A stretch of 62,912 nucleotides of DNA, filler included, from Bigelowiella natans CCMP2755 (Eukaryota; Protista; Cercozoa): the NCBI GenBank assembly GCA_000320545.1. It is 9 parts of 9 records of this genome, joined end to end, with 100 filler letters (N's around TTAATTAATTAA, not from the genome) between each part and the next. Parts side by side here need not be neighbours in the genome. Positions count along the whole stretch, not along the records: positions 18,742 to 33,956 come from ADNK01002888.1; 8 more parts are not named here. One strand, written 5' to 3'. Positions 1-62,912 of this stretch are shown one piece after another. Position numbers and translations under genes: made by a program. Position 1 is the stretch's first letter; the number at the start of each line of letters is the position of its first letter. The notes beneath the pieces are model-generated. The model was not told where the DNA came from. It did not search any database and worked only from the letters and a program-made list of their open reading frames with translations.

Positions 1-4
<4 letters not shown>

Positions 5-82
<78 letters not shown>

Positions 83-83
83 T

Positions 84-120
<37 letters not shown>

Positions 121-122
121 TA

Positions 123-174
<52 letters not shown>

Positions 175-196
175 TGTGTGTGTGTGTGTGTGTGTG
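5..196. repeat. Compound microsatellite (CA)18(GA)19..(TA)15..(TC)23..(TG)12; representative of hundreds of intronic SSRs in the window
   Basis: Directly visible. Similar (TA)n, (CA/TG)n, (GA/TC)n, (CAT)n, (TAG)n, (CTT)n and poly-C/G tracts fill most introns. Confidence 0.97.
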
Positions 197-272
197 TTCG
201 AATATTTATGTTGATGAGCTACCAAGTGTGCTACAGTATAGGCACTACCTCTAACGAGCTCATTCTCCTCAC

Positions 273-494
273 CAGCCAGAGCCGCAACCGCTGCCAGCTG
301 CCCTGTGATGGTGCTGGCCGACGATGACGATGGCGATGAGGCGGAGGAGGATGAGGAGGAGGATGACAGTGGCAATCCCGTGGAGCTACTGCTGCTACCA
401 CTGTGGGTCGAAGAAGCTACAAGCACGTTGTCGCGCTGGCAAAACCCATGACCGGAGCAGTGCAAGTGACAATAGCTACCGATAGATGATGATG

Positions 495-525
<31 letters not shown>

Positions 526-2663
526 GGAGGAGGCGTTTCTAGCTGCCTTATCATCACTTTTATAGGTGCCTAGCCCGTCATTTTGCTCCGTACTAGCCAC
601 GTTGGTGCTAACGGAGCAATCAGGCCCTGAGTATCCATCCTGGCACGTACATGCAGTCGTGGCCTTTATAGAAGACTTGTTATTTCCAGCAGATTCAATC
701 GTGCACAGGCCGTGGCCAGTGCAGTTTCTTGGGCACTAACGAGTATGCAGAAGGGGGGGGGGGGGAGGGGGGGGAGAAGGAGGAGGTCAGAGCTGTTCGC
801 AGAGGCAGTCGCAACTTCCAGCAACAAGAGCACATGTACAATGTGCAGAGGAATGAATGACGATAGTAGTGGTGGTAGTGGTAGCATTCGTACTAATTGG
901 AGGGAGCAGTCAGGCCCCCAGAACCCGTAATGGCAGCTGCACTGGCCGCTACGTGTATCGCACCGCCCATGATTTTCATCTGAAGATTGGTGATAGATTA
1001 GCACGACTGAGACACAAGAGAAGGCGTCAGCATCCAGCAGTCCCACCTTCGGTGATTCATTCGTGTTTGCAGCAGGATCTATCTACACAGAACCGACGAT
1101 CTTCACTCGTCATCATCGTCGTCGTCATCACCATCATCATCGTCATCACCATCATCATCATCATTGCATTCCTGCTAGATCACCGCCGCCACTAACTACT
1201 ACGACAACGAAATGTATTTATTCCTTGACGTCAATCGAGAAGAAGAGAGAAAGACCCACCAGTACACGAATTCGGGCATGTGCGCTGGGAGCAGTCATCT
1301 CCCTCGAAGCCCGGCTTGCAGATGCACGTGTGGAAGCAATGGCCGTTCCCAGAGCATGAATTAGGGCAGAAGTCAGGCCTTTCGGAGTCGCAGTGCTTTC
1401 CTGTTCAACCAAAGGGCAGAAAGAGAAAGAGGGAGGGAGAGAGAGAGAGAGAGAGAGAGCGAGAGAAAGAGAAACAGATCGAAAGACATGAAGTAAGGAA
1501 TAGTAGGCGGAGGAGATACAGATATCGCTCTGATGGAAAGTTTCTCGAAGGAAACCATCGCAATCGTCAACAGTATCTCACAATGCCAGCTGCTGCTGGC
1601 ATAACATCCGAATAAAATATGAATCGTGGGCGATGCGATTTTGAAAGCGTTGTTGACGTTTTTTTTCCATCCTGCAATCGTGGCTAAGTTCGGACTGAAT
1701 TGTTGTTGTTGTTGTTGTTGTTGTTTAGTTGTTCCTGTAATTGTGACAGGAGGACCTTGGAAACCTGCCTTGCATTCACACAGCGCGATAGCTCCTGACT
1801 CATCCAGCTGCCGAGCAGAAGCGTTGGCTATTCGGCTGATATCATAGAGGAGGAGGAGGGAAGGTGGAGGAGGAGGAGTACAAGGGTGTAAAGAGTACGT
1901 ACACATTAAGAATAAGAAGAATAGCCACTCTCTCGTGTGTTGTGATTGTTGCTGTAATGAGAACTCGGTGATTTAATCATCAGCGATGTTTTGTCTATCA
2001 TGATGTTCTCTCCATCATGAAGAACACGCGCTCCTCGAAGTGTAGGTACCCCGTCGCACAAGACTGCTCAGTGCACACTCCGTCCGTGTCCAGAAAGCGC
2101 ATTTCTCCTCCGAAGCACCGCTCCGAGCTGCATCCTGTGACAATGGCAATAAATGCAGCAGCAGCAGCAGCAACAACAACAAAAACACCGACGAATTTCT
2201 CATACTCGTACATACGCAATATATCTTACTCACGTCCGAAGAGAGATTAAGACGTAAGGAGGGGAGGCAGTTGTTGATGGGTTCTCCGGAGGGAAAGAGA
2301 GGGAGAGAGAGAGGGGGGGGAGGGAGAGAAGTAACTGCACGCGCACTTCATTTTGGAAATAACCACAACGTTGTCACATATCCTACCTCCGAGGAAGAAG
2401 ACCCTGCTTTCCCCGTACCCACCATCGTTCCTCCCCTGGAAGAAGGCAGTCGCGTCGATGAGCGTATGCTTCCTCCTGGCCTCGGGGGCCAAACGCACGT
2501 CGCGAAAGTTGTGCAGAAGCGAGGGGGGGGCATCCCTCCATCGGTTGCTGCCTGTCTCAAAGAACCGCAGCTCGAAGTCAGGACAATCCGAGGCGGAGGA
2601 GGAGGAGGAGGAGGAGGACGATGCCGGCGAGGAGGGAGACCCACCGCAGCCACCTGCGATCAG

Positions 2664-2708
<45 letters not shown>

Positions 2709-2829
2709 CATTACGGCGTGTGGACGAAACAGCGACGAGCGCTTGGGAGAGAGCATGAAAGGGAATCATCCATACGCACACTTAGTTAACGTTCTTGACA
2801 ACAGTTACTTACTACTGCTACAGAAACTT

Positions 2830-2863
<34 letters not shown>

Positions 2864-3620
2864 CAGCTAGCAGGAGAATAGGACCATCGTCCCCTTTCGA
2901 ATCAGAACTATGGTGCTGCTGCTGCTGCTGCTGCTGCTGCTGCATGTGTTTGGGGAGAGAGGAAGACGGAGGAAGCACGGTCAAGGCTGCAAACGAGCGC
3001 CCATAACTGCCGGGCAATGACGGTAAGCGGTTCCATTTCCAGCCGCCAGTATTGAGGGAGGAAAGAGCGAGTAGATCGTTGAATTCCTTTTGGTAAAACG
3101 AACGACGAAAAGCATTTTATGATAACGGTTCACGATACAAACTACAAAATATATGTTTTGATTATGATCAACGCACACACTCACACGCACACACTCACAC
3201 GCACACACACCCACACACAATGGATCTGGCTACTACCTGCGACATGTCAGTTCCCCCGAAGATATAAACCGTGTTCCCATATACGGCGCTCGCATGACCG
3301 AATCTAGAGCCAATAGTAGCAGCGATAGGAAAAGGAAACGGAGGAAGAGGAGGAGGCGGAGGAGGAAAGACGCGAGCAGACACAAACAGAGATCATTAAT
3401 CAACAAATAATAGCAACTGGTTGATCGACCAGCTTACGGGTGGGGGGGGGATAGTAACCCACCGTGGCTCAGGAGAATCTGCCGTTTGTGGCATCTTCGG
3501 CCTCTCCCACACACACTGCCGGGGAGTGCCGGTGTTTTTTCCAACACTGGCACCTGTGAGGGATTCGTCGTAGACGCGAATATGTGCAACGTGGAGAGAA
3601 TCTTGTGGGCCTAGAATGAT

Positions 3621-3660
<40 letters not shown>

Positions 3661-3892
3661 GTATTTATATGATTGTGGTGGTGGCGGAAATGATGACAAT
3701 GGGAACAGATTTTGCCGTACACCAAATCAAATCACGACATCCACTCCTCTTGCCCCACAGTCAATTGTGACCCTTAAAAAAAAAAAGTGTGTTTAGTGCG
3801 ACACCCCCCCCCCCCCCCCCCTCAATATGAACAACCTGTGGCATCCGAATAGCCCCCGAAGATGACCAGCTTAGTGTGTTCCCCGGGTGTTT
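273..3892 (-). CDS. Kelch-repeat + tenascin/teneurin-type EGF-repeat protein (multi-exon, partial: 5' end in gap, 3' end off the left edge)
   Basis: Minus-strand exons give kelch motifs KLVIFGGYSDAT (~3840-3890), SRFGHASAVYGNTVYIFGGTD (~3240-3320), KWNRLPSLPGSYGRSFAAL..GPILLLAG (~2870-3050) and APEARRKHTL..RVFFLGG (~2350-2640). EGF repeats follow: FCPNSCSGNGHCFHTCICKPGFEGDDCSQRTCPNSC (1260-1400), HGRCDTRSGQCSCHYGFWGPDCS (893-982), CPRNCTGHGLC..CTCQDGYSGPDCS and CHLHCSGHGFC (273-736). Exons are bounded by GT-AG. Confidence 0.85.
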
Positions 3893-4015
3893 TGGGGGGG
3901 AGGACACTCAAGCTTGGACTTTTTGAACCCTAAAAAGGGAAATCCCCCGGCCCACCACCCCGAAAGGTGACTACCCCAACCATTTCTCCATAGAAAAAAT
4001 CCTCCTCAGGTCTTA

Positions 4016-4115
4016 NNNNNNNNNNNNNNNNNNNNNNNNNNNNNNNNNNNNNNNNNNNNTTAATTAATTAANNNNNNNNNNNNNNNNNNNNNNNNNNNNN
4101 NNNNNNNNNNNNNNN
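4016..4115. other. Assembly gap with artificial linker
   Basis: 44 N + TTAATTAATTAA + 44 N. Confidence 0.98.
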
Positions 4116-4180
<65 letters not shown>

Positions 4181-4356
4181 AGAAAGAAGAAAACCACGCT
4201 ATTTACCTCTGCCGCTTTAGTTTCTTAATCCTTTTTATTTATGTTCTTCTCTTCTCCTTCTTCTTCTTCTTCTTCTCTTCTTCTTCTTCTTTTCTATTAT
4301 TATTCTCTATATTTTATTGTGTGAAACATGAGTCATTGTGTATTAATGAATAGCAG

Positions 4357-4529
4357 GTAATAATACCGCAAGCTACGCTTTTGCTCCAAAAACTAGCCGA
4401 AGCAAGAGATCAAGTAAATCGGGAACACAATACCAACAATTTCTCTCCTGATAATCCTACTGCTGTAGCTGTTTCTAATGTAAGTTGTAATAGTAGTAGT
4501 AGATATGTTTATCATCAAACAGTTATCTT

Positions 4530-4565
<36 letters not shown>

Positions 4566-5286
4566 AAACAGCAATGTCCTCCCTTGATCCTAGTTTAATT
4601 AATCGTTGTTATCTTATTCTCAATCATTTTTCTTCTTCTTCTTCTAAATGTTTGCACTCATCATCAGGGAAGTAGTGTGGATAAACGAATAGATCCACAA
4701 GATGGACACTTGTACACAAAGTATGAGTTTTTCCAACGATATCGGTAGTAGTAGTAGTACATTATTCTGATTATGCAGTAGTAGTAGTAGTAGTAGTAGT
4801 AGTAATCATCGTCATCGTCGTCATTGTCGTGATCTTACTACTAGTACTTGATTCTTCTTATGCTGTAACCTACTTACTTATCAAGGCGGCTAGATGAATG
4901 GAATGCTGCCGAGAAAGAAACTGCAACAAGACAGCAGCTCTCTACTAATCAACCCAAGATAAAAGTAGTTAATACATTGCTCTATCTTGATAACAACACA
5001 CTGTAATAATGAATAGGATCTAGATCCACCACATCTTAATAGCAAACACACACACCGTAATAATGTATAGGATCTAGATCCACAGGTGGTAAGGCTCAAA
5101 AGAGTTGTTGCGTGGAGTGGTAAAGAAGTAAAGAAATGGCTAGAATCTGTCAGAGAGAAGGTATGAAGCAATAGGATGATGACGCGGCTAGTAATACTTC
5201 TATTTCTTAGCTGTACTTTGTAATGATGATAAATGCCTATGGAGCACCCATATATACATTAAGTAGTAGTAGGAAGAGGAGTATTG

Positions 5287-5325
<39 letters not shown>

Positions 5326-5884
5326 ATAGTAGGAGAGTGTACACATGTTGTTGGCTCTTATCAGCAAATCTAGATACATTGCACTCAACCGTAAAAAGAC
5401 GACAACATCCCATAATTAAACATCATTAAAATATAAATAACACATACTACTTTCAGTTTGGAATTACAGAGCATTCAACAGAAACATTCACGGCGTATGG
5501 AGTAAATGGTAATAAGTCATATCATGTCTGAGTAGCCACACTTATAACTCTATTTGTGATTTTAGTAGCCACACCTATAACTCTATTTGTGATTTTGCTG
5601 CCTCAAGACTTTGTAATCTGATGTATTTTTATTGTTATGATTCATACAAAATGCCTTCATTGTACTTTAGGTGATATCTTACTAGATCTTAGAGAGAGAG
5701 ATATAAGAGACATTGGAATAAGATTGTCACAGGTAATGATAATAATAATAATAATGTTGTGCTGTAAGCCTCATTTACATCATTTGTATACTCCTTAAAC
5801 CATCGATATTATCTTTTGTAGGCAAAAGCGATTCTCTCCGCGATTAATTCATTGAAACAAGTTGACAACAACGTTGTGGTATGA
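4357..5884 (+). CDS. C-terminal SAM (sterile alpha motif) domain protein, 5' end in gap
   Basis: Spliced exons read VIIPQATLLLQKLAEARDQV.. / GSSVDKRIDPQDGHLYTKYEFFQRYR / RLDEWNAAEKET.. / VVRLKRVVAWSGKEVKKWLESVREK / FGITEHSTETFTAYGVNG / DILLDLRERDIRDIGIRLSQ / AKAILSAINSLKQVDNNVVV*. The W-S-x-x-V-x-x-W-L...G..LL.L...D.G pattern is a SAM signature. Confidence 0.8.
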
Positions 5885-5989
5885 GGTTGAAATAGTGTTG
5901 ATGTATCATAATACTCGTCCAAAATGCATTTATGTTCTGGGCGTCGTTCAATTAAAGACAAAAGATGACTATCGGCCAACGGACCTTTT

Positions 5990-7130
5990 GATATTAAAGA
6001 AATAATGCACTTCCTTGTACTAAAACGCATGCTACACATACACACACACGCATGCATACATGTGTACATGTGTATGTGCGTGCCCGTGTCGCACGTGTGG
6101 ATGATGCATGATGATGTGCATGCCATCACAGTGCCTCGGCAACGTGTGTGTGCACGCTGGCTTGTGCGCGGTTGTTGTGCTAGTCTAATTCAAAATGAAA
6201 CACATGCAAGGAAAACAACAAATCTATTATGGATCGTAGTGCACGTGCTAGCGTGTGCAATGATGCGGTGCTAGCGGTGGCCGGATGGGCAACATATTCA
6301 ATGCAAGGACACAGCCATGCAGGCTGCGTACTGACACGCAAAACTTTTGCACGACTGGCAATAATGTGCACAGACGCCGCATGATCGATCTGTATAGTCT
6401 GGACAATAGTCACAGTGATGTGATATGCATCATGTGCATGTTACATTGCGTTATCTACATGTAATGAACATGTCTCCTCAATGAAATTTATGAGCGTTGT
6501 CACATGCAATGCACGCGCTCGCACACATCATTTCATTCATTTAAAATTTGCTTCTGCATAGCATGCATGCTTAAAATTACACGTTGTTTAAAAGACACGC
6601 AATGAATGTTGCAAAAAACTGAAAAGATGCATTTGGTGACTGTGAAGAAACAAATGAACTTTGTTGAAAGGCTTTGTCTGGGACATGTCTACAATAGACA
6701 CAGTAATATGATGCATATTCACATGTATATTACATGTTGTATGTTGTCTATTGTCTGGCACACACACCCCCACACTCATTGTTTGTTGATTCATCAAGGT
6801 TTTAAGGGATCATCATGTCACAATGAGGTGAAATGTTCTGACTTCAGCCTATCTGCGCCGTTGACGAGTGCCATCATGAGCATCATTGATGCATATGTAA
6901 ATGTAGATGTACAAAGAAGTACATAGCATGTTGCGATTTTAATAGCTCACCAGTTATCATAGCACACGCAGAGCATATGACAACGAGCGGCACGCTGAAA
7001 TGATAAGCTTAGTGCTATTCAAATGACGCGAATTTCCCTCTAGTGTCCATTGGATTTCATTACAAAAATCTCTAGCATTGTGAATGACTAAATTATAAAT
7101 CTAGTATCTCATCATCTCGTTGCAATAATC
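5990..7130. other. Intergenic CATG/TGCA-rich, purine-pyrimidine-alternating block (possible eroded repeat)
   Basis: Dense catg/tgca/cacg words with no long microsatellites and no credible ORF, between two convergent gene ends. Confidence 0.55.
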
Positions 7131-7137
7131 GATACTT

Positions 7138-8654
7138 CTATTTGGCATCATACCATGTCATTGCAGACTTTGCATCCACTACTAGCGCTACCCGTAGAGA
7201 ATTTCCTGTGCCAAATGGATTCTCCATGCAATCCCTGTTTGCATCACATTATAGTTAGCCAAAAATATTTTGAATGTACTGATTATTTTCAGTGCGTGCA
7301 GTTTCCAGATAAGTACTAAAAGCGCGAAGAGAAGGAGATTGTTCCAGTGGTACAGAGAACACGTAACGGTTAAATTTTCATCCTACTTCAAGGCCGATAG
7401 AGCTTCACTAACATTTTCTTCAGGCCCCTCTAATATAACCTATACAAGAGGAATAATACATTTATAATAACTCTGTCCAGTTCCCTACTACCAAGAGGAA
7501 TAATACATTTATAACTCTCTCCAGTTCCCTATCATTATTTCCCTACTACCATTAGGACGATATGTCTACCTGCTTCTTCGTTTAAGACTATTTCTCATGC
7601 GGTGAGTTTTTGTTGATTACCCTACTACCTCATCATGAATTTGCAATATAAGTTTATAGCCCAAACGTCTCAGTCTCAGATCACTTCTGATTCTCAGCAT
7701 TGCCTAAATTGTAGAGTATAAGACCAGCACGCAAGTCAAGCAATATTCAGGTTAGGAAATAATATATTAGAAGCAACAGAATCACTTTTAGAACACACAC
7801 TCACCATCATAACAATGTCCGCAGCCCCTCCTTGAATAGGAGTATTTATTGCAGCTCTGCCAAAAGAAATATATAGTTTTGGGTCGGGCTGATACCTCAC
7901 TTTCAAAGTCTTAACTTTTCTCTTAACTCGCCTTATTTTTTTTGGTAAACATGTGATTGATGCTATTCTTGGCAAATTATCTCCAGACCTCATGTTATGT
8001 GCGCGAACTCTTCGATCATTGGATACAATATCTAGCAGATTCAATACATTCTCTTAAATAATAAGTCTAACACGAAACTTAGGCTGGTCTAGGAGAAGTA
8101 AAAAAAGTGAAATTTATTATCATTTTCATATCTTACTATTCTTGTTCTAGATCTATTCCGCTTACTTTCCCCCTAATATATATACTACTACAAATGTGCA
8201 CTTCATCATTAAATTATTTTATTTACCAGGTATTGGCCTATATCTCCCCATGAGTGTCCTGGTAACTTCTAATTGTTCGTAAGGAGTGCAGGAAGATTCC
8301 AAGGAGATTGCAGCAGAATTAGTAGGCACTTCTCATTCTGTGTGGTATAAATAAACTAAAAAATTTAATCACATTTTATACAAAACATTTCTTCTCCTGA
8401 TGGACTCTATGGTTGAGTGCTTTGCTTTTTTTGGTACTACAATTCACTTCAATTCACAAGTGCCAAGTATCACACTTACTTTCGTTTATGGCATCTGCTA
8501 TCTGTTTATCCTGCCATCTTTTCACTTCAGGACGATCGTTATACCTGTAGACGATGGAATGTTAAGGGGGGAGGTGGGGGGGGGGTGCAAATAAGAATAT
8601 TTTGGTTAATGTTGAGTAGCAAATCTCGAATTCTATAAATCTCTTATTCTGATT

Positions 8655-8693
<39 letters not shown>

Positions 8694-9319
8694 CTTCTAT
8701 TCCCTCATTTTCCTTCTCTTAGTCTAAATAAAGGACTATAATCGCGGCATGTACCAAAGACGAACAGTTTCTGCTGCCTCTTCCTTTGTAACTCCCCAAT
8801 CCTACAAATTGTTATATATCCCTTTATCATTATTCTATTTAAAATCATGATTTTTTAAATTAGTTGTGAGCGACATAAATTCAACGGAAAAGTAGATGCA
8901 GGTAGCTGAGCTGTCACACAAGGTGCAGAGGTATTTCTCACTGGTACAATTGATATAGCCTCTCATCATATTTTGGATTTTGAAAACTAAAACCGTTATT
9001 ACTTTTGCCAATCCGAATGCCGTTTTACCGTATGCGATCGAAAAATTTAGAGTTTTAGCCTTTTGTTGATTAAAAAAAATTAAATTTTGAGCCAAGACCA
9101 AAGTGATTTTTATTTTTAACTATATTGTACATAAGGACAAGTGCAATAATGGCTCAAATAAATACATCAGATCACTTATATAACAAATTATGCTCTTATA
9201 TAATCACCTTTCTCCTTTCAGAGCCGTAAACATCTTTCAGCATTGGCTTTGGTGGCTCTCCCTGATGAGTAATAAAAAAGGGATCTCAAGTGCATATTCT
9301 GATGGAGTTTATAATATTT

Positions 9320-9375
<56 letters not shown>

Positions 9376-11733
9376 CATGCAAATACCTTTTTATAATCCC
9401 ATTCTAAGAGAACATCTCCTCTCTCTACTGCTTCTGCCACCTAGAGATTCCAAAGTGTTACAATAATGTTTGTCGCTTGTTCAGCCGTTAAATGTTTAAC
9501 AGATAAGCATAAAAAATAAGGAAAAGAAAGAACTCATAATCTAGCAATCCACCAACTCACATCCGCATCTTCAACATCATGAGCTATAGATGAAGTAGTT
9601 AAACGGCTGCTAATAAAATATTACATGAGGATACATTCCAATGGCTGTCCTAGAGTGAAAGTCTCCTCCAGATTTAAACGCCTTCGTAATATATAACAAT
9701 ATTTTTTGTTTTCTAAAAGTTAAAAAGGTATTAATACGAGAATGATTCATGATTCATGAGGGTACACATGTAAAATATATCTAGGTGTGTAAGTGTGTGT
9801 GTAAATGTGTAAATATTGATTTAATTTCTTAGTCAAACAAACTATAAATATAACAACATATATAAATGTATACATGTATTCATGCTCGTGATTCATTAAT
9901 CCCAATGTCGCACAAAGTAAGTATTCAAATTTTAACGTTTATACTCTAGCAAACAATTTCGGACTTAAAAACTATAATAGAAGCATCATTCATTATCCCC
10001 ACCTCTATCATAGATGTGCAATTTGCCATATGTGCGAGTACACGAAGTTCTAATTGCCCGTAATCTGCCACTACAAAGTTGAATACATTGGAAATTAGGT
10101 ATAACTAGAGAAATGATGATACGGGAATATTAAAACGGACGTCTACAACTCCATTCAATGATGGAGTCTGAATTCGAGAGTATCATTAATAGAACGGGTA
10201 TATTCATTCTCTCTGAAACATCATCTCGATAGGTAATATATAGATTGAAATACAAAGGGGCAAAGAAATTAATTTATAACCGATCAATTCATTTCCAGGG
10301 TCGCAACTAAATGCCGCTCGAATTTTATAAACATCCTGGAGTATAAATATAATTTGAAATTAAATTAAAGTTTTCATGCATGCTGCGGTCTGCAGCATGA
10401 TCAAGGACAATTATTCTGCTCTATCAGCGACGATTATAGTAGAAAGAAGCTTGGAATACTATCGGTGCAATAATTTCTAACACTAGGTCCAAAGATGAAA
10501 AGTAATTAAATGGTTAATTTACCTTCTCCAATGCTGGCTGATTCTGCAAATTGGGTTTTCTGGAACTCAATCTACAATGGCGTAATGAAGGCACCAGTAA
10601 TCAGTGAGAATCCTTCAGAAGCAACAGAAGAAATATAGGGCTCGTATTTATGTTGTCAATGTAGCCTCTAATATCAAAGAATATTCTATAAAAAATATTT
10701 GATATAGTAGTATAATCGGAGATATACCACTCACCGGCCTGTTTCTGTGTTGAGATTTAATGAGCAGTGCACACGATGATTATGATCTGCCTAGGATATT
10801 CGCATGACTCTCACTTAGGTGGCAAAAAAAAAAAAGTAAAGCTGAAAATTATTTTCATTATAAACGCGTGTAATGCAATACTTTATCATCATTCATACAC
10901 AAATAGGCTGCTGCTTGTGAGGCTAGGTACAGTGATTGACAAAAGTGAAAGAAGTGGTAAATACCATCGATATGAGAGGCTCTATGAAGGTGTTCAACAT
11001 CTTCGTTAGAAAATTCACCTGAAAGTGTAATCGAAAACAATTAAATGGAAATTACTTGCAGTATCAAAATTATCACACTCACTTGATTGAGGCTATCAAC
11101 CGCAAGGCATGCTTCCTTTCCTTTCTCACCGCCACCAAAAAACTCATATAAGATCCTGTTGGGTTGTCAAATTTGCAAAGATTCGTTAGTTGTTTGAAAA
11201 AATTGAAAATGTAGGTGAGACAAAAGAGTGAAAGATTCGGAAATGTAGATAATAGGACCCATATTGTGGAAGTCGCTCATCCGATTCCTCCCTTGGAGTT
11301 CCAGCTAATTTCTTAAGAATTTCACTGCTTACCTTAATTAGAAAATTCTTCAAATTACTTAGGCAGTAATTGGCTTTTTGAGTTTCATTATTAGGATGGT
11401 TTAACTTCTAGTTAAAAAAATTGAACCAATGCTGCTAACCTACCTGTGGTTTCCCAGATTGTGTGAGGGAAATTGGCGCTATTCCAAGCCCAGACAACTC
11501 AAATGGCAAGTGCTTTTTGGGTCTATTTAATATTTCGAAGAATTTCAGATAAATTTACGGCGGCAAAGAATATGTGGTAGGGTAGGTTCGTATTCTATGA
11601 TAATTTTCTCTTCTCTTCTTGAGTTAATTATTTACCTGGCTTGCCCTGGTTGCATAACCCCATCAGTATTTAAGTACTTAAATTCTCTTGTTTTATTTAG
11701 ATTTGCCTTATTATGGCCTCCAAAGAAGAACTA

Positions 11734-11773
<40 letters not shown>

Positions 11774-11810
11774 ATATATGCACATATATATAAACACATA
11801 CACACACAAT

Positions 11811-11853
<43 letters not shown>

Positions 11854-11942
11854 ATGATCGTTGAAAGGTTATAGCGAACAGTAGAATTAGCAACAAAACT
11901 GTTCGATGTTCTTGAACATTTCTCTTTCTCTTTCTTTTTTAA

Positions 11943-11974
<32 letters not shown>

Positions 11975-12005
11975 GCCGTATCTCTTTCTCATCTGTGTTT
12001 GCGTT

Positions 12006-12048
<43 letters not shown>

Positions 12049-13228
12049 CGCGTTTTGTATTTTATCAATTTTTCTAACCTGCTGCTTTTGTGCATCAGAG
12101 TATATATTCATGTACTTTGCCTCCGGTATTTGCTTTATAGCCCACTGACATATTGGTATTTCCAAGTAAATGAAACTTAAGGTTGAAGCAGTAATGGAGT
12201 TATTTACGCTAACCATGATAACGACGTGACAATGTTTAGAATAATAATAATTTAATTCAAACTATCACTCTAAATTATTCATGTTCTAGAATGTAAAATC
12301 TAACACTCCCATCGTTGGTATTTTGACTCTCAAGAAATATGGTAACCTGTTGAAAATCATGTGCGTATTTGTCTATATCTGCTAAGGCCTGCGGTAACAA
12401 TAGTGGAGAATGGTAAGGGTGATGTAGCAAAGAGGGAAAAGGGGGAGGACAGAAAAAGATAGATATCTTTTATACAAGTCTCAAGAACTTGAAAAAAATT
12501 ATTCACCTTTTCTCTTAGTTCTGGAAGATAGTTCTCATCTAGCACTCGGAACCCAAGTCTACCAACCAAAAGGGAGATAAAAACATTGTTGCACCCTTCA
12601 AAAATCCACTACTTTCAATTGTTTGGGTATTACATAGCAACTTTGTGTCAAACGTAATAATGAAAGGCAGCATGATTACTTACTACCTTTCCATATCTGT
12701 CAGTACCTCGCCAAATGGCACCCAGTATTCCTAGAATTATGGATAAGCATAGCAGTCATGCATTATTTCTAATATTTCTTTTATGATGATTCAAATAATC
12801 TACAGGAACTGATTATACGTATACTGTATTTCAGAAAGAGGCTAATTGTTCCAAAAGTACAATCAATCATATATACTTTATGTACATACGTTAGTACAAG
12901 TATAGTTGCTCATATTTCGGCAAAAAAAAATAGCACAAAATTTCATTTTAATGAGTACATTATAAAAATCCATTTGTGTCCTCCTTCCTGGCTCAGGAGT
13001 CCAGCTAATATATAATGCGAGTATGATTCAGGCTATTGCGTAAAAAGGATCTATAATTATTAATTACAGTATCTGCTTTCCTTTTTTACAATGTTATAAT
13101 TGACCACGGTGGGTGAGAAAGGTTTATAGTAGCACACTTGCAGCGAACATATCGAGATATTTATAGAATCTTATTAATATGATCCGCAGGCAACGCAAAT
13201 GAAAACGTAAAACAAAAGAGAATATGTT

Positions 13229-13276
<48 letters not shown>

Positions 13277-13845
13277 AGTTGGGTGAAAGTGTAAACAATA
13301 CGCATTTAGCATGCTGTATGATAAAGAAAGTCAAAATATATGTAGGGTGGATGTATTTGAATCTATTGTCACAATTTTATTCTAAAGGCTTACGCCATCA
13401 ATTTGAGTCTTCGTTCTAATTCATTTCTTAATTGCCAGGTAGTCTGTTGAAGTAGTAGCAGCACCAATGATAAAACAAAAGTAATAAGTATTATAGAAAA
13501 TGAATGATAATATGAATAACATTAGTAGAGGTCAGTACCAATGAGATGCTGATACCACGAATGGTATAATAATCATTGTAAGTAATAATTACAATAGAAA
13601 TGTAAGAAAAGTGAGTTTCAACATTACAGTCGTAGTAGCAACACCTAGAGAATGTTACGAAGGAGCAATACATAAATTCAATCGTATCGATATTTTCTTG
13701 CGTGCCTCTTCTTTTTGTCCAATATATTTTTGCAACATAAGGTGTTAATTGATTATACTTCGGCATCCTGAGTAGCATAATCGATGAAATCGTCCCTCAA
13801 CGTCTGTAAAAATGAATTCTGAGAAGTCGTAATGCTAATATGCCT

Positions 13846-13897
<52 letters not shown>

Positions 13898-14581
13898 TTT
13901 TATAAGTGTGTTCATAGGTTATAAATTTTATATAAATGCGAAGCACAGTGGGTAATGATCGACTCAATTATGTATTGAAATATACTTCTACTCCCCCTGC
14001 TCCCAAATGATAATGTCTCGACACTTTTAAATACGGCTAAGAAAAATCATGATGATAATTTATCCAATCCCTCAAATAGACCACATTTAATGTCATGTAC
14101 TAATTAACTTTTCAATATTCTCACATCATATCCTCCTCACTAATATCTGATCACTAAACGCTCAACAATGACGACACCGGACTATGACAATACCAACTCT
14201 ATCTGGATTATTATTAAAGATGATGGTTTATCCATTATTCAAAGAAAAGAACTCACCAAATCACGCTGAATTTCATCTATTGGAGGTAAATACGTCAACT
14301 TTCCCTAATAATACAGATTAAAGAAGTTATTTGATGTCCACTATCTCTTCTTTCACCTTTCATCACTCACTCACGTTTCAGTTTATTAACATGTTATTTA
14401 TACCGGCAATCCATTCTTGAGAAGTTGCTTTTTAGAAAACCGTTCTTTCATCGGTATCTAACGAATGAACGCCACATAAATAAGTTTAAAAAATTCAAAT
14501 GCGACGATTTAACATTCATAAATCGTTAATAATAGCTGCCTGCGTATGGATCACAAGAGCGTACACACGCGCGCACACGGG

Positions 14582-14614
<33 letters not shown>

Positions 14615-15024
14615 GTAATTCAAATACAAAAAAGTTGTTGCTTATATGGAAATATGTTGTGAGTGTATTATGTATACTTGGAGGTGATCCTACCTTCTTA
14701 TATTTATTTCCTAACAATGCTGCTGCAAGTGATTCAAGGCTATAACTGAGAGAACGCATCAGTGTGAGAGACGGTCAGCATGATGGGTCTCATCATCATG
14801 GAGAACGTTAAATAGTAGTAACCAGGTTGATATCATTGTATTATGGCACAGCAGCCGCAGCAACAACAACAGCAACAACAACAGCAGCAACAGCATCCAT
14901 CATCATTATCATAATCATCATCATCCTGCTTCACCCTTGAGATATTGGTCTAGAAGCATGCCAAAGACGTGCCATATGCATTGTGTCTCCTTAAGATGAT
15001 GAATTTATAGTACGAAGAAGGAAA

Positions 15025-15056
<32 letters not shown>

Positions 15057-16790
15057 TATCGGTCATTGTTAAAATACAGAAGGAGTCTATGAAACTTTAT
15101 TCAATTTTCTGTTTTTGTCTGGAACAAGTCTGACATGAATGCAAGGGGGTAGTAGCTCTGGATGATAGCTATTACTACTTACCTCCAAGTCCTTGCACGT
15201 CAATACCGTGATTCCATAGCACATGTCGGTCAAATCCATAATTATGCCACACCTTAAAAATATGAATAAATAATTGCTCAGCAAGTAGTAAGATTTAATG
15301 ATGATGATCATGATCATGATGAATGTTGGCAATGATGGTTAATTACTAAATTATTTAATATTTGTCTACGACCCTAGTAGAAAGCATATAGTCATAATAA
15401 TGACAGGACAAAGTAGCAGAAATATAGGTGATAACAAGGAAGAGATATTCATTATCTTAAGGGGGGAGGGGGAAAGATATTCTCTTCCTTCAGTTTTTTC
15501 ATTAATTCTTTACTAACTAAAAAGGAAGGTTTCTCCACTTCAATTTTGCCTCTTCTTCTATACTTAATATATTCTCTTCTGTTTTCCCTCTCGTTATTAA
15601 TTTAATGATGGAATCGAAAGTGTGTGACAACCAACTTTCTTAATTTGGATATCTTCGAAGTAGTTTTGAAAAAGATCCAACGTCCCCTTAGTAGTCAACA
15701 ATGTAGCAGCACATACATACACTTATTTGTAAACAGAAATACATACACACACACATACACACATGACATCTAGATGGATGTGGAGGAAGAGGGAGTCGGG
15801 GGAGAGGTAAAATCTAAAGAATTCTCACAATATTTTCTGCATCTAATCAAATATAAGTGAGTCTTGTTGTCTGATGCTGGTACTGCATACTTACTGCGGG
15901 TTGATAAATAAGACGACTAGTGTGTGCGCGAGATAGATGTGTTTTTATTAATAATAATCATCCCACTGTAATGCGTAATAAATAATACTAAATTTTGGTA
16001 GATAATGATAAATGCGCTACTATACACATCCATTACCTCTGCATCATCGAGGTTGTCAATAAAAAGTTTTGGTCCTGGCAGCAAAAGAGAACAGAGATCA
16101 AGGGGGAAACAGTAGTTCTTCCGTAACTAATACGATGATTTTTTATGGTTTCTGCTGTGATAAATGAAGCAGAAGGAAGGTGTTGTAAGGAGAAAGATAG
16201 TGTGAATATAATCTAAGAATTGATAACGATTTTCGCCGCTCTGGTTCCTAATATTTCCAAACAATATGATGACAGTAATAATCATTATCATCATCATCGT
16301 ACTACCATTGCCAAAATCCACGTCTGGTCCACAGAAAATGGTTGCGCAAGTCACGAATCCCTGATGGATAGATAGATATAGTCCGGATGCAGCTTTAGTT
16401 TATTGCGTGTCTTTCCTACAACCCTCGACCCTAGCGATAAGATTTTCCTACTACTACTACAACTACTACTAATAATACCTGGCCGACCCTAGCGATGAGA
16501 TTTTCCTACTACTACTACTACTACTACAACAACTACTGCTACTACTAATACCTGGCCGATCGGGCTCTTATCCATGTCTATGCCAGCAACTTCGGTGTCG
16601 CACGCATGATATCTATCTCTGTACTCATACAGAACAGAGATTGCACGTTCCGCAGAGGCTTCGTCATCTACGACAGTAACTCCTGGACCAGCAGTCGAAG
16701 AACGGCCTCTGGGGAAATCATCAGCTTTGGTTGTTTCCAACGAGGAAGTCGATATCATTTGCACGTTGAACATTCTTCTCCTCCGTCTCC
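7138..16790 (-). CDS. POP: Plant-type organellar DNA polymerase (POP; family A polymerase with 3'-5' exonuclease), at least 37 exons
   Basis: Exonuclease motifs: HACDTEVAGID, VWHNYGFDRHVL, DTMHMARLW, FIDYATQDAE. Polymerase motifs: LNLNTETGRLSSRKPNLQNQPALEK, A VADYGQLELRVLAHMANC, GGDFHSRTA, B ERRKAKTLNFSIAYGKT, RAAINTPIQGGAADIVM, C LQIHDEVILEGP. The C-terminus is VDAKSAMTWYDAK* (stop at 7138). POP-specific segments include GKEACLAV, LLEWD..PPKPMLKDVYGSE and FCGPDVDFGNG. Exon phases were consistent wherever checked. Confidence 0.96.
16427..16557. repeat. Tandem duplication (58 + 73 bp) including a POP splice donor
   Basis: gaccctagcgat(a/g)agattttcctactact...aatacctggcc occurs twice (16427-16484 and 16485-16557). 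Confidence 0.9.
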
Positions 16791-18014
16791 TCCCTCTCCT
16801 CCTCACATCAATCATGAAACGAGGGTTCGATAGATGATAAGAGGATCGAGTCATCAGTAACAATTGCCTGTTACAAGATGCCCTGCTACGACTACTACCA
16901 CTGCTACAGCGCATTGTTGTTATTTGTTGTTAGTGTTGCAGCAGCTGCCACTCACTGGGAACTCACTTGACTCACTTCCTCTGCACTACTACTACTACTT
17001 CTTCTACTACTACAATGATACAAGAAAAATCCTCCTCCTCCTCCAATTCTATAATTCGATGTGCACTGATGACTATGATCTTGTAGATTCCTTTTTCTGG
17101 TACTCTGATCTTTTTTTTCTTCAGCGAAGAATGATCATTTTGACGACATATAATTTCTCATGTCGCAATCTTCAAATTGACTCAAATACCAGTTGCATTA
17201 TAATTCTGACGATGTAACGATTTGTATTGGGTTAATATTGAACGACAAGAAAAATGGAATAATTAAACTAGCAAAGCATAAATAAATTGCAATTACAATT
17301 TTTTGAATTTTTTAAAAACGTACGGGATCGAAGGATCCACTCGCAGATCTGCTGACAAGGGCACCATAGTAGCAATGGCAATCAGCTCATTTTCAACAGT
17401 CCAACACGGAAGTCCCGTTCGGATGTTTCAAAAGCAACAATCCTAGGAATGCTGGAGAAGATGATACAAATAGCCGCTATCGTATGCAATGATTTTCATT
17501 TGATTAAGAATTCACAATAATACCATTCATCTCAAACTTTGATCGTTATTCTGCTCCAATATTATGCCCAGATTATTACCCTAGCAAGTGAGGTGAGCTG
17601 TGACCCCTACTTCAACATTTCGGGTTTCTTCAAAACTCGAAAAGTGGTTACTCATGGTCGCAGCGATTGGCTTCCTCCTATTCCGCCTCTTATCGGATTT
17701 CTTCAGGTTTGTGGATGATGCCAGAGAAGATTGATACAATAATTTCACTTGAACGAATACAATAGGCCGAGGAGGTTGTTGCTCGTCGTTACTACCCAGG
17801 GAAAGGTTTTTTTACGATACAGCCTTGGGATCGGATCAATATACAAGTTGTTGTAGCTAGATAGCAGAAAGAGAGAGAGACGATCGTGTATGTGCGAAGA
17901 ATTCTAGATATATGCCATGACTCTCTATCTATCTATCTATCCATCTATCTATCTTCTCTGACTCAATCTATCTGTATATGTCTCTCTCTATCGATCTTTC
18001 TTCTCTGACTCAAT

Positions 18015-18058
<44 letters not shown>

Positions 18059-18641
18059 ATCTCTACCTCTATCTCTCTCTCTATCTATCTATCTATCTAT
18101 CTTCTCTGACTCAATTTATGTGTTTCTGTCTCTTTCTATCGATCTATCTTTATCTCTACCTTTATCTTTGTCTTTATCTTTGCTTTGGTTGTGGACTGGG
18201 TATCTTTTTTACAAACTTACTGCTACGCCGATTGTCTCGAGCTATTCCTAACTTTTCCATTAACTGTAAAATAGCGAATAAATCCCTTGAACGAAACTAT
18301 CAATCTGGTGGCACCAACGGGTCAATCGTATGAGGATATAATTAAAGATGTTGGAGATGCCGGTATTGATGAAAATGAGGATAATAACGGTGGTCCTAAT
18401 GCTACCACAAAGGAAAGGAAAGGAGGGATTTATGTTGCCCCCTCCTGGCTTCAGGTGAAAGTTGTAAATGCATTATGTTGATAATGATTATGATAATCAT
18501 ATTGATGATAATGGTGATGATGATGATGATGATGAATAATGATGAAAATCGTGAAATCCAGCCGGAGTTGTCTCACAGATGATAGTAACACTACTTCTTG
18601 CTATTCTTCAACGACTTCTTCTTCTACAATGACTTCTTCTT
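16790..18641 (-). CDS. Probable low-complexity N-terminal exons or targeting leader of POP (unresolved)
   Basis: Short minus-strand open segments with donor sites (e.g. LMEKLGIARDNRRS|gtaagt at ~18217-18264; NLKKSDKRRNRRKPIAATM at ~17650-17790) lie between the first recognisable POP exon and the gap. No homology was recognised. Confidence 0.3.
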
Positions 18642-18741
18642 NNNNNNNNNNNNNNNNNNNNNNNNNNNNNNNNNNNNNNNNNNNNTTAATTAATTAANNN
18701 NNNNNNNNNNNNNNNNNNNNNNNNNNNNNNNNNNNNNNNNN
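18642..18741. other. Assembly gap with artificial linker
   Basis: 44 N + TTAATTAATTAA + 44 N. Confidence 0.98.
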
Positions 18742-18852
18742 CCATACTGCAGCATTCTTGACATCCTTATGACCTTTTTCCTTCTTCTTCTTTTTTTTTC
18801 CTTCTTCTTCTTCTTCTTCTTCTACTGCTGCTGCTGCTATTACTCGTCACAG

Positions 18853-19259
18853 AATGCTGATCGTTCACGAAGTCATGGGGAGGCATTGTGGATGGCTCAC
18901 AGTTGCTACCGCTGAGGTAGTAAAGTAGTAGTTGTTGTAGGAGGGGGGGGGAGAAGGAGAAAGAGAATGGCAGGTTGTAAGAGAAGTGGTGATAGGAGCA
19001 AGCCCATCCATCCATGATGGTACTCATCGTTGGAAGCTACGAGAATAGCAGTAGTTACGATGTGATAATAGCACTTCCATGTTTGACGGTGCTGCTGTCA
19101 TTGGTACTACTACTACCACTAATACTTACTACTACAACTCCCTCTCCTACTCCTCCTAGCAATACCGCAAAAGATTGAAGAAAGGCGATTATCTTGACGA
19201 AATGGGGGTAAGTTGTTAAGAATAGCTTGTGCGTATTATACAGGAACATGAATGAAGGG

Positions 19260-19291
<32 letters not shown>

Positions 19292-19546
19292 CGGTATTGC
19301 CCCTTCCTCATTCTCCCCTTCATGGGTAGAACCCTTCGTCGTCATCTTCGTGTGTTTTGTGAATATGAAGCATGGTTGATCCCTGTCAAAAGCAAGTTTG
19401 CAACCCCTTATAATGTAATGAATGGCGGTGTTGCTTGTGCTTGTGCTTGTGCTTGTGCTTGTGCTTGTGTATCGTATCTGCCATTCAATCTATCAATAGA
19501 TCGATAAACGAATCAATAGATGAGCGTTCCTGTCTTCTTCTTTTTC

Positions 19547-19581
<35 letters not shown>

Positions 19582-19711
19582 GCGCCAGGTGTCGCTCACT
19601 AAAAGGGATGTCCATGGGGTGTACATCCCTGAAATGAGAATCGATATTGATGCCGAAGGAGCACGTCTTCGTGCTATTATGGATGAGGTAATACGATATA
19701 CCCATCGTAAT

Positions 19712-19748
<37 letters not shown>

Positions 19749-20129
19749 CGTAAGGAGGAGGGGGAATGATAATATGTAGTGGTGCAAACGACAACGAATA
19801 TATTGGAACCCCTCCCCCCCCCCCCCCTTCAAAGCATCCAGCCAAGAACGATATTGCATCATCAAATTTACTGATTCTTCTACTCAACCCCCCCCCCCTC
19901 GCCTCCCCCTCCTTTTCCCAATCAATCGTTGTAGATCGGCAACGTGAATGTCTTCATCAGCGAGGGTGCTGCACAAGATATCATCGTCAAGGAAAAGGTG
20001 ATGACTTGAAATTGTAGGCTGATGAACTTGGGGTTGACGATGATACAAGAACCTAATACAAAATACAGCGATCTTGCCATTGGAAAGTGCACCATCCGCA
20101 CTACTACTACTAATACTACTAACACAGCA

Positions 20130-20171
<42 letters not shown>

Positions 20172-21265
20172 AATAAATACATGTTGTTGTAGGAAGAAAA
20201 AGGCGAAAAGCTTCCTCGTGACGCCTTTGGACATGTTAAGTTGGACAAGGTTCCAAATACTAATAATACTACTACTACTACTACTATTACTACTACTATT
20301 GTGTTGTGTTCTGCTGCTGTTACTAGTAGTAGTAGCAGTAATGATAGTAAGGATGGTACTGATTGCGTTAAGAGGAAGGATGAGCTTCTAACATTCTGCT
20401 GCTCTACTTTAACCATCACTCATCATCGTTTTTACCATCAATCAATCATCGCTGTACCATCGTTTTTGTCATCATTCTCTATGACAATCATGGCAATCAG
20501 GTGAATGCAGGCCAATGGATGGCAGATCGACTCAAGCCGATTGTAGGTGCTAGGAAAGTGCTGGTACTACTTCTGCGCTATTGTTTGTCTGTTCTTATGA
20601 TATACTTCACACTGTAACTCGAAACGTATTCGCAATATGTTTTGTTATCAACAATGCATGGTACGATGCTGTGCCTAAGTGCGGTGGTGGTCAAGTTGTA
20701 GTAGTGGTAGTAGTAGTAGTAGTAGTATAGTTGAAGCAGTAGTATCGTATAATATCTTGGGATGTTAATACACATCTCGTGCAACCACCCCCCCCCCCCC
20801 CCCTCCAGGTGCAAAAGTCAGGTTACCGTGCACGATCTTCCCCAGCCAACACGTTTGACAGGTGGTGAGAGGAGGAGGAGGAGGAGGGATTTCTATTCCT
20901 ACCCTTCTCTACTTCTTCTTTTTCCTCCTGCTACCACTACCACTTGCATGCATGGGCACAACAACAATAGTAAGTTGGAAGATAGGTAACACGATATATG
21001 GTATTCTCGTAGCAGTATAACGTTATAATTCACGTCTTTCTTCGTTTGCTGTTGTTGTTGTTGTTGTTGTGGGTCACCATGAAAGGAATCTAATCAAAAG
21101 CTGTGTGACTTATGCCGTCGAGGCTGCTTTCAGGGGTATGTTTGTATGTATGTATGTATGTATGTATGTATGTGTGTATGTATGATGTTGATGAGTATAT
21201 AGTTATAACCATAATTATGATGACTCTTCATACTAATAATTATAAAACTATTATATATATATTAA

Positions 21266-21297
<32 letters not shown>

Positions 21298-21681
21298 CAT
21301 TTGTTGTTTACGGAGCTGCTCACGATGTGTGTGTGATTACTTGTGTCCTCTCATGTCGATGATGTAGGAGAAAGTGGCCTTGTTGGCCACGATGATCAGG
21401 ACGGAAAGCTTAAGGTGTTTGCAACTACGATCTACTAATACTACTACTACTTTAACTACTACTACTACTACTACTACTACTACATGTTTGCTTGTTATTG
21501 GGTGGTGGTGGTTGGTGTTGTTGTTGTTGGACCTCTGTATCAAGCATCATCATCATCATCATAGCGTTCATCATCATCTTCTTCTTCTTCTTCTTCTTCT
21601 TCTTCTTCTTCTTCCAGGCGTTGGACTTTAAGCGCGTAAAAGGAGGAAAACCATTCGATACAGGTAGTGCTGCCATATTTC

Positions 21682-21716
<35 letters not shown>

Positions 21717-21749
21717 GTGGTTGTGACGTAAAGTAGCCGAGAATTATAT

Positions 21750-21781
<32 letters not shown>

Positions 21782-21980
21782 ATTGCACGAATCAAGTGTA
21801 CAAGGATGAGGGCTATTACTATATGAAAGCACACACGCTTGTCAGCCACCATCTACCTACTTGCAGCAAATCTCGATTGTGTATCTACGATTTGTTTATT
21901 GCCACTTTAGCCTAATCAATGAAGTTGGTGGCGTCGTGTTGTTCGTTATTGAATCACAAAGCATTTCTCCTCCCCTCCCA

Positions 21981-22012
<32 letters not shown>

Positions 22013-22072
22013 GGATCCAGAGAATACCGTCGGATGATGTTTGAGATAGGACAACCTGTCGAGCGCACTTGG

Positions 22073-22075
<3 letters not shown>
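18853..22075 (+). CDS. pfp: Pyrophosphate-dependent phosphofructokinase (PPi-PFK/PFP), Propionibacterium-like type; C-terminal half, N-terminal half in gap; apparent 1-nt frameshift at ~20840
   Basis: Exons: RMLIVHEVMGRHCGWLTVATAE (18853-18916) / QYRKRLKKGDYLDEMG (19160-19207) / VSLTKRDVHGVYIPEMRIDIDAEGARLRAIMDE / IGNVNVFISEGAAQDIIVKEK / EEKGEKLPRDAFGHVKLDK / VNAGQWMADRLKPIVGARKVL / VQKSGY.ARS(P)ANTFDR / NLIKSCVTYAVEAAFRG / ESGLVGHDDQDGKLK / ALDFKRVKGGKPFDT / GSREYRRMMFEIGQPVERTW*. This matches the MGR, SEG, GHVKLD, QKSGY and GGKPFD motifs of this PFK clade. Confidence 0.93.
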
Positions 22076-22109
<34 letters not shown>

Positions 22110-22673
22110 CAAAGAGAAGGAGGAGGAGGAGGAGCAGGAGGAGGAGGAGCAGGGAAGACAGTTACTACTCAACACGAAAAGCAGTATGAAGAGAGGAGGG
22201 GGGGGGGCGGTTTCACTGTAGCACTATGCAATAACGGATACAAATATCAAAGATTGAATCTATGCAATTGAGACAAAAGAAGAAATTAACTAGATGATGA
22301 TGGCGACAACGCTAGATGTGAATCGTGATATAGCAGTATCAGTAGTTGCAGCACATCTTGTAAGAGAATGGTGCTTGTTGTCGCGTATTCAATAGACCTA
22401 ATAAACCAGCATGGGTGCAGCAAATCGTCACATATGAATAATAGCTACTACTCAACAGAAACCTACATGAATCGAATGAGGTAGTAGGTCTTTATTTGAG
22501 ACATGCGGCAGTCATGCACGGCGTAACTTGTTATTAATGACAAAAGCCATAGCGTAGCTAGCAACGAACAAAATTCAGCTTTTACTTGAGTCCAATTCTC
22601 AATGCACACAGCGCAGTCATGATTTAGCAGTCATTTAATGATGGCGCACGCATTGCTGTGTTGCAAAATTGTA

Positions 22674-23190
22674 GACATGTGATGCCATGTGTATGCCACA
22701 CATGACATTACTGTGTCTATTACAAGTATGGCTCCATCATGGACATGTCTAGATGTGATGCCATGCATGTGCTACACATGATGTCACTGTGTCCATTGTG
22801 AGCATGCTAGCATGGCTCTGTCATGGACATGCAACACCATGCATGTACCATGTGTGATGTCACTGTGTCCATCACAAGTGTGGCTCTGTTGTGGACATGT
22901 GACACCATGCACACACCACACATGATGTCACTGTGTCCATCACAAGTGTGGCTCCATCATGGACATGCAATGCCATGTGTACACTGTGCATGATGTCACT
23001 GTGTCCATCATGAGCATGGCTCCATTGTGGACATGCAATGCCACATGCATACCACACATGACATCACTGTGTCCATTGCAAGTGTGGCTCTGTCACAGAC
23101 ATACAATACCATGTGCATACTGTGCATGGCTCCATTGCAGACATGCAACACCACACATGTACTACATGTGACATTGCTGTGTCTGTTGTC
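22674..23190. repeat. Tandem array of ~8 copies of a 68-bp unit, completely CpG-free
   Basis: Unit starts at 22674, 22742 (84-bp unit with insertions), 22826, 22894, 22962, 23030, 23098 (truncated, 42 bp) and 23140. Consensus-like unit: gacatgtgacaccatgcacacaccacacatgatgtcactgtgtccatcacaagtgtggctccatcatg. Confidence 0.95.
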
Positions 23191-24450
23191 AAAATGTTGA
23201 CTACTAGATGCGACTGGATGGGCACACACAACGCTCGACGCTGCATGCAAGTAGGCGTCGTGTTCACAACAGCGTGGTGTTTTTTCGATCAGATCTGCGA
23301 GGGAGGGTTGTCACAATTGGAAATGTCATGCAAAACTGTGTAGTCCGTGGCAGGATGTCCAATGCCGATCGCGCGCAGTTGCTAGCGCAGAGTGGGCACT
23401 ATTATTGTTCAAATGAATTCTGTGTTGCTTTGTGAATGTTGAGCGCATGCGCAGAAACAGTCAAGAATGCGCTGAGAATGCGATCGGATGTTCATGCATA
23501 CATTCCTAGATCTTGCGCGGCTGACCAATGGCAATTTGAATTGCCCCAACCGCTAGTTGCAACAGTGGTGGCAGCACCACGCTAGCACGCTAGCACGTGT
23601 TACAACTGCGCATGCATGCAGGCTGCTAGCAGAGCAACTTGTTTATTGTGCATGTGGTGTCGCGTTGTATGGTGCTGGATCCAGCGTCACGCATGCATAG
23701 CCCAGCTAGCTACTAGCTAGCTAGATCTAGAGTGTTGCATACCGGGTTTCTGCTGGATGTGACATGGACAACAGCAAGCGCTGTGCACGTAGCCGCTGCT
23801 TCACATGGATGGCTACGCTAGAATGACCATCGAAGCTATTTGGTTGCTTTGTCACACACACACGTCTCACATCTACCGCAGTATTTAGAGATTAGAGATG
23901 TTGCATGATGACGACTGTGTGACTACACTACATGCTAGCATGTGTTTCGCTCACTATCACGCACTAGGTTATCAAGTTAGCGCCGGTCTGCACACATAGC
24001 TGCAGCACGTTGTTCCTAAACTTTCCAGCACGTGCGTGCCCAAAACATTGCGCTCGCGTACGTACGATGCAATGCAACACTTCATGGGAGCTGCAAAGAC
24101 GTACGTGAGCAGTAGCTTCGACAACGAGCGCATCTGACTGTAGCATACACATCCATACATGTGCATATACACATATACATCGCAGCATTGTCATGCACCC
24201 CCCTACGGTAATAGCATTCTTGCGTTTAACAATTATAGTTATATTGCGTCTGGTTATTAGTGCATTCATTTGATCAAGTATGCGATCATATCAGCAAGAA
24301 CCAGCTCGTCCATGAATGCTATCTAAATATTGTTTTCTTATGTGTGCAGAGTCATCGTCACCATGCACGCTATATGTACATGGTAGATGTACTTGCCCAT
24401 TATGCTTGTGGTATCCCTTAAGACATGACGCAAGCTGCTCCTCGATATCC
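23190..24450. other. Intergenic CATG/CTAG-rich block (possible eroded repeat)
   Basis: Runs such as gctagcacgctagcacg, cagctagctactagctagctagatctag and catgcatgca, with no credible ORF. Confidence 0.55.
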
Positions 24451-25119
24451 GCTGCACATACCCCGTTTTTGTTTTTGGCTGGAAAAACATGATGCGTTAT
24501 AATTCAGGTTAATTGAGCCATAGAATCATCTCTTCTTATCGATTCGTGATCTAATCATTCATCTTACCATATATACGGCTATCTGCGTGTGTATGTGTGT
24601 TTGTGTGTGTGTGTGTGTGTGTGCGTGTGTATTTAAAGTTAATATAGCATATCCCCTTACGGCTGATGATATCCTCGCTCATCGCCACTACTGCTTCTTG
24701 CTACTACCTCTGCACCACCTCGCTCACATCGATCTGTCATGTACATTTCCAATACAAAGACGACTCAGAGAGTACCACCAACAACACACACGAGCTAAGA
24801 CAATATTATGATTTGATTAGGCGCGGTAGCAACCACCATTTCGTCTAGTTGTAGATCGTCTATACTCCTTTCCAGCTCGTGCAGCGTGGGGCCATGTGAG
24901 GGCTACAAATATAACAACAGAGGTGTTTCAAACGATAATGCTCTCATGGCTATGTGCAGGAGGATAAGGCTGCGAGTACTCTTCACATGCATGCACACCC
25001 CATTGATTCGGTTCTTCCATAGAAGAGTATAGTTGCGCTGTATTTACAAGTTATCACACCGCTATTGGGATGTCATTGCACACGCATTTCCTCGCGACAA
25101 TAACCCCAATCTCCTTCAT

Positions 25120-26281
25120 TCAAAATTGAGTATTCAATGGTGAAATCGGTGAGGGGTGGATTTCAGATCTGGTCACTTGCTAGAATAGCAGTGCAGAGAA
25201 CATATATATCAGTCATCGTTGTCCATCTGTTGGCTAACCCTAATGCAATACCTTGTTTTTATGTTTCCTATGATGCTTCTTACGATGCTCCTTCTGATGC
25301 TCCTTCGGATGCCTTCGATCTGCAAATATGCCTCTCCCCCTCCCCTCTTCTTCACCAGCCTCCTGCTGATTCTCCTGAAGCTGCTTTTTCTCCTGAAGCT
25401 GCTTATTCTCCTGAGTTGTTTGTTGCTGACGATACGGTTAACATGCGTGAGTTTTTGCCCTTTTTAGACAAGAGCATACACGCATACTTTGCTCATGTAG
25501 CATGGTTTTACAAGAGTAATGACAATCATAATGATCATGGGATTCATATGAATTACGGATTGATATATCAAGAAATGAATAATTATAAAATATACTTTAA
25601 TAGATAGCACATATTAATAAACGATGTATACCTCATCTTTTGCTTGGTTTCTTTCTTCTATCTCGATCCTCCGTTTTTGTACACGGCGTCTGGCCTTCCC
25701 AGCTGCCATTTCTTTCTTCCTTTGCTCGTTTTCAATCCCTAATAACAACGTGGTGATACATCGTGTCATCATCATCATCATCATCCGTGATTGACTACCG
25801 ATCATACTATTGAGGTTATATGATAAATATTTACGCACCAAATAAGACCAAAGTAGGAGACACACACGCACACACACCATTAAATGTGTATCAACGACGA
25901 AAAATATCCAACATGTGATGATGCTAATTGATTCACGACGCGGCAAATGTTATATTCTCATAACACAACATCTCTCGTACGAGTTTCAACTGCAGCTTTC
26001 TCCCTAAGAGCCTTTTGCTCCTCCTCGTTTTTCTGAGCAAAGAGCAAAGTACACACGATGTATAACCAAACGACTCGCAATAAAACTGCGAACAGTGTGG
26101 ATATGTATGAAAGCACTAAATCAACACATCTGCCCAGCACCCGCAAGTTACATGATGATTCGCATCGTGCTCGCAATAATCGAGGATAAAGAAGAATGAT
26201 GGCTACCAATTTGTACTCCGTATCGAGTCTTTCCAGGACCTTGGTCACCTCCCCCTGCAAGGGCGGAGGAGGACAACGAGA

Positions 26282-26321
<40 letters not shown>

Positions 26322-26676
26322 TGGAAAATACGAGAAGAGTGAGCAGCGACAACAACCCAAGCAACAAACATAATCTATCACTTATCGTGCAGCATATTTG
26401 AAAATGAGCTTTTCATCACATCCCCCTCCCCTTCGCCCTTTTCCTCCTCATCCTCCTCGTTCCTCTAGTCTTTTTGATGCTATACTTTACTCTCTGCTCA
26501 CGCCTGCATTGTGGTGTTTTAAGTGATTAATTTGGGCGAGGAATGACCCTTTTCTTCTCTTTCCTTTGGACTCTTGCATATACTGAGCGAAACTTCGCCT
26601 GAGAATAAGAGGCAAGAGCACAGGAGGAAATCTTATCAAATATGATGAGAATTCTATAAATAATTTATATATATAT

Positions 26677-26763
<87 letters not shown>

Positions 26764-26929
26764 ATGATCTCATTAACAATGAGCATTTTTTGAGAATTAG
26801 TTGTTCATATAACGCACAATAAGCACAGCTAAGCTTCTCTTTGCCTTTTCAGGTTTGACACCTAAGTTAACATATAAAGTATTGTGATATATATATACTC
26901 TCTCTCTCTCTCTCCCTCTCTCTCTCTCC

Positions 26930-26969
<40 letters not shown>

Positions 26970-28021
26970 GTAAGTGGGATTGACAGAGTGCCAAGTAGCC
27001 TGACCAAGGCCGTTTCGCTTGGACCAAAACTCCCAGAATTCACTGCGAGTAATCATGCCGTCATTATCCTGAATATTGACACCAACGACACACACCAATG
27101 AGTTCTGCCTCCTCCTCATCCTCCTCCTCCTCCTCCTCCTCCTTTCCGTTGATTTTGCTAATCCTATGAACGATGACGTATTGGATTGATGATGATGAGC
27201 ATGTAAGCTACCTCATCGTAGGCTCTCCATAGGGTTTCAAGTTTGTCTGCTTCTTGCACTCCAAGAGCCTAATACCCCCCCCGTGTTGTTGTTGTTGTTG
27301 ATGATGATGCTATGATGATAGAGAAATATAATATAATATATATATATATATATATATAATATTGCTTCTCCTCGATGCGGTGTTATTAACGTCACCCTCG
27401 CGACTAATACCATATCTTGCCCTTCTTCACGGTACAAATATTACTATGGAGAAGATATGGTAAACGAAACTTGTCTATTCATTCGATGCTATTCTTCTTC
27501 TACTCCTCCTTCGCATTGGCGTTGCATAAGACGCAAGAATAAGTAGCTCAAACATGGGATATAACAACTAATGCGCTCTCTGTGCGCTCTCTCTTTACTG
27601 TACGTACTGAGAGATGGGACTGAAACTCCCTTGCATCGATAGTGCCTGTCCTAAGGTTTGAACGATTGCATTGCAGGGGGGATGTTAGTTCTTCTTTCAA
27701 CGATGGTGAAGGATGATAATAACGACAAAAGCTCCATTGTTTTCTTTATTCCATATTGACAACCAAAAAAAGGTCTAGCATTCTCTATCGCTTTTGCTTG
27801 TCATTTGACACCACGTGGTGATGATATATCTGCGGGTTATTGCTTACTCGTCATCGTCCATAGCATCAAAGAGAACATTGACAGAGCTGGAATAGAGCAA
27901 ACAATGCATTCAAGAACTATCTTATTTGTGGTAGTGCGTGCCCCGATGTAGATGCTTCGTTGGCCATATCAACCGAACATGCAGCATGTGCTCCGTACAG
28001 TACAGAGCCCATAAAAGTGAG

Positions 28022-28058
<37 letters not shown>

Positions 28059-29265
28059 AGAGCTTTGCTTGATAAATTTGACCTTCTCAGATTTTTCCCT
28101 TTCAGCTCGACATCGTATATAAAACTGACCAATTAGAGCAGGGAACAAATATATACCATGTTATGAACAATAAACTGGAGACAGATGCTGCATATCATCG
28201 TCATCATCATCCTTATTATATTCTCCCCAATTATTTATTACTCAGCGTCTGTAGATTTCGCGACGATTGTTCGGAATATAATCTGCATCGATACAATTAT
28301 GCATCCATCAGCGAGGTTGCGTGTGAGTAGTAGCCACGCGGTCTTTCCTTTTAGGTAAGAAATGGTTGGTATATTATTGGGGAGGAGGGAGGCCTACCAG
28401 CGCTTTATGAACCCTCTTTTCGAATTCATTCCTCGTCACTAAGAATGGTAGCAAACTAATTAAAACGTGTCTATTCAATCCACGTCTGTGCGTGTCCTCT
28501 TTGATATACCATGTCTATTCGCTTCGATATAAAACTCAATAAACTCAGTCTCTGAAATAATGCCGTCGTTATTCTGATCAAGTAATAACAGTGAATGCAA
28601 CGTTTCATGAATGGTTGATATGAGACGCTTTACCGTGTCATAGTTGTCGAATATAGTCTGATAATCAATCGAGTGATGCGATTTCGAATAACCCTGCAAG
28701 AAATTCCAGCAATTGGTTTGTGAAATTTAATTAGAATTAACTATCACGTGATGTCTACGACATTAAAGAAACAAGTAGTGGCAGAAATCTGTGTGATGCC
28801 TTTCCTCGCAACGCCCAGATAATCATTACACCCATGGCTTCTGCTATGTACCTCAAACTGATCTACGATTTCCCTAATCGTCAGGTAGCCTGACCTGTAT
28901 GCAAGAGATTATCATATAATCAAACCACCCTGTATGCAACTGATTTTATAGCATACACTCACAAACACCACCCTGGAGAGCATCGACATGTACCATCACA
29001 TTTCAGTGCCTATGCGCAAAGATTTATTTTAATAAACTGTAACAATACCTGTCGTCATCTAAGGCAACAAATAGCTTCTTTGCTAGCTTTTGCCTATCAC
29101 CCTTGCACTTTTTTATCTGCAAGATGTCAGTTTGCGCACACATCCGGAAGTCATTTTTGCCGTCGTGAAAAGCTGTTCAGAGAAGACAAAACGCGTTACA
29201 CAGGCCAGAAATCAACCGACCTCCTTGTAGATCTCTTGCGGATCCTTCGAAAACTTGTTTCCCAT
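25120..29265 (-). CDS. Putatively N-myristoylated calcium-binding protein with four EF-hands, an IQ-like segment and a charged coiled-coil C-terminus
   Basis: Exon 1 (29265-29221) reads MGNKFSKDPQEIYKE (MGxxxS myristoylation motif). EF loops: DDDRSGYLTIRE, DTNNDGIISETE, DDDETGTIDARE, DEDNDGMITRSE. Then LAVLI/AKFRSVYARVQRKEKKR, GEVTKVLERLDTEYKL, KNEEEQKALREKAAVET, RIENEQRKKE.. and a Q/E/H/K-rich exon. The 3' terminal exon is uncertain. Confidence 0.85.
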
Positions 29266-29599
29266 CGCTTTCAATAGGATGGGGCAATGATGAGTTGAAC
29301 TGATCAATGAATGCAGGGGGGAGACGACGAGCTAGATATTGCCGTAAATGCCGGTACTGCTGTTGTATTCTACCAATCGTGTAAAATGATGTTCTTTTTA
29401 ATGCTGCGACATCTATTTTACGCCAAAATAATCTAGATAATTTACTCGTCATGGGCGACAGTTTTGCGATTCTTGGGCCCAGGAGAAATTTCCAAAAGAC
29501 GTTGCTACGACTCGTAGTGTGCGCAACAAAATAGGGTTGTCGCAGCCTCCTTTTCCCCTGCTTTTGGGGAAAATCCGGGACAGCTGGATGGGACAGAAT

Positions 29600-30420
29600 G
29601 GTGCGAGCATTTGGTGCAGCATGCTGGTGCAGAGCATGATTTCACTGTCATTGGCCTAGTAGCAATTGTTCATTAGTGGGATGCTAGTGGCTTAGCAGAG
29701 ATGTAGAGCAAGAGAGAGGAAGGAGAAAGATGCGATGTCTGTGGCAGTGTCTCTGAAACCAGCTAGCCAGTTCTGGAACTCCAGCTAGCCAGGAGTTCTG
29801 GAGTTGTTGGTGGTGCCGACACAGACGCTGCACGTTCACAGTCTACAAGTGTGGTTGTTTGACAGCGAAGTCAACCACCACATGCCGTCTGAATCAGCTC
29901 TGCGAGCATGCCAACAAGGACAGTGATTTGCATCACGTGCCCCTCTGCGTGCAACGCTGAACGCCCACCACCAGACCAGCCTAGCAGCCCATTCCATTCA
30001 GGCACTTTTCCAGATCGAACTCAGTTTCCAATGTCAAACTTTAGGCGCAGTGTGCGCTGGCGAAAATTGAGATGTTTGGACGCATGTGTGAGCCAACAAG
30101 CCTAGAAGCAACCGTGTGAAACACGCACGCGTGCACACGCAAGCTGCCAGAAAGGAAACTGCCATTGCTAGATTGCACCAGCAACGCGCTGCTGCACATT
30201 TATTATTAGACTTCCATCATCGTAAGCAATCTAGCAATGCTGAAATGCAACAATGCACGCTCTAGCTTAGACGTGCTAGCGCTAATGCATGATGTCTAGA
30301 TGTGACGAATGCAACCGTTCACAGTTTCGCATCACAGAATGAAACAGCTAGACAGTCCCGACCGTCCATGTTTTGCACAAGTAAACATTGGGTGATGTGT
30401 GCATTGGATATAAGTTCATC
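29600..30420. other. Intergenic CATG/CTAG-rich block
   Basis: Same composition (agctagccag twice, gctagcgctaatgcatgatgtctaga), between the EF-hand and PPR genes. Confidence 0.5.
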
Positions 30421-30438
30421 ATCATTTTCATTATGGTT

Positions 30439-30617
30439 TTATAGTTTCTGTTTTCCAACTGTCAAGAACTGTGCCCACTCTGCGTCCGTTAGTACCTGGC
30501 AAGTTAAGTTGCGTTGTGTTGAGTAGAACTGATGAGCATATACTGATATGTCTTTGCGTGTGTCTCTGTGTGTGCGTACATTTTTATTATTCCGTCGATC
30601 GTTACAAGCAATAACGG

Positions 30618-30675
<58 letters not shown>

Positions 30676-31637
30676 ATCGTCTGTTTGTATGTAGCAGATG
30701 TTATCATCACATGAATCTGGTACATATTTCCGAAAGAATCGTCCTACCTCGCTATGCGTGCTGCCATCATCAGCCTCGTGGTCAACATGCGACTCTTCAC
30801 TTGTTCTGCTCCTCTTCCCCCCCCCTCGAATCCCAATGTGAGACCTCAAGGAGCTTTGTCTTTTCATAATTCCAGAGAACACAGGCAAGGACTTAGCGCT
30901 CATATCTTGTGCAGCAGCAGCAGCAGCAGCTTCATGCTCGGGTGACATCTGCGTGACGTACATATCTGCCGCTGAATCTACCACTTCTTTTATAGACTCG
31001 CTAATTCTTTCAGGGTTTTTGCAAAGAACGTTTTCTCCTGATTTCCTCCTGCTGCTGCTGCTAGTAGGCTGCGCCCCCCCCCCCTCCTTTCTACTGTCAG
31101 GAAGGGGGCTCGAGCCAGAACCAGTGAAATGTACGTTATTGTTTTCTTGGTCTTCGGTGTTTGCTGAGGTCGTGTGGTGAGTAGACATGAGGGGGGAGTA
31201 GGAGGAGGACAGGGATAGAAGGTGCAAATCCATACGACTCTTAATTCCTTCACGGTTGATTTTCACTACATCGTAGGCTCTATCTAATAGCGAGTCTTCT
31301 TCCTCGTTCTCTCTATCGCCCTTCCTTCTTCGATCGGCGGTCATTCGTTTGCTTCTCCCCTCCCCCCCCACCTCCGTGCGAACAACGGAAGATCCTTCAT
31401 AGCGCAGCGCAGCTCTTGCGAGTGCTTTGTCTACGATTATCTCCGGTCTCAGCAACAACTGGTCGGGGGAGGAGGAGCCGTTTTTCCAACCTTCAAATGT
31501 CAATCTGAAGATGATGATGATGTTATAACAACAAAGGGAGCACGTTCCACGGCAGCGTGAATATATATAGTCCTTGCAGTTTGCGTATCTATACTACCAA
31601 TGTTGCATCACCGAAATGGTTGAAAGGATGATGATAG

Positions 31638-31673
<36 letters not shown>

Positions 31674-32563
31674 TTTCTCATGTTGGAGAGGGGCTCAGGA
31701 CTGCCCTCAGATGCCTCTATAGCTTCCATAAGTAGGTTAAACGTCGCGTAATCGAGGCTCAGGTTGAGAGATTTTGTCTGTAAAGTGTCGCACGTATGAT
31801 ATGATAATTTATATATGAGAGAGAGTGAGTGCGTGTGTGTGTGTGTGTGTGTGCATGTATGCTTGTGAATATGAGTACTTCGGGTGAGAGGGTATTACAC
31901 ATGTTTATATTCCCAAAAAATGTGTAATCAAAAGAGTACACAAGCACACGCACAAATATATGCATTATTTATGTATTATAAACTCGAGGACCTGTTTCAA
32001 TGCTTCTCTTGCCGTATTGAAGTCTTTATCGTTAATGCAGGCTAATATCACCGTGGCAAAAGCCTCCATTGATGGAAGAACACCCTATTTTCATATAATT
32101 GTCGTTACAAGATATTAGCATGAAGTAGCATGGATGTGTGTATGTTTGTGTGTGTATGTGTGTGTGTGTGTGTGTGTGTGCGTAAGGGAGGATGGAGAGC
32201 GTCAAAGCATAACCTCTTCGCACATCTGGAAAAACTGTTTGAGGCCGTTCTTGATGTCGCCCTTCTTCGTAAGAGCGAAAATCAGCGCAGAGTAGGTTCT
32301 GCAGTAGAGAGTTGAGAGAGTAACGTTAAAGCGAGCACGGCAAGGAGTCATCGTGCACACGAGGAGGAGGAGGAGGAGGGGACAACAAGGGCGTGAATCA
32401 TATCCCGCTTTCCAGAATGATATCACCAGGTTTTATATGAGAAGGAAGATGGTAGATGTATAGTTTGCGTGCAGCAGCCCAACCGTGTCTTCTACTTTGT
32501 GTGTTATCTAGACGAAGATCGTATCTGATGATCATCGAACATACATACAGCACTACTACACGT

Positions 32564-32594
<31 letters not shown>

Positions 32595-32782
32595 GTAGTA
32601 GGTAGTAGTATTTGAAGTAGAATTATTACGTGGAGTCAGGTCTTATGTTCGCCTCCTTCATCTCATCAAACACCTAAGGCAGTAGTAGCGGAGCAGCAGA
32701 ATACCATGATTCTAGTTGGTGGCAGATCCCTCCTCCCCCGCCCCCTCGCTTTCATCCCTTCCAGGTATGATATAATATTCAT

Positions 32783-32821
<39 letters not shown>

Positions 32822-33238
32822 TATACATATACATATACATATATCCGTGGTACCTTGCAAGTCAGCACCCAGTCTCCAGCTTTTGAAGAAGCAAGGATTA
32901 GAGCATTCATATGTGCATACCTATAACACACACACACACGCACACACACACACACACGCGCGCGCGAGCGCGCATACACAACACCAGAAGAACAATAACA
33001 ACAACGGCTATCAGCACATAGTAACAGCACGCAACGCACATATCATTAACGTGAGCGAAGCAGTAGTCTCCTACTACTCCTTATCCATGCAGCACCCACA
33101 CAGACTGTGTGCTGCCAAAGAGTAAAAGTTTTTGTTTTGATGTACTGCGTACGTCGTTCCATCAGGCTCAAGGTTTTGAGCTCTCAAGAGCTGAAATACG
33201 ATCAGTGCCTTGTTGTAGCGACCGGCTTTTTTATAAAG

Positions 33239-33327
<89 letters not shown>

Positions 33328-34370
33328 CGTGAGCAATGCTCACGTGTGCCCCCCCCCCCCTCCCAGCCTATAACCGCTGAGTATTGAAACTAAATCTCTA
33401 CAAGCATGCAGCTGCGTGGGGAGAGGGAGGTGGCATGAACCTGCACGTATTCATGAGAGAATTGTACGTCGATGTTTCTGGCATTACCCCTGATGACACC
33501 TAGAGGAGAGCATATAACCCTTTATAAAACCATCAGGCACCCACCATCTGTCTGCCATTAAATTCAATATATAGATATTAAATCATCGCTATCATTTGGC
33601 GCTTTTAGTTACGTGGGGCTCTATTAGGAGAATTATTGATTTAGTGTCTAAATCCCCTTTCCCCCCCTCCCATCCTTTTAGTCGCCTCTCACTCACTATG
33701 TTTGGGAGGTGTTTAGGTGAGGGCACTTACCATTTTGACGTACATACGCAGAGCACGTTCCCAGTGATTTGTCTTCTCAACATGTGGCAATCATCAAGTT
33801 ATACCTAATAAAGGAAGAGGAGGAAGAGGAGGTGGAGGAGGAGGAGGAGGAGGAGGAGGAGGAGGAAGAGAGAGTATTAGATACTAACGAAGACGCTGTT
33901 GTGTTGTTTGGGGATATGGACATCGAGGTACTTGCCTACTTACGTTTGCGTGTATGNNNNNNNNNNNNNNNNNNNNNNNNNNNNNNNNNNNNNNNNNNNN
34001 TTAATTAATTAANNNNNNNNNNNNNNNNNNNNNNNNNNNNNNNNNNNNNNNNNNNNTTTGTTTCTACAAACGCTTACAGAATAATATGTGTTTTTAGAGA
34101 GAGAAAGTGTGTGTGTTTGTGTGTGTTTGTGTGTGTGCGCGCGCGCGTATGACAAAACGCAAATACCGTCGCTTGCCAGGTGAGGGGGAGACTCATAAAC
34201 AGCTCGCAGGTACGCTTGGCCAAGAATCCACCGATATTGTCCGATGTCTTCCCATCGCTCGTTCCCCTCCTCAAAGGAGAGTTCATCGTGGCCGACGCCT
34301 TCACCTCTCCTTTACCTGCACGAGTGCGGCGGTTGCAGCACATCGAGGGTAGGAATAAGAAGAGGAGAGA

Positions 34371-34415
<45 letters not shown>

Positions 34416-35014
34416 GAGAGAGAGAAAGGGAGATGGAACTAAATGAGCACGGAGCAAGAATATATACATCCTGAGGTGCAATGCGCCCCCCCCCCTCCTA
34501 ACTTTCTGTCGCGTACTGCTCCTTAGCTATATCTGCGCACCACCATCATCATCAAATCTTCACTGCAAAAAACCTGCAGATGATGCTGCCGCCGCTTTGC
34601 CGGTGTCCTCAGTAAGCATAGCTTCGAGCTCCTCTCTCCTTGCCTTCTCCTCCGCCGTTTGCTCTTGGGGAGGAGGGACGACGTAATACCTGCAAAATGC
34701 ATGTGCCCGGGGGAAGGGAGGGGGGGAGGATGGAAACGGCGAAATACAGAGACAGTGCTAAGATAGAGCAAAATCGTCATCGTCACTTATCAACATCAAA
34801 AAGTATGAATCATCAGTATCACAGCCCCCTCCTTCTCAAATGGGAAATCGAAAGGACCAAAAAATAAAAGCCTAATCCCGGTTGAAGGGGGGAATCGGAC
34901 AGATTGCGTACGGCATGCTCCAATAATCAGCAACTCAACACCCGATACTCCTCACACGAAACACTGCACTCATATACAGAAAATGCGGAGGGATATAACT
35001 GGAAACAGAAAGTC

Positions 35015-35063
<49 letters not shown>

Positions 35064-35351
35064 TGCAGCAGCCGCCTTCAAAGCGACTTTGGTGGCCGAA
35101 TAACTGGGGGGGATTTGGATTCCGCAAAGGGGGTGCATGTTATGAGAGGGGGTGGCATGGCGAAAGAAGAATTGAGACTATCATTCTGTGCAACGACGAA
35201 GTGCCCGCGTTGAGGGGGTGGGGGGGAGGGGGTTGATATCAGCGGGTATGATATGCGCTAGTGTGAGAAGGGTCGTGTTAATTTTCAATACTTTCTTTCT
35301 TTTGTTTAGGGACGGACAATCGGTCATGTTATTGCAGGAAATGGTGGTGAA

Positions 35352-35392
<41 letters not shown>

Positions 35393-35506
35393 TACTCGGA
35401 GAATTCGGAGAGAGACGTTTCGCTGTTAATCTCGCTAGATTCCAAGCTTTGCTGGGATGATGTTATATGTGCCTGCTGCTGCTGATGCTGCTGCTTTGAT
35501 CTATTC

Positions 35507-35564
<58 letters not shown>

Positions 35565-36706
35565 TACACACACACGTACACATACACATAGACGTCACAC
35601 CCAACATCAAAGAACCATCTATTTGTACGAATATAAAAATAAGAGAATGTTGTCCGTTGCGTGTTTTCCTACCATGCTCGCCATCGCTACCCCACCCTTC
35701 CCAAAAGCTCTCCGATTCATTGCTACCTATACGCGGTAGGCGAGATCTGCGGACGCTTTCCCTTTCTTCGGTAAAATCTGGCATTGTTTTTTGCCTCGTT
35801 GCAGTTGTTGGTAGGACCCAAAGACTTGGCATCGCTATCTCTCTCGCGCCCCTCCCCATCGATCGCCCCTTCGGCCTTTCTCCTGGAACTCGCGTCGCTG
35901 CTGTCAATGCCCTCGCCTCTCCCCCCCCGGACCGTGGCTGAAACGAGCGGGGGTCTTCTGCCCCTCCCCGTGACGTTTGCGCTGGCAGCGTGCCTGGGCG
36001 CTACTGCGAGAGGGTTGCCCAAGGACGTTTTGGCCTCGCCCCTGACAGAGTAAGCAGTGTTTATTGCGAATGAGAGATAGAGCGCAAGCACACGTTTGCT
36101 TTTGTCTAGTTGTGAGAGAGGGGGGGGGGGGAGGGCTATTAGAGGGAGGGGGGGAGGAGGAAGAGCAGGAAGAGAAGAGGAGAAGGAAGAGGAGGAGGAG
36201 GAGGAGGAGAGGATTCTAAACGGAGAGGATTCTAAACGGAGAGGATTCTAAACAGAGAGCATACGCAGTCGTCACCAACACCATCATCCATACACAACCC
36301 ATTTCGGAAGAACGATGTCCAATTCAGCACAAACTCCTCCATCATTGTGCCTACAGAGGAGAAACATAGGAAACTTAAGCCGATTTCAGGAGAGCGCGGG
36401 AGGGGGGGGAGGGGGGGGCAGAAATTCCCAAAGACAGCGCACAAACATCCATTTATGTACTATGCTAAATTACCCATATAAATCATTGAACGTTGACTGA
36501 TGCTTCCTTTCCCTTCTCCATGACTGGAAGAGGAGGAGGGGAGGGGAGGCAGCGGTCTCTCTTTACAATCGTGCTGCGGAACTCTTCCCGCCGCTATTTG
36601 CGAGTATGAGAGACGCGACGAATAGCCTTTGAGTAATACGCCTGATGATACGACAGCACGCACAAGAAAAAGCATAGCATACAGAGAAGGGATAGACGAA
36701 TATATG

Positions 36707-36745
<39 letters not shown>

Positions 36746-37220
36746 CAAAAGTGTGCAGACCCGCGCTCTCCTCAATCTTTACTCGCAACATGGCGTTGGC
36801 CAGGATCACGTAGAATTGCAGCTTCTCCGACGGCACTTTGGCGACGTTGAAGGACCTCGAAGATGAAACGAATGCCTCCATGTCTCGAGATTTGAAAAAG
36901 GACTCCTCAATCGCCATCACAACCTATATACATACATCATCACATATGCACCATGCAGGCAGCGTTGCTGGTATTAGAAATGGGAGAGGGGCTGGTGGGC
37001 TGGTGGGCTGGAGGGGGGAGGGNNNNNNNNNNNNNNNNNNNNNNNNNNNNNNNNNNNNNNNNNNNNTTAATTAATTAANNNNNNNNNNNNNNNNNNNNNN
37101 NNNNNNNNNNNNNNNNNNNNNNTTTATCAATGTATATCAAACTTATTCACCCTGTTCGTGGTCCCATTTGGTGTGCGGTTTTCACTAGCGAGTGAGGACC
37201 CCCCCCCCCCCCCCCCCCCC

Positions 37221-37260
<40 letters not shown>

Positions 37261-37571
37261 ACCGGCCACGGGTTGATAAGTAGCCTGCTTCGGTCGTTCC
37301 CCTTTATATTCACGACACAACGTGGGTGTGGGATAACAACAACAACAACAACAACAACAACAAGGGGATACGAGCACAAGGTGACAAGTAGTAGCAAGAA
37401 GTGAGGACAGGCCTTCTGCCGCAATATATGCTTTGAAGAGAAAGAGAAAGAAGAGGAAGAAAAAGGTCATGGGATATGTAGAGGATGACAAGGAAAAGAC
37501 GACGATATAGAGAGGGGTGTTGCGGAGCTGCTGATCTGCCATCATAGATTCTCGTCGTAACTGTTATATAT

Positions 37572-37609
<38 letters not shown>

Positions 37610-37731
37610 TCAATCGCACGTGCCTTTCCTTCGCCATCGTTGCTGACGCTGAAGCATGTCCACAGCCCACTCAAGCCCTTTATAAGCAGTAGAAAAAATA
37701 ACAATGATAACGTTTCTTCAGAGAACATCAT

Positions 37732-37784
<53 letters not shown>

Positions 37785-38004
37785 GAGGGAGAGAGAGAGA
37801 GAAATAAACATTTATGCTGCGGAGTGACTGACGATGAACTTCCATATCTTCCTACATCTATCTCTGCAATTCATTGCATTGCGTGCCGAGAAGCAGCAGC
37901 GGCCATTATTTACCTGGAGGTGCTTGGACAGTGCTAGAGCTTGATCCATCTGTGTCGCTAGCCCTTATTATCACAATATTTAAACACACACACACACACA
38001 CATT

Positions 38005-38036
<32 letters not shown>

Positions 38037-38946
38037 GATGTAATATGTAGCATCAGTGATGTCATCCCTTCCCCCCCCTCGGTAAGTAACTTATACCCCG
38101 ACTCGGAGTCCGACGTCACGTTGAAGCCAGAGCCGCTGGAGGGTAGTAAGCGGCAGCAGGACATGCAGCAGTAGTTTATTCGTGGTTTGACAATGATGAT
38201 GATGATGATGATGATGATGACGACGAAAATGAAGGTAAAAAGTGAAAGATTGGAGGCGAGGAAGAGAATGAGGATGGTAAAGATTATGATAAGGAGAGGA
38301 AGGAAGGTGGAGAAGGCAGCAGCAGCACCACCAGCACCACCAGCAACAACAGATGATCATGCCTGCATATGTATATATGCAGTCTTACACACCGCCGTCC
38401 CCTCCTCCTCTGCCTCGGACCAAAGCTTTCGCCTTCGTCGCGCCCCTCGCCATAAGCGCTAAAATAGCGGAAGGACTGCGACGCTGCTGCTGCTCCTCCT
38501 CCTCCTCCCTTTTCCTCCCCCCTGCCCGATGCTTTTGGTGATCGAAGTGCCCGCCCTCTTCTTCTCTCCTCCCTCGCCGCGTACGCGTCTTCGAGGTGTC
38601 TACGTGCTTCGGCGCCCCCCGGTGAGATGCTCAGAGGCCAGCCTCCTTTATTACCAATGTATAATGAATAACATCATATAGATGGGTGCTTTGGGGATAT
38701 AGTAGGGAGATGTATTGAGGAGGCATGCGTTTTGGGATCGTCGGTGGGGAGAATCACACGCACCATCCCCGAGCCGCCCTGAGGTGCGAAGAAGCCGGCG
38801 GAACCTGAAGGCAAGGTGGAAGTGAGAGGGTGTTGTCATCTAACTGTTGTCGTGGGAAGGTCGGCATCAATGTATATTGCATCTTATGTCGTGTTCCTCC
38901 TCCACTCTCCTCCTTCTCGAGAGCGATGGTAGAGATGATGATGATA

Positions 38947-38980
<34 letters not shown>

Positions 38981-39049
38981 CAATGATGGTAGTAGGAGTA
39001 GCAACTACCCGGAGGAACGCCTCATCACGATGTACGCAAATCCCCGGTG
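30439..39049 (-). CDS. Pentatricopeptide-repeat (PPR) protein, probably with an N-terminal RRM; spans two assembly gaps
   Basis: PPR-like exons: KTNHWERALRMYVKM / VSSGVMPETSTYNSLMNTCR / AGRYNKALIVFQLLRAQNLEPDGTTY / MNALILASSKAGDWVLTCK / RTYSALIFALTKKGDIKNGLKQFFQMCEE / GVLPSMEAFATVILACINDKDFNTAREALKQ / LSLDYATFNLLMEAI. A long low-complexity C-terminal exon lies at 30700-31500. The RNP1-like HRGFAYIVM is at 39049-39009. Continuity across the gaps is inferred. Confidence 0.8.
33957..34056. other. Assembly gap with artificial linker
   Basis: 44 N + TTAATTAATTAA + 44 N. Confidence 0.98.
37023..37122. other. Assembly gap with artificial linker
   Basis: 44 N + TTAATTAATTAA + 44 N. Confidence 0.98.
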
Positions 39050-39081
39050 CTAGAGTAGCAGCGCAGTACACCACACAACAA

Positions 39082-39181
39082 NNNNNNNNNNNNNNNNNNN
39101 NNNNNNNNNNNNNNNNNNNNNNNNNTTAATTAATTAANNNNNNNNNNNNNNNNNNNNNNNNNNNNNNNNNNNNNNNNNNNN
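39082..39181. other. Assembly gap with artificial linker
   Basis: 44 N + TTAATTAATTAA + 44 N. Confidence 0.98.
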
Positions 39182-39456
39182 CCAATTTTTGCGATAGTGT
39201 AATGCCGACACAATTGCACGCTCCCTACAGAGCACGTTCAATAACCCGAGTCACAGGTCTATTCTACGAGTTTTTGGTACTACGTGCGATGAATATTGCT
39301 GTAGAGCTATAATAGACATATTTACGCCGCTGCTTTGCACAGCTACATCAGGGTGACCATTGAATAAATTTAATTTATTGATTTTACATTCCTCTGACAC
39401 ATACATAAGGATGACGATTGAAAAAATTAATTATTCATTACATCAGTCTCATATAT

Positions 39457-39498
<42 letters not shown>

Positions 39499-39523
39499 TG
39501 TAAAAGCATGAGACTACATATGG

Positions 39524-39595
<72 letters not shown>

Positions 39596-39620
39596 CCATA
39601 TGTAGTCTCATGCTTTTACA

Positions 39621-39662
<42 letters not shown>

Positions 39663-39937
39663 ATATATGAGACTGATGTAATGAATAATTAATTTTTTCA
39701 ATCGTCATCCTTATGTATGTGTCAGAGGAATGTAAAATCAATAAATTAAATTTATTCAATGGTCACCCTGATGTAGCTGTGCAAAGCAGCGGCGTAAATA
39801 TGTCTATTATAGCTCTACAGCAATATTCATCGCACGTAGTACCAAAAACTCGTAGAATAGACCTGTGACTCGGGTTATTGAACGTGCTCTGTAGGAAGCG
39901 TGCAATTGTGTCGGCATTACACTATCGCAAAAATTGG
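39182..39937. repeat. 756-bp near-perfect palindrome (378-bp arms, no spacer, centred on (TA)n)
   Basis: Positions i and 79119-i are complementary wherever I checked, with one mismatch seen (39223/39896). This explains the identical 81-aa ORFs on both strands. It begins at the first base after the gap. Confidence 0.95.
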
Positions 39938-39939
39938 AT

Positions 39940-40250
39940 TCGACGTGCCATATTTATTCATTAGAGCCATACAGTTGGGTAGCTGCGTTTGACTACGAGC
40001 ACGTGCGACGAGTATACCAAATGCACATTTGTGCAGAATTTATGTGTATGTCTAGGGGTGCAAGCATGGCAGCAATGCGCTGCAGATACAACTTTGCAGT
40101 CATAGCATAGTGTACTAAGTTGCGCAGCTAGTAACGCTAGCATAACAAGACGTGCTAGGATTGTAAGAGGATGGGCTATGCTGCATATAATATTGATGCT
40201 ATGGCTATTATCAGAGGGGTATCACGCAGCAGCTACATGTATTTAAAATT
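39940..40250. other. Intergenic TGCA/CTAG-rich block
   Basis: gcaagcatggcagcaatgcgctgcag, gcagctagtaacgctagcat; lies between the PPR and coiled-coil genes. Confidence 0.4.
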
Positions 40251-40341
40251 TTTGAAATACTTATGTGCAGCAACATCAATAAGACTACAGAAGTTGAATA
40301 TAGGAAAGAATTTTCTAATGAATATCCATGATATAGATTTT

Positions 40342-43300
40342 TCAGTAGTCATCAGAGTTATCCAAGTCATCTCTTGTTAGGGGAGGATCTGCTCCACTGC
40401 TGGTATATATACCCTTTCCTTTCGATTTGCTACTTGCTTCTTTACCTGAAAACAAGCAGTCGCATTTCCCTAATTGATTGGTTTCTTTCATGAAAATGAT
40501 ATTACTTTCGTTAGATCTCGATGAGCCTTTCTTACTCCGCCGAACCCGACGAAGAGAGAGTTGTCGCTGAATCTGATACGTAAGTATGTGAAGTACCTTC
40601 TGTTAGTATTATACGTGTATATATGCGTATATGTGTAGGACATGATGTGTAGGTAAGTATTAGAATCATTCAAAGTGAAACCTTTTCTGATAAACGATCG
40701 AGATGCATTGCATACACTTTTCTCTCCTTCCGAAGATCAAGTTCTGCCCGCTCTGCTCTCAACGTTGCCTATGGGTGAGAGATGTAAGCTAAGTTGCCGT
40801 GAAGACGATTGAAAATAGAATCCTACGCACTAACCATTTTCGCTTCTTTGATTGCTTCTTCCGCGTCAAATTTTGCGTTCTCGGCAGCTTTTGTCATCAC
40901 ACCAGCTCTGACTCGTAGAGACATCAGCTCCTGCACGAGGAAAATGAGAGACTTCACGTTTATCAGGTTTACTATCCTACCTCTGCTGTTCGTCCTGAAT
41001 CGCCGTTTCCTTCCTCAAGCAGATTGAGGCGCTTATTTGTAGCGGAAAGGGCCGATCTAACATCTTTTAGCGACTAAGAAACATAAGACAGAGGGACTTA
41101 CTCGCAATGCAGCCCTTCACAACATTCTTCCCAGAGGGGAGTGTAATTGACCTCTTTCAAAGCCCTTTTCTCTGCTTTGAGCTCTTTCATCTTCGAAGTG
41201 TGGGACTTCTTCAGTGCCACGATCTTTAATGTTTTATTATCGGAGGGCGGTGGGCGATATGAGGGTATAGCATTATTCACATAACCAGTCGCTCAAGCTC
41301 ACTTGTATGCAATCGTCGATGCATGGGAAGGAATAACAAGATACATGATTCCACACTAACATGCACGCACTTGGTAACAGAAATACTGAAGGTAAAAAAA
41401 AAGGAGGGCATCCTTAATACAATAATCCTTAAAATCGAGTGCTACTGTGACCTCTGCTTTCTTCAGTCTAGAAAATTCAGCGCGACATTTAGCCTCTATC
41501 TCTTCCGCAAAATGATCCATTTTTCCCTGGGAAGAAAACGAGAAATCATTACCTCTGAGCATAATATTCAGATCTCTAGTGTGATGGAGCCCTTGTACAA
41601 ACCGCACTGGATGGACCAATTGTTTTGTGATGCGAAATTACTTTAGTGCGTCTCCTCGAGTCCTCAACCTCGTTGTTGTAGACCATTTTTTGGCGACTGA
41701 GCTCCGACTTCATCAAAGCAAGGAATAAATACAATTCTTAGAAACTATAATGCTTGAGCACGTTGCACCAAAGAATTCAAGGTTTTTACTTGTCGATCTG
41801 TTTGTTAAGAATCTTTCTGTGTAGTAAGGCAAGAAAGCTGCTCCCATGTTTCTACCTGCAACTTTAGCACTAAGGATCTCTCTGCCGACAGGTCTTGATT
41901 GAACTGGTCGGTTAGGGTCTGAATTCCAAATAGTATTATATACACATCACAGCGTCAACGAGAGCAGTAAACAGCGTAGAACTAGGGAAAATAAAGGCGG
42001 ATATGTATGACGGATATTGAGAGGGTGAAGAGAAAGAACAGCAAATCAGTAGCATGTGATTAGAGGACATATTCTTCTTCCTTGGGAAGAAAGGCATGGC
42101 ATGATGATTCACCTCTATGCGAGCGGTTAGTCGTCCTATCGAATTTTCCTGGATTCGTAGCAAGTTGGAGGCCTTGTCTACTCTTGCATTTGCCTAAGAG
42201 TAGTAGCACGGCGTGGCCTCTGAGATGATGACACCACAGCGAAACAGTCCGGTTGTTGTACCTTGTCTCGTTCTAAGATACTTGCTTCTCGCACGGCGTC
42301 CTGGAGTTTTCTGACGGAGGAGAGTTACACTGAAGGTAAGGCGATAAAGTTGAAGAATGACGAATTTGTGAACAACGCGAGTTTCTCTAACCGCCCCTTC
42401 AGGTCGGTGGTACCGAAACACAAAAAATCTTAACTTTCTTGACTCAAATTCGTACTCTCAAACAGAATGACGTCCTAGGAATCTAGAGACAATGAAGTGG
42501 CATTCGAACTAGGAAAAGTGGAGAGGAAGGTCTAGGTAATCAGAGAATATCTCGTGAACACAAGTTGTGTTTCAATGAGTAACATCACCTTTCCTGAGAT
42601 TCCTTCATCTTCTGGATCCTTGCGTCGTAGGCCTCACTTGTCTATTGTGTAATTTTTACGTGAGGTTACTGTGTATCAACCCCATGATGTAGCACAAAAA
42701 ATACTACCTCCTTTTGCGCGCGGTGCATGGCCTCTGCCATCATCATCGAGATGTGCTGAAGAAGAATAAACAAAAACAGTGTTAGCAATACAACAAGTAG
42801 ACAGTAACAGCTCCCAAAGGCACCCTATATTCATATGTTAGTTAAATACTCATCGTCGCTAAAACCATCAAAAGGAGGACTACGCCAGCAAATCTCACTT
42901 TGTCTCGAGCTTCAGCCTCCTGCAGGTGCCTGAGTAGGAACGTAACGTAAGCAACAAACTTATATCCTCTTCTCACTGTAAGATAGTTGTCAAGGTATAG
43001 AGAAACCCCGTCCGGACGGGGCTCGTAGGTAACGAAACCAACTGTACTGTTGTTATTTCACAAGCACCATGACCTTTTCTGAATGTCTTGTAACTCCTCG
43101 AACCGAGCCTTTTGCTCCTTTTTCAGCGCCATCATCGCGTCCTCAAGCTGTTTATCTTTCTTCTGTAAGGCTTTCTGAAGCACATGATAGAAGAATATTA
43201 GGGTGTATGTGGTAACAGTTTCGCAGTATACGAATGCTTGTGTGGGGCTTGGTTATTGAGGAAAATATGCTTACTGACCGAGAGGTCTGTAGAGAATTTA

Positions 43301-45870
43301 TCCTTAAGTACATTCATCTGCTTCTCCTTCTGACAAACAAGGGAAAAATGCAAAAATCAATCAGCGACGACGAAAAAATGATATTCCTGATCACAAAAAC
43401 TATGTGACTTGCTTAACAAAGTACCACATTATCATCACAAGCACTATTGCTACCTCATTTCTTTCGTTCATCAAGGTCTCTTGTAGATGAAAGACCTGCT
43501 CCTATTTGTTATGACACAGACATAATCTTATTATTCAATCATTCAAAATCATCTATCGTGCAGCCTTCCATCACCATCAGCTCATCCATGTACGGCCGTT
43601 ATTACCTTGGTCTTTGTCGACTGCTTCTTCACTTCCTCGCCAACTGATTCCATCTCCCGCAATTTCCTGTCCTTATCAGCGAGCAGTTGTTCATACTCTA
43701 GAGTTCGACTTTCCTGTGTTATCAGTGTGAAGTGGGGATTAGAATATCCCTTTCTGTAGTGTTTGGATGACAGGCAGGAGGACGGGGGTATGGGCATAAC
43801 AATAGACTGAATCAAGTAGATTTATTCGTGTTCGTTTACTATTTTTGAAAGTTCTTTCGTCATGATGGAGAGACGATCCACAGCTTCTCGAGCAGTTCCG
43901 TCTGAGGCAGCTACGAGAGCCTGTCAGAGAAATAGCTAGGATGATGCGACGACGATGATGATGATGATGATTATAATGGACCCCCTAGCATTAATGCTAG
44001 TAGTGACAACTCTACGGAAGATTTAAGAACTATCCAATATTGCAGATGAGACTGCAGTTCTCCAAGAATAGAAACTATTGTTGCTTTTCGATATCATTTA
44101 AAGACATTTGTTTCGAATCGTTTGTATCTCACTTTGCTTTTGGTTAGGGCATTTTTGCAGTCGTCTAGCTGTGCTGCCAATCTATGCTTCTGTTTGAATG
44201 AACCAACTTTTCAGATCAATATCGAGTGCAATAATGATTATGTTTGCCAAAATAAATATGCAGTTGTGATATTTATCATTTTATACTCATAAATACAGGT
44301 ACAAATTTAAAGGTGTAGGCTCTTCAGTTTATCAGCAATTTTTCAAGGTATTTCCATAGGAATACTCAGCCGATCATAATCATGAAACATAATTTTTGTG
44401 CTTAATGCAGCTTATAGCCGACATATCTCAGTCAAGACCAATTGCCCGAAACATTACATCTTACCTCTGTCTCAAGATCAGAAGCGCGAATTCCTTCCCT
44501 AGATACGGCTCTTTGCAAACGACCGTTAGCTCCTTGCATACTCTCAACCTGTGAAGCCAAGGAGGCCTTTTCCTGGAAGCATTTAATAGCAAACGACAAT
44601 GATGGAAGGCTCTGTGTGTTATTGTCTCAGTCGGTATCGTTTATGCTGTCGACTCCCGATGGATGTGAAACCCAGGAAGTCAGAAAATCAGTTCTATTAT
44701 TTGGCAATGATAAATTTTAAGTTTATATCACACTACTACAGTATACCTGCTCTAGAGCTTGGACCCTCCCTGCAAGCTCGCCGTTCTTTCCATTTAGGTC
44801 ATTTAACCGTACCTCTGCCTCATGAATTTTGGATTGAGTCTGCTCCACCACGTGCTGAGAGAGACGATGTACTTCATCTAGCTCCTGACTTCGTTGCAGA
44901 TTCTGCTCCCTCCGTAACCATTCTTCCTGTCACACGGAGGAGGTACAAACACACAACGCATGACATTTAAGCGTCAGAGCCTGAACTGTGTTGCGAGCAT
45001 CATCCTTGTTACCTTTCGCAGCTGGGTTTTTAAGATCTGTATATACTCTAATTTCTGAGAAGAACGATGGAAGATTAGTGAAAATTGTGGACGAGTTGCC
45101 AGAGAGAAGATAGTAGCAGGATATAAATGGCACAACCTCGTTCATTCGGTTCATGTTCTCCTCTAGTATCGATTTCTCACGGTCTTTATCTCCAAAACCT
45201 CTGTTAAAACTTTCATGGAAGCTCGTCGTTGCAATTTTTGAGTCATCTAGAGGTCGAGCATGGCCACGTTCTTTTTTTATATTTAGGCTCTTCATCATCA
45301 TCCTAGAAGGAGTGGTTGTTACACCCACGTTCACTGCAGGTGATTCGTTAATGATAGGAGATCTGACTCGTGCAGATTGCTGATCCACAGGTCCTGCAGC
45401 TCCTATGCGACTATGCCTTGGTGTTGGAACAGGGGGTGTTGCAGGAATGGGCTCAAAATGCCTTCTCGATGTAGATTGACCATCTCGGAAAGATAGAGAC
45501 CCTTGCTGGGGAGACCTGAGAAACCAAGTATTGTATCCAACCTGTCAAAAGTCGGATCAAGCTTATGCAGTAGTAATAACGAGTTTGGTTAGCACACTAA
45601 TGAAATTCTCATGATGCAAAGTATTTGTTGTTACTCCTAGCCTGCAACCTGGCCTCGTTCGATTCGAACATAGTCAGCAAGCCATTCTGCTTTATTTTAC
45701 CTAGTTCAAGTCAACGATAGAACGTAAGTTGTATGAGTTGGTTAGATGAAAGGAAGAGGGTGAGAAGGGAGGAAAAGATTCAGGTGGGAGTCCAATCCCG
45801 ACAATACGACTGACTGGGCTGGGGGTTAGTATACGTGTTGAGGTTCGGAAACCGAGATGAACGTTGACAT
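40342..45870 (-). CDS. Long multi-exon coiled-coil protein of unknown function
   Basis: Many in-frame heptad-rich exons with GT-AG ends, e.g. EEWLRREQNLQRSQELDEVHRLSQHVVEQ, KHRLAAQLDDCKNALTKSK, KALQKKDKQLEDAMMALKKEQKARFEELQDIQKR and ELMSLRVRAGVMTKAAENAKFDAEEAIKEAKM. A plausible last exon is VKEASSKSKGKG...DNSDDY*. The 5' end is uncertain. Confidence 0.75.
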
Positions 45871-46039
45871 TGTAACTACCGCACCGAAATTAGCGAGATT
45901 TTACAATAATTCAGTTGTCGCAGAGAGAAATTCACTTCCGTTTTCTTTTTTATTGTCTGCAGCATTTTTCATGTCTCACACGATGAAACCGATCAAACAG
46001 CATTCATTCTCAACCTCTATTTCACTTAGAAATAGCCTC

Positions 46040-46440
46040 ACTTTAACCATTACGTCAAGCTACTGGAAGCTGTCGCAGTGCAAAAAATTGCACAATTTCT
46101 CGCCATTACTCAAAACCCCACGATGTGTGCACGGGGATGCCGCAATGCAACATGGACAGACAACATGGAGCAAGCTATTTGCTACCAGTTGAATAGCTTG
46201 AAACCAAGAGCTCATGTGCATGGCTGCATCCAATCTGTTGTGACTAGCTAGCTCATGAGCATTCAAGCATTCGAGCTAGCATGCTAGCACATGCTAGCAT
46301 GGCTGGCTAGCTGGTGCGAGATCACGCGATCTAGATGCACATGCACATCTTGACATTTAGACGAGATGAGAATAATGCACTCCATGCTACATGCGCGTAG
46401 CATGTTGTCATGCTGGTACTAGCTTCATGATAATGAAAAT
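46040..46440. other. Intergenic CATG/CTAG-rich block
   Basis: gagctagcatgctagcacatgctagcatggctggctagctgg; lies between the coiled-coil and F-BAR genes. Confidence 0.5.
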
Positions 46441-46721
46441 TTTGATACAACAGCTGCGCTGTTTTAATAATTTCCGAACCGTATTTCATATGATAAGAGA
46501 ATACATTGACTGTTTCGGTATATTTTAGGTTTCTACTGCTGCATGATTGAATATTAAATTTGATTCTTCTTCGCCTATTTTACGCGATAGAGATACGTCT
46601 TCGTCCCACCATCACAAGCATCAATTAACGCGTCTCATCCTTCTCTTTTTCTTCGTCCCCACCAACAAAATTTACAGCGACGACAACAACGACGACGACG
46701 GTGGCAATGATGATGTATGAC

Positions 46722-47130
46722 TCAGAACCACATCATGCCTCGAATATCTAGTGGAGTATACGGCTCAACATGGCAGTAGTAGCCGAACGAACGTTCGTAG
46801 TCTTCCTTCACGTATTCCGGAGGCTCCTCCTGGTTCTGATATGAGCGCATAAACTTAAAATATTGACATTAATAACGGTATTTTGTGTCCTATTTTGGCC
46901 ATAATTTACCCTGTTCTTCTTGATGAATCTCTGCACGTTATCGTGAAGGTCGACTGATTCTGCGGATCTCCATGTATCTTTCAACACGCTGATGAGGTGC
47001 GACAATCGCTTTGTCTAGCAAAGAAGAGTGGACAGGGCAAATATGAACATCGTTAGTCTGTATTCGTGTCGTGATAAATATTCCGGGAGATATCCCGGCT
47101 TGCTATTCTAATCATCATAATTTAGTAGTG

Positions 47131-47161
<31 letters not shown>

Positions 47162-47873
47162 GTGTAGTGATTAGTAGAAGTAGTAGCAGTAGTAGTAATA
47201 GTGGTAGAACGATAACCGACCGACTCTTCTCCGAACGACTGTGCTAGCGCTTGGACCGTCTCAAAGCGTTTATGCTCCGTCGCTTGCATCTGGTCGAGGT
47301 GCTTACGCGTGCGCTCTTCCAGCAACTCTGTGGCGCTTTGCAGGGCCTCCTTCTTGCGCTTCAGTGTGTCCATACACTTGTTGTATTCCTGATAGTGGTG
47401 AGGAGGAAAGGAGCAGCACAACAAAGTCATTGGAATTGTCTATCATCAATATGACGACAACGACGACGACGTAACCTTGATCCTTTGATCCATCTTTGAC
47501 TTGAGCTTGTGCACGTCGTCTTTTCCCCACTTGAAGAAGTTCTTCTTCACGGCCTCGCCCCTATCTGCAGCCTTCTGAGCAGTATGATGTTTGTCTATTG
47601 CAGCATCTTGCTCCTGACGAGCCTAGAGGAGGAGAGAAAAAGGGGGAGGGGGAGAGCGGGCAACGAATGAAGATTTTTTTAGGGAATATGTTCACCATTA
47701 TCATCACAACATCAAAATGTAGGGGTGATAGAGGAGCGACTCCTCTACTGATAAATCGTACTAAAAACAGTGGACTTCTTTCTGAGTCACACTTAGCTGT
47801 ATTTAGATGCTTATAACAACATACATCGGTGATATTTTCGGTCACTAGAATACACACACACACACACATAATA

Positions 47874-47908
<35 letters not shown>

Positions 47909-47916
47909 AACAAATA

Positions 47917-47950
<34 letters not shown>

Positions 47951-49128
47951 AATCATCCCAGGTCTCCTCGAAGACAAACACTTAGTCTGTGTTTTTACTG
48001 TACCTTCTTGAGCTCACGTTCGGCCTTATCCCTCTCTTGTCTTGCTATATCATGCGACCTCAGCTCTGCGTCATGCTGTTTCTGCTGGAATTTGACGTGA
48101 GCCTTCAGCTCTACTCGTAATGAATGCAGCCCGCTCTCATAGCGCCCATACAATTCGTGCATCCCTTGCCAGTACTTTATCATCTCCTCGACACACTGAT
48201 AATGATAATAACCGTGTGATGTGATGATGTTTTTAATTGCATTACAGCGATCGATTCATAGGTTTAAAGATTATCCTCGTCATCATCATCATCATCATCA
48301 TCGTCATTTCGCCAATGCCGCCTCTAATACCATTGTCACAGAACCCAAGCAGTAACAACGATCATCGCACAGCATAATGCACAAGTTACTGTGTGCCCCA
48401 CCACCAACACACACACACGGTGGTTTCCAAACACATCCACGCACGCACGCGGAATGCGTCTGAACTCCCTCGCACTGCTTAGCTTGCAGATCGCGGCACC
48501 ACCCTCCCCCTCCTCCTCATTCTAGGCAAATGATGTACTGTACCCTAGCAAGAGCGTTGAAGGCAGGGACCAACGTATAGCCATCATGCACCGAGAATAT
48601 CACCCCTGTGGAGCTCCTTCTCGCATACTGCGACAGCCACTTGCGCATGAGCTTTGTCTCAATTTCCTGCGATTCTGCTGCCGCCTCCAGGGAGACTTCT
48701 ATGGTCTTGATCACACCGATGTTGCGGTTAGCGTACGCGATAGCTTTGTCAAAGCCCTTGAGTCCCAATACCTCGCTCATCTTCGGCTCTTCCCCCACGT
48801 CGTAAGCGGAAAGGTTGTCTGTGGCCGTTTTGATGGACGTTGATCTGTTCACCAGCACTTCGGAGAGGAACTCCTGAGGAGGGGGGGGGGGGGGGGGGGG
48901 GGGGTTATTCCATGGTGTGCTTTCGTGTGCCGATGGATGGATGATGATAATAATAGTGATGATGATGATGATGAAGGCGCCCATACGCAGAGGGGCTGCT
49001 GCAAACATCACCGTTTTACCTTGAGATCTGTCTTAAATGCCAGTGAATGAGCGGCGTGGTGTATTTCTAAGATGGACTTCTTCAAACCTTGCATCGTCTG
49101 GATTATTGATAAAGGAGAGCCAACCATA

Positions 49129-49159
<31 letters not shown>

Positions 49160-50144
49160 GTGATTTCGTGTTTCCTTTAATATTTCAATGGTTTGCCGAC
49201 CACCATTAGCCATTATCGTCATATTGTTGTGTTGCTATTATTATTCTTTTATTACCATTTCGAATTGCGAAATGAGAAACTTGAGCGTGTGTTTGAGCTT
49301 GCATTGACACTCTCTTTCCTTCATCTCGTACAATGCCAGCATTCGTGCGAAGACGAAGTCGTGCTTGCGGGTTATTGCGTTTAATTCGTTTCGATAGTAC
49401 ATCAGCTGGTGCTCACGCTTCTTCTTCACCTGTGTATGGGAGGGGGGGGCAATCGCATAGAAAAAGATTGCAATAGGCGGATAAGAGTGTGAATGAATTT
49501 ATGATGAGAGCCTTTTCGAAAAAGAGGGATCGAGGTTTTGTGTGTGTGTGAGTGTGTCTGAGCGTCGTTCGTGAAATGGTGATGATTGATGTTGGTAGCT
49601 AGCATTGGTGAAGAGGAGGAGGAGGAGGAGGAGGAGGAGGAGGAGGAGGAGAATTTATCCGGATAGTAGGATGGAAATAGCGAGCAGCATCCAAAACTCA
49701 CTAGCCCACCATTAGACGAGAATTTAAAGGCACTACTTCTACTTGCTACTTCTCACTACCTTCTTCGTCTGATCGACCTTCTGCCAAATCCTGTCTAGTG
49801 TAACCTGAGAGGCGTGGTCCTCTTTTTCTGTCCGCTTCTGCTCGCCGCAGACATGCGCGTAACTGGCCTCGGCTTTCTTAAGCTCGGCCTCGGCCCCCTC
49901 CATGCGTGATTTGGCTTCCTCAACCTCCTTCATGAGCTTGCTGCGCGCCTCCTGTGGGGAAGTAGTATGTAGTTAGCGCCAGCATTACACATACAACAAC
50001 AGCAACAACATCCCGATATGGTATGGAACAAGTGCAGCGCCAAGCAGCTTTGCAAAATGGGAGGAGGAGCAACAACAGTGAACGGGAGATGATGATGATG
50101 ATATACTGCTATCGACCATTACACATCTCACCCTTCCGCAAACA

Positions 50145-50181
<37 letters not shown>

Positions 50182-50490
50182 TATTATTATAATAATTAAT
50201 AATACAACCGTGTAGCGGAGCATGGACTTCTTGATCATCCCTTTTGACATTCTTAGACCCTGCGCAAGGCCTGACAGCTTCGTGGCCAGCCCATCTCCCC
50301 TTCCCGCCGATTTCCCATCGTGGCTTCCATTCAGATACTCATCCATCTTTCTCTGTATTGTGTGCAGGTAATAATAATAATAATCATCATCATCATCATC
50401 ATCACATTTTTGTCATTTGTTATCGACTTCACCCTAATGGAAACTCGCATGGCCTCCCAGAGTCTCTGCATCGTTCCTTCTTGCGGTACC
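46722..50490 (-). CDS. Protein with two tandem F-BAR (FCH-BAR)-like domains
   Basis: Domain 1 remnants: EGTMQRLWEAMRVSIR, KLMKEVEEAKSRMEGAEAELKKAEASYAHVC, YYRNELNAITRKHDFVFARMLALYEMKERECQCKLKHTL. Domain 2: GLKGFDKAIAYANRNIGVIKTIEVSLEAAAESQEIETKLMRKW, ERDKAERELKKARQEQDAA, KLKSKMDQRIKEYNKCM, LDQMQATEHKRFETVQ, DNVQRFIKKNRNQEEPPEYVKEDYE..WF*. The helical order matches F-BAR consensus from memory; no HMM was run. Confidence 0.6.
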
Positions 50491-50499
50491 TTAGAGTTG

Positions 50500-50549
<50 letters not shown>

Positions 50550-50552
50550 AAA

Positions 50553-50652
50553 NNNNNNNNNNNNNNNNNNNNNNNNNNNNNNNNNNNNNNNNNNNNTTAA
50601 TTAATTAANNNNNNNNNNNNNNNNNNNNNNNNNNNNNNNNNNNNNNNNNNNN
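50553..50652. other. Assembly gap with artificial linker
   Basis: 44 N + TTAATTAATTAA + 44 N. Confidence 0.98.
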
Positions 50653-50687
50653 TCTGGGAGGCCTTTAGTCATTGGAAGTATAAATAT

Positions 50688-50722
<35 letters not shown>

Positions 50723-51089
50723 TACATTTGTAGGTAATTTGTTGTGTTTTATGAAAGAAGTAGTAGTGAATCGCCATCACCATCATCAATCATCATCACA
50801 ATCATTATCATCATCAATACCGCAAGTTTCTCAAGGCACCATCATCAATCAGTAACTACCTCCAAGCTGCAATGCCGCACATGCAATCGTAGTTCCCCCC
50901 CCCCTCCCCCTCCTTATCGCCTGAAGCACAGAACACCATTGTCTTTCTTACGTGGGAGGCGTAACGAGGGCAAATACCAAAATTATGCAGCGTCAATACT
51001 TCATGTTTTTTAGGTGGTGGAAAAAGCTATAGCTGATGCGCAGCTTTGCATAAATCGGTTTGCTTTGTGCTTAAACTCGCTCCTGACCA

Positions 51090-51538
51090 ATCTCATCCTT
51101 AGTAGCATCGTCGTCGTCATCATCGAGAATGCTTCTTTCTGCTAGCGTCTGAGCATTCGAGCACATGAAGTCTTTGTAGCGCTACTCATGTGACCGTGGA
51201 AGAAGGAGAGGGGGGGGGGGGGGATGGGTTAGTGTTACGAAAAAGGGTGGCTATTAAACCTGGTTCTTTCCCTCTCTCTCTCCCTCCTCCCAATATTACT
51301 CAATGTATCACACTATAATGTGCGACGTCAGTCAAACCATCGTTCCAAAGCTGTCACGCTGATTCGGCATGCGCTTGTGGAGGCATGGAAAAGGACAAAG
51401 GGGGGAAGGGGGAGGGGGGAAGATGGCGAGGAAGAGACCTCAATTGTTGTGTATTCGAGGAAGCTTGTTTTTGGGGTGGAACGAAGCCGTAGTTGAGCAT
51501 TTCCTGGGGAACGTCCTATGGCAGTGCGAAATGTAAAC

Positions 51539-51582
<44 letters not shown>

Positions 51583-52480
51583 TGGAATGTATATATTTGT
51601 ACTATGGTTGGTTTCTATAAATACTATAAGGCGCAGTAGCCAATGAAGTTGATGAACCGTTCGAAAAAGAGCTCCTCGATACCCTCATCGCTTCTCTACT
51701 TCCCCATGACTCTCAAATGACTCATTTGGCAAAGGCAAACATGTGTCCCCCCCCCCGGAAGTCACGCATCGTATATCTAAGACCTGGAAGTGAGCCGAAC
51801 TAGGAAGCAAGCGAGGGGGGATAGCGGGAGGGGATGAGGGGGGATAGTGCATTAAAATTAGTATATGTTAGAAAGCTATATGCTATGCAGAGATGGCTGA
51901 GCACACAAGAGCGGTACCGAGGTGGCTTTTTGGCCATCGAGGTATATCAACACGTGCATGTTAGCATCTACGCATTCGTGCGTGCGCGTGTGGCGGCACC
52001 TTGAGAGCACGATCGTCCGGCGTTTGACGAGGCCAGCTGAATCTTCGATATGCTTTCTCTGAGGAGTCAACCAAGCAAGGGTAGTTACATTTATGTCACA
52101 GGAAAAAACGCACACTTCCTCAGCCGTGTTTCCATAGAAGGGAACACAGCTAGAGTTGACGTACAAAGGGTACATATATGCACTATTTTACGCATGTTTG
52201 CAAACATTAGGACTAGAGAGCTTGTCCTCGCTAGAAGTACTTATCGACGGCACGGCGGCTCACTCTAAGGCTTGATGGATATGAAGCTATATCACATGAC
52301 GACATCGCGCCCAACACAATGAAGGGCTCTCCTCTTGCACACTGTATTCATTCTCAGGTGTTGTTTTGGGACTGACCTGGGGCGCTTATGATTGCAGCTG
52401 AGTCGAGGTGCTTGGATTCCGTCCCTTTGCTCTTTTCGTCACTATCGACGTCATTCACGAGTATTTCTGCAAGATAGGTT
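51090..52480 (-). CDS. Additional coding exons, probably the N-terminal part of the F-BAR gene (weak PH-like features)
   Basis: GT-AG-bounded open segments: ILVNDVDSDEKSKGTESKH.., KRRTIVLS..HVLIYLDGQKATS, EELFFERFINFIGYCAL, DVPQEMLNYGFVPPQ, RYKDFMCSNAQTLAERSIL. Frames are not fully resolved. Confidence 0.4.
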
Positions 52481-52724
52481 TTTAGAGTCCTGGATAGCCA
52501 GCTGAGGCGATGATGGGATCATTCTTAGAAGAAAAAGGGAGTAGGGGAAAGGGGAAAAGGAGGGGGAGGGGGGGGGGGGGGGGGGGGGGCCCGCGGGGGG
52601 GACAAAAAAAAAACATTTGTTATTTTTTGTGTGGTGAGGGGGGGGGGGGTTGTTTTTTTTTTTTTATAGAGAGAGGGCGGTGGGGGGACAATAAAAAAGG
52701 AGAGAAAAATTTTTTTTTTTTTTC

Positions 52725-52824
52725 NNNNNNNNNNNNNNNNNNNNNNNNNNNNNNNNNNNNNNNNNNNNTTAATTAATTAANNNNNNNNNNNNNNNNNNNN
52801 NNNNNNNNNNNNNNNNNNNNNNNN
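52725..52824. other. Assembly gap with artificial linker
   Basis: 44 N + TTAATTAATTAA + 44 N; preceded by a low-quality-looking poly-G/poly-T tail (~52530-52724). Confidence 0.98.
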
Positions 52825-52882
52825 ATCATATTTACTGTTTATTCAACGACAACATACTAGCTGCGAGCAGAACTCTGCGTAC

Positions 52883-53833
52883 CCATCGAGTCGAAGCGAA
52901 GAACCGCTTGCTTTCGCGCCGGCTCGCGAGCCATGTTCTCTACGGAGTGAATCGAGTAGCGGACGACTCCTGCGAGGGCCTTCCGCAGGTGCCAGTTGGC
53001 GTGCTTGTCAGGGAGCCCCTCCACGAGGACGTAGACGCTCTTCTGTCGTAGAAGGGCGGAGGGGGGGGGGGGGGAGGGGGGAGTAAGAGACAGACAGAGG
53101 GAGAGAGAGAGGAGATGGTGGTCATTGGTGAAACGGCACGTGTGTTCGTGTGTTTGTGTGTTTTTGTGTGTGTGTACTATTCTTAAATTAGAAGTTGTTC
53201 TTTTTTTTTCCAAAGATTGGAGAAGAAGAACACGGCGCTAGTAAAAGCAAAGGTCGGGGAAATAGAGGCGAAGGGGGGGGAGGGGGGTTCCTATACATCG
53301 TTTCCTTCGCGTCCTCGCGACGGTGAGGAAGGCGGCTGGGCGATGTTCCTTGCCCCGAGAGATCTGTGGAAAATGAACGTTCATAATTGAGTGGTCATAA
53401 CGATGATGATGGTGGTGGTGGTGATGACGATGATGGTAATATATCGTGTACTGACAAGCAACAAGGCAAAAAGCATCCACGAAACACCATCTTTGGGAGG
53501 GAGAGGGAGGGATTCTCGTACATTTATAGCTATAAATAAATAAATAAATAAATAATGAGCGGCAGCCCCAGCTCACTACCGTCGGCTGCTGCTCAGTGTA
53601 GCTCTCCCCTCCCCCCCCCCCTGCTGCTGCGAGGGAAAAGTCCCGGAGAACAGCGCGTTGGGGTTTGGCTGCGGCAGAATCGTCGCAACATGTGGGTTGT
53701 TCTGCCTGCCTCCGGCTCCTCCTCCTTCTCCTCGCGAGCTGGCAGCGTGGGGGGGGAGACTGCGACAGGAAGAAGAAGTTGGGATGGGCCGCGCCTGGTG
53801 GGGCAGGGTTGGCGTGCCGGCGACGGCGTGCAT
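52883..53833 (-). CDS. 5' part of a gene with an RRM-like exon; 3' end lost in gap
   Basis: Putative first exon MHAVAGTPTLPHQ...ESYTEQQPTV|gtgagc, which needs a poly-G length correction. Exon KSVYVLVEGLPDKHANWHLRKAL...KQAVLRFDSM|gtacgc has RNP2-like VLVEGLP and RNP1-like AVLRF. Confidence 0.45.
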
Positions 53834-54122
53834 CTTGATGACTGAAGTGCCCAAACGTGCCGGCGCGGTCGCCGGCGCTCAGCAGCGTGTTCTCCGCACC
53901 CGCCATCGTCGCCATCATGGTTTCCCCGAAGTCCGGCTCGGGGAACGAGGAGGAGGAGGAGGGAGGGGGGGAGGGAGAACAACCCACATGTTGCGACGAC
54001 TCTGCCGGAGGCAAACCCCAACGCGCTGTTCTCCGGGACTTTTGCCTCGCAGCAGGAGGGGGGGGGGGAGGGGAGAGCTACACTGAGCAGCAGCCGACGG
54101 TCGTGTGCTGTGGGCTGCCGCT
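53558..54122. repeat. Imperfect inverted duplication (outer arms 53558-53703 and 53976-54122, ~94% identical; inner part degraded)
   Basis: The reverse complement of the left arm (agaacaacccacatgttgcgacgattctgccgcagcc...) aligns to the right arm (agaacaacccacatgttgcgacgactctgccggaggc...) with ~8 differences in ~146 nt. gccggcgac/gtcgccggc pair near the centre (~53845). Confidence 0.9.
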
Positions 54123-54311
54123 ATTTTATAATCTGGGAAAGAGACTCCAGATAATAATGATGTCTCGTATGCTCTCGAAGATCCATCGAAGATTCACTTC
54201 TCTACCTCAAAGTAGGGGTGGGTTAGTACTGAAATGGGCTTCGGATATGCAATGAAAAGATAGATCTCTTCCTATCTACTGTACCAACCTCTGATTACAT
54301 CAATCCTAACT

Positions 54312-54411
54312 NNNNNNNNNNNNNNNNNNNNNNNNNNNNNNNNNNNNNNNNNNNNTTAATTAATTAANNNNNNNNNNNNNNNNNNNNNNNNNNNNNNNNN
54401 NNNNNNNNNNN
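54312..54411. other. Assembly gap with artificial linker
   Basis: 44 N + TTAATTAATTAA + 44 N. Confidence 0.98.
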
Positions 54412-54430
54412 ATACACTTTTTTTTCTTTT

Positions 54431-54485
<55 letters not shown>

Positions 54486-54529
54486 AGAGATAGAGAGAGA
54501 GAGAGAGAGAGTGCGTGCGTGTGGGACCT

Positions 54530-54597
54530 TCAAGTCGATCGGAGGTACGTACACCCTCCCTCTTCTCCACCGCGAGGGCGAGACGCCTGACTCTGTG

Positions 54598-54644
<47 letters not shown>

Positions 54645-54714
54645 CCATGGGCAATTACTACAGTTATGACACACATGAGTTAAAGCGTGCACACACATTT
54701 TTTGTTTCATGACA

Positions 54715-54789
<75 letters not shown>

Positions 54790-56663
54790 GAGAGAGAGAG
54801 AGAGAGAGAGAGAGAGTTCCGCATCAGAGATTTGGCCACCTTTCCGCCCTGTAGCCGAGCTTGCAGCGTTGTTTCAGCTCATCTACGCTCACAGCAAGGA
54901 CCTCCTTTGGCGTCGGAAAGGCTCCTGGAGAGAAAGTAAGCAAGTAAGTAGGTGCTAACGAAGGAGCAGCAGCAGAACCCGCGGTGTGCGTGCGTGAAAC
55001 TCAAATGCAAATGATAACAACATCCCGCTTGCTTCTTATTCCTCCGGCCGCCACGTTGCTACTGCTGCTATCACTATTACAACTGCTTCAACTACTTCTC
55101 CTACTGCCCTCCCCCACCTTGGCCGAGCTCTTTACACAGCAGCATATTCATCCTCACCGTCCCTGACCACTTCATGTTGCAGTTTGTGATCGTCTTCACC
55201 TGGATTCGTCATCGTCACTGTCACCGTCGTGTCAAAGGGGGGGGGGGGAGATACGGGGGATCGCTCGCATAGTTTGTATGGCTCACGCTACCCAAATCTC
55301 CCTCGCAGCAGCACGCATTCAATTCTCTCCTGGTATCTTCGGCCTTACGCTCTACAACTACCATGTCCTCCCACAGCGTGGGCGAGCGGAATGTCCGCCC
55401 AAAACCACGTTTTCCCGCATCGGGGAGCAATCGATGGAACGAACGCAGGTTCAGGCCGACGCGCAGAACGCGCGCGACGCCGCGCATGACTTCCTGCACG
55501 ATTTATGGGGCAACAACACCACAAATAGGAGTGAGTTGTGGGGAGAAAGAGGCCAACGGAGGTTGGCAGACATAATGAGAGTGGCAGATAACGTTGCTGC
55601 GAAATTAGAAGCGCGGTCTTCTACCTGCTGGGCGGCAGCATCTACGCAATGGGAGAGAAGGACGAGGAGGCCGCCTTTTTGTCGCATTATTAGCATTCCG
55701 AGACGCGTCGTTATTACCATCATTGTATATCTCATCACGCTCGCTTCAGCAGGAAAATATGCGACGCACTGCTATAGGATCATCACTAGCATTATTATTG
55801 ATATCGTTTTTTAGTGGTCATTTTCTTTCCTCCGCTGCATTGGTTTCTCGTGGCCCCTACTACTGCTATGATATTATCACACCTGCTTTTTCCTGCGAGA
55901 TCCGCGCCCAAACCACGTGCTTGTTGTCGCAGAATCAAAAGAAAAAAAATTAGTATTATTGTGAGAAATAAACTTTCTGCTCCACCTACAACCCTCCCCC
56001 CCCCCCCCCCCACACACTACCCCATCATCTCAAGAAACCTGTTGATTTGATCCATAGCGGAAGGGGCGCTCGAAGATACCTCTGTCCTCGTTCTCATTCT
56101 GCTGCGCAGGGTGCCATCGGTTCGGGGCAAGGGCGAAATATCCTAGTGTGTAAGAATTGAAGTGTTTGCATGTGTACATGTGCCTAAGAATCCGAAGCTT
56201 CGTATTTCATGTGAAACAATCACGCTTAAGAGCATAGATATGCGACGATAACAGGCCGCCGCAATCATTGTCCAAAGCAAATCTTACCATAGCTGCAAAT
56301 CGCCTGGGCGAGTGAGAAGCCGGGGGGTAGCACGAAGAATTCCTCGCTTTTTAGCAGCTGCGATACTTTCGAAAGCTGCAGCCTACCGACATTGTCCTTC
56401 TGCGAGGGAGAGGGGGACCGAGGAGCTACTGCTTTGTCGCCTGCTGGAAAAGCCAGAATTTAAGGATATCTGCTGTTCGCTGCGAGTCACCACACTATTA
56501 CATGTACCGTCGGATGTGGGAATTATCGATTCGCTTATGCCTTTCTGAACACGAAAAGCTGTGCAGAGGGGTAGATAGGAAGATAAAGTCATAATCGGAA
56601 CTCATTGCGAGGTCATCCACCACCTTTTCGCAGTCCGCGTTGTGCTTTCCTCCGCTGCGGCAT
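54530..56663 (-). CDS. HhH-GPD superfamily DNA glycosylase-like protein (AlkA/OGG1-like fold, plant-type uncharacterised family); C-terminus in gap
   Basis: Spliced product: MPQRRKAQRGLRK..FSLAQAICSYGYFALAPNRW..GIFERPFRY..EVMRGVARVLRVGLNLRSFHRL..GFGRTFRSPTLWEDMVKTITNCNMKWSGTVRMNMLLCKELGQGAFPTPKEVLAVSVDELKQRCKLGYRAERVRRLA. FPTP..L..CKLGYRA is a glycosylase helical-domain motif, and GR.FRSPTL.EDMVK..CN..W is recalled from plant homologues. Confidence 0.85.
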
Positions 56664-57071
56664 GAGAATGGCCTTCCTGGGAAGATGTGCACTTTGCGAA
56701 ATAACCCCCCGATCTGCCAGATGTTCTGCCACCGACACGCACGCGAAGAGGAGGAGGGCCGTGCTCGGGGAACGGGCGGAATCGACGTCGGCTGGAGATT
56801 TGAGGCGATTTTCATCAATTTCAGCATGAAGCGTCAAAAATATGAAAAAACGCCCTTGATTATTCCAATTCCCGTTTTCCGGACAGTGGAGCTTGTCGCA
56901 GGCACCCAACGGCATGCTAGTCTCGGTGGAAATTCAAATAATTCAAACCCAATCGAGATCACCCCACCCCCGAACGGCATTCCAGCTCTGAGGGAGGAAG
57001 GGGAAGCCGAGACGAAGCCGTTGGCGGTTAAGCCAATAAACCTACGCCTGTAGAAGAACCATCAGGAAGAA
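56664..57071. promoter_or_regulatory. Short divergent (head-to-head) intergenic region, probable bidirectional promoter
   Basis: About 408 nt between the inferred ATG of the glycosylase (-) and the ATG of the signal-peptide gene (+). CpG-rich and free of microsatellites. Both start codons are inferred. Confidence 0.45.
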
Positions 57072-57319
57072 ATGGCAAAGCTCAACCCGTGGAGCTCAGC
57101 AGCGTGGCTTCTTCTTGCCCCATCACTGCTGATTCTTGAGTCGGCGTCTGCTTTCAGGAGTCCACCGACCTCTCTCCTCGCAGGGGGGGCGGGGGCAGGA
57201 GGCTCCTCTCTAGATGCCCAAAGCAGGTCATTATCCGGTGGGGATTTCGATGGCCTGGGCAACCCTGGAGATTGGATGAGATTCCAGGTGCGTGAAATGA
57301 TGACGATGATGATGATGAC

Positions 57320-57353
<34 letters not shown>

Positions 57354-57715
57354 TTGACGATGATAACGATGATAATGAACGATGATGGCATATCTTTACA
57401 TACACCGCAAAATAGCAAAAAGCCTGGGCTGACAGCGGTGTCCAAGATCAGGGTGGAAAATCCTCCACTTCCTCTGCGAATACAGCAGGCAAGGCTGCAG
57501 TGAAGGCCCTCTCAATGTTGCCAGACCTCCCTGCTGCGAAATCAAATTTACCTAGTGACGATATGCTTAACTTCGAGCTGCCAAACTTCCCGGATATCGA
57601 CTCCAATGCCAGTCTCAGAGCGTAATTGATGAGTGTGCTGCTGTTACTGCTGTCGGTGGTGGTATTGATGGTGCCCTACATTCATTAATTCAAACAGTTT
57701 CCTCCTCTGTACGTA

Positions 57716-57761
<46 letters not shown>

Positions 57762-59939
57762 CGCACATCAACGGTAGTGACGTCATAATGTCCACTCTCT
57801 GCTTTTAGATACAAGATGCAGGCAAACGATAACAACGGCGGCGACAAGATGAGCGCTTCCGTGACCCCTCTTCACAAAATGGCGAACGAAACAAAAAATA
57901 GCCAAGTTGAGAGCTTGGCTGCATCGGCTGCGGTAGCAGCAACAATAAAAACTGCTGCAAAGCAAGACAAATATCGAAGCGAGGAGGAGAAAAAGAATGG
58001 AACGCCTGTGATGCCGCCAAGGTTTCAGAGTCGAGGGAGGAGTGAGCAGGTGTCTTCTATCTCTTCTTCAGGGCATACTGGGACAAGTAAAGAAGCTGCT
58101 GGTATGGATGGAATATGTGAAATTCTAACCCCTCCCCCTCTCTCTCTCTCTTTGTTCTGCTGATCTACTGCAGATAGTCTTCTCTTCTTAACTCCGTGCC
58201 CCTCCCCCCCCCCCCTTTCTTTCTAAACGATACCGGCTATGATGATGGATGTTGCTCCATCACTCAGACCGTGATGATGCGTCTGCGAACGCGTTGAGAG
58301 CTACTTCGCCAAGTCTCGAGAAAGGCCCCCCACCTCTCCCATCGTCGTCACCTCGGTTTTCCACCTTGACGGGTTCATCAACATCCAGCTCTGATGATAA
58401 GAAGGAGGAGAAGAAGGCAACGGCAACGGCGTCCTCGAAGCAGCAGGCGGTTCGGAGTGCATTGGACATGATTGATGGCCTCAAGTCCAAATTCCAATCT
58501 ATGGGAAGGTGAGAGTCAGCAGAGGAGGAAGAGGAGGAGGAGGAGGAGGAGGAGGGGGTGGGGGGGTGCCTACGTGCGTGCGCGCGCGCGCCCCGTGCGT
58601 GTGTGTGTGTATGTGTATGTGGGTGGGAGAAGAAAGACACACATACGGTATGGCCAGTATAAAGGGGAAGACTGGTTTGGCTAGGCAGAAATAAGCTGTG
58701 AAAGGATCAACTAGATTTAAAAAAACACGATCTGAAACACAACTACCAGCAGAAAAACACGCGTACCCACGCATAAGGACTGGTGCTTTCCTCTTCCCGC
58801 CTCCTATCTACTGTTGACGTAATCATTCTGTTTATAATTCTCCAGAGAGTCTATCGCTGTCGCAGAGCAGAATCGAAAGGAAGCTCTAAGGTTTGTAGTA
58901 GTGGTGGTAGTGGTGGTTGGCGTGGATGAAGGCAAACACCTGTCTTTGGAGCAGGAATGACGATACTGACGATGATCTGATGGAAATTTCCTGATGATGT
59001 GTATAATCTCCCCCCCTCTCTTTCTCTCTCTCTCTCCCTCTATGTCTAATTCACTGTATTAATATATTTATACATTGTGCACGTGACGGATTTCTCCTTG
59101 TCCTCGTTCTCCTACGTGCACAGCCGCATGGATCATAGAAAGGCCGAGATGCAGAAGCTGAAGGAGGCACTGGTCGCCATTACACGATTCGGAAGACAAA
59201 ACAACAACAGCAGCAACAACAACAACGACACGCTCATATCCATACACGCCATTGCGCGGAAAACACCCGTAGAAAAAAATAACGCATGGAATATCTTAAG
59301 AATCCGCAAATGCATCTACCTTCGATATATGCTCTTGGGCATTCGCAGCTGATTGATATCATCCACACCCGTGTAGGAGGGGGCGAGTATCAACGTGCAA
59401 TCGATTCACAAGAGAGTGAAGGAATTCATCGAGAGGCTGCATCAGAAGTATGGTTTCCCTCCCTCTCTCCATCCGCACAAGCCGATGTTGTTGTTGTTAT
59501 TGATGATGATGATAATGATATTGTTGCGTTAAATGAGCGAGATCGTAGTGAAACATCATCACGCGCCCTCTTCGTCTTTTGCTCACACAGAGAAACTGCC
59601 CGTGTCCATGGAATCGAGGGCCAAATCGACAAGATGCAGGTAGCAAGCATCAGCAGCAGCAGCAGCAGCAGCAGCAATATCGCCTGCGCCACTCCGTCAT
59701 CCATATTTGAAAACACGCGGCGTCTTTGTGTCGCATAGTGTGAAAGATCCATTCGTTCTCCTAATCGCCTCCCCCTCCTCCCCCTCCTCCTCGTCTGCAT
59801 AGTCGGTGCTCGGCCAGATGGAGGGGCGGCAGAAGACTGATGCGAGCCTAGTTTCGGATGCGGCAGAGAAGATTCACAAGATACGACAGGCGCGAAAGCT
59901 GCAACAAGATGAGGTCGTCGCGGGCTATCATGGGGGAGG

Positions 59940-59981
<42 letters not shown>

Positions 59982-61017
59982 ACGTTAAAAAAGTATACTG
60001 GCGCGTTATGAGAGTAGCTGGCAATAACCTCCCTCCTTACTTTCCACCTCCTCCTCCTCCTCCCCTCTACATGCATTATTCACTATCATCGTCCCCAGGA
60101 GAGGATGCACGCAATGCAGCAGCAGGAAGAAGGCCTGCGGGCAAAGTTGGACAACACCCTGTCTGTGAGCGCACTATCACCACCACCACCACCATCATCA
60201 TCAGCAGCAGCAGCAGCACAAACGCGATGCAAACAACGCATCGTCGCTTAGTTCCCCGAGACGCATGAGCTTTGCCATCCTCTTGAAGATATTATATATA
60301 TATTTTTATATATATATACATACATACAAATAAAAGTGTCTGACATTATATTTTCCTCCTATTGATCGGCTGCTGCTGCTGCTACCTGCCGTTTGTAACG
60401 TAGAAAGCGCAAAGAGCAACTGGAGAAAGAGATTATGCAGACGGCTACGACTCTCATCAACACCTCTGATGGTAGTGAGTGTGTGTGCTGAGTGGTGGGC
60501 GCAATGAACCACAGCGAAAGCACTATCAACACGTTTAGTGACGATGCACACTCATCTCACACGTCACCAATGCAATAAGAGCACTTTTCTCCAAATGTTA
60601 AGGAGGGAGGGGGGGGAAGGAATGCCCACACAACACACACACACACACACACACACGATACACACAACACACATATATACAGATACAAACACGCACGGAC
60701 AATATGCACATGCCATCACCTCACCGGGCCGGTTTCCATTGATGCTTTTCGTTGCCGCGGCGGCCACAACCCCGCTTGTGTTAGGTGATACGACGCCCAG
60801 GAGCACAGAGCTGCACGAGGCGCCTGTATCTCCGCCAGCCGAGCAGGAGATTATTCCCAATTCTCCAAAAGAAGCTGAGGTTGTGTTCCAACAGATTCTC
60901 GATAGTTCTCCCAAGGTTGCTGCTCAAGGAGCGTCGTCCGTGGTCGGCGAAGGACCCGTCGAGGCAGAGGTTGTGCAGCATGAGGATGATGACGAGCAAG
61001 ACTATGTCGTTGCATGA
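57072..61017 (+). CDS. 12-exon protein with N-terminal signal peptide, low-complexity region and C-terminal coiled coil
   Basis: Phase-consistent model: MAKLNPWSSAAWLLLAPSLLILESASAFRSPP..WMRFQ / QKAWADSG.. / YKMQAND.. / DRDDASA..KSKFQSMGR / ESIAVAEQNRKEALS / RMDHRKAEMQKLKEAL / EGASINVQSIHKRVKEFIERLHQK / ETARVHGIEGQIDKMQ / SVLGQME..KLQQDE / ERMHAMQQQEEGLRAKLDNTL / KRKEQLEKEIMQ.. / GDTTPRS..DYVVA*. Confidence 0.8.
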
Positions 61018-61612
61018 CAAACGAGGCGATGATGATCGATATCCTATAGGAAGAGAAACTGCGTTGCTTATCGTCAAAATAGCAAGAGAAACGCGTGTAT
61101 AAACTACCCTCGAGGATTGGCTGGCATATTATATGTCTGTAATGTGAGTGTTGCTGTTTTACATGTAATCAAAGAATATCGACTCGCATTATTAATTAAA
61201 AAGCTGCAGAGATCAAGCAAGCAAGAATGTGTATGCAGTCTGTAGCAGGTAGCAGGGTAGCGCATATTTTGCTGCTGCGATGCGCGAGCTTCGTCATTAT
61301 AGGGTGTTACGAATTGCGTTGTCGCTGTGTCATGATGACGCGGTTGTTGTAGCCAGAGCACTTTATATGTTTTGCAAGGCTCATCCCTTTTTCCCAAAAA
61401 TACCTCGCGGGCGCTGGGTTGCGCAATCAATAGCAAATTATATGTACATATAGCTCTATTCCCTCATTTAAATATGCGACGGATATTGTTCATATACATA
61501 CACACAAATTTATAAGATTTAATCAACTCATTACATCCGTCTCATGTAATATATATATATATATATATATATATATCTAATATCTAATATCTCACTTATT
61601 TTGCCATTCCAG

Positions 61613-62405
61613 CTAGCTACGCAGCAGGGCTTCTACATCAACCTCGTCAAGATCATCGTCGTCGTCATCCTGAAACGCGATTTAGTGGAATTAAAACAAA
61701 GGACCAACGGAGATTAGAAGAGAATTGCCTCCAGCATGCATTTCACACACACACACACACACGCACACACACACACATTAAACCTGCATCGCTTTGATCT
61801 GGGCTTGAGCAGCTGATGCCGCGCTTCCATCGTCGTTGCTATTCTTGGCCCCCCCCTCCCGCAGGCGTACAAGATGCACTACGTTTCCCTTGTGAGGGAG
61901 CAAGACAACACAGCACAACACTCTTACAAACGCCCGGCGCACGACGAGGAGGACAACAGCGTGCCGAACTTCAACCCAACACGTGATAATAATAACAGCA
62001 ATTGATGAGACGCAGAGCTGCTTACTTACCCCCGGGTCCTCCATTTGCACGTCATATTCGCGCTGCACGGTTCTTTTCGTGACCTCCTCCATCTGCGGGT
62101 TGGGTTGCGAAGAGGAAGCTTCAAATGGAGAAGGGGGAGGAAGAAGAGGAAGGGACTACGAGGACGACGATGATGATGATGATGATGATGAAGAAGAAGA
62201 AGCAGGGAAAATAGGAAAGGGGGATGTGTATGGGTGTGTGTGTGTGTGTGTGTAGTGATTCTATTGGGCGATTAACCTCCCTCCCCCCCACCCGCCCCTC
62301 CTCTAGAATAACACGCTATCACTTAACTGAGAATCCCATTCCAGTAAGAGACCCTATGAAGTTCAATTCCGCAACATCCAAAGAGCCCTGCGTGTGTGTG
62401 TGTAT

Positions 62406-62439
<34 letters not shown>

Positions 62440-62912
62440 CATCATCATCATCATCATCATTAGAGGTAATATAAGTATTCTTTGCTTAAAACGGCTATTT
62501 CTCGCCTCTTTAAGAAACTGTCCAATATAGAGATCCTTCTCCTCCCTCTCCTCCTCGCCCTCCTCCTCCTCCTCCTCCTCCCTCACCCGCTCTGTCTCTC
62601 ACATCTAAACAATATCTAATTCCAACCCACCCCTGCGATTATTATGCATCCGCCGGGTGCCAACATTTTCGGGACCTGCTCCACGACAAACAAGATACAG
62701 AGCAAAAGCATGATAGCACACACACACGTCGTCATCATCATACGCAGACACAACCCGAGGCAGGGAAGATCAATGGCTTTGAGCGACCAATCGCCTTTGT
62801 CCTTCTCGCCGATATGATGAGGATCAAATAAAATCGCGCCTCCCCCCCCCCCCCCCTACCCTCCTTCCATCTATCTAGTTCTATCTAGAAGCACTGTATC
62901 GTATGCATTGCT
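61613..62912 (-). CDS. 3' part of a multi-exon gene of unknown function continuing beyond the right edge
   Basis: Exons: VPKMLAPGGCIIIAG|gt, GSLDVAELNFIGSLTGMGFS|gt, SSSQPNPQMEEVTKRTVQREYDVQMEDPG|gtaagt, ..AQAQIKAMQ|gt and terminal DDDDDDLDEVDVEALLRS*. Confidence 0.55.

What the first reader, a model, noticed from the sequence alone, without database searches (positions are those of the whole stretch)
22651..23210. 68-bp tandem array whose copies differ only by CA/TG/TA swaps: footprint of complete CpG-targeted (RIP-like) hypermutation in a protist
SEEN: aligning the four central units (22826, 22894, 22962, 23030) gives 16 variable dinucleotide columns, and every one varies only among CA, TG and TA. 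Examples: ccat-CA-CA-ag-TG-TG / ccat-CA-TG-ag-CA-TG / ccat-TG-CA-ag-TG-TG, and gctc-TG-t-TG-TG / gctc-CA-t-CA-TG / gctc-TG-t-CA-CA. All other positions in these units are identical. There is no CpG between 22651 and 23210 (560 nt), although the GC content would predict roughly 30, and exons nearby are CpG-rich. KNOWLEDGE: CA and TG are the two single-step deamination products of CG (one per strand), while CA<->TG directly needs two changes; TA is the double-hit product. INFERENCE: the ancestral unit was CpG-rich, expanded, and then each CpG in each copy was mutated independently to saturation while non-CpG sites gained no substitutions. CpG mutation therefore far outran the background rate, more like fungal repeat-induced point mutation (RIP, CpG-biased in some basidiomycetes) or enzyme-driven 5mC deamination than slow passive decay. 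The TA columns suggest a secondary CpA target. To my knowledge such a process is not described for algal or rhizarian protists.
Basis: partly seen in the sequence, partly recalled or inferred. Interest (0 to 1): 0.88.

Follow-up and report, generated by a model that had tools for sequence, protein, structure and literature searches.

The report
CpG-erased 68-bp minisatellite in Bigelowiella
A small tandem repeat in the alga Bigelowiella natans has lost every CpG to TpG, CpA or TpA, independently in each copy, while almost nothing else changed, which is the classic footprint of cytosine-methylation-driven mutation aimed at one repeat in a lineage where such methylation has not been described.

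Summary
An array of about 8 units of 68 bp (22674-23200) has 19 variable pyrimidine-purine sites. Their 141 cells read TG 61, CA 66, TA 14 and CG 0. The other 30 columns (217 cells) carry only 2 substitutions, both beside an indel. The 562-bp CpG-free gap (22649-23211) matches the array and is the longest in the piece. About 30 CpGs are expected there, and the flanks, exons and introns have CpG o/e of 0.84-1.11.

States are random between units, balanced between strands, and show no same-strand runs. Six other CA/TG sites never vary. This two-class pattern fits CG ancestors and rejects generic CA/TG flipping. CpG loss outran other substitutions by at least 114-fold.

The host is Bigelowiella natans (Rhizaria), from a Sanger and 454 assembly. 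Published tables list DNMT6 as its only C5-methyltransferase and no RID.

My best reading is repeat-confined CpG methylation followed by site-by-site deamination. A dedicated RIP-like machine is possible but not required, and two of its hallmarks are absent. This is a single locus, no CpG-retaining relative was found, and genome-wide tests were not possible.

The parts
22650..23210 (.). CpG-free zone, bounded by CpGs at 22649 and 23211 and coextensive with the tandem array
   Evidence: the gap is 562 bp, 46% GC, with 29.7 CpGs expected and 0 observed. TG+CA o/e is 2.66.
22651..22673 (+). Possible partial unit at the left edge. It shares the 11-mer CATTGCTGTGT (22651-22661) and a CAAAAT..GAC tail with the end of U7 (23172-23200). 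CpGs at 22645 and 22649 lie just upstream.
   Evidence: Read directly. A transition-tolerant alignment of the flanks to the unit is not significant (P=0.89 left, 0.08 right), so this is only suggestive.
22674..22741 (+). U0, a full 68-bp edge unit with 5 TA states among its 19 sites
22742..22825 (+). U1, 84 bp. It has two 8-bp insertions, at 22742-22749 and about 22806-22814. Both insertions carry CTAG. The only two substitutions outside Y-R sites lie next to the first insertion.
22826..23097 (+). U2-U5, four full 68-bp core units (starts 22826, 22894, 22962, 23030). They have 16 variable CA/TG/TA sites, and the other 36 columns are identical.
23098..23139 (+). U6, 42 bp, lacking unit positions 32-57 (a deletion between two ..YRTG microhomologies)
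23140..23200 (+). U7, the terminal unit. Its first 50 nt are in register and its tail is degenerate.
25860..29344 (-). Neighbouring EF-hand protein gene of Bigelowiella natans, with 15 exons. It identifies the organism and is not part of the array.
   Evidence: the MMETSP transcript L001 maps at 97-100% identity. JGI model Bigna1 90960 (P0003) maps from 29265 to 24421; weak EF-hand matches in Pfam.

Best explanation
The array began as about 8 near-identical copies of a 68-bp unit that was very rich in CpG (18-19 CpGs per unit, roughly 76-78% GC). After amplification, the repeated DNA alone was marked by symmetric CpG cytosine methylation. The likely enzyme is DNMT6, the only C5-methyltransferase reported for B. 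natans. Methylated cytosines then deaminated one site at a time. A hit on the top strand gives TG, a hit on the bottom strand gives CA, and a later second hit gives TA. This continued until no CpG was left, while ordinary substitutions had hardly begun. Shown here: the CA/TG/TA-only spectrum, the absence of CG, the balance between strands, the independence between units, the two classes of Y-R sites, the confinement to the repeat, and the rate ratio. Inferred: the methylation itself, the enzyme, and whether deamination was spontaneous or helped by the methyltransferase.
For: (1) The 19 sites give 141 cells: TG 61, CA 66, TA 14, CG 0, against 24.5 CG expected under independent columns. (2) CA:TG is 66:61, binomial P=0.72, as expected for equal hits on the two strands. 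(3) Y-R sites fall into two classes, 19 saturated and 6 never varying. If all were freely flipping, the chance of 6 or more invariant sites is 3e-10. (4) There are 0-3 substitutions in 217-233 cells outside former CpGs, none of them an A/T transition, so CA-to-TG switching through ordinary transitions is excluded. The CpG to non-CpG rate ratio is at least 114-276 (95% bounds). (5) Units share states at chance level (0.43 against 0.41, P=0.19), so decay followed amplification. (6) The CpG-free gap coincides with the array. The flanks, exons and introns keep CpG o/e of 0.84-1.11, and CpG-bearing microsatellite tracts survive 10 kb away (32938-32973). (7) The assembly is Sanger and 454 and the genome is haploid, so long-read basecalling artefacts and heterozygosity are excluded. 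(8) B. natans encodes a DNMT6.
Against: No CpG-retaining copy or relative of the unit was found, and the flank homology is not significant. CG ancestry is therefore inferred from pattern alone. The inferred ancestor is extreme for a 45% GC genome. No 5mC data exist for B. natans in the library searched. The function of DNMT6 is described as elusive. A ratio of at least 114 is about ten times what I recall for vertebrate CpG decay, so passive decay would need poor T:G repair or a very low background rate. TA at 10% of former CpG sites, against 1 of 54 at constant CA/TG sites, is not fully explained. Only one locus was available.
Confidence: 0.62

Rival explanations
1. A dedicated, homology-dependent hypermutation system that is RIP-like but specific for CpG detects the duplicated 68-bp units and actively deaminates their CpG cytosines over one or a few cell or sexual cycles.
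For: The mutated zone ends within about 25 bp of the repeated DNA on both sides. CpG loss is saturated with almost no background change, a ratio of at least 114. TA double hits are enriched at former CpGs (P=0.05). CpG-targeted, RIP-like hypermutation exists in Pucciniomycotina fungi (PMC3318451).
Against: There are no same-strand runs of hits (66 of 126 against 62.5 +/- 5.6), whereas, from my own knowledge, RIP typically leaves strand-coordinated tracts. Published tables list no RID/DNMT4-type enzyme for B. natans. A few sites (5-6, 36-37, 45-46) look decayed before the last amplification, which suggests a continuing process rather than a burst. Sexual reproduction is not established for this haploid flagellate. 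The units are only 68 bp and the array about 530 bp, which is near or below the length I recall RIP needing in Neurospora.
Confidence: 0.2
2. The sites were never CG. CA, TG and TA interconvert by some other route, such as general hypermutability of pyrimidine-purine steps, inversion of short CA/TG microsatellite cores, TA ancestors, or selection that keeps the other columns constant.
For: The unit and its right flank are rich in CA/TG and CATG (TG+CA o/e is 1.64 in the right-hand 1 kb with normal CpG). The piece is full of (CA)n and (TG)n microsatellites. No CG-bearing copy was found.
Against: Six CA/TG sites never vary while 19 are saturated (P=3e-10 under a single class). TA is its own reverse complement, so it cannot arise by inversion, yet it shares sites with CA and TG. 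TA ancestors would predict TA as the commonest state and some CG, but TA is 10% and CG is 0. None of the constant A/T columns shows a transition. There is no coding frame, no Rfam match and no unusual fold that would argue for selection.
Confidence: 0.06
3. The pattern is a sequencing, cloning or assembly artefact, for example methylated CpGs miscalled as TG or CA, or collapsed reads.
For: Tandem repeats are hard to assemble, and methylation-related miscalls are known for some long-read platforms (my own knowledge).
Against: The B. natans assembly is Sanger and 454, which do not miscall 5mC. 141 of 141 cells are converted with coherent dinucleotides. The flanking gene matches an independent transcriptome at 97-100%.
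Confidence: 0.02

Closest known systems
Decay of methylated CpG in vertebrate repeats (Alu elements, satellites) by 5mC deamination
   Same: CG is replaced by TG or CA, symmetrically on the two strands and site by site. Homologous sites in different copies carry different products.
   Different: Here the decay is complete while other sites are about 99% intact, a ratio of at least 114 against roughly 10-fold in vertebrates (my own knowledge). The surrounding unique DNA is not CpG-depleted. The host is a rhizarian alga with only a DNMT6.
RIP-like CpG/TpCpG hypermutation in Pucciniomycotina (Microbotryum; Horns et al. 2012, PMC3318451)
   Same: C-to-T transitions at CpG in repeated DNA, far above background, in an organism where ordinary methylation decay seemed an insufficient explanation.
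   Different: No 5' T is required here: only 3 of the 19 sites have a 5' T, and all 19 decayed. The target is a tandem minisatellite rather than dispersed transposons. The lineage is not fungal, and no RID homologue is reported.
Neurospora-type RIP
   Same: Transitions are confined to duplicated sequence and drive it to saturation.
   Different: The target is CpG, not CpA. There are no strand-coordinated runs. RID/DNMT4 is absent according to the literature. A premeiotic stage is unknown.
MIP (methylation induced premeiotically; Ascobolus, and CpG-only in Coprinus), from my own knowledge
   Same: The mark is coextensive with the repeated DNA and has sharp edges. CpG-restricted methylation would then decay to TG or CA.
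   Different: MIP itself is epigenetic and leaves the sequence intact. Here only a mutational footprint is seen. Methylation was not measured.

Membership tests
Footprint of 5-methylcytosine deamination at CpG | Loss of CpG with a reciprocal excess of TpG and CpA | tested here: met
   In the array CpG o/e is 0.00 and TG+CA o/e is 2.66. In the rest of the piece these are 0.79 and 1.27.
Footprint of 5-methylcytosine deamination at CpG | Homologous sites in different copies carry TG or CA (rarely TA), with the two strands hit equally | tested here: met
   TG 61, CA 66, TA 14, CG 0. Binomial P=0.72.
Footprint of 5-methylcytosine deamination at CpG | A copy or outgroup that still has CG at those sites | tested here: not met
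   No other copy was found in the piece, in metagenomes, in viral contigs or in prokaryote genomes. The flank alignment is not significant. The B. natans genome itself could not be searched.
Footprint of 5-methylcytosine deamination at CpG | The organism has a C5 DNA methyltransferase and 5mC at the locus | not testable with these tools
   From the literature only: DNMT6 (jgi_Bigna1_42181) is the sole DNMT listed for B. natans. No methylome paper was found.
RIP (Neurospora type) | C-to-T transitions confined to duplicated DNA | tested here: met
   The CpG-free gap 22649-23211 matches the array 22651-23200. The flanks have o/e of 0.87 and 1.11.
RIP (Neurospora type) | CpA is the preferred target | tested here: not met
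   Six constant CA/TG sites show 0 of 46 changes, and site 5-6 shows 1 of 8. All the change is at inferred CpGs.
RIP (Neurospora type) | Strand-coordinated tracts of mutation | tested here: not met
   66 of 126 neighbouring CA/TG states are alike, against 62.5 +/- 5.6 in shuffles, P=0.29.
RIP (Neurospora type) | A RID (DNMT4-type) enzyme and a premeiotic stage | not tested
   The supplement of Hoguin et al. 2023 marks DNMT4 as absent in B. natans. I did not check this here. The life cycle is not testable.
RIP-like TpCpG hypermutation (Pucciniomycotina) | Preference for a T 5' of the CpG | tested here: inconclusive
   Only 3 of 19 sites have a 5' T, and all 19 are fully decayed, so T is not required. 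A rate preference cannot be measured at saturation.
MIP-like repeat-coextensive methylation | The modification has sharp limits at the ends of the repeated DNA | tested here: met
   This is seen as a footprint only: the first CpGs lie 2 bp outside the partial left unit and about 11 bp beyond the end of U7.

The most novel reading that the evidence does not exclude
Bigelowiella natans has a homology-sensing genome-defence pathway that recognises even a 0.5-kb tandem array and erases its CpGs. It would do this either by repeat-coextensive CpG methylation (MIP-like) or by direct deamination (RIP-like), with DNMT6 as the only C5-methyltransferase. This would be the first such system outside fungi and the first function assigned to DNMT6.
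Probability: 0.2. Interest if true: 0.8.

Novelty: new member of a known kind. Interest (0 to 1): 0.5.

Why it matters
CpG decay of methylated repeats and fungal RIP are well known. Nothing was found in the searchable literature on cytosine methylation or repeat-targeted mutation in chlorarachniophytes or any other Rhizaria. DNMT6 is the only DNA methyltransferase listed for this alga, and it has no established function. A locus where all of about 140 CpGs are gone, while neighbouring unique DNA keeps its CpGs and other bases are about 99% unchanged, is indirect evidence of three things: CpG methylation exists or existed here, it is aimed at repeated DNA with sharp borders, and it is strongly mutagenic. 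This gives a concrete, cheap test locus for methylome sequencing and for DNMT6 genetics in a transformable algal group. It also gives a ready-made signature (CA/TG/TA-only variation between repeat copies) to scan for across the genome.

Tried and rejected
(1) I searched for other or CpG-retaining copies with Y/R-degenerate patterns. In the piece only the array matched. JGI metagenomes gave 0 hits with two patterns, viral contigs gave 0, and prokaryote genomes gave 0.

(2) I tested whether the flanks hold relic units that still carry CG, using a transition-tolerant local alignment against dinucleotide shuffles. The result was not significant. The tempting hand alignment of 23205-23290 to a unit is therefore dropped.

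(3) No RNA family matched. Single-strand folding of four units gave z=0.26. ORFs across the array are spurious.

(4) The 384-aa ORF at 30442-31593 has no homologues and no Pfam match.

(5) No long repeats other than microsatellites occur in the piece, so the spectrum could not be compared with a second family.

(6) A higher-order 136-bp structure is not supported by the sharing of states between units.

(7) Literature on B. natans methylation: nothing was found. Huff & Zilberman 2014 is not held. The supplement of PMC10538959 does not list the species.

(9) I considered a nanopore miscall artefact and rejected it, because the assembly is Sanger and 454.

Full report
**1. What is in the sequence**

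Tandem Repeats Finder reports a 68-bp period (22813-23117, 4.5 copies, 75% matches) and its double, 136 bp. Reading the region in register shows eight units:
- U0 starts at 22674.
- U1 starts at 22742. It is 84 bp long because of two 8-bp insertions.
- U2, U3, U4 and U5 start at 22826, 22894, 22962 and 23030.
- U6 starts at 23098. It is 42 bp long and lacks unit positions 32-57.
- U7 starts at 23140. It is in register for about 50 nt and then degenerates until about 23200.

Patterns of the unit with Y/R at the variable positions match only these units. They gave 5 and 7 matches, against none in 100 shuffles.

**2.

Among U2-U5 there are 16 variable dinucleotide sites, and the other 36 columns are identical. 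Over all eight units there are 19 sites where a C/T column is followed by an A/G column. Their 141 cells read TG 61, CA 66, TA 14 and CG 0. If the two columns of each site varied independently, 24.5 CG and 38.5 TA cells would be expected. C therefore goes almost only with A, and T almost only with G.

The remaining 30 columns (217 cells) carry two substitutions. Both are transversions in U1, directly next to its first insertion.

The stretch without CpG runs from the CpG at 22649 to the one at 23211. That is 562 bp of 46% GC, where composition predicts 29.7 CpGs. The next longest gap in the 15-kb piece is 217 bp, in DNA of 17% GC.

**3. Tests of what produced the pattern**

- **Two classes of site.** Nineteen Y-R sites are saturated with mixed states, and six (CA at 3-4 and 13-14; TG at 30-31, 39-40, 41-42 and 56-57) never vary. 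If all Y-R steps were freely flipping, a site would be invariant over 8 copies with probability 0.0035. Six or more of 25 such sites has P=3e-10. This is what is expected if some sites were CG and others were already CA or TG when the unit was amplified. It rejects a general instability of CA/TG steps.
- **No ordinary transitions.** None of the constant A/T columns shows a single A-to-G or T-to-C change. Switching between CA and TG through ordinary transitions and a short-lived CG is therefore excluded.
- **TA rules out inversion.** TA is its own reverse complement, yet it shares sites with CA and TG.
- **Strand balance.** CA:TG is 66:61 (P=0.72).
- **Independence between units.** Two units share the state of a site 43% of the time, against 41% for random draws (P=0.19). 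The changes therefore came after amplification and independently in each unit. Three sites (5-6, 36-37, 45-46) are uniform in the core units and had probably decayed earlier, which hints at a continuing process.
- **No strand runs.** Along the array, 66 of 126 neighbouring CA/TG states are alike, against 62.5 +/- 5.6 in shuffles. There is no sign of a processive, one-strand agent.
- **Rate ratio.** With 0 of 133 CpGs surviving, the CpG rate times elapsed time (k·t) is at least 3.8. With 0-3 events in 217-233 other cells, the ratio of rates is at least 114-276 (95% bounds), with a point estimate of about 300-400.

**4. Confinement to the repeat**

CpG o/e values are as follows:

| Region | CpG o/e |
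|---|---|
| Array | 0.00 |
| 300 bp to the left | 0.87 |
| 300 bp to the right | 1.11 |
| Exons of the neighbouring gene | 0.92 |
| Introns of the neighbouring gene | 0.84 |
| Rest of the piece | 0.79 |

CpG also survives inside other simple repeats, for example ...ACGCGCGCGCGAGCGCGC at 32938-32973. CpG is therefore not generally unstable in this genome.

**5. Organism and context**

A full-library protein search with the EF-hand exon at 28478-28726(-) found P0003 and P0002. P0003 is EukProt EP00466_Bigelowiella_natans_P009874, which is JGI Bigna1 model 90960. It maps exon by exon at about 100% identity to 29265-24421 on the minus strand. A transcript from a JGI-hosted sample (L001, the source of P0002, whose cluster also holds an MMETSP protein) maps in 15 exons at 97-100% identity to 29344-25860.

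The window is therefore nuclear DNA of the chlorarachniophyte Bigelowiella natans (Rhizaria). The array lies in non-coding DNA, about 1.2 kb beyond the last modelled exon.

The published assembly is Sanger plus 454, the genome is haploid, and its GC content is 45% (PMC12730881). This removes long-read methylation miscalls and heterozygosity as explanations.

**6. Mechanism**

The simplest account has three steps:
- A CpG-dense unit (18-19 CpGs in 68 bp, about 76-78% GC if CG is restored at the variable sites) was amplified to about 8 copies.
- The repeated DNA, and only it, was then CpG-methylated.
- 5mC deaminated site by site on either strand until no CpG was left.

The supplementary tables of Hoguin et al. 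2023 list DNMT6 (jgi_Bigna1_42181, CAMPEP_0169625186) as the only DNMT of B. natans. They mark DNMT1, 3, 4/RID and 5 as absent, and the same paper calls DNMT6 function elusive. I did not verify the gene content myself.

The pattern cannot tell whether deamination was spontaneous or catalysed by the methyltransferase or another enzyme. The ratio of at least 114 is about ten times the vertebrate value I know of, so it needs either poor T:G repair, a very low background rate, or enzymatic help.

A true RIP-like system remains possible (I give it about 0.2). However, the target is CpG and not CpA, there are no strand-coordinated tracts, and no RID is reported.

**7. Loose ends**

- **TA states.** TA is commoner at former CpGs (13 of 133 cells) than at constant CA/TG sites (1 of 54; P=0.05). 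It is concentrated in the edge units U0, U6 and U7 (10 of 46 cells, against 4 of 95 in the core; P=0.002). Older edge units that have collected second hits would explain the second point but not clearly the first.
- **No CG-bearing relative.** None was found in any collection that could be searched.
- **Flank similarity.** An apparent unit-like stretch with CGs in the right flank did not beat shuffled controls, so I make no claim from it.
- **No sign of function.** The array has no Rfam match, no unusual fold and no coding frame.

**8. Verdict**

The feature is real and the CG-ancestor reading is strongly supported. It is a clean, extreme example of a known kind of footprint: methylation or deamination decay of CpG confined to a repeat. 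It occurs in a lineage where neither 5mC nor repeat-targeted mutation is documented in the literature I could search. It is one locus, and the claim of a RIP-like machine is not established. I rate its interest as moderate.

Noticed in passing
window 22557-23939 (also 29082, 29762, 29784, 30275): The palindrome GCTAGC occurs 13 times in the piece against 3.3 +/- 1.7 expected. Nine of these lie within 1.4 kb around the array and its right flank. Both 8-bp insertions in U1 carry CTAG. The same flank is also rich in GCATGC and CATGCATG. This could be a regulatory motif cluster or a relic of another element.
   Followed up: partly
window 24421-29344, minus strand: JGI gene model Bigna1 90960 (434 aa, P0003) disagrees with the MMETSP transcript (240-aa ORF, P0002). 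The transcript's stop lies at about 26530, and its 3' UTR is spliced (26207 to 26033). The model reads on through further exons to 24421 and includes low-complexity segments that look like retained intron. It may be an over-extended or fused model.
   Followed up: partly
window 18742-33956: Microsatellite density is very high: 75 TRF rows in 15 kb, including (TA)53 at 26655-26760, many (GT)n and (AC)n tracts, and trinucleotide runs. This sits oddly with the remark in PMC12730881 that SSRs such as [AT]n are largely absent from B. natans.
   Followed up: no
window 32922-32973: An (AC)n microsatellite grades into a CpG run (...ACGCGCGCGCGAGCGCGC). This shows that alternating purine-pyrimidine, CpG-dense tracts do arise and persist in this genome. 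It may be a model for the origin of the CpG-dense ancestral unit.
   Followed up: no
window 22651-22673 and 23172-23200: The two ends of the array resemble each other (CATTGCTGTGT ... CAAAAT ... GAC) more than they resemble the core units, as if the array grew from the middle of an older duplication.
   Followed up: partly
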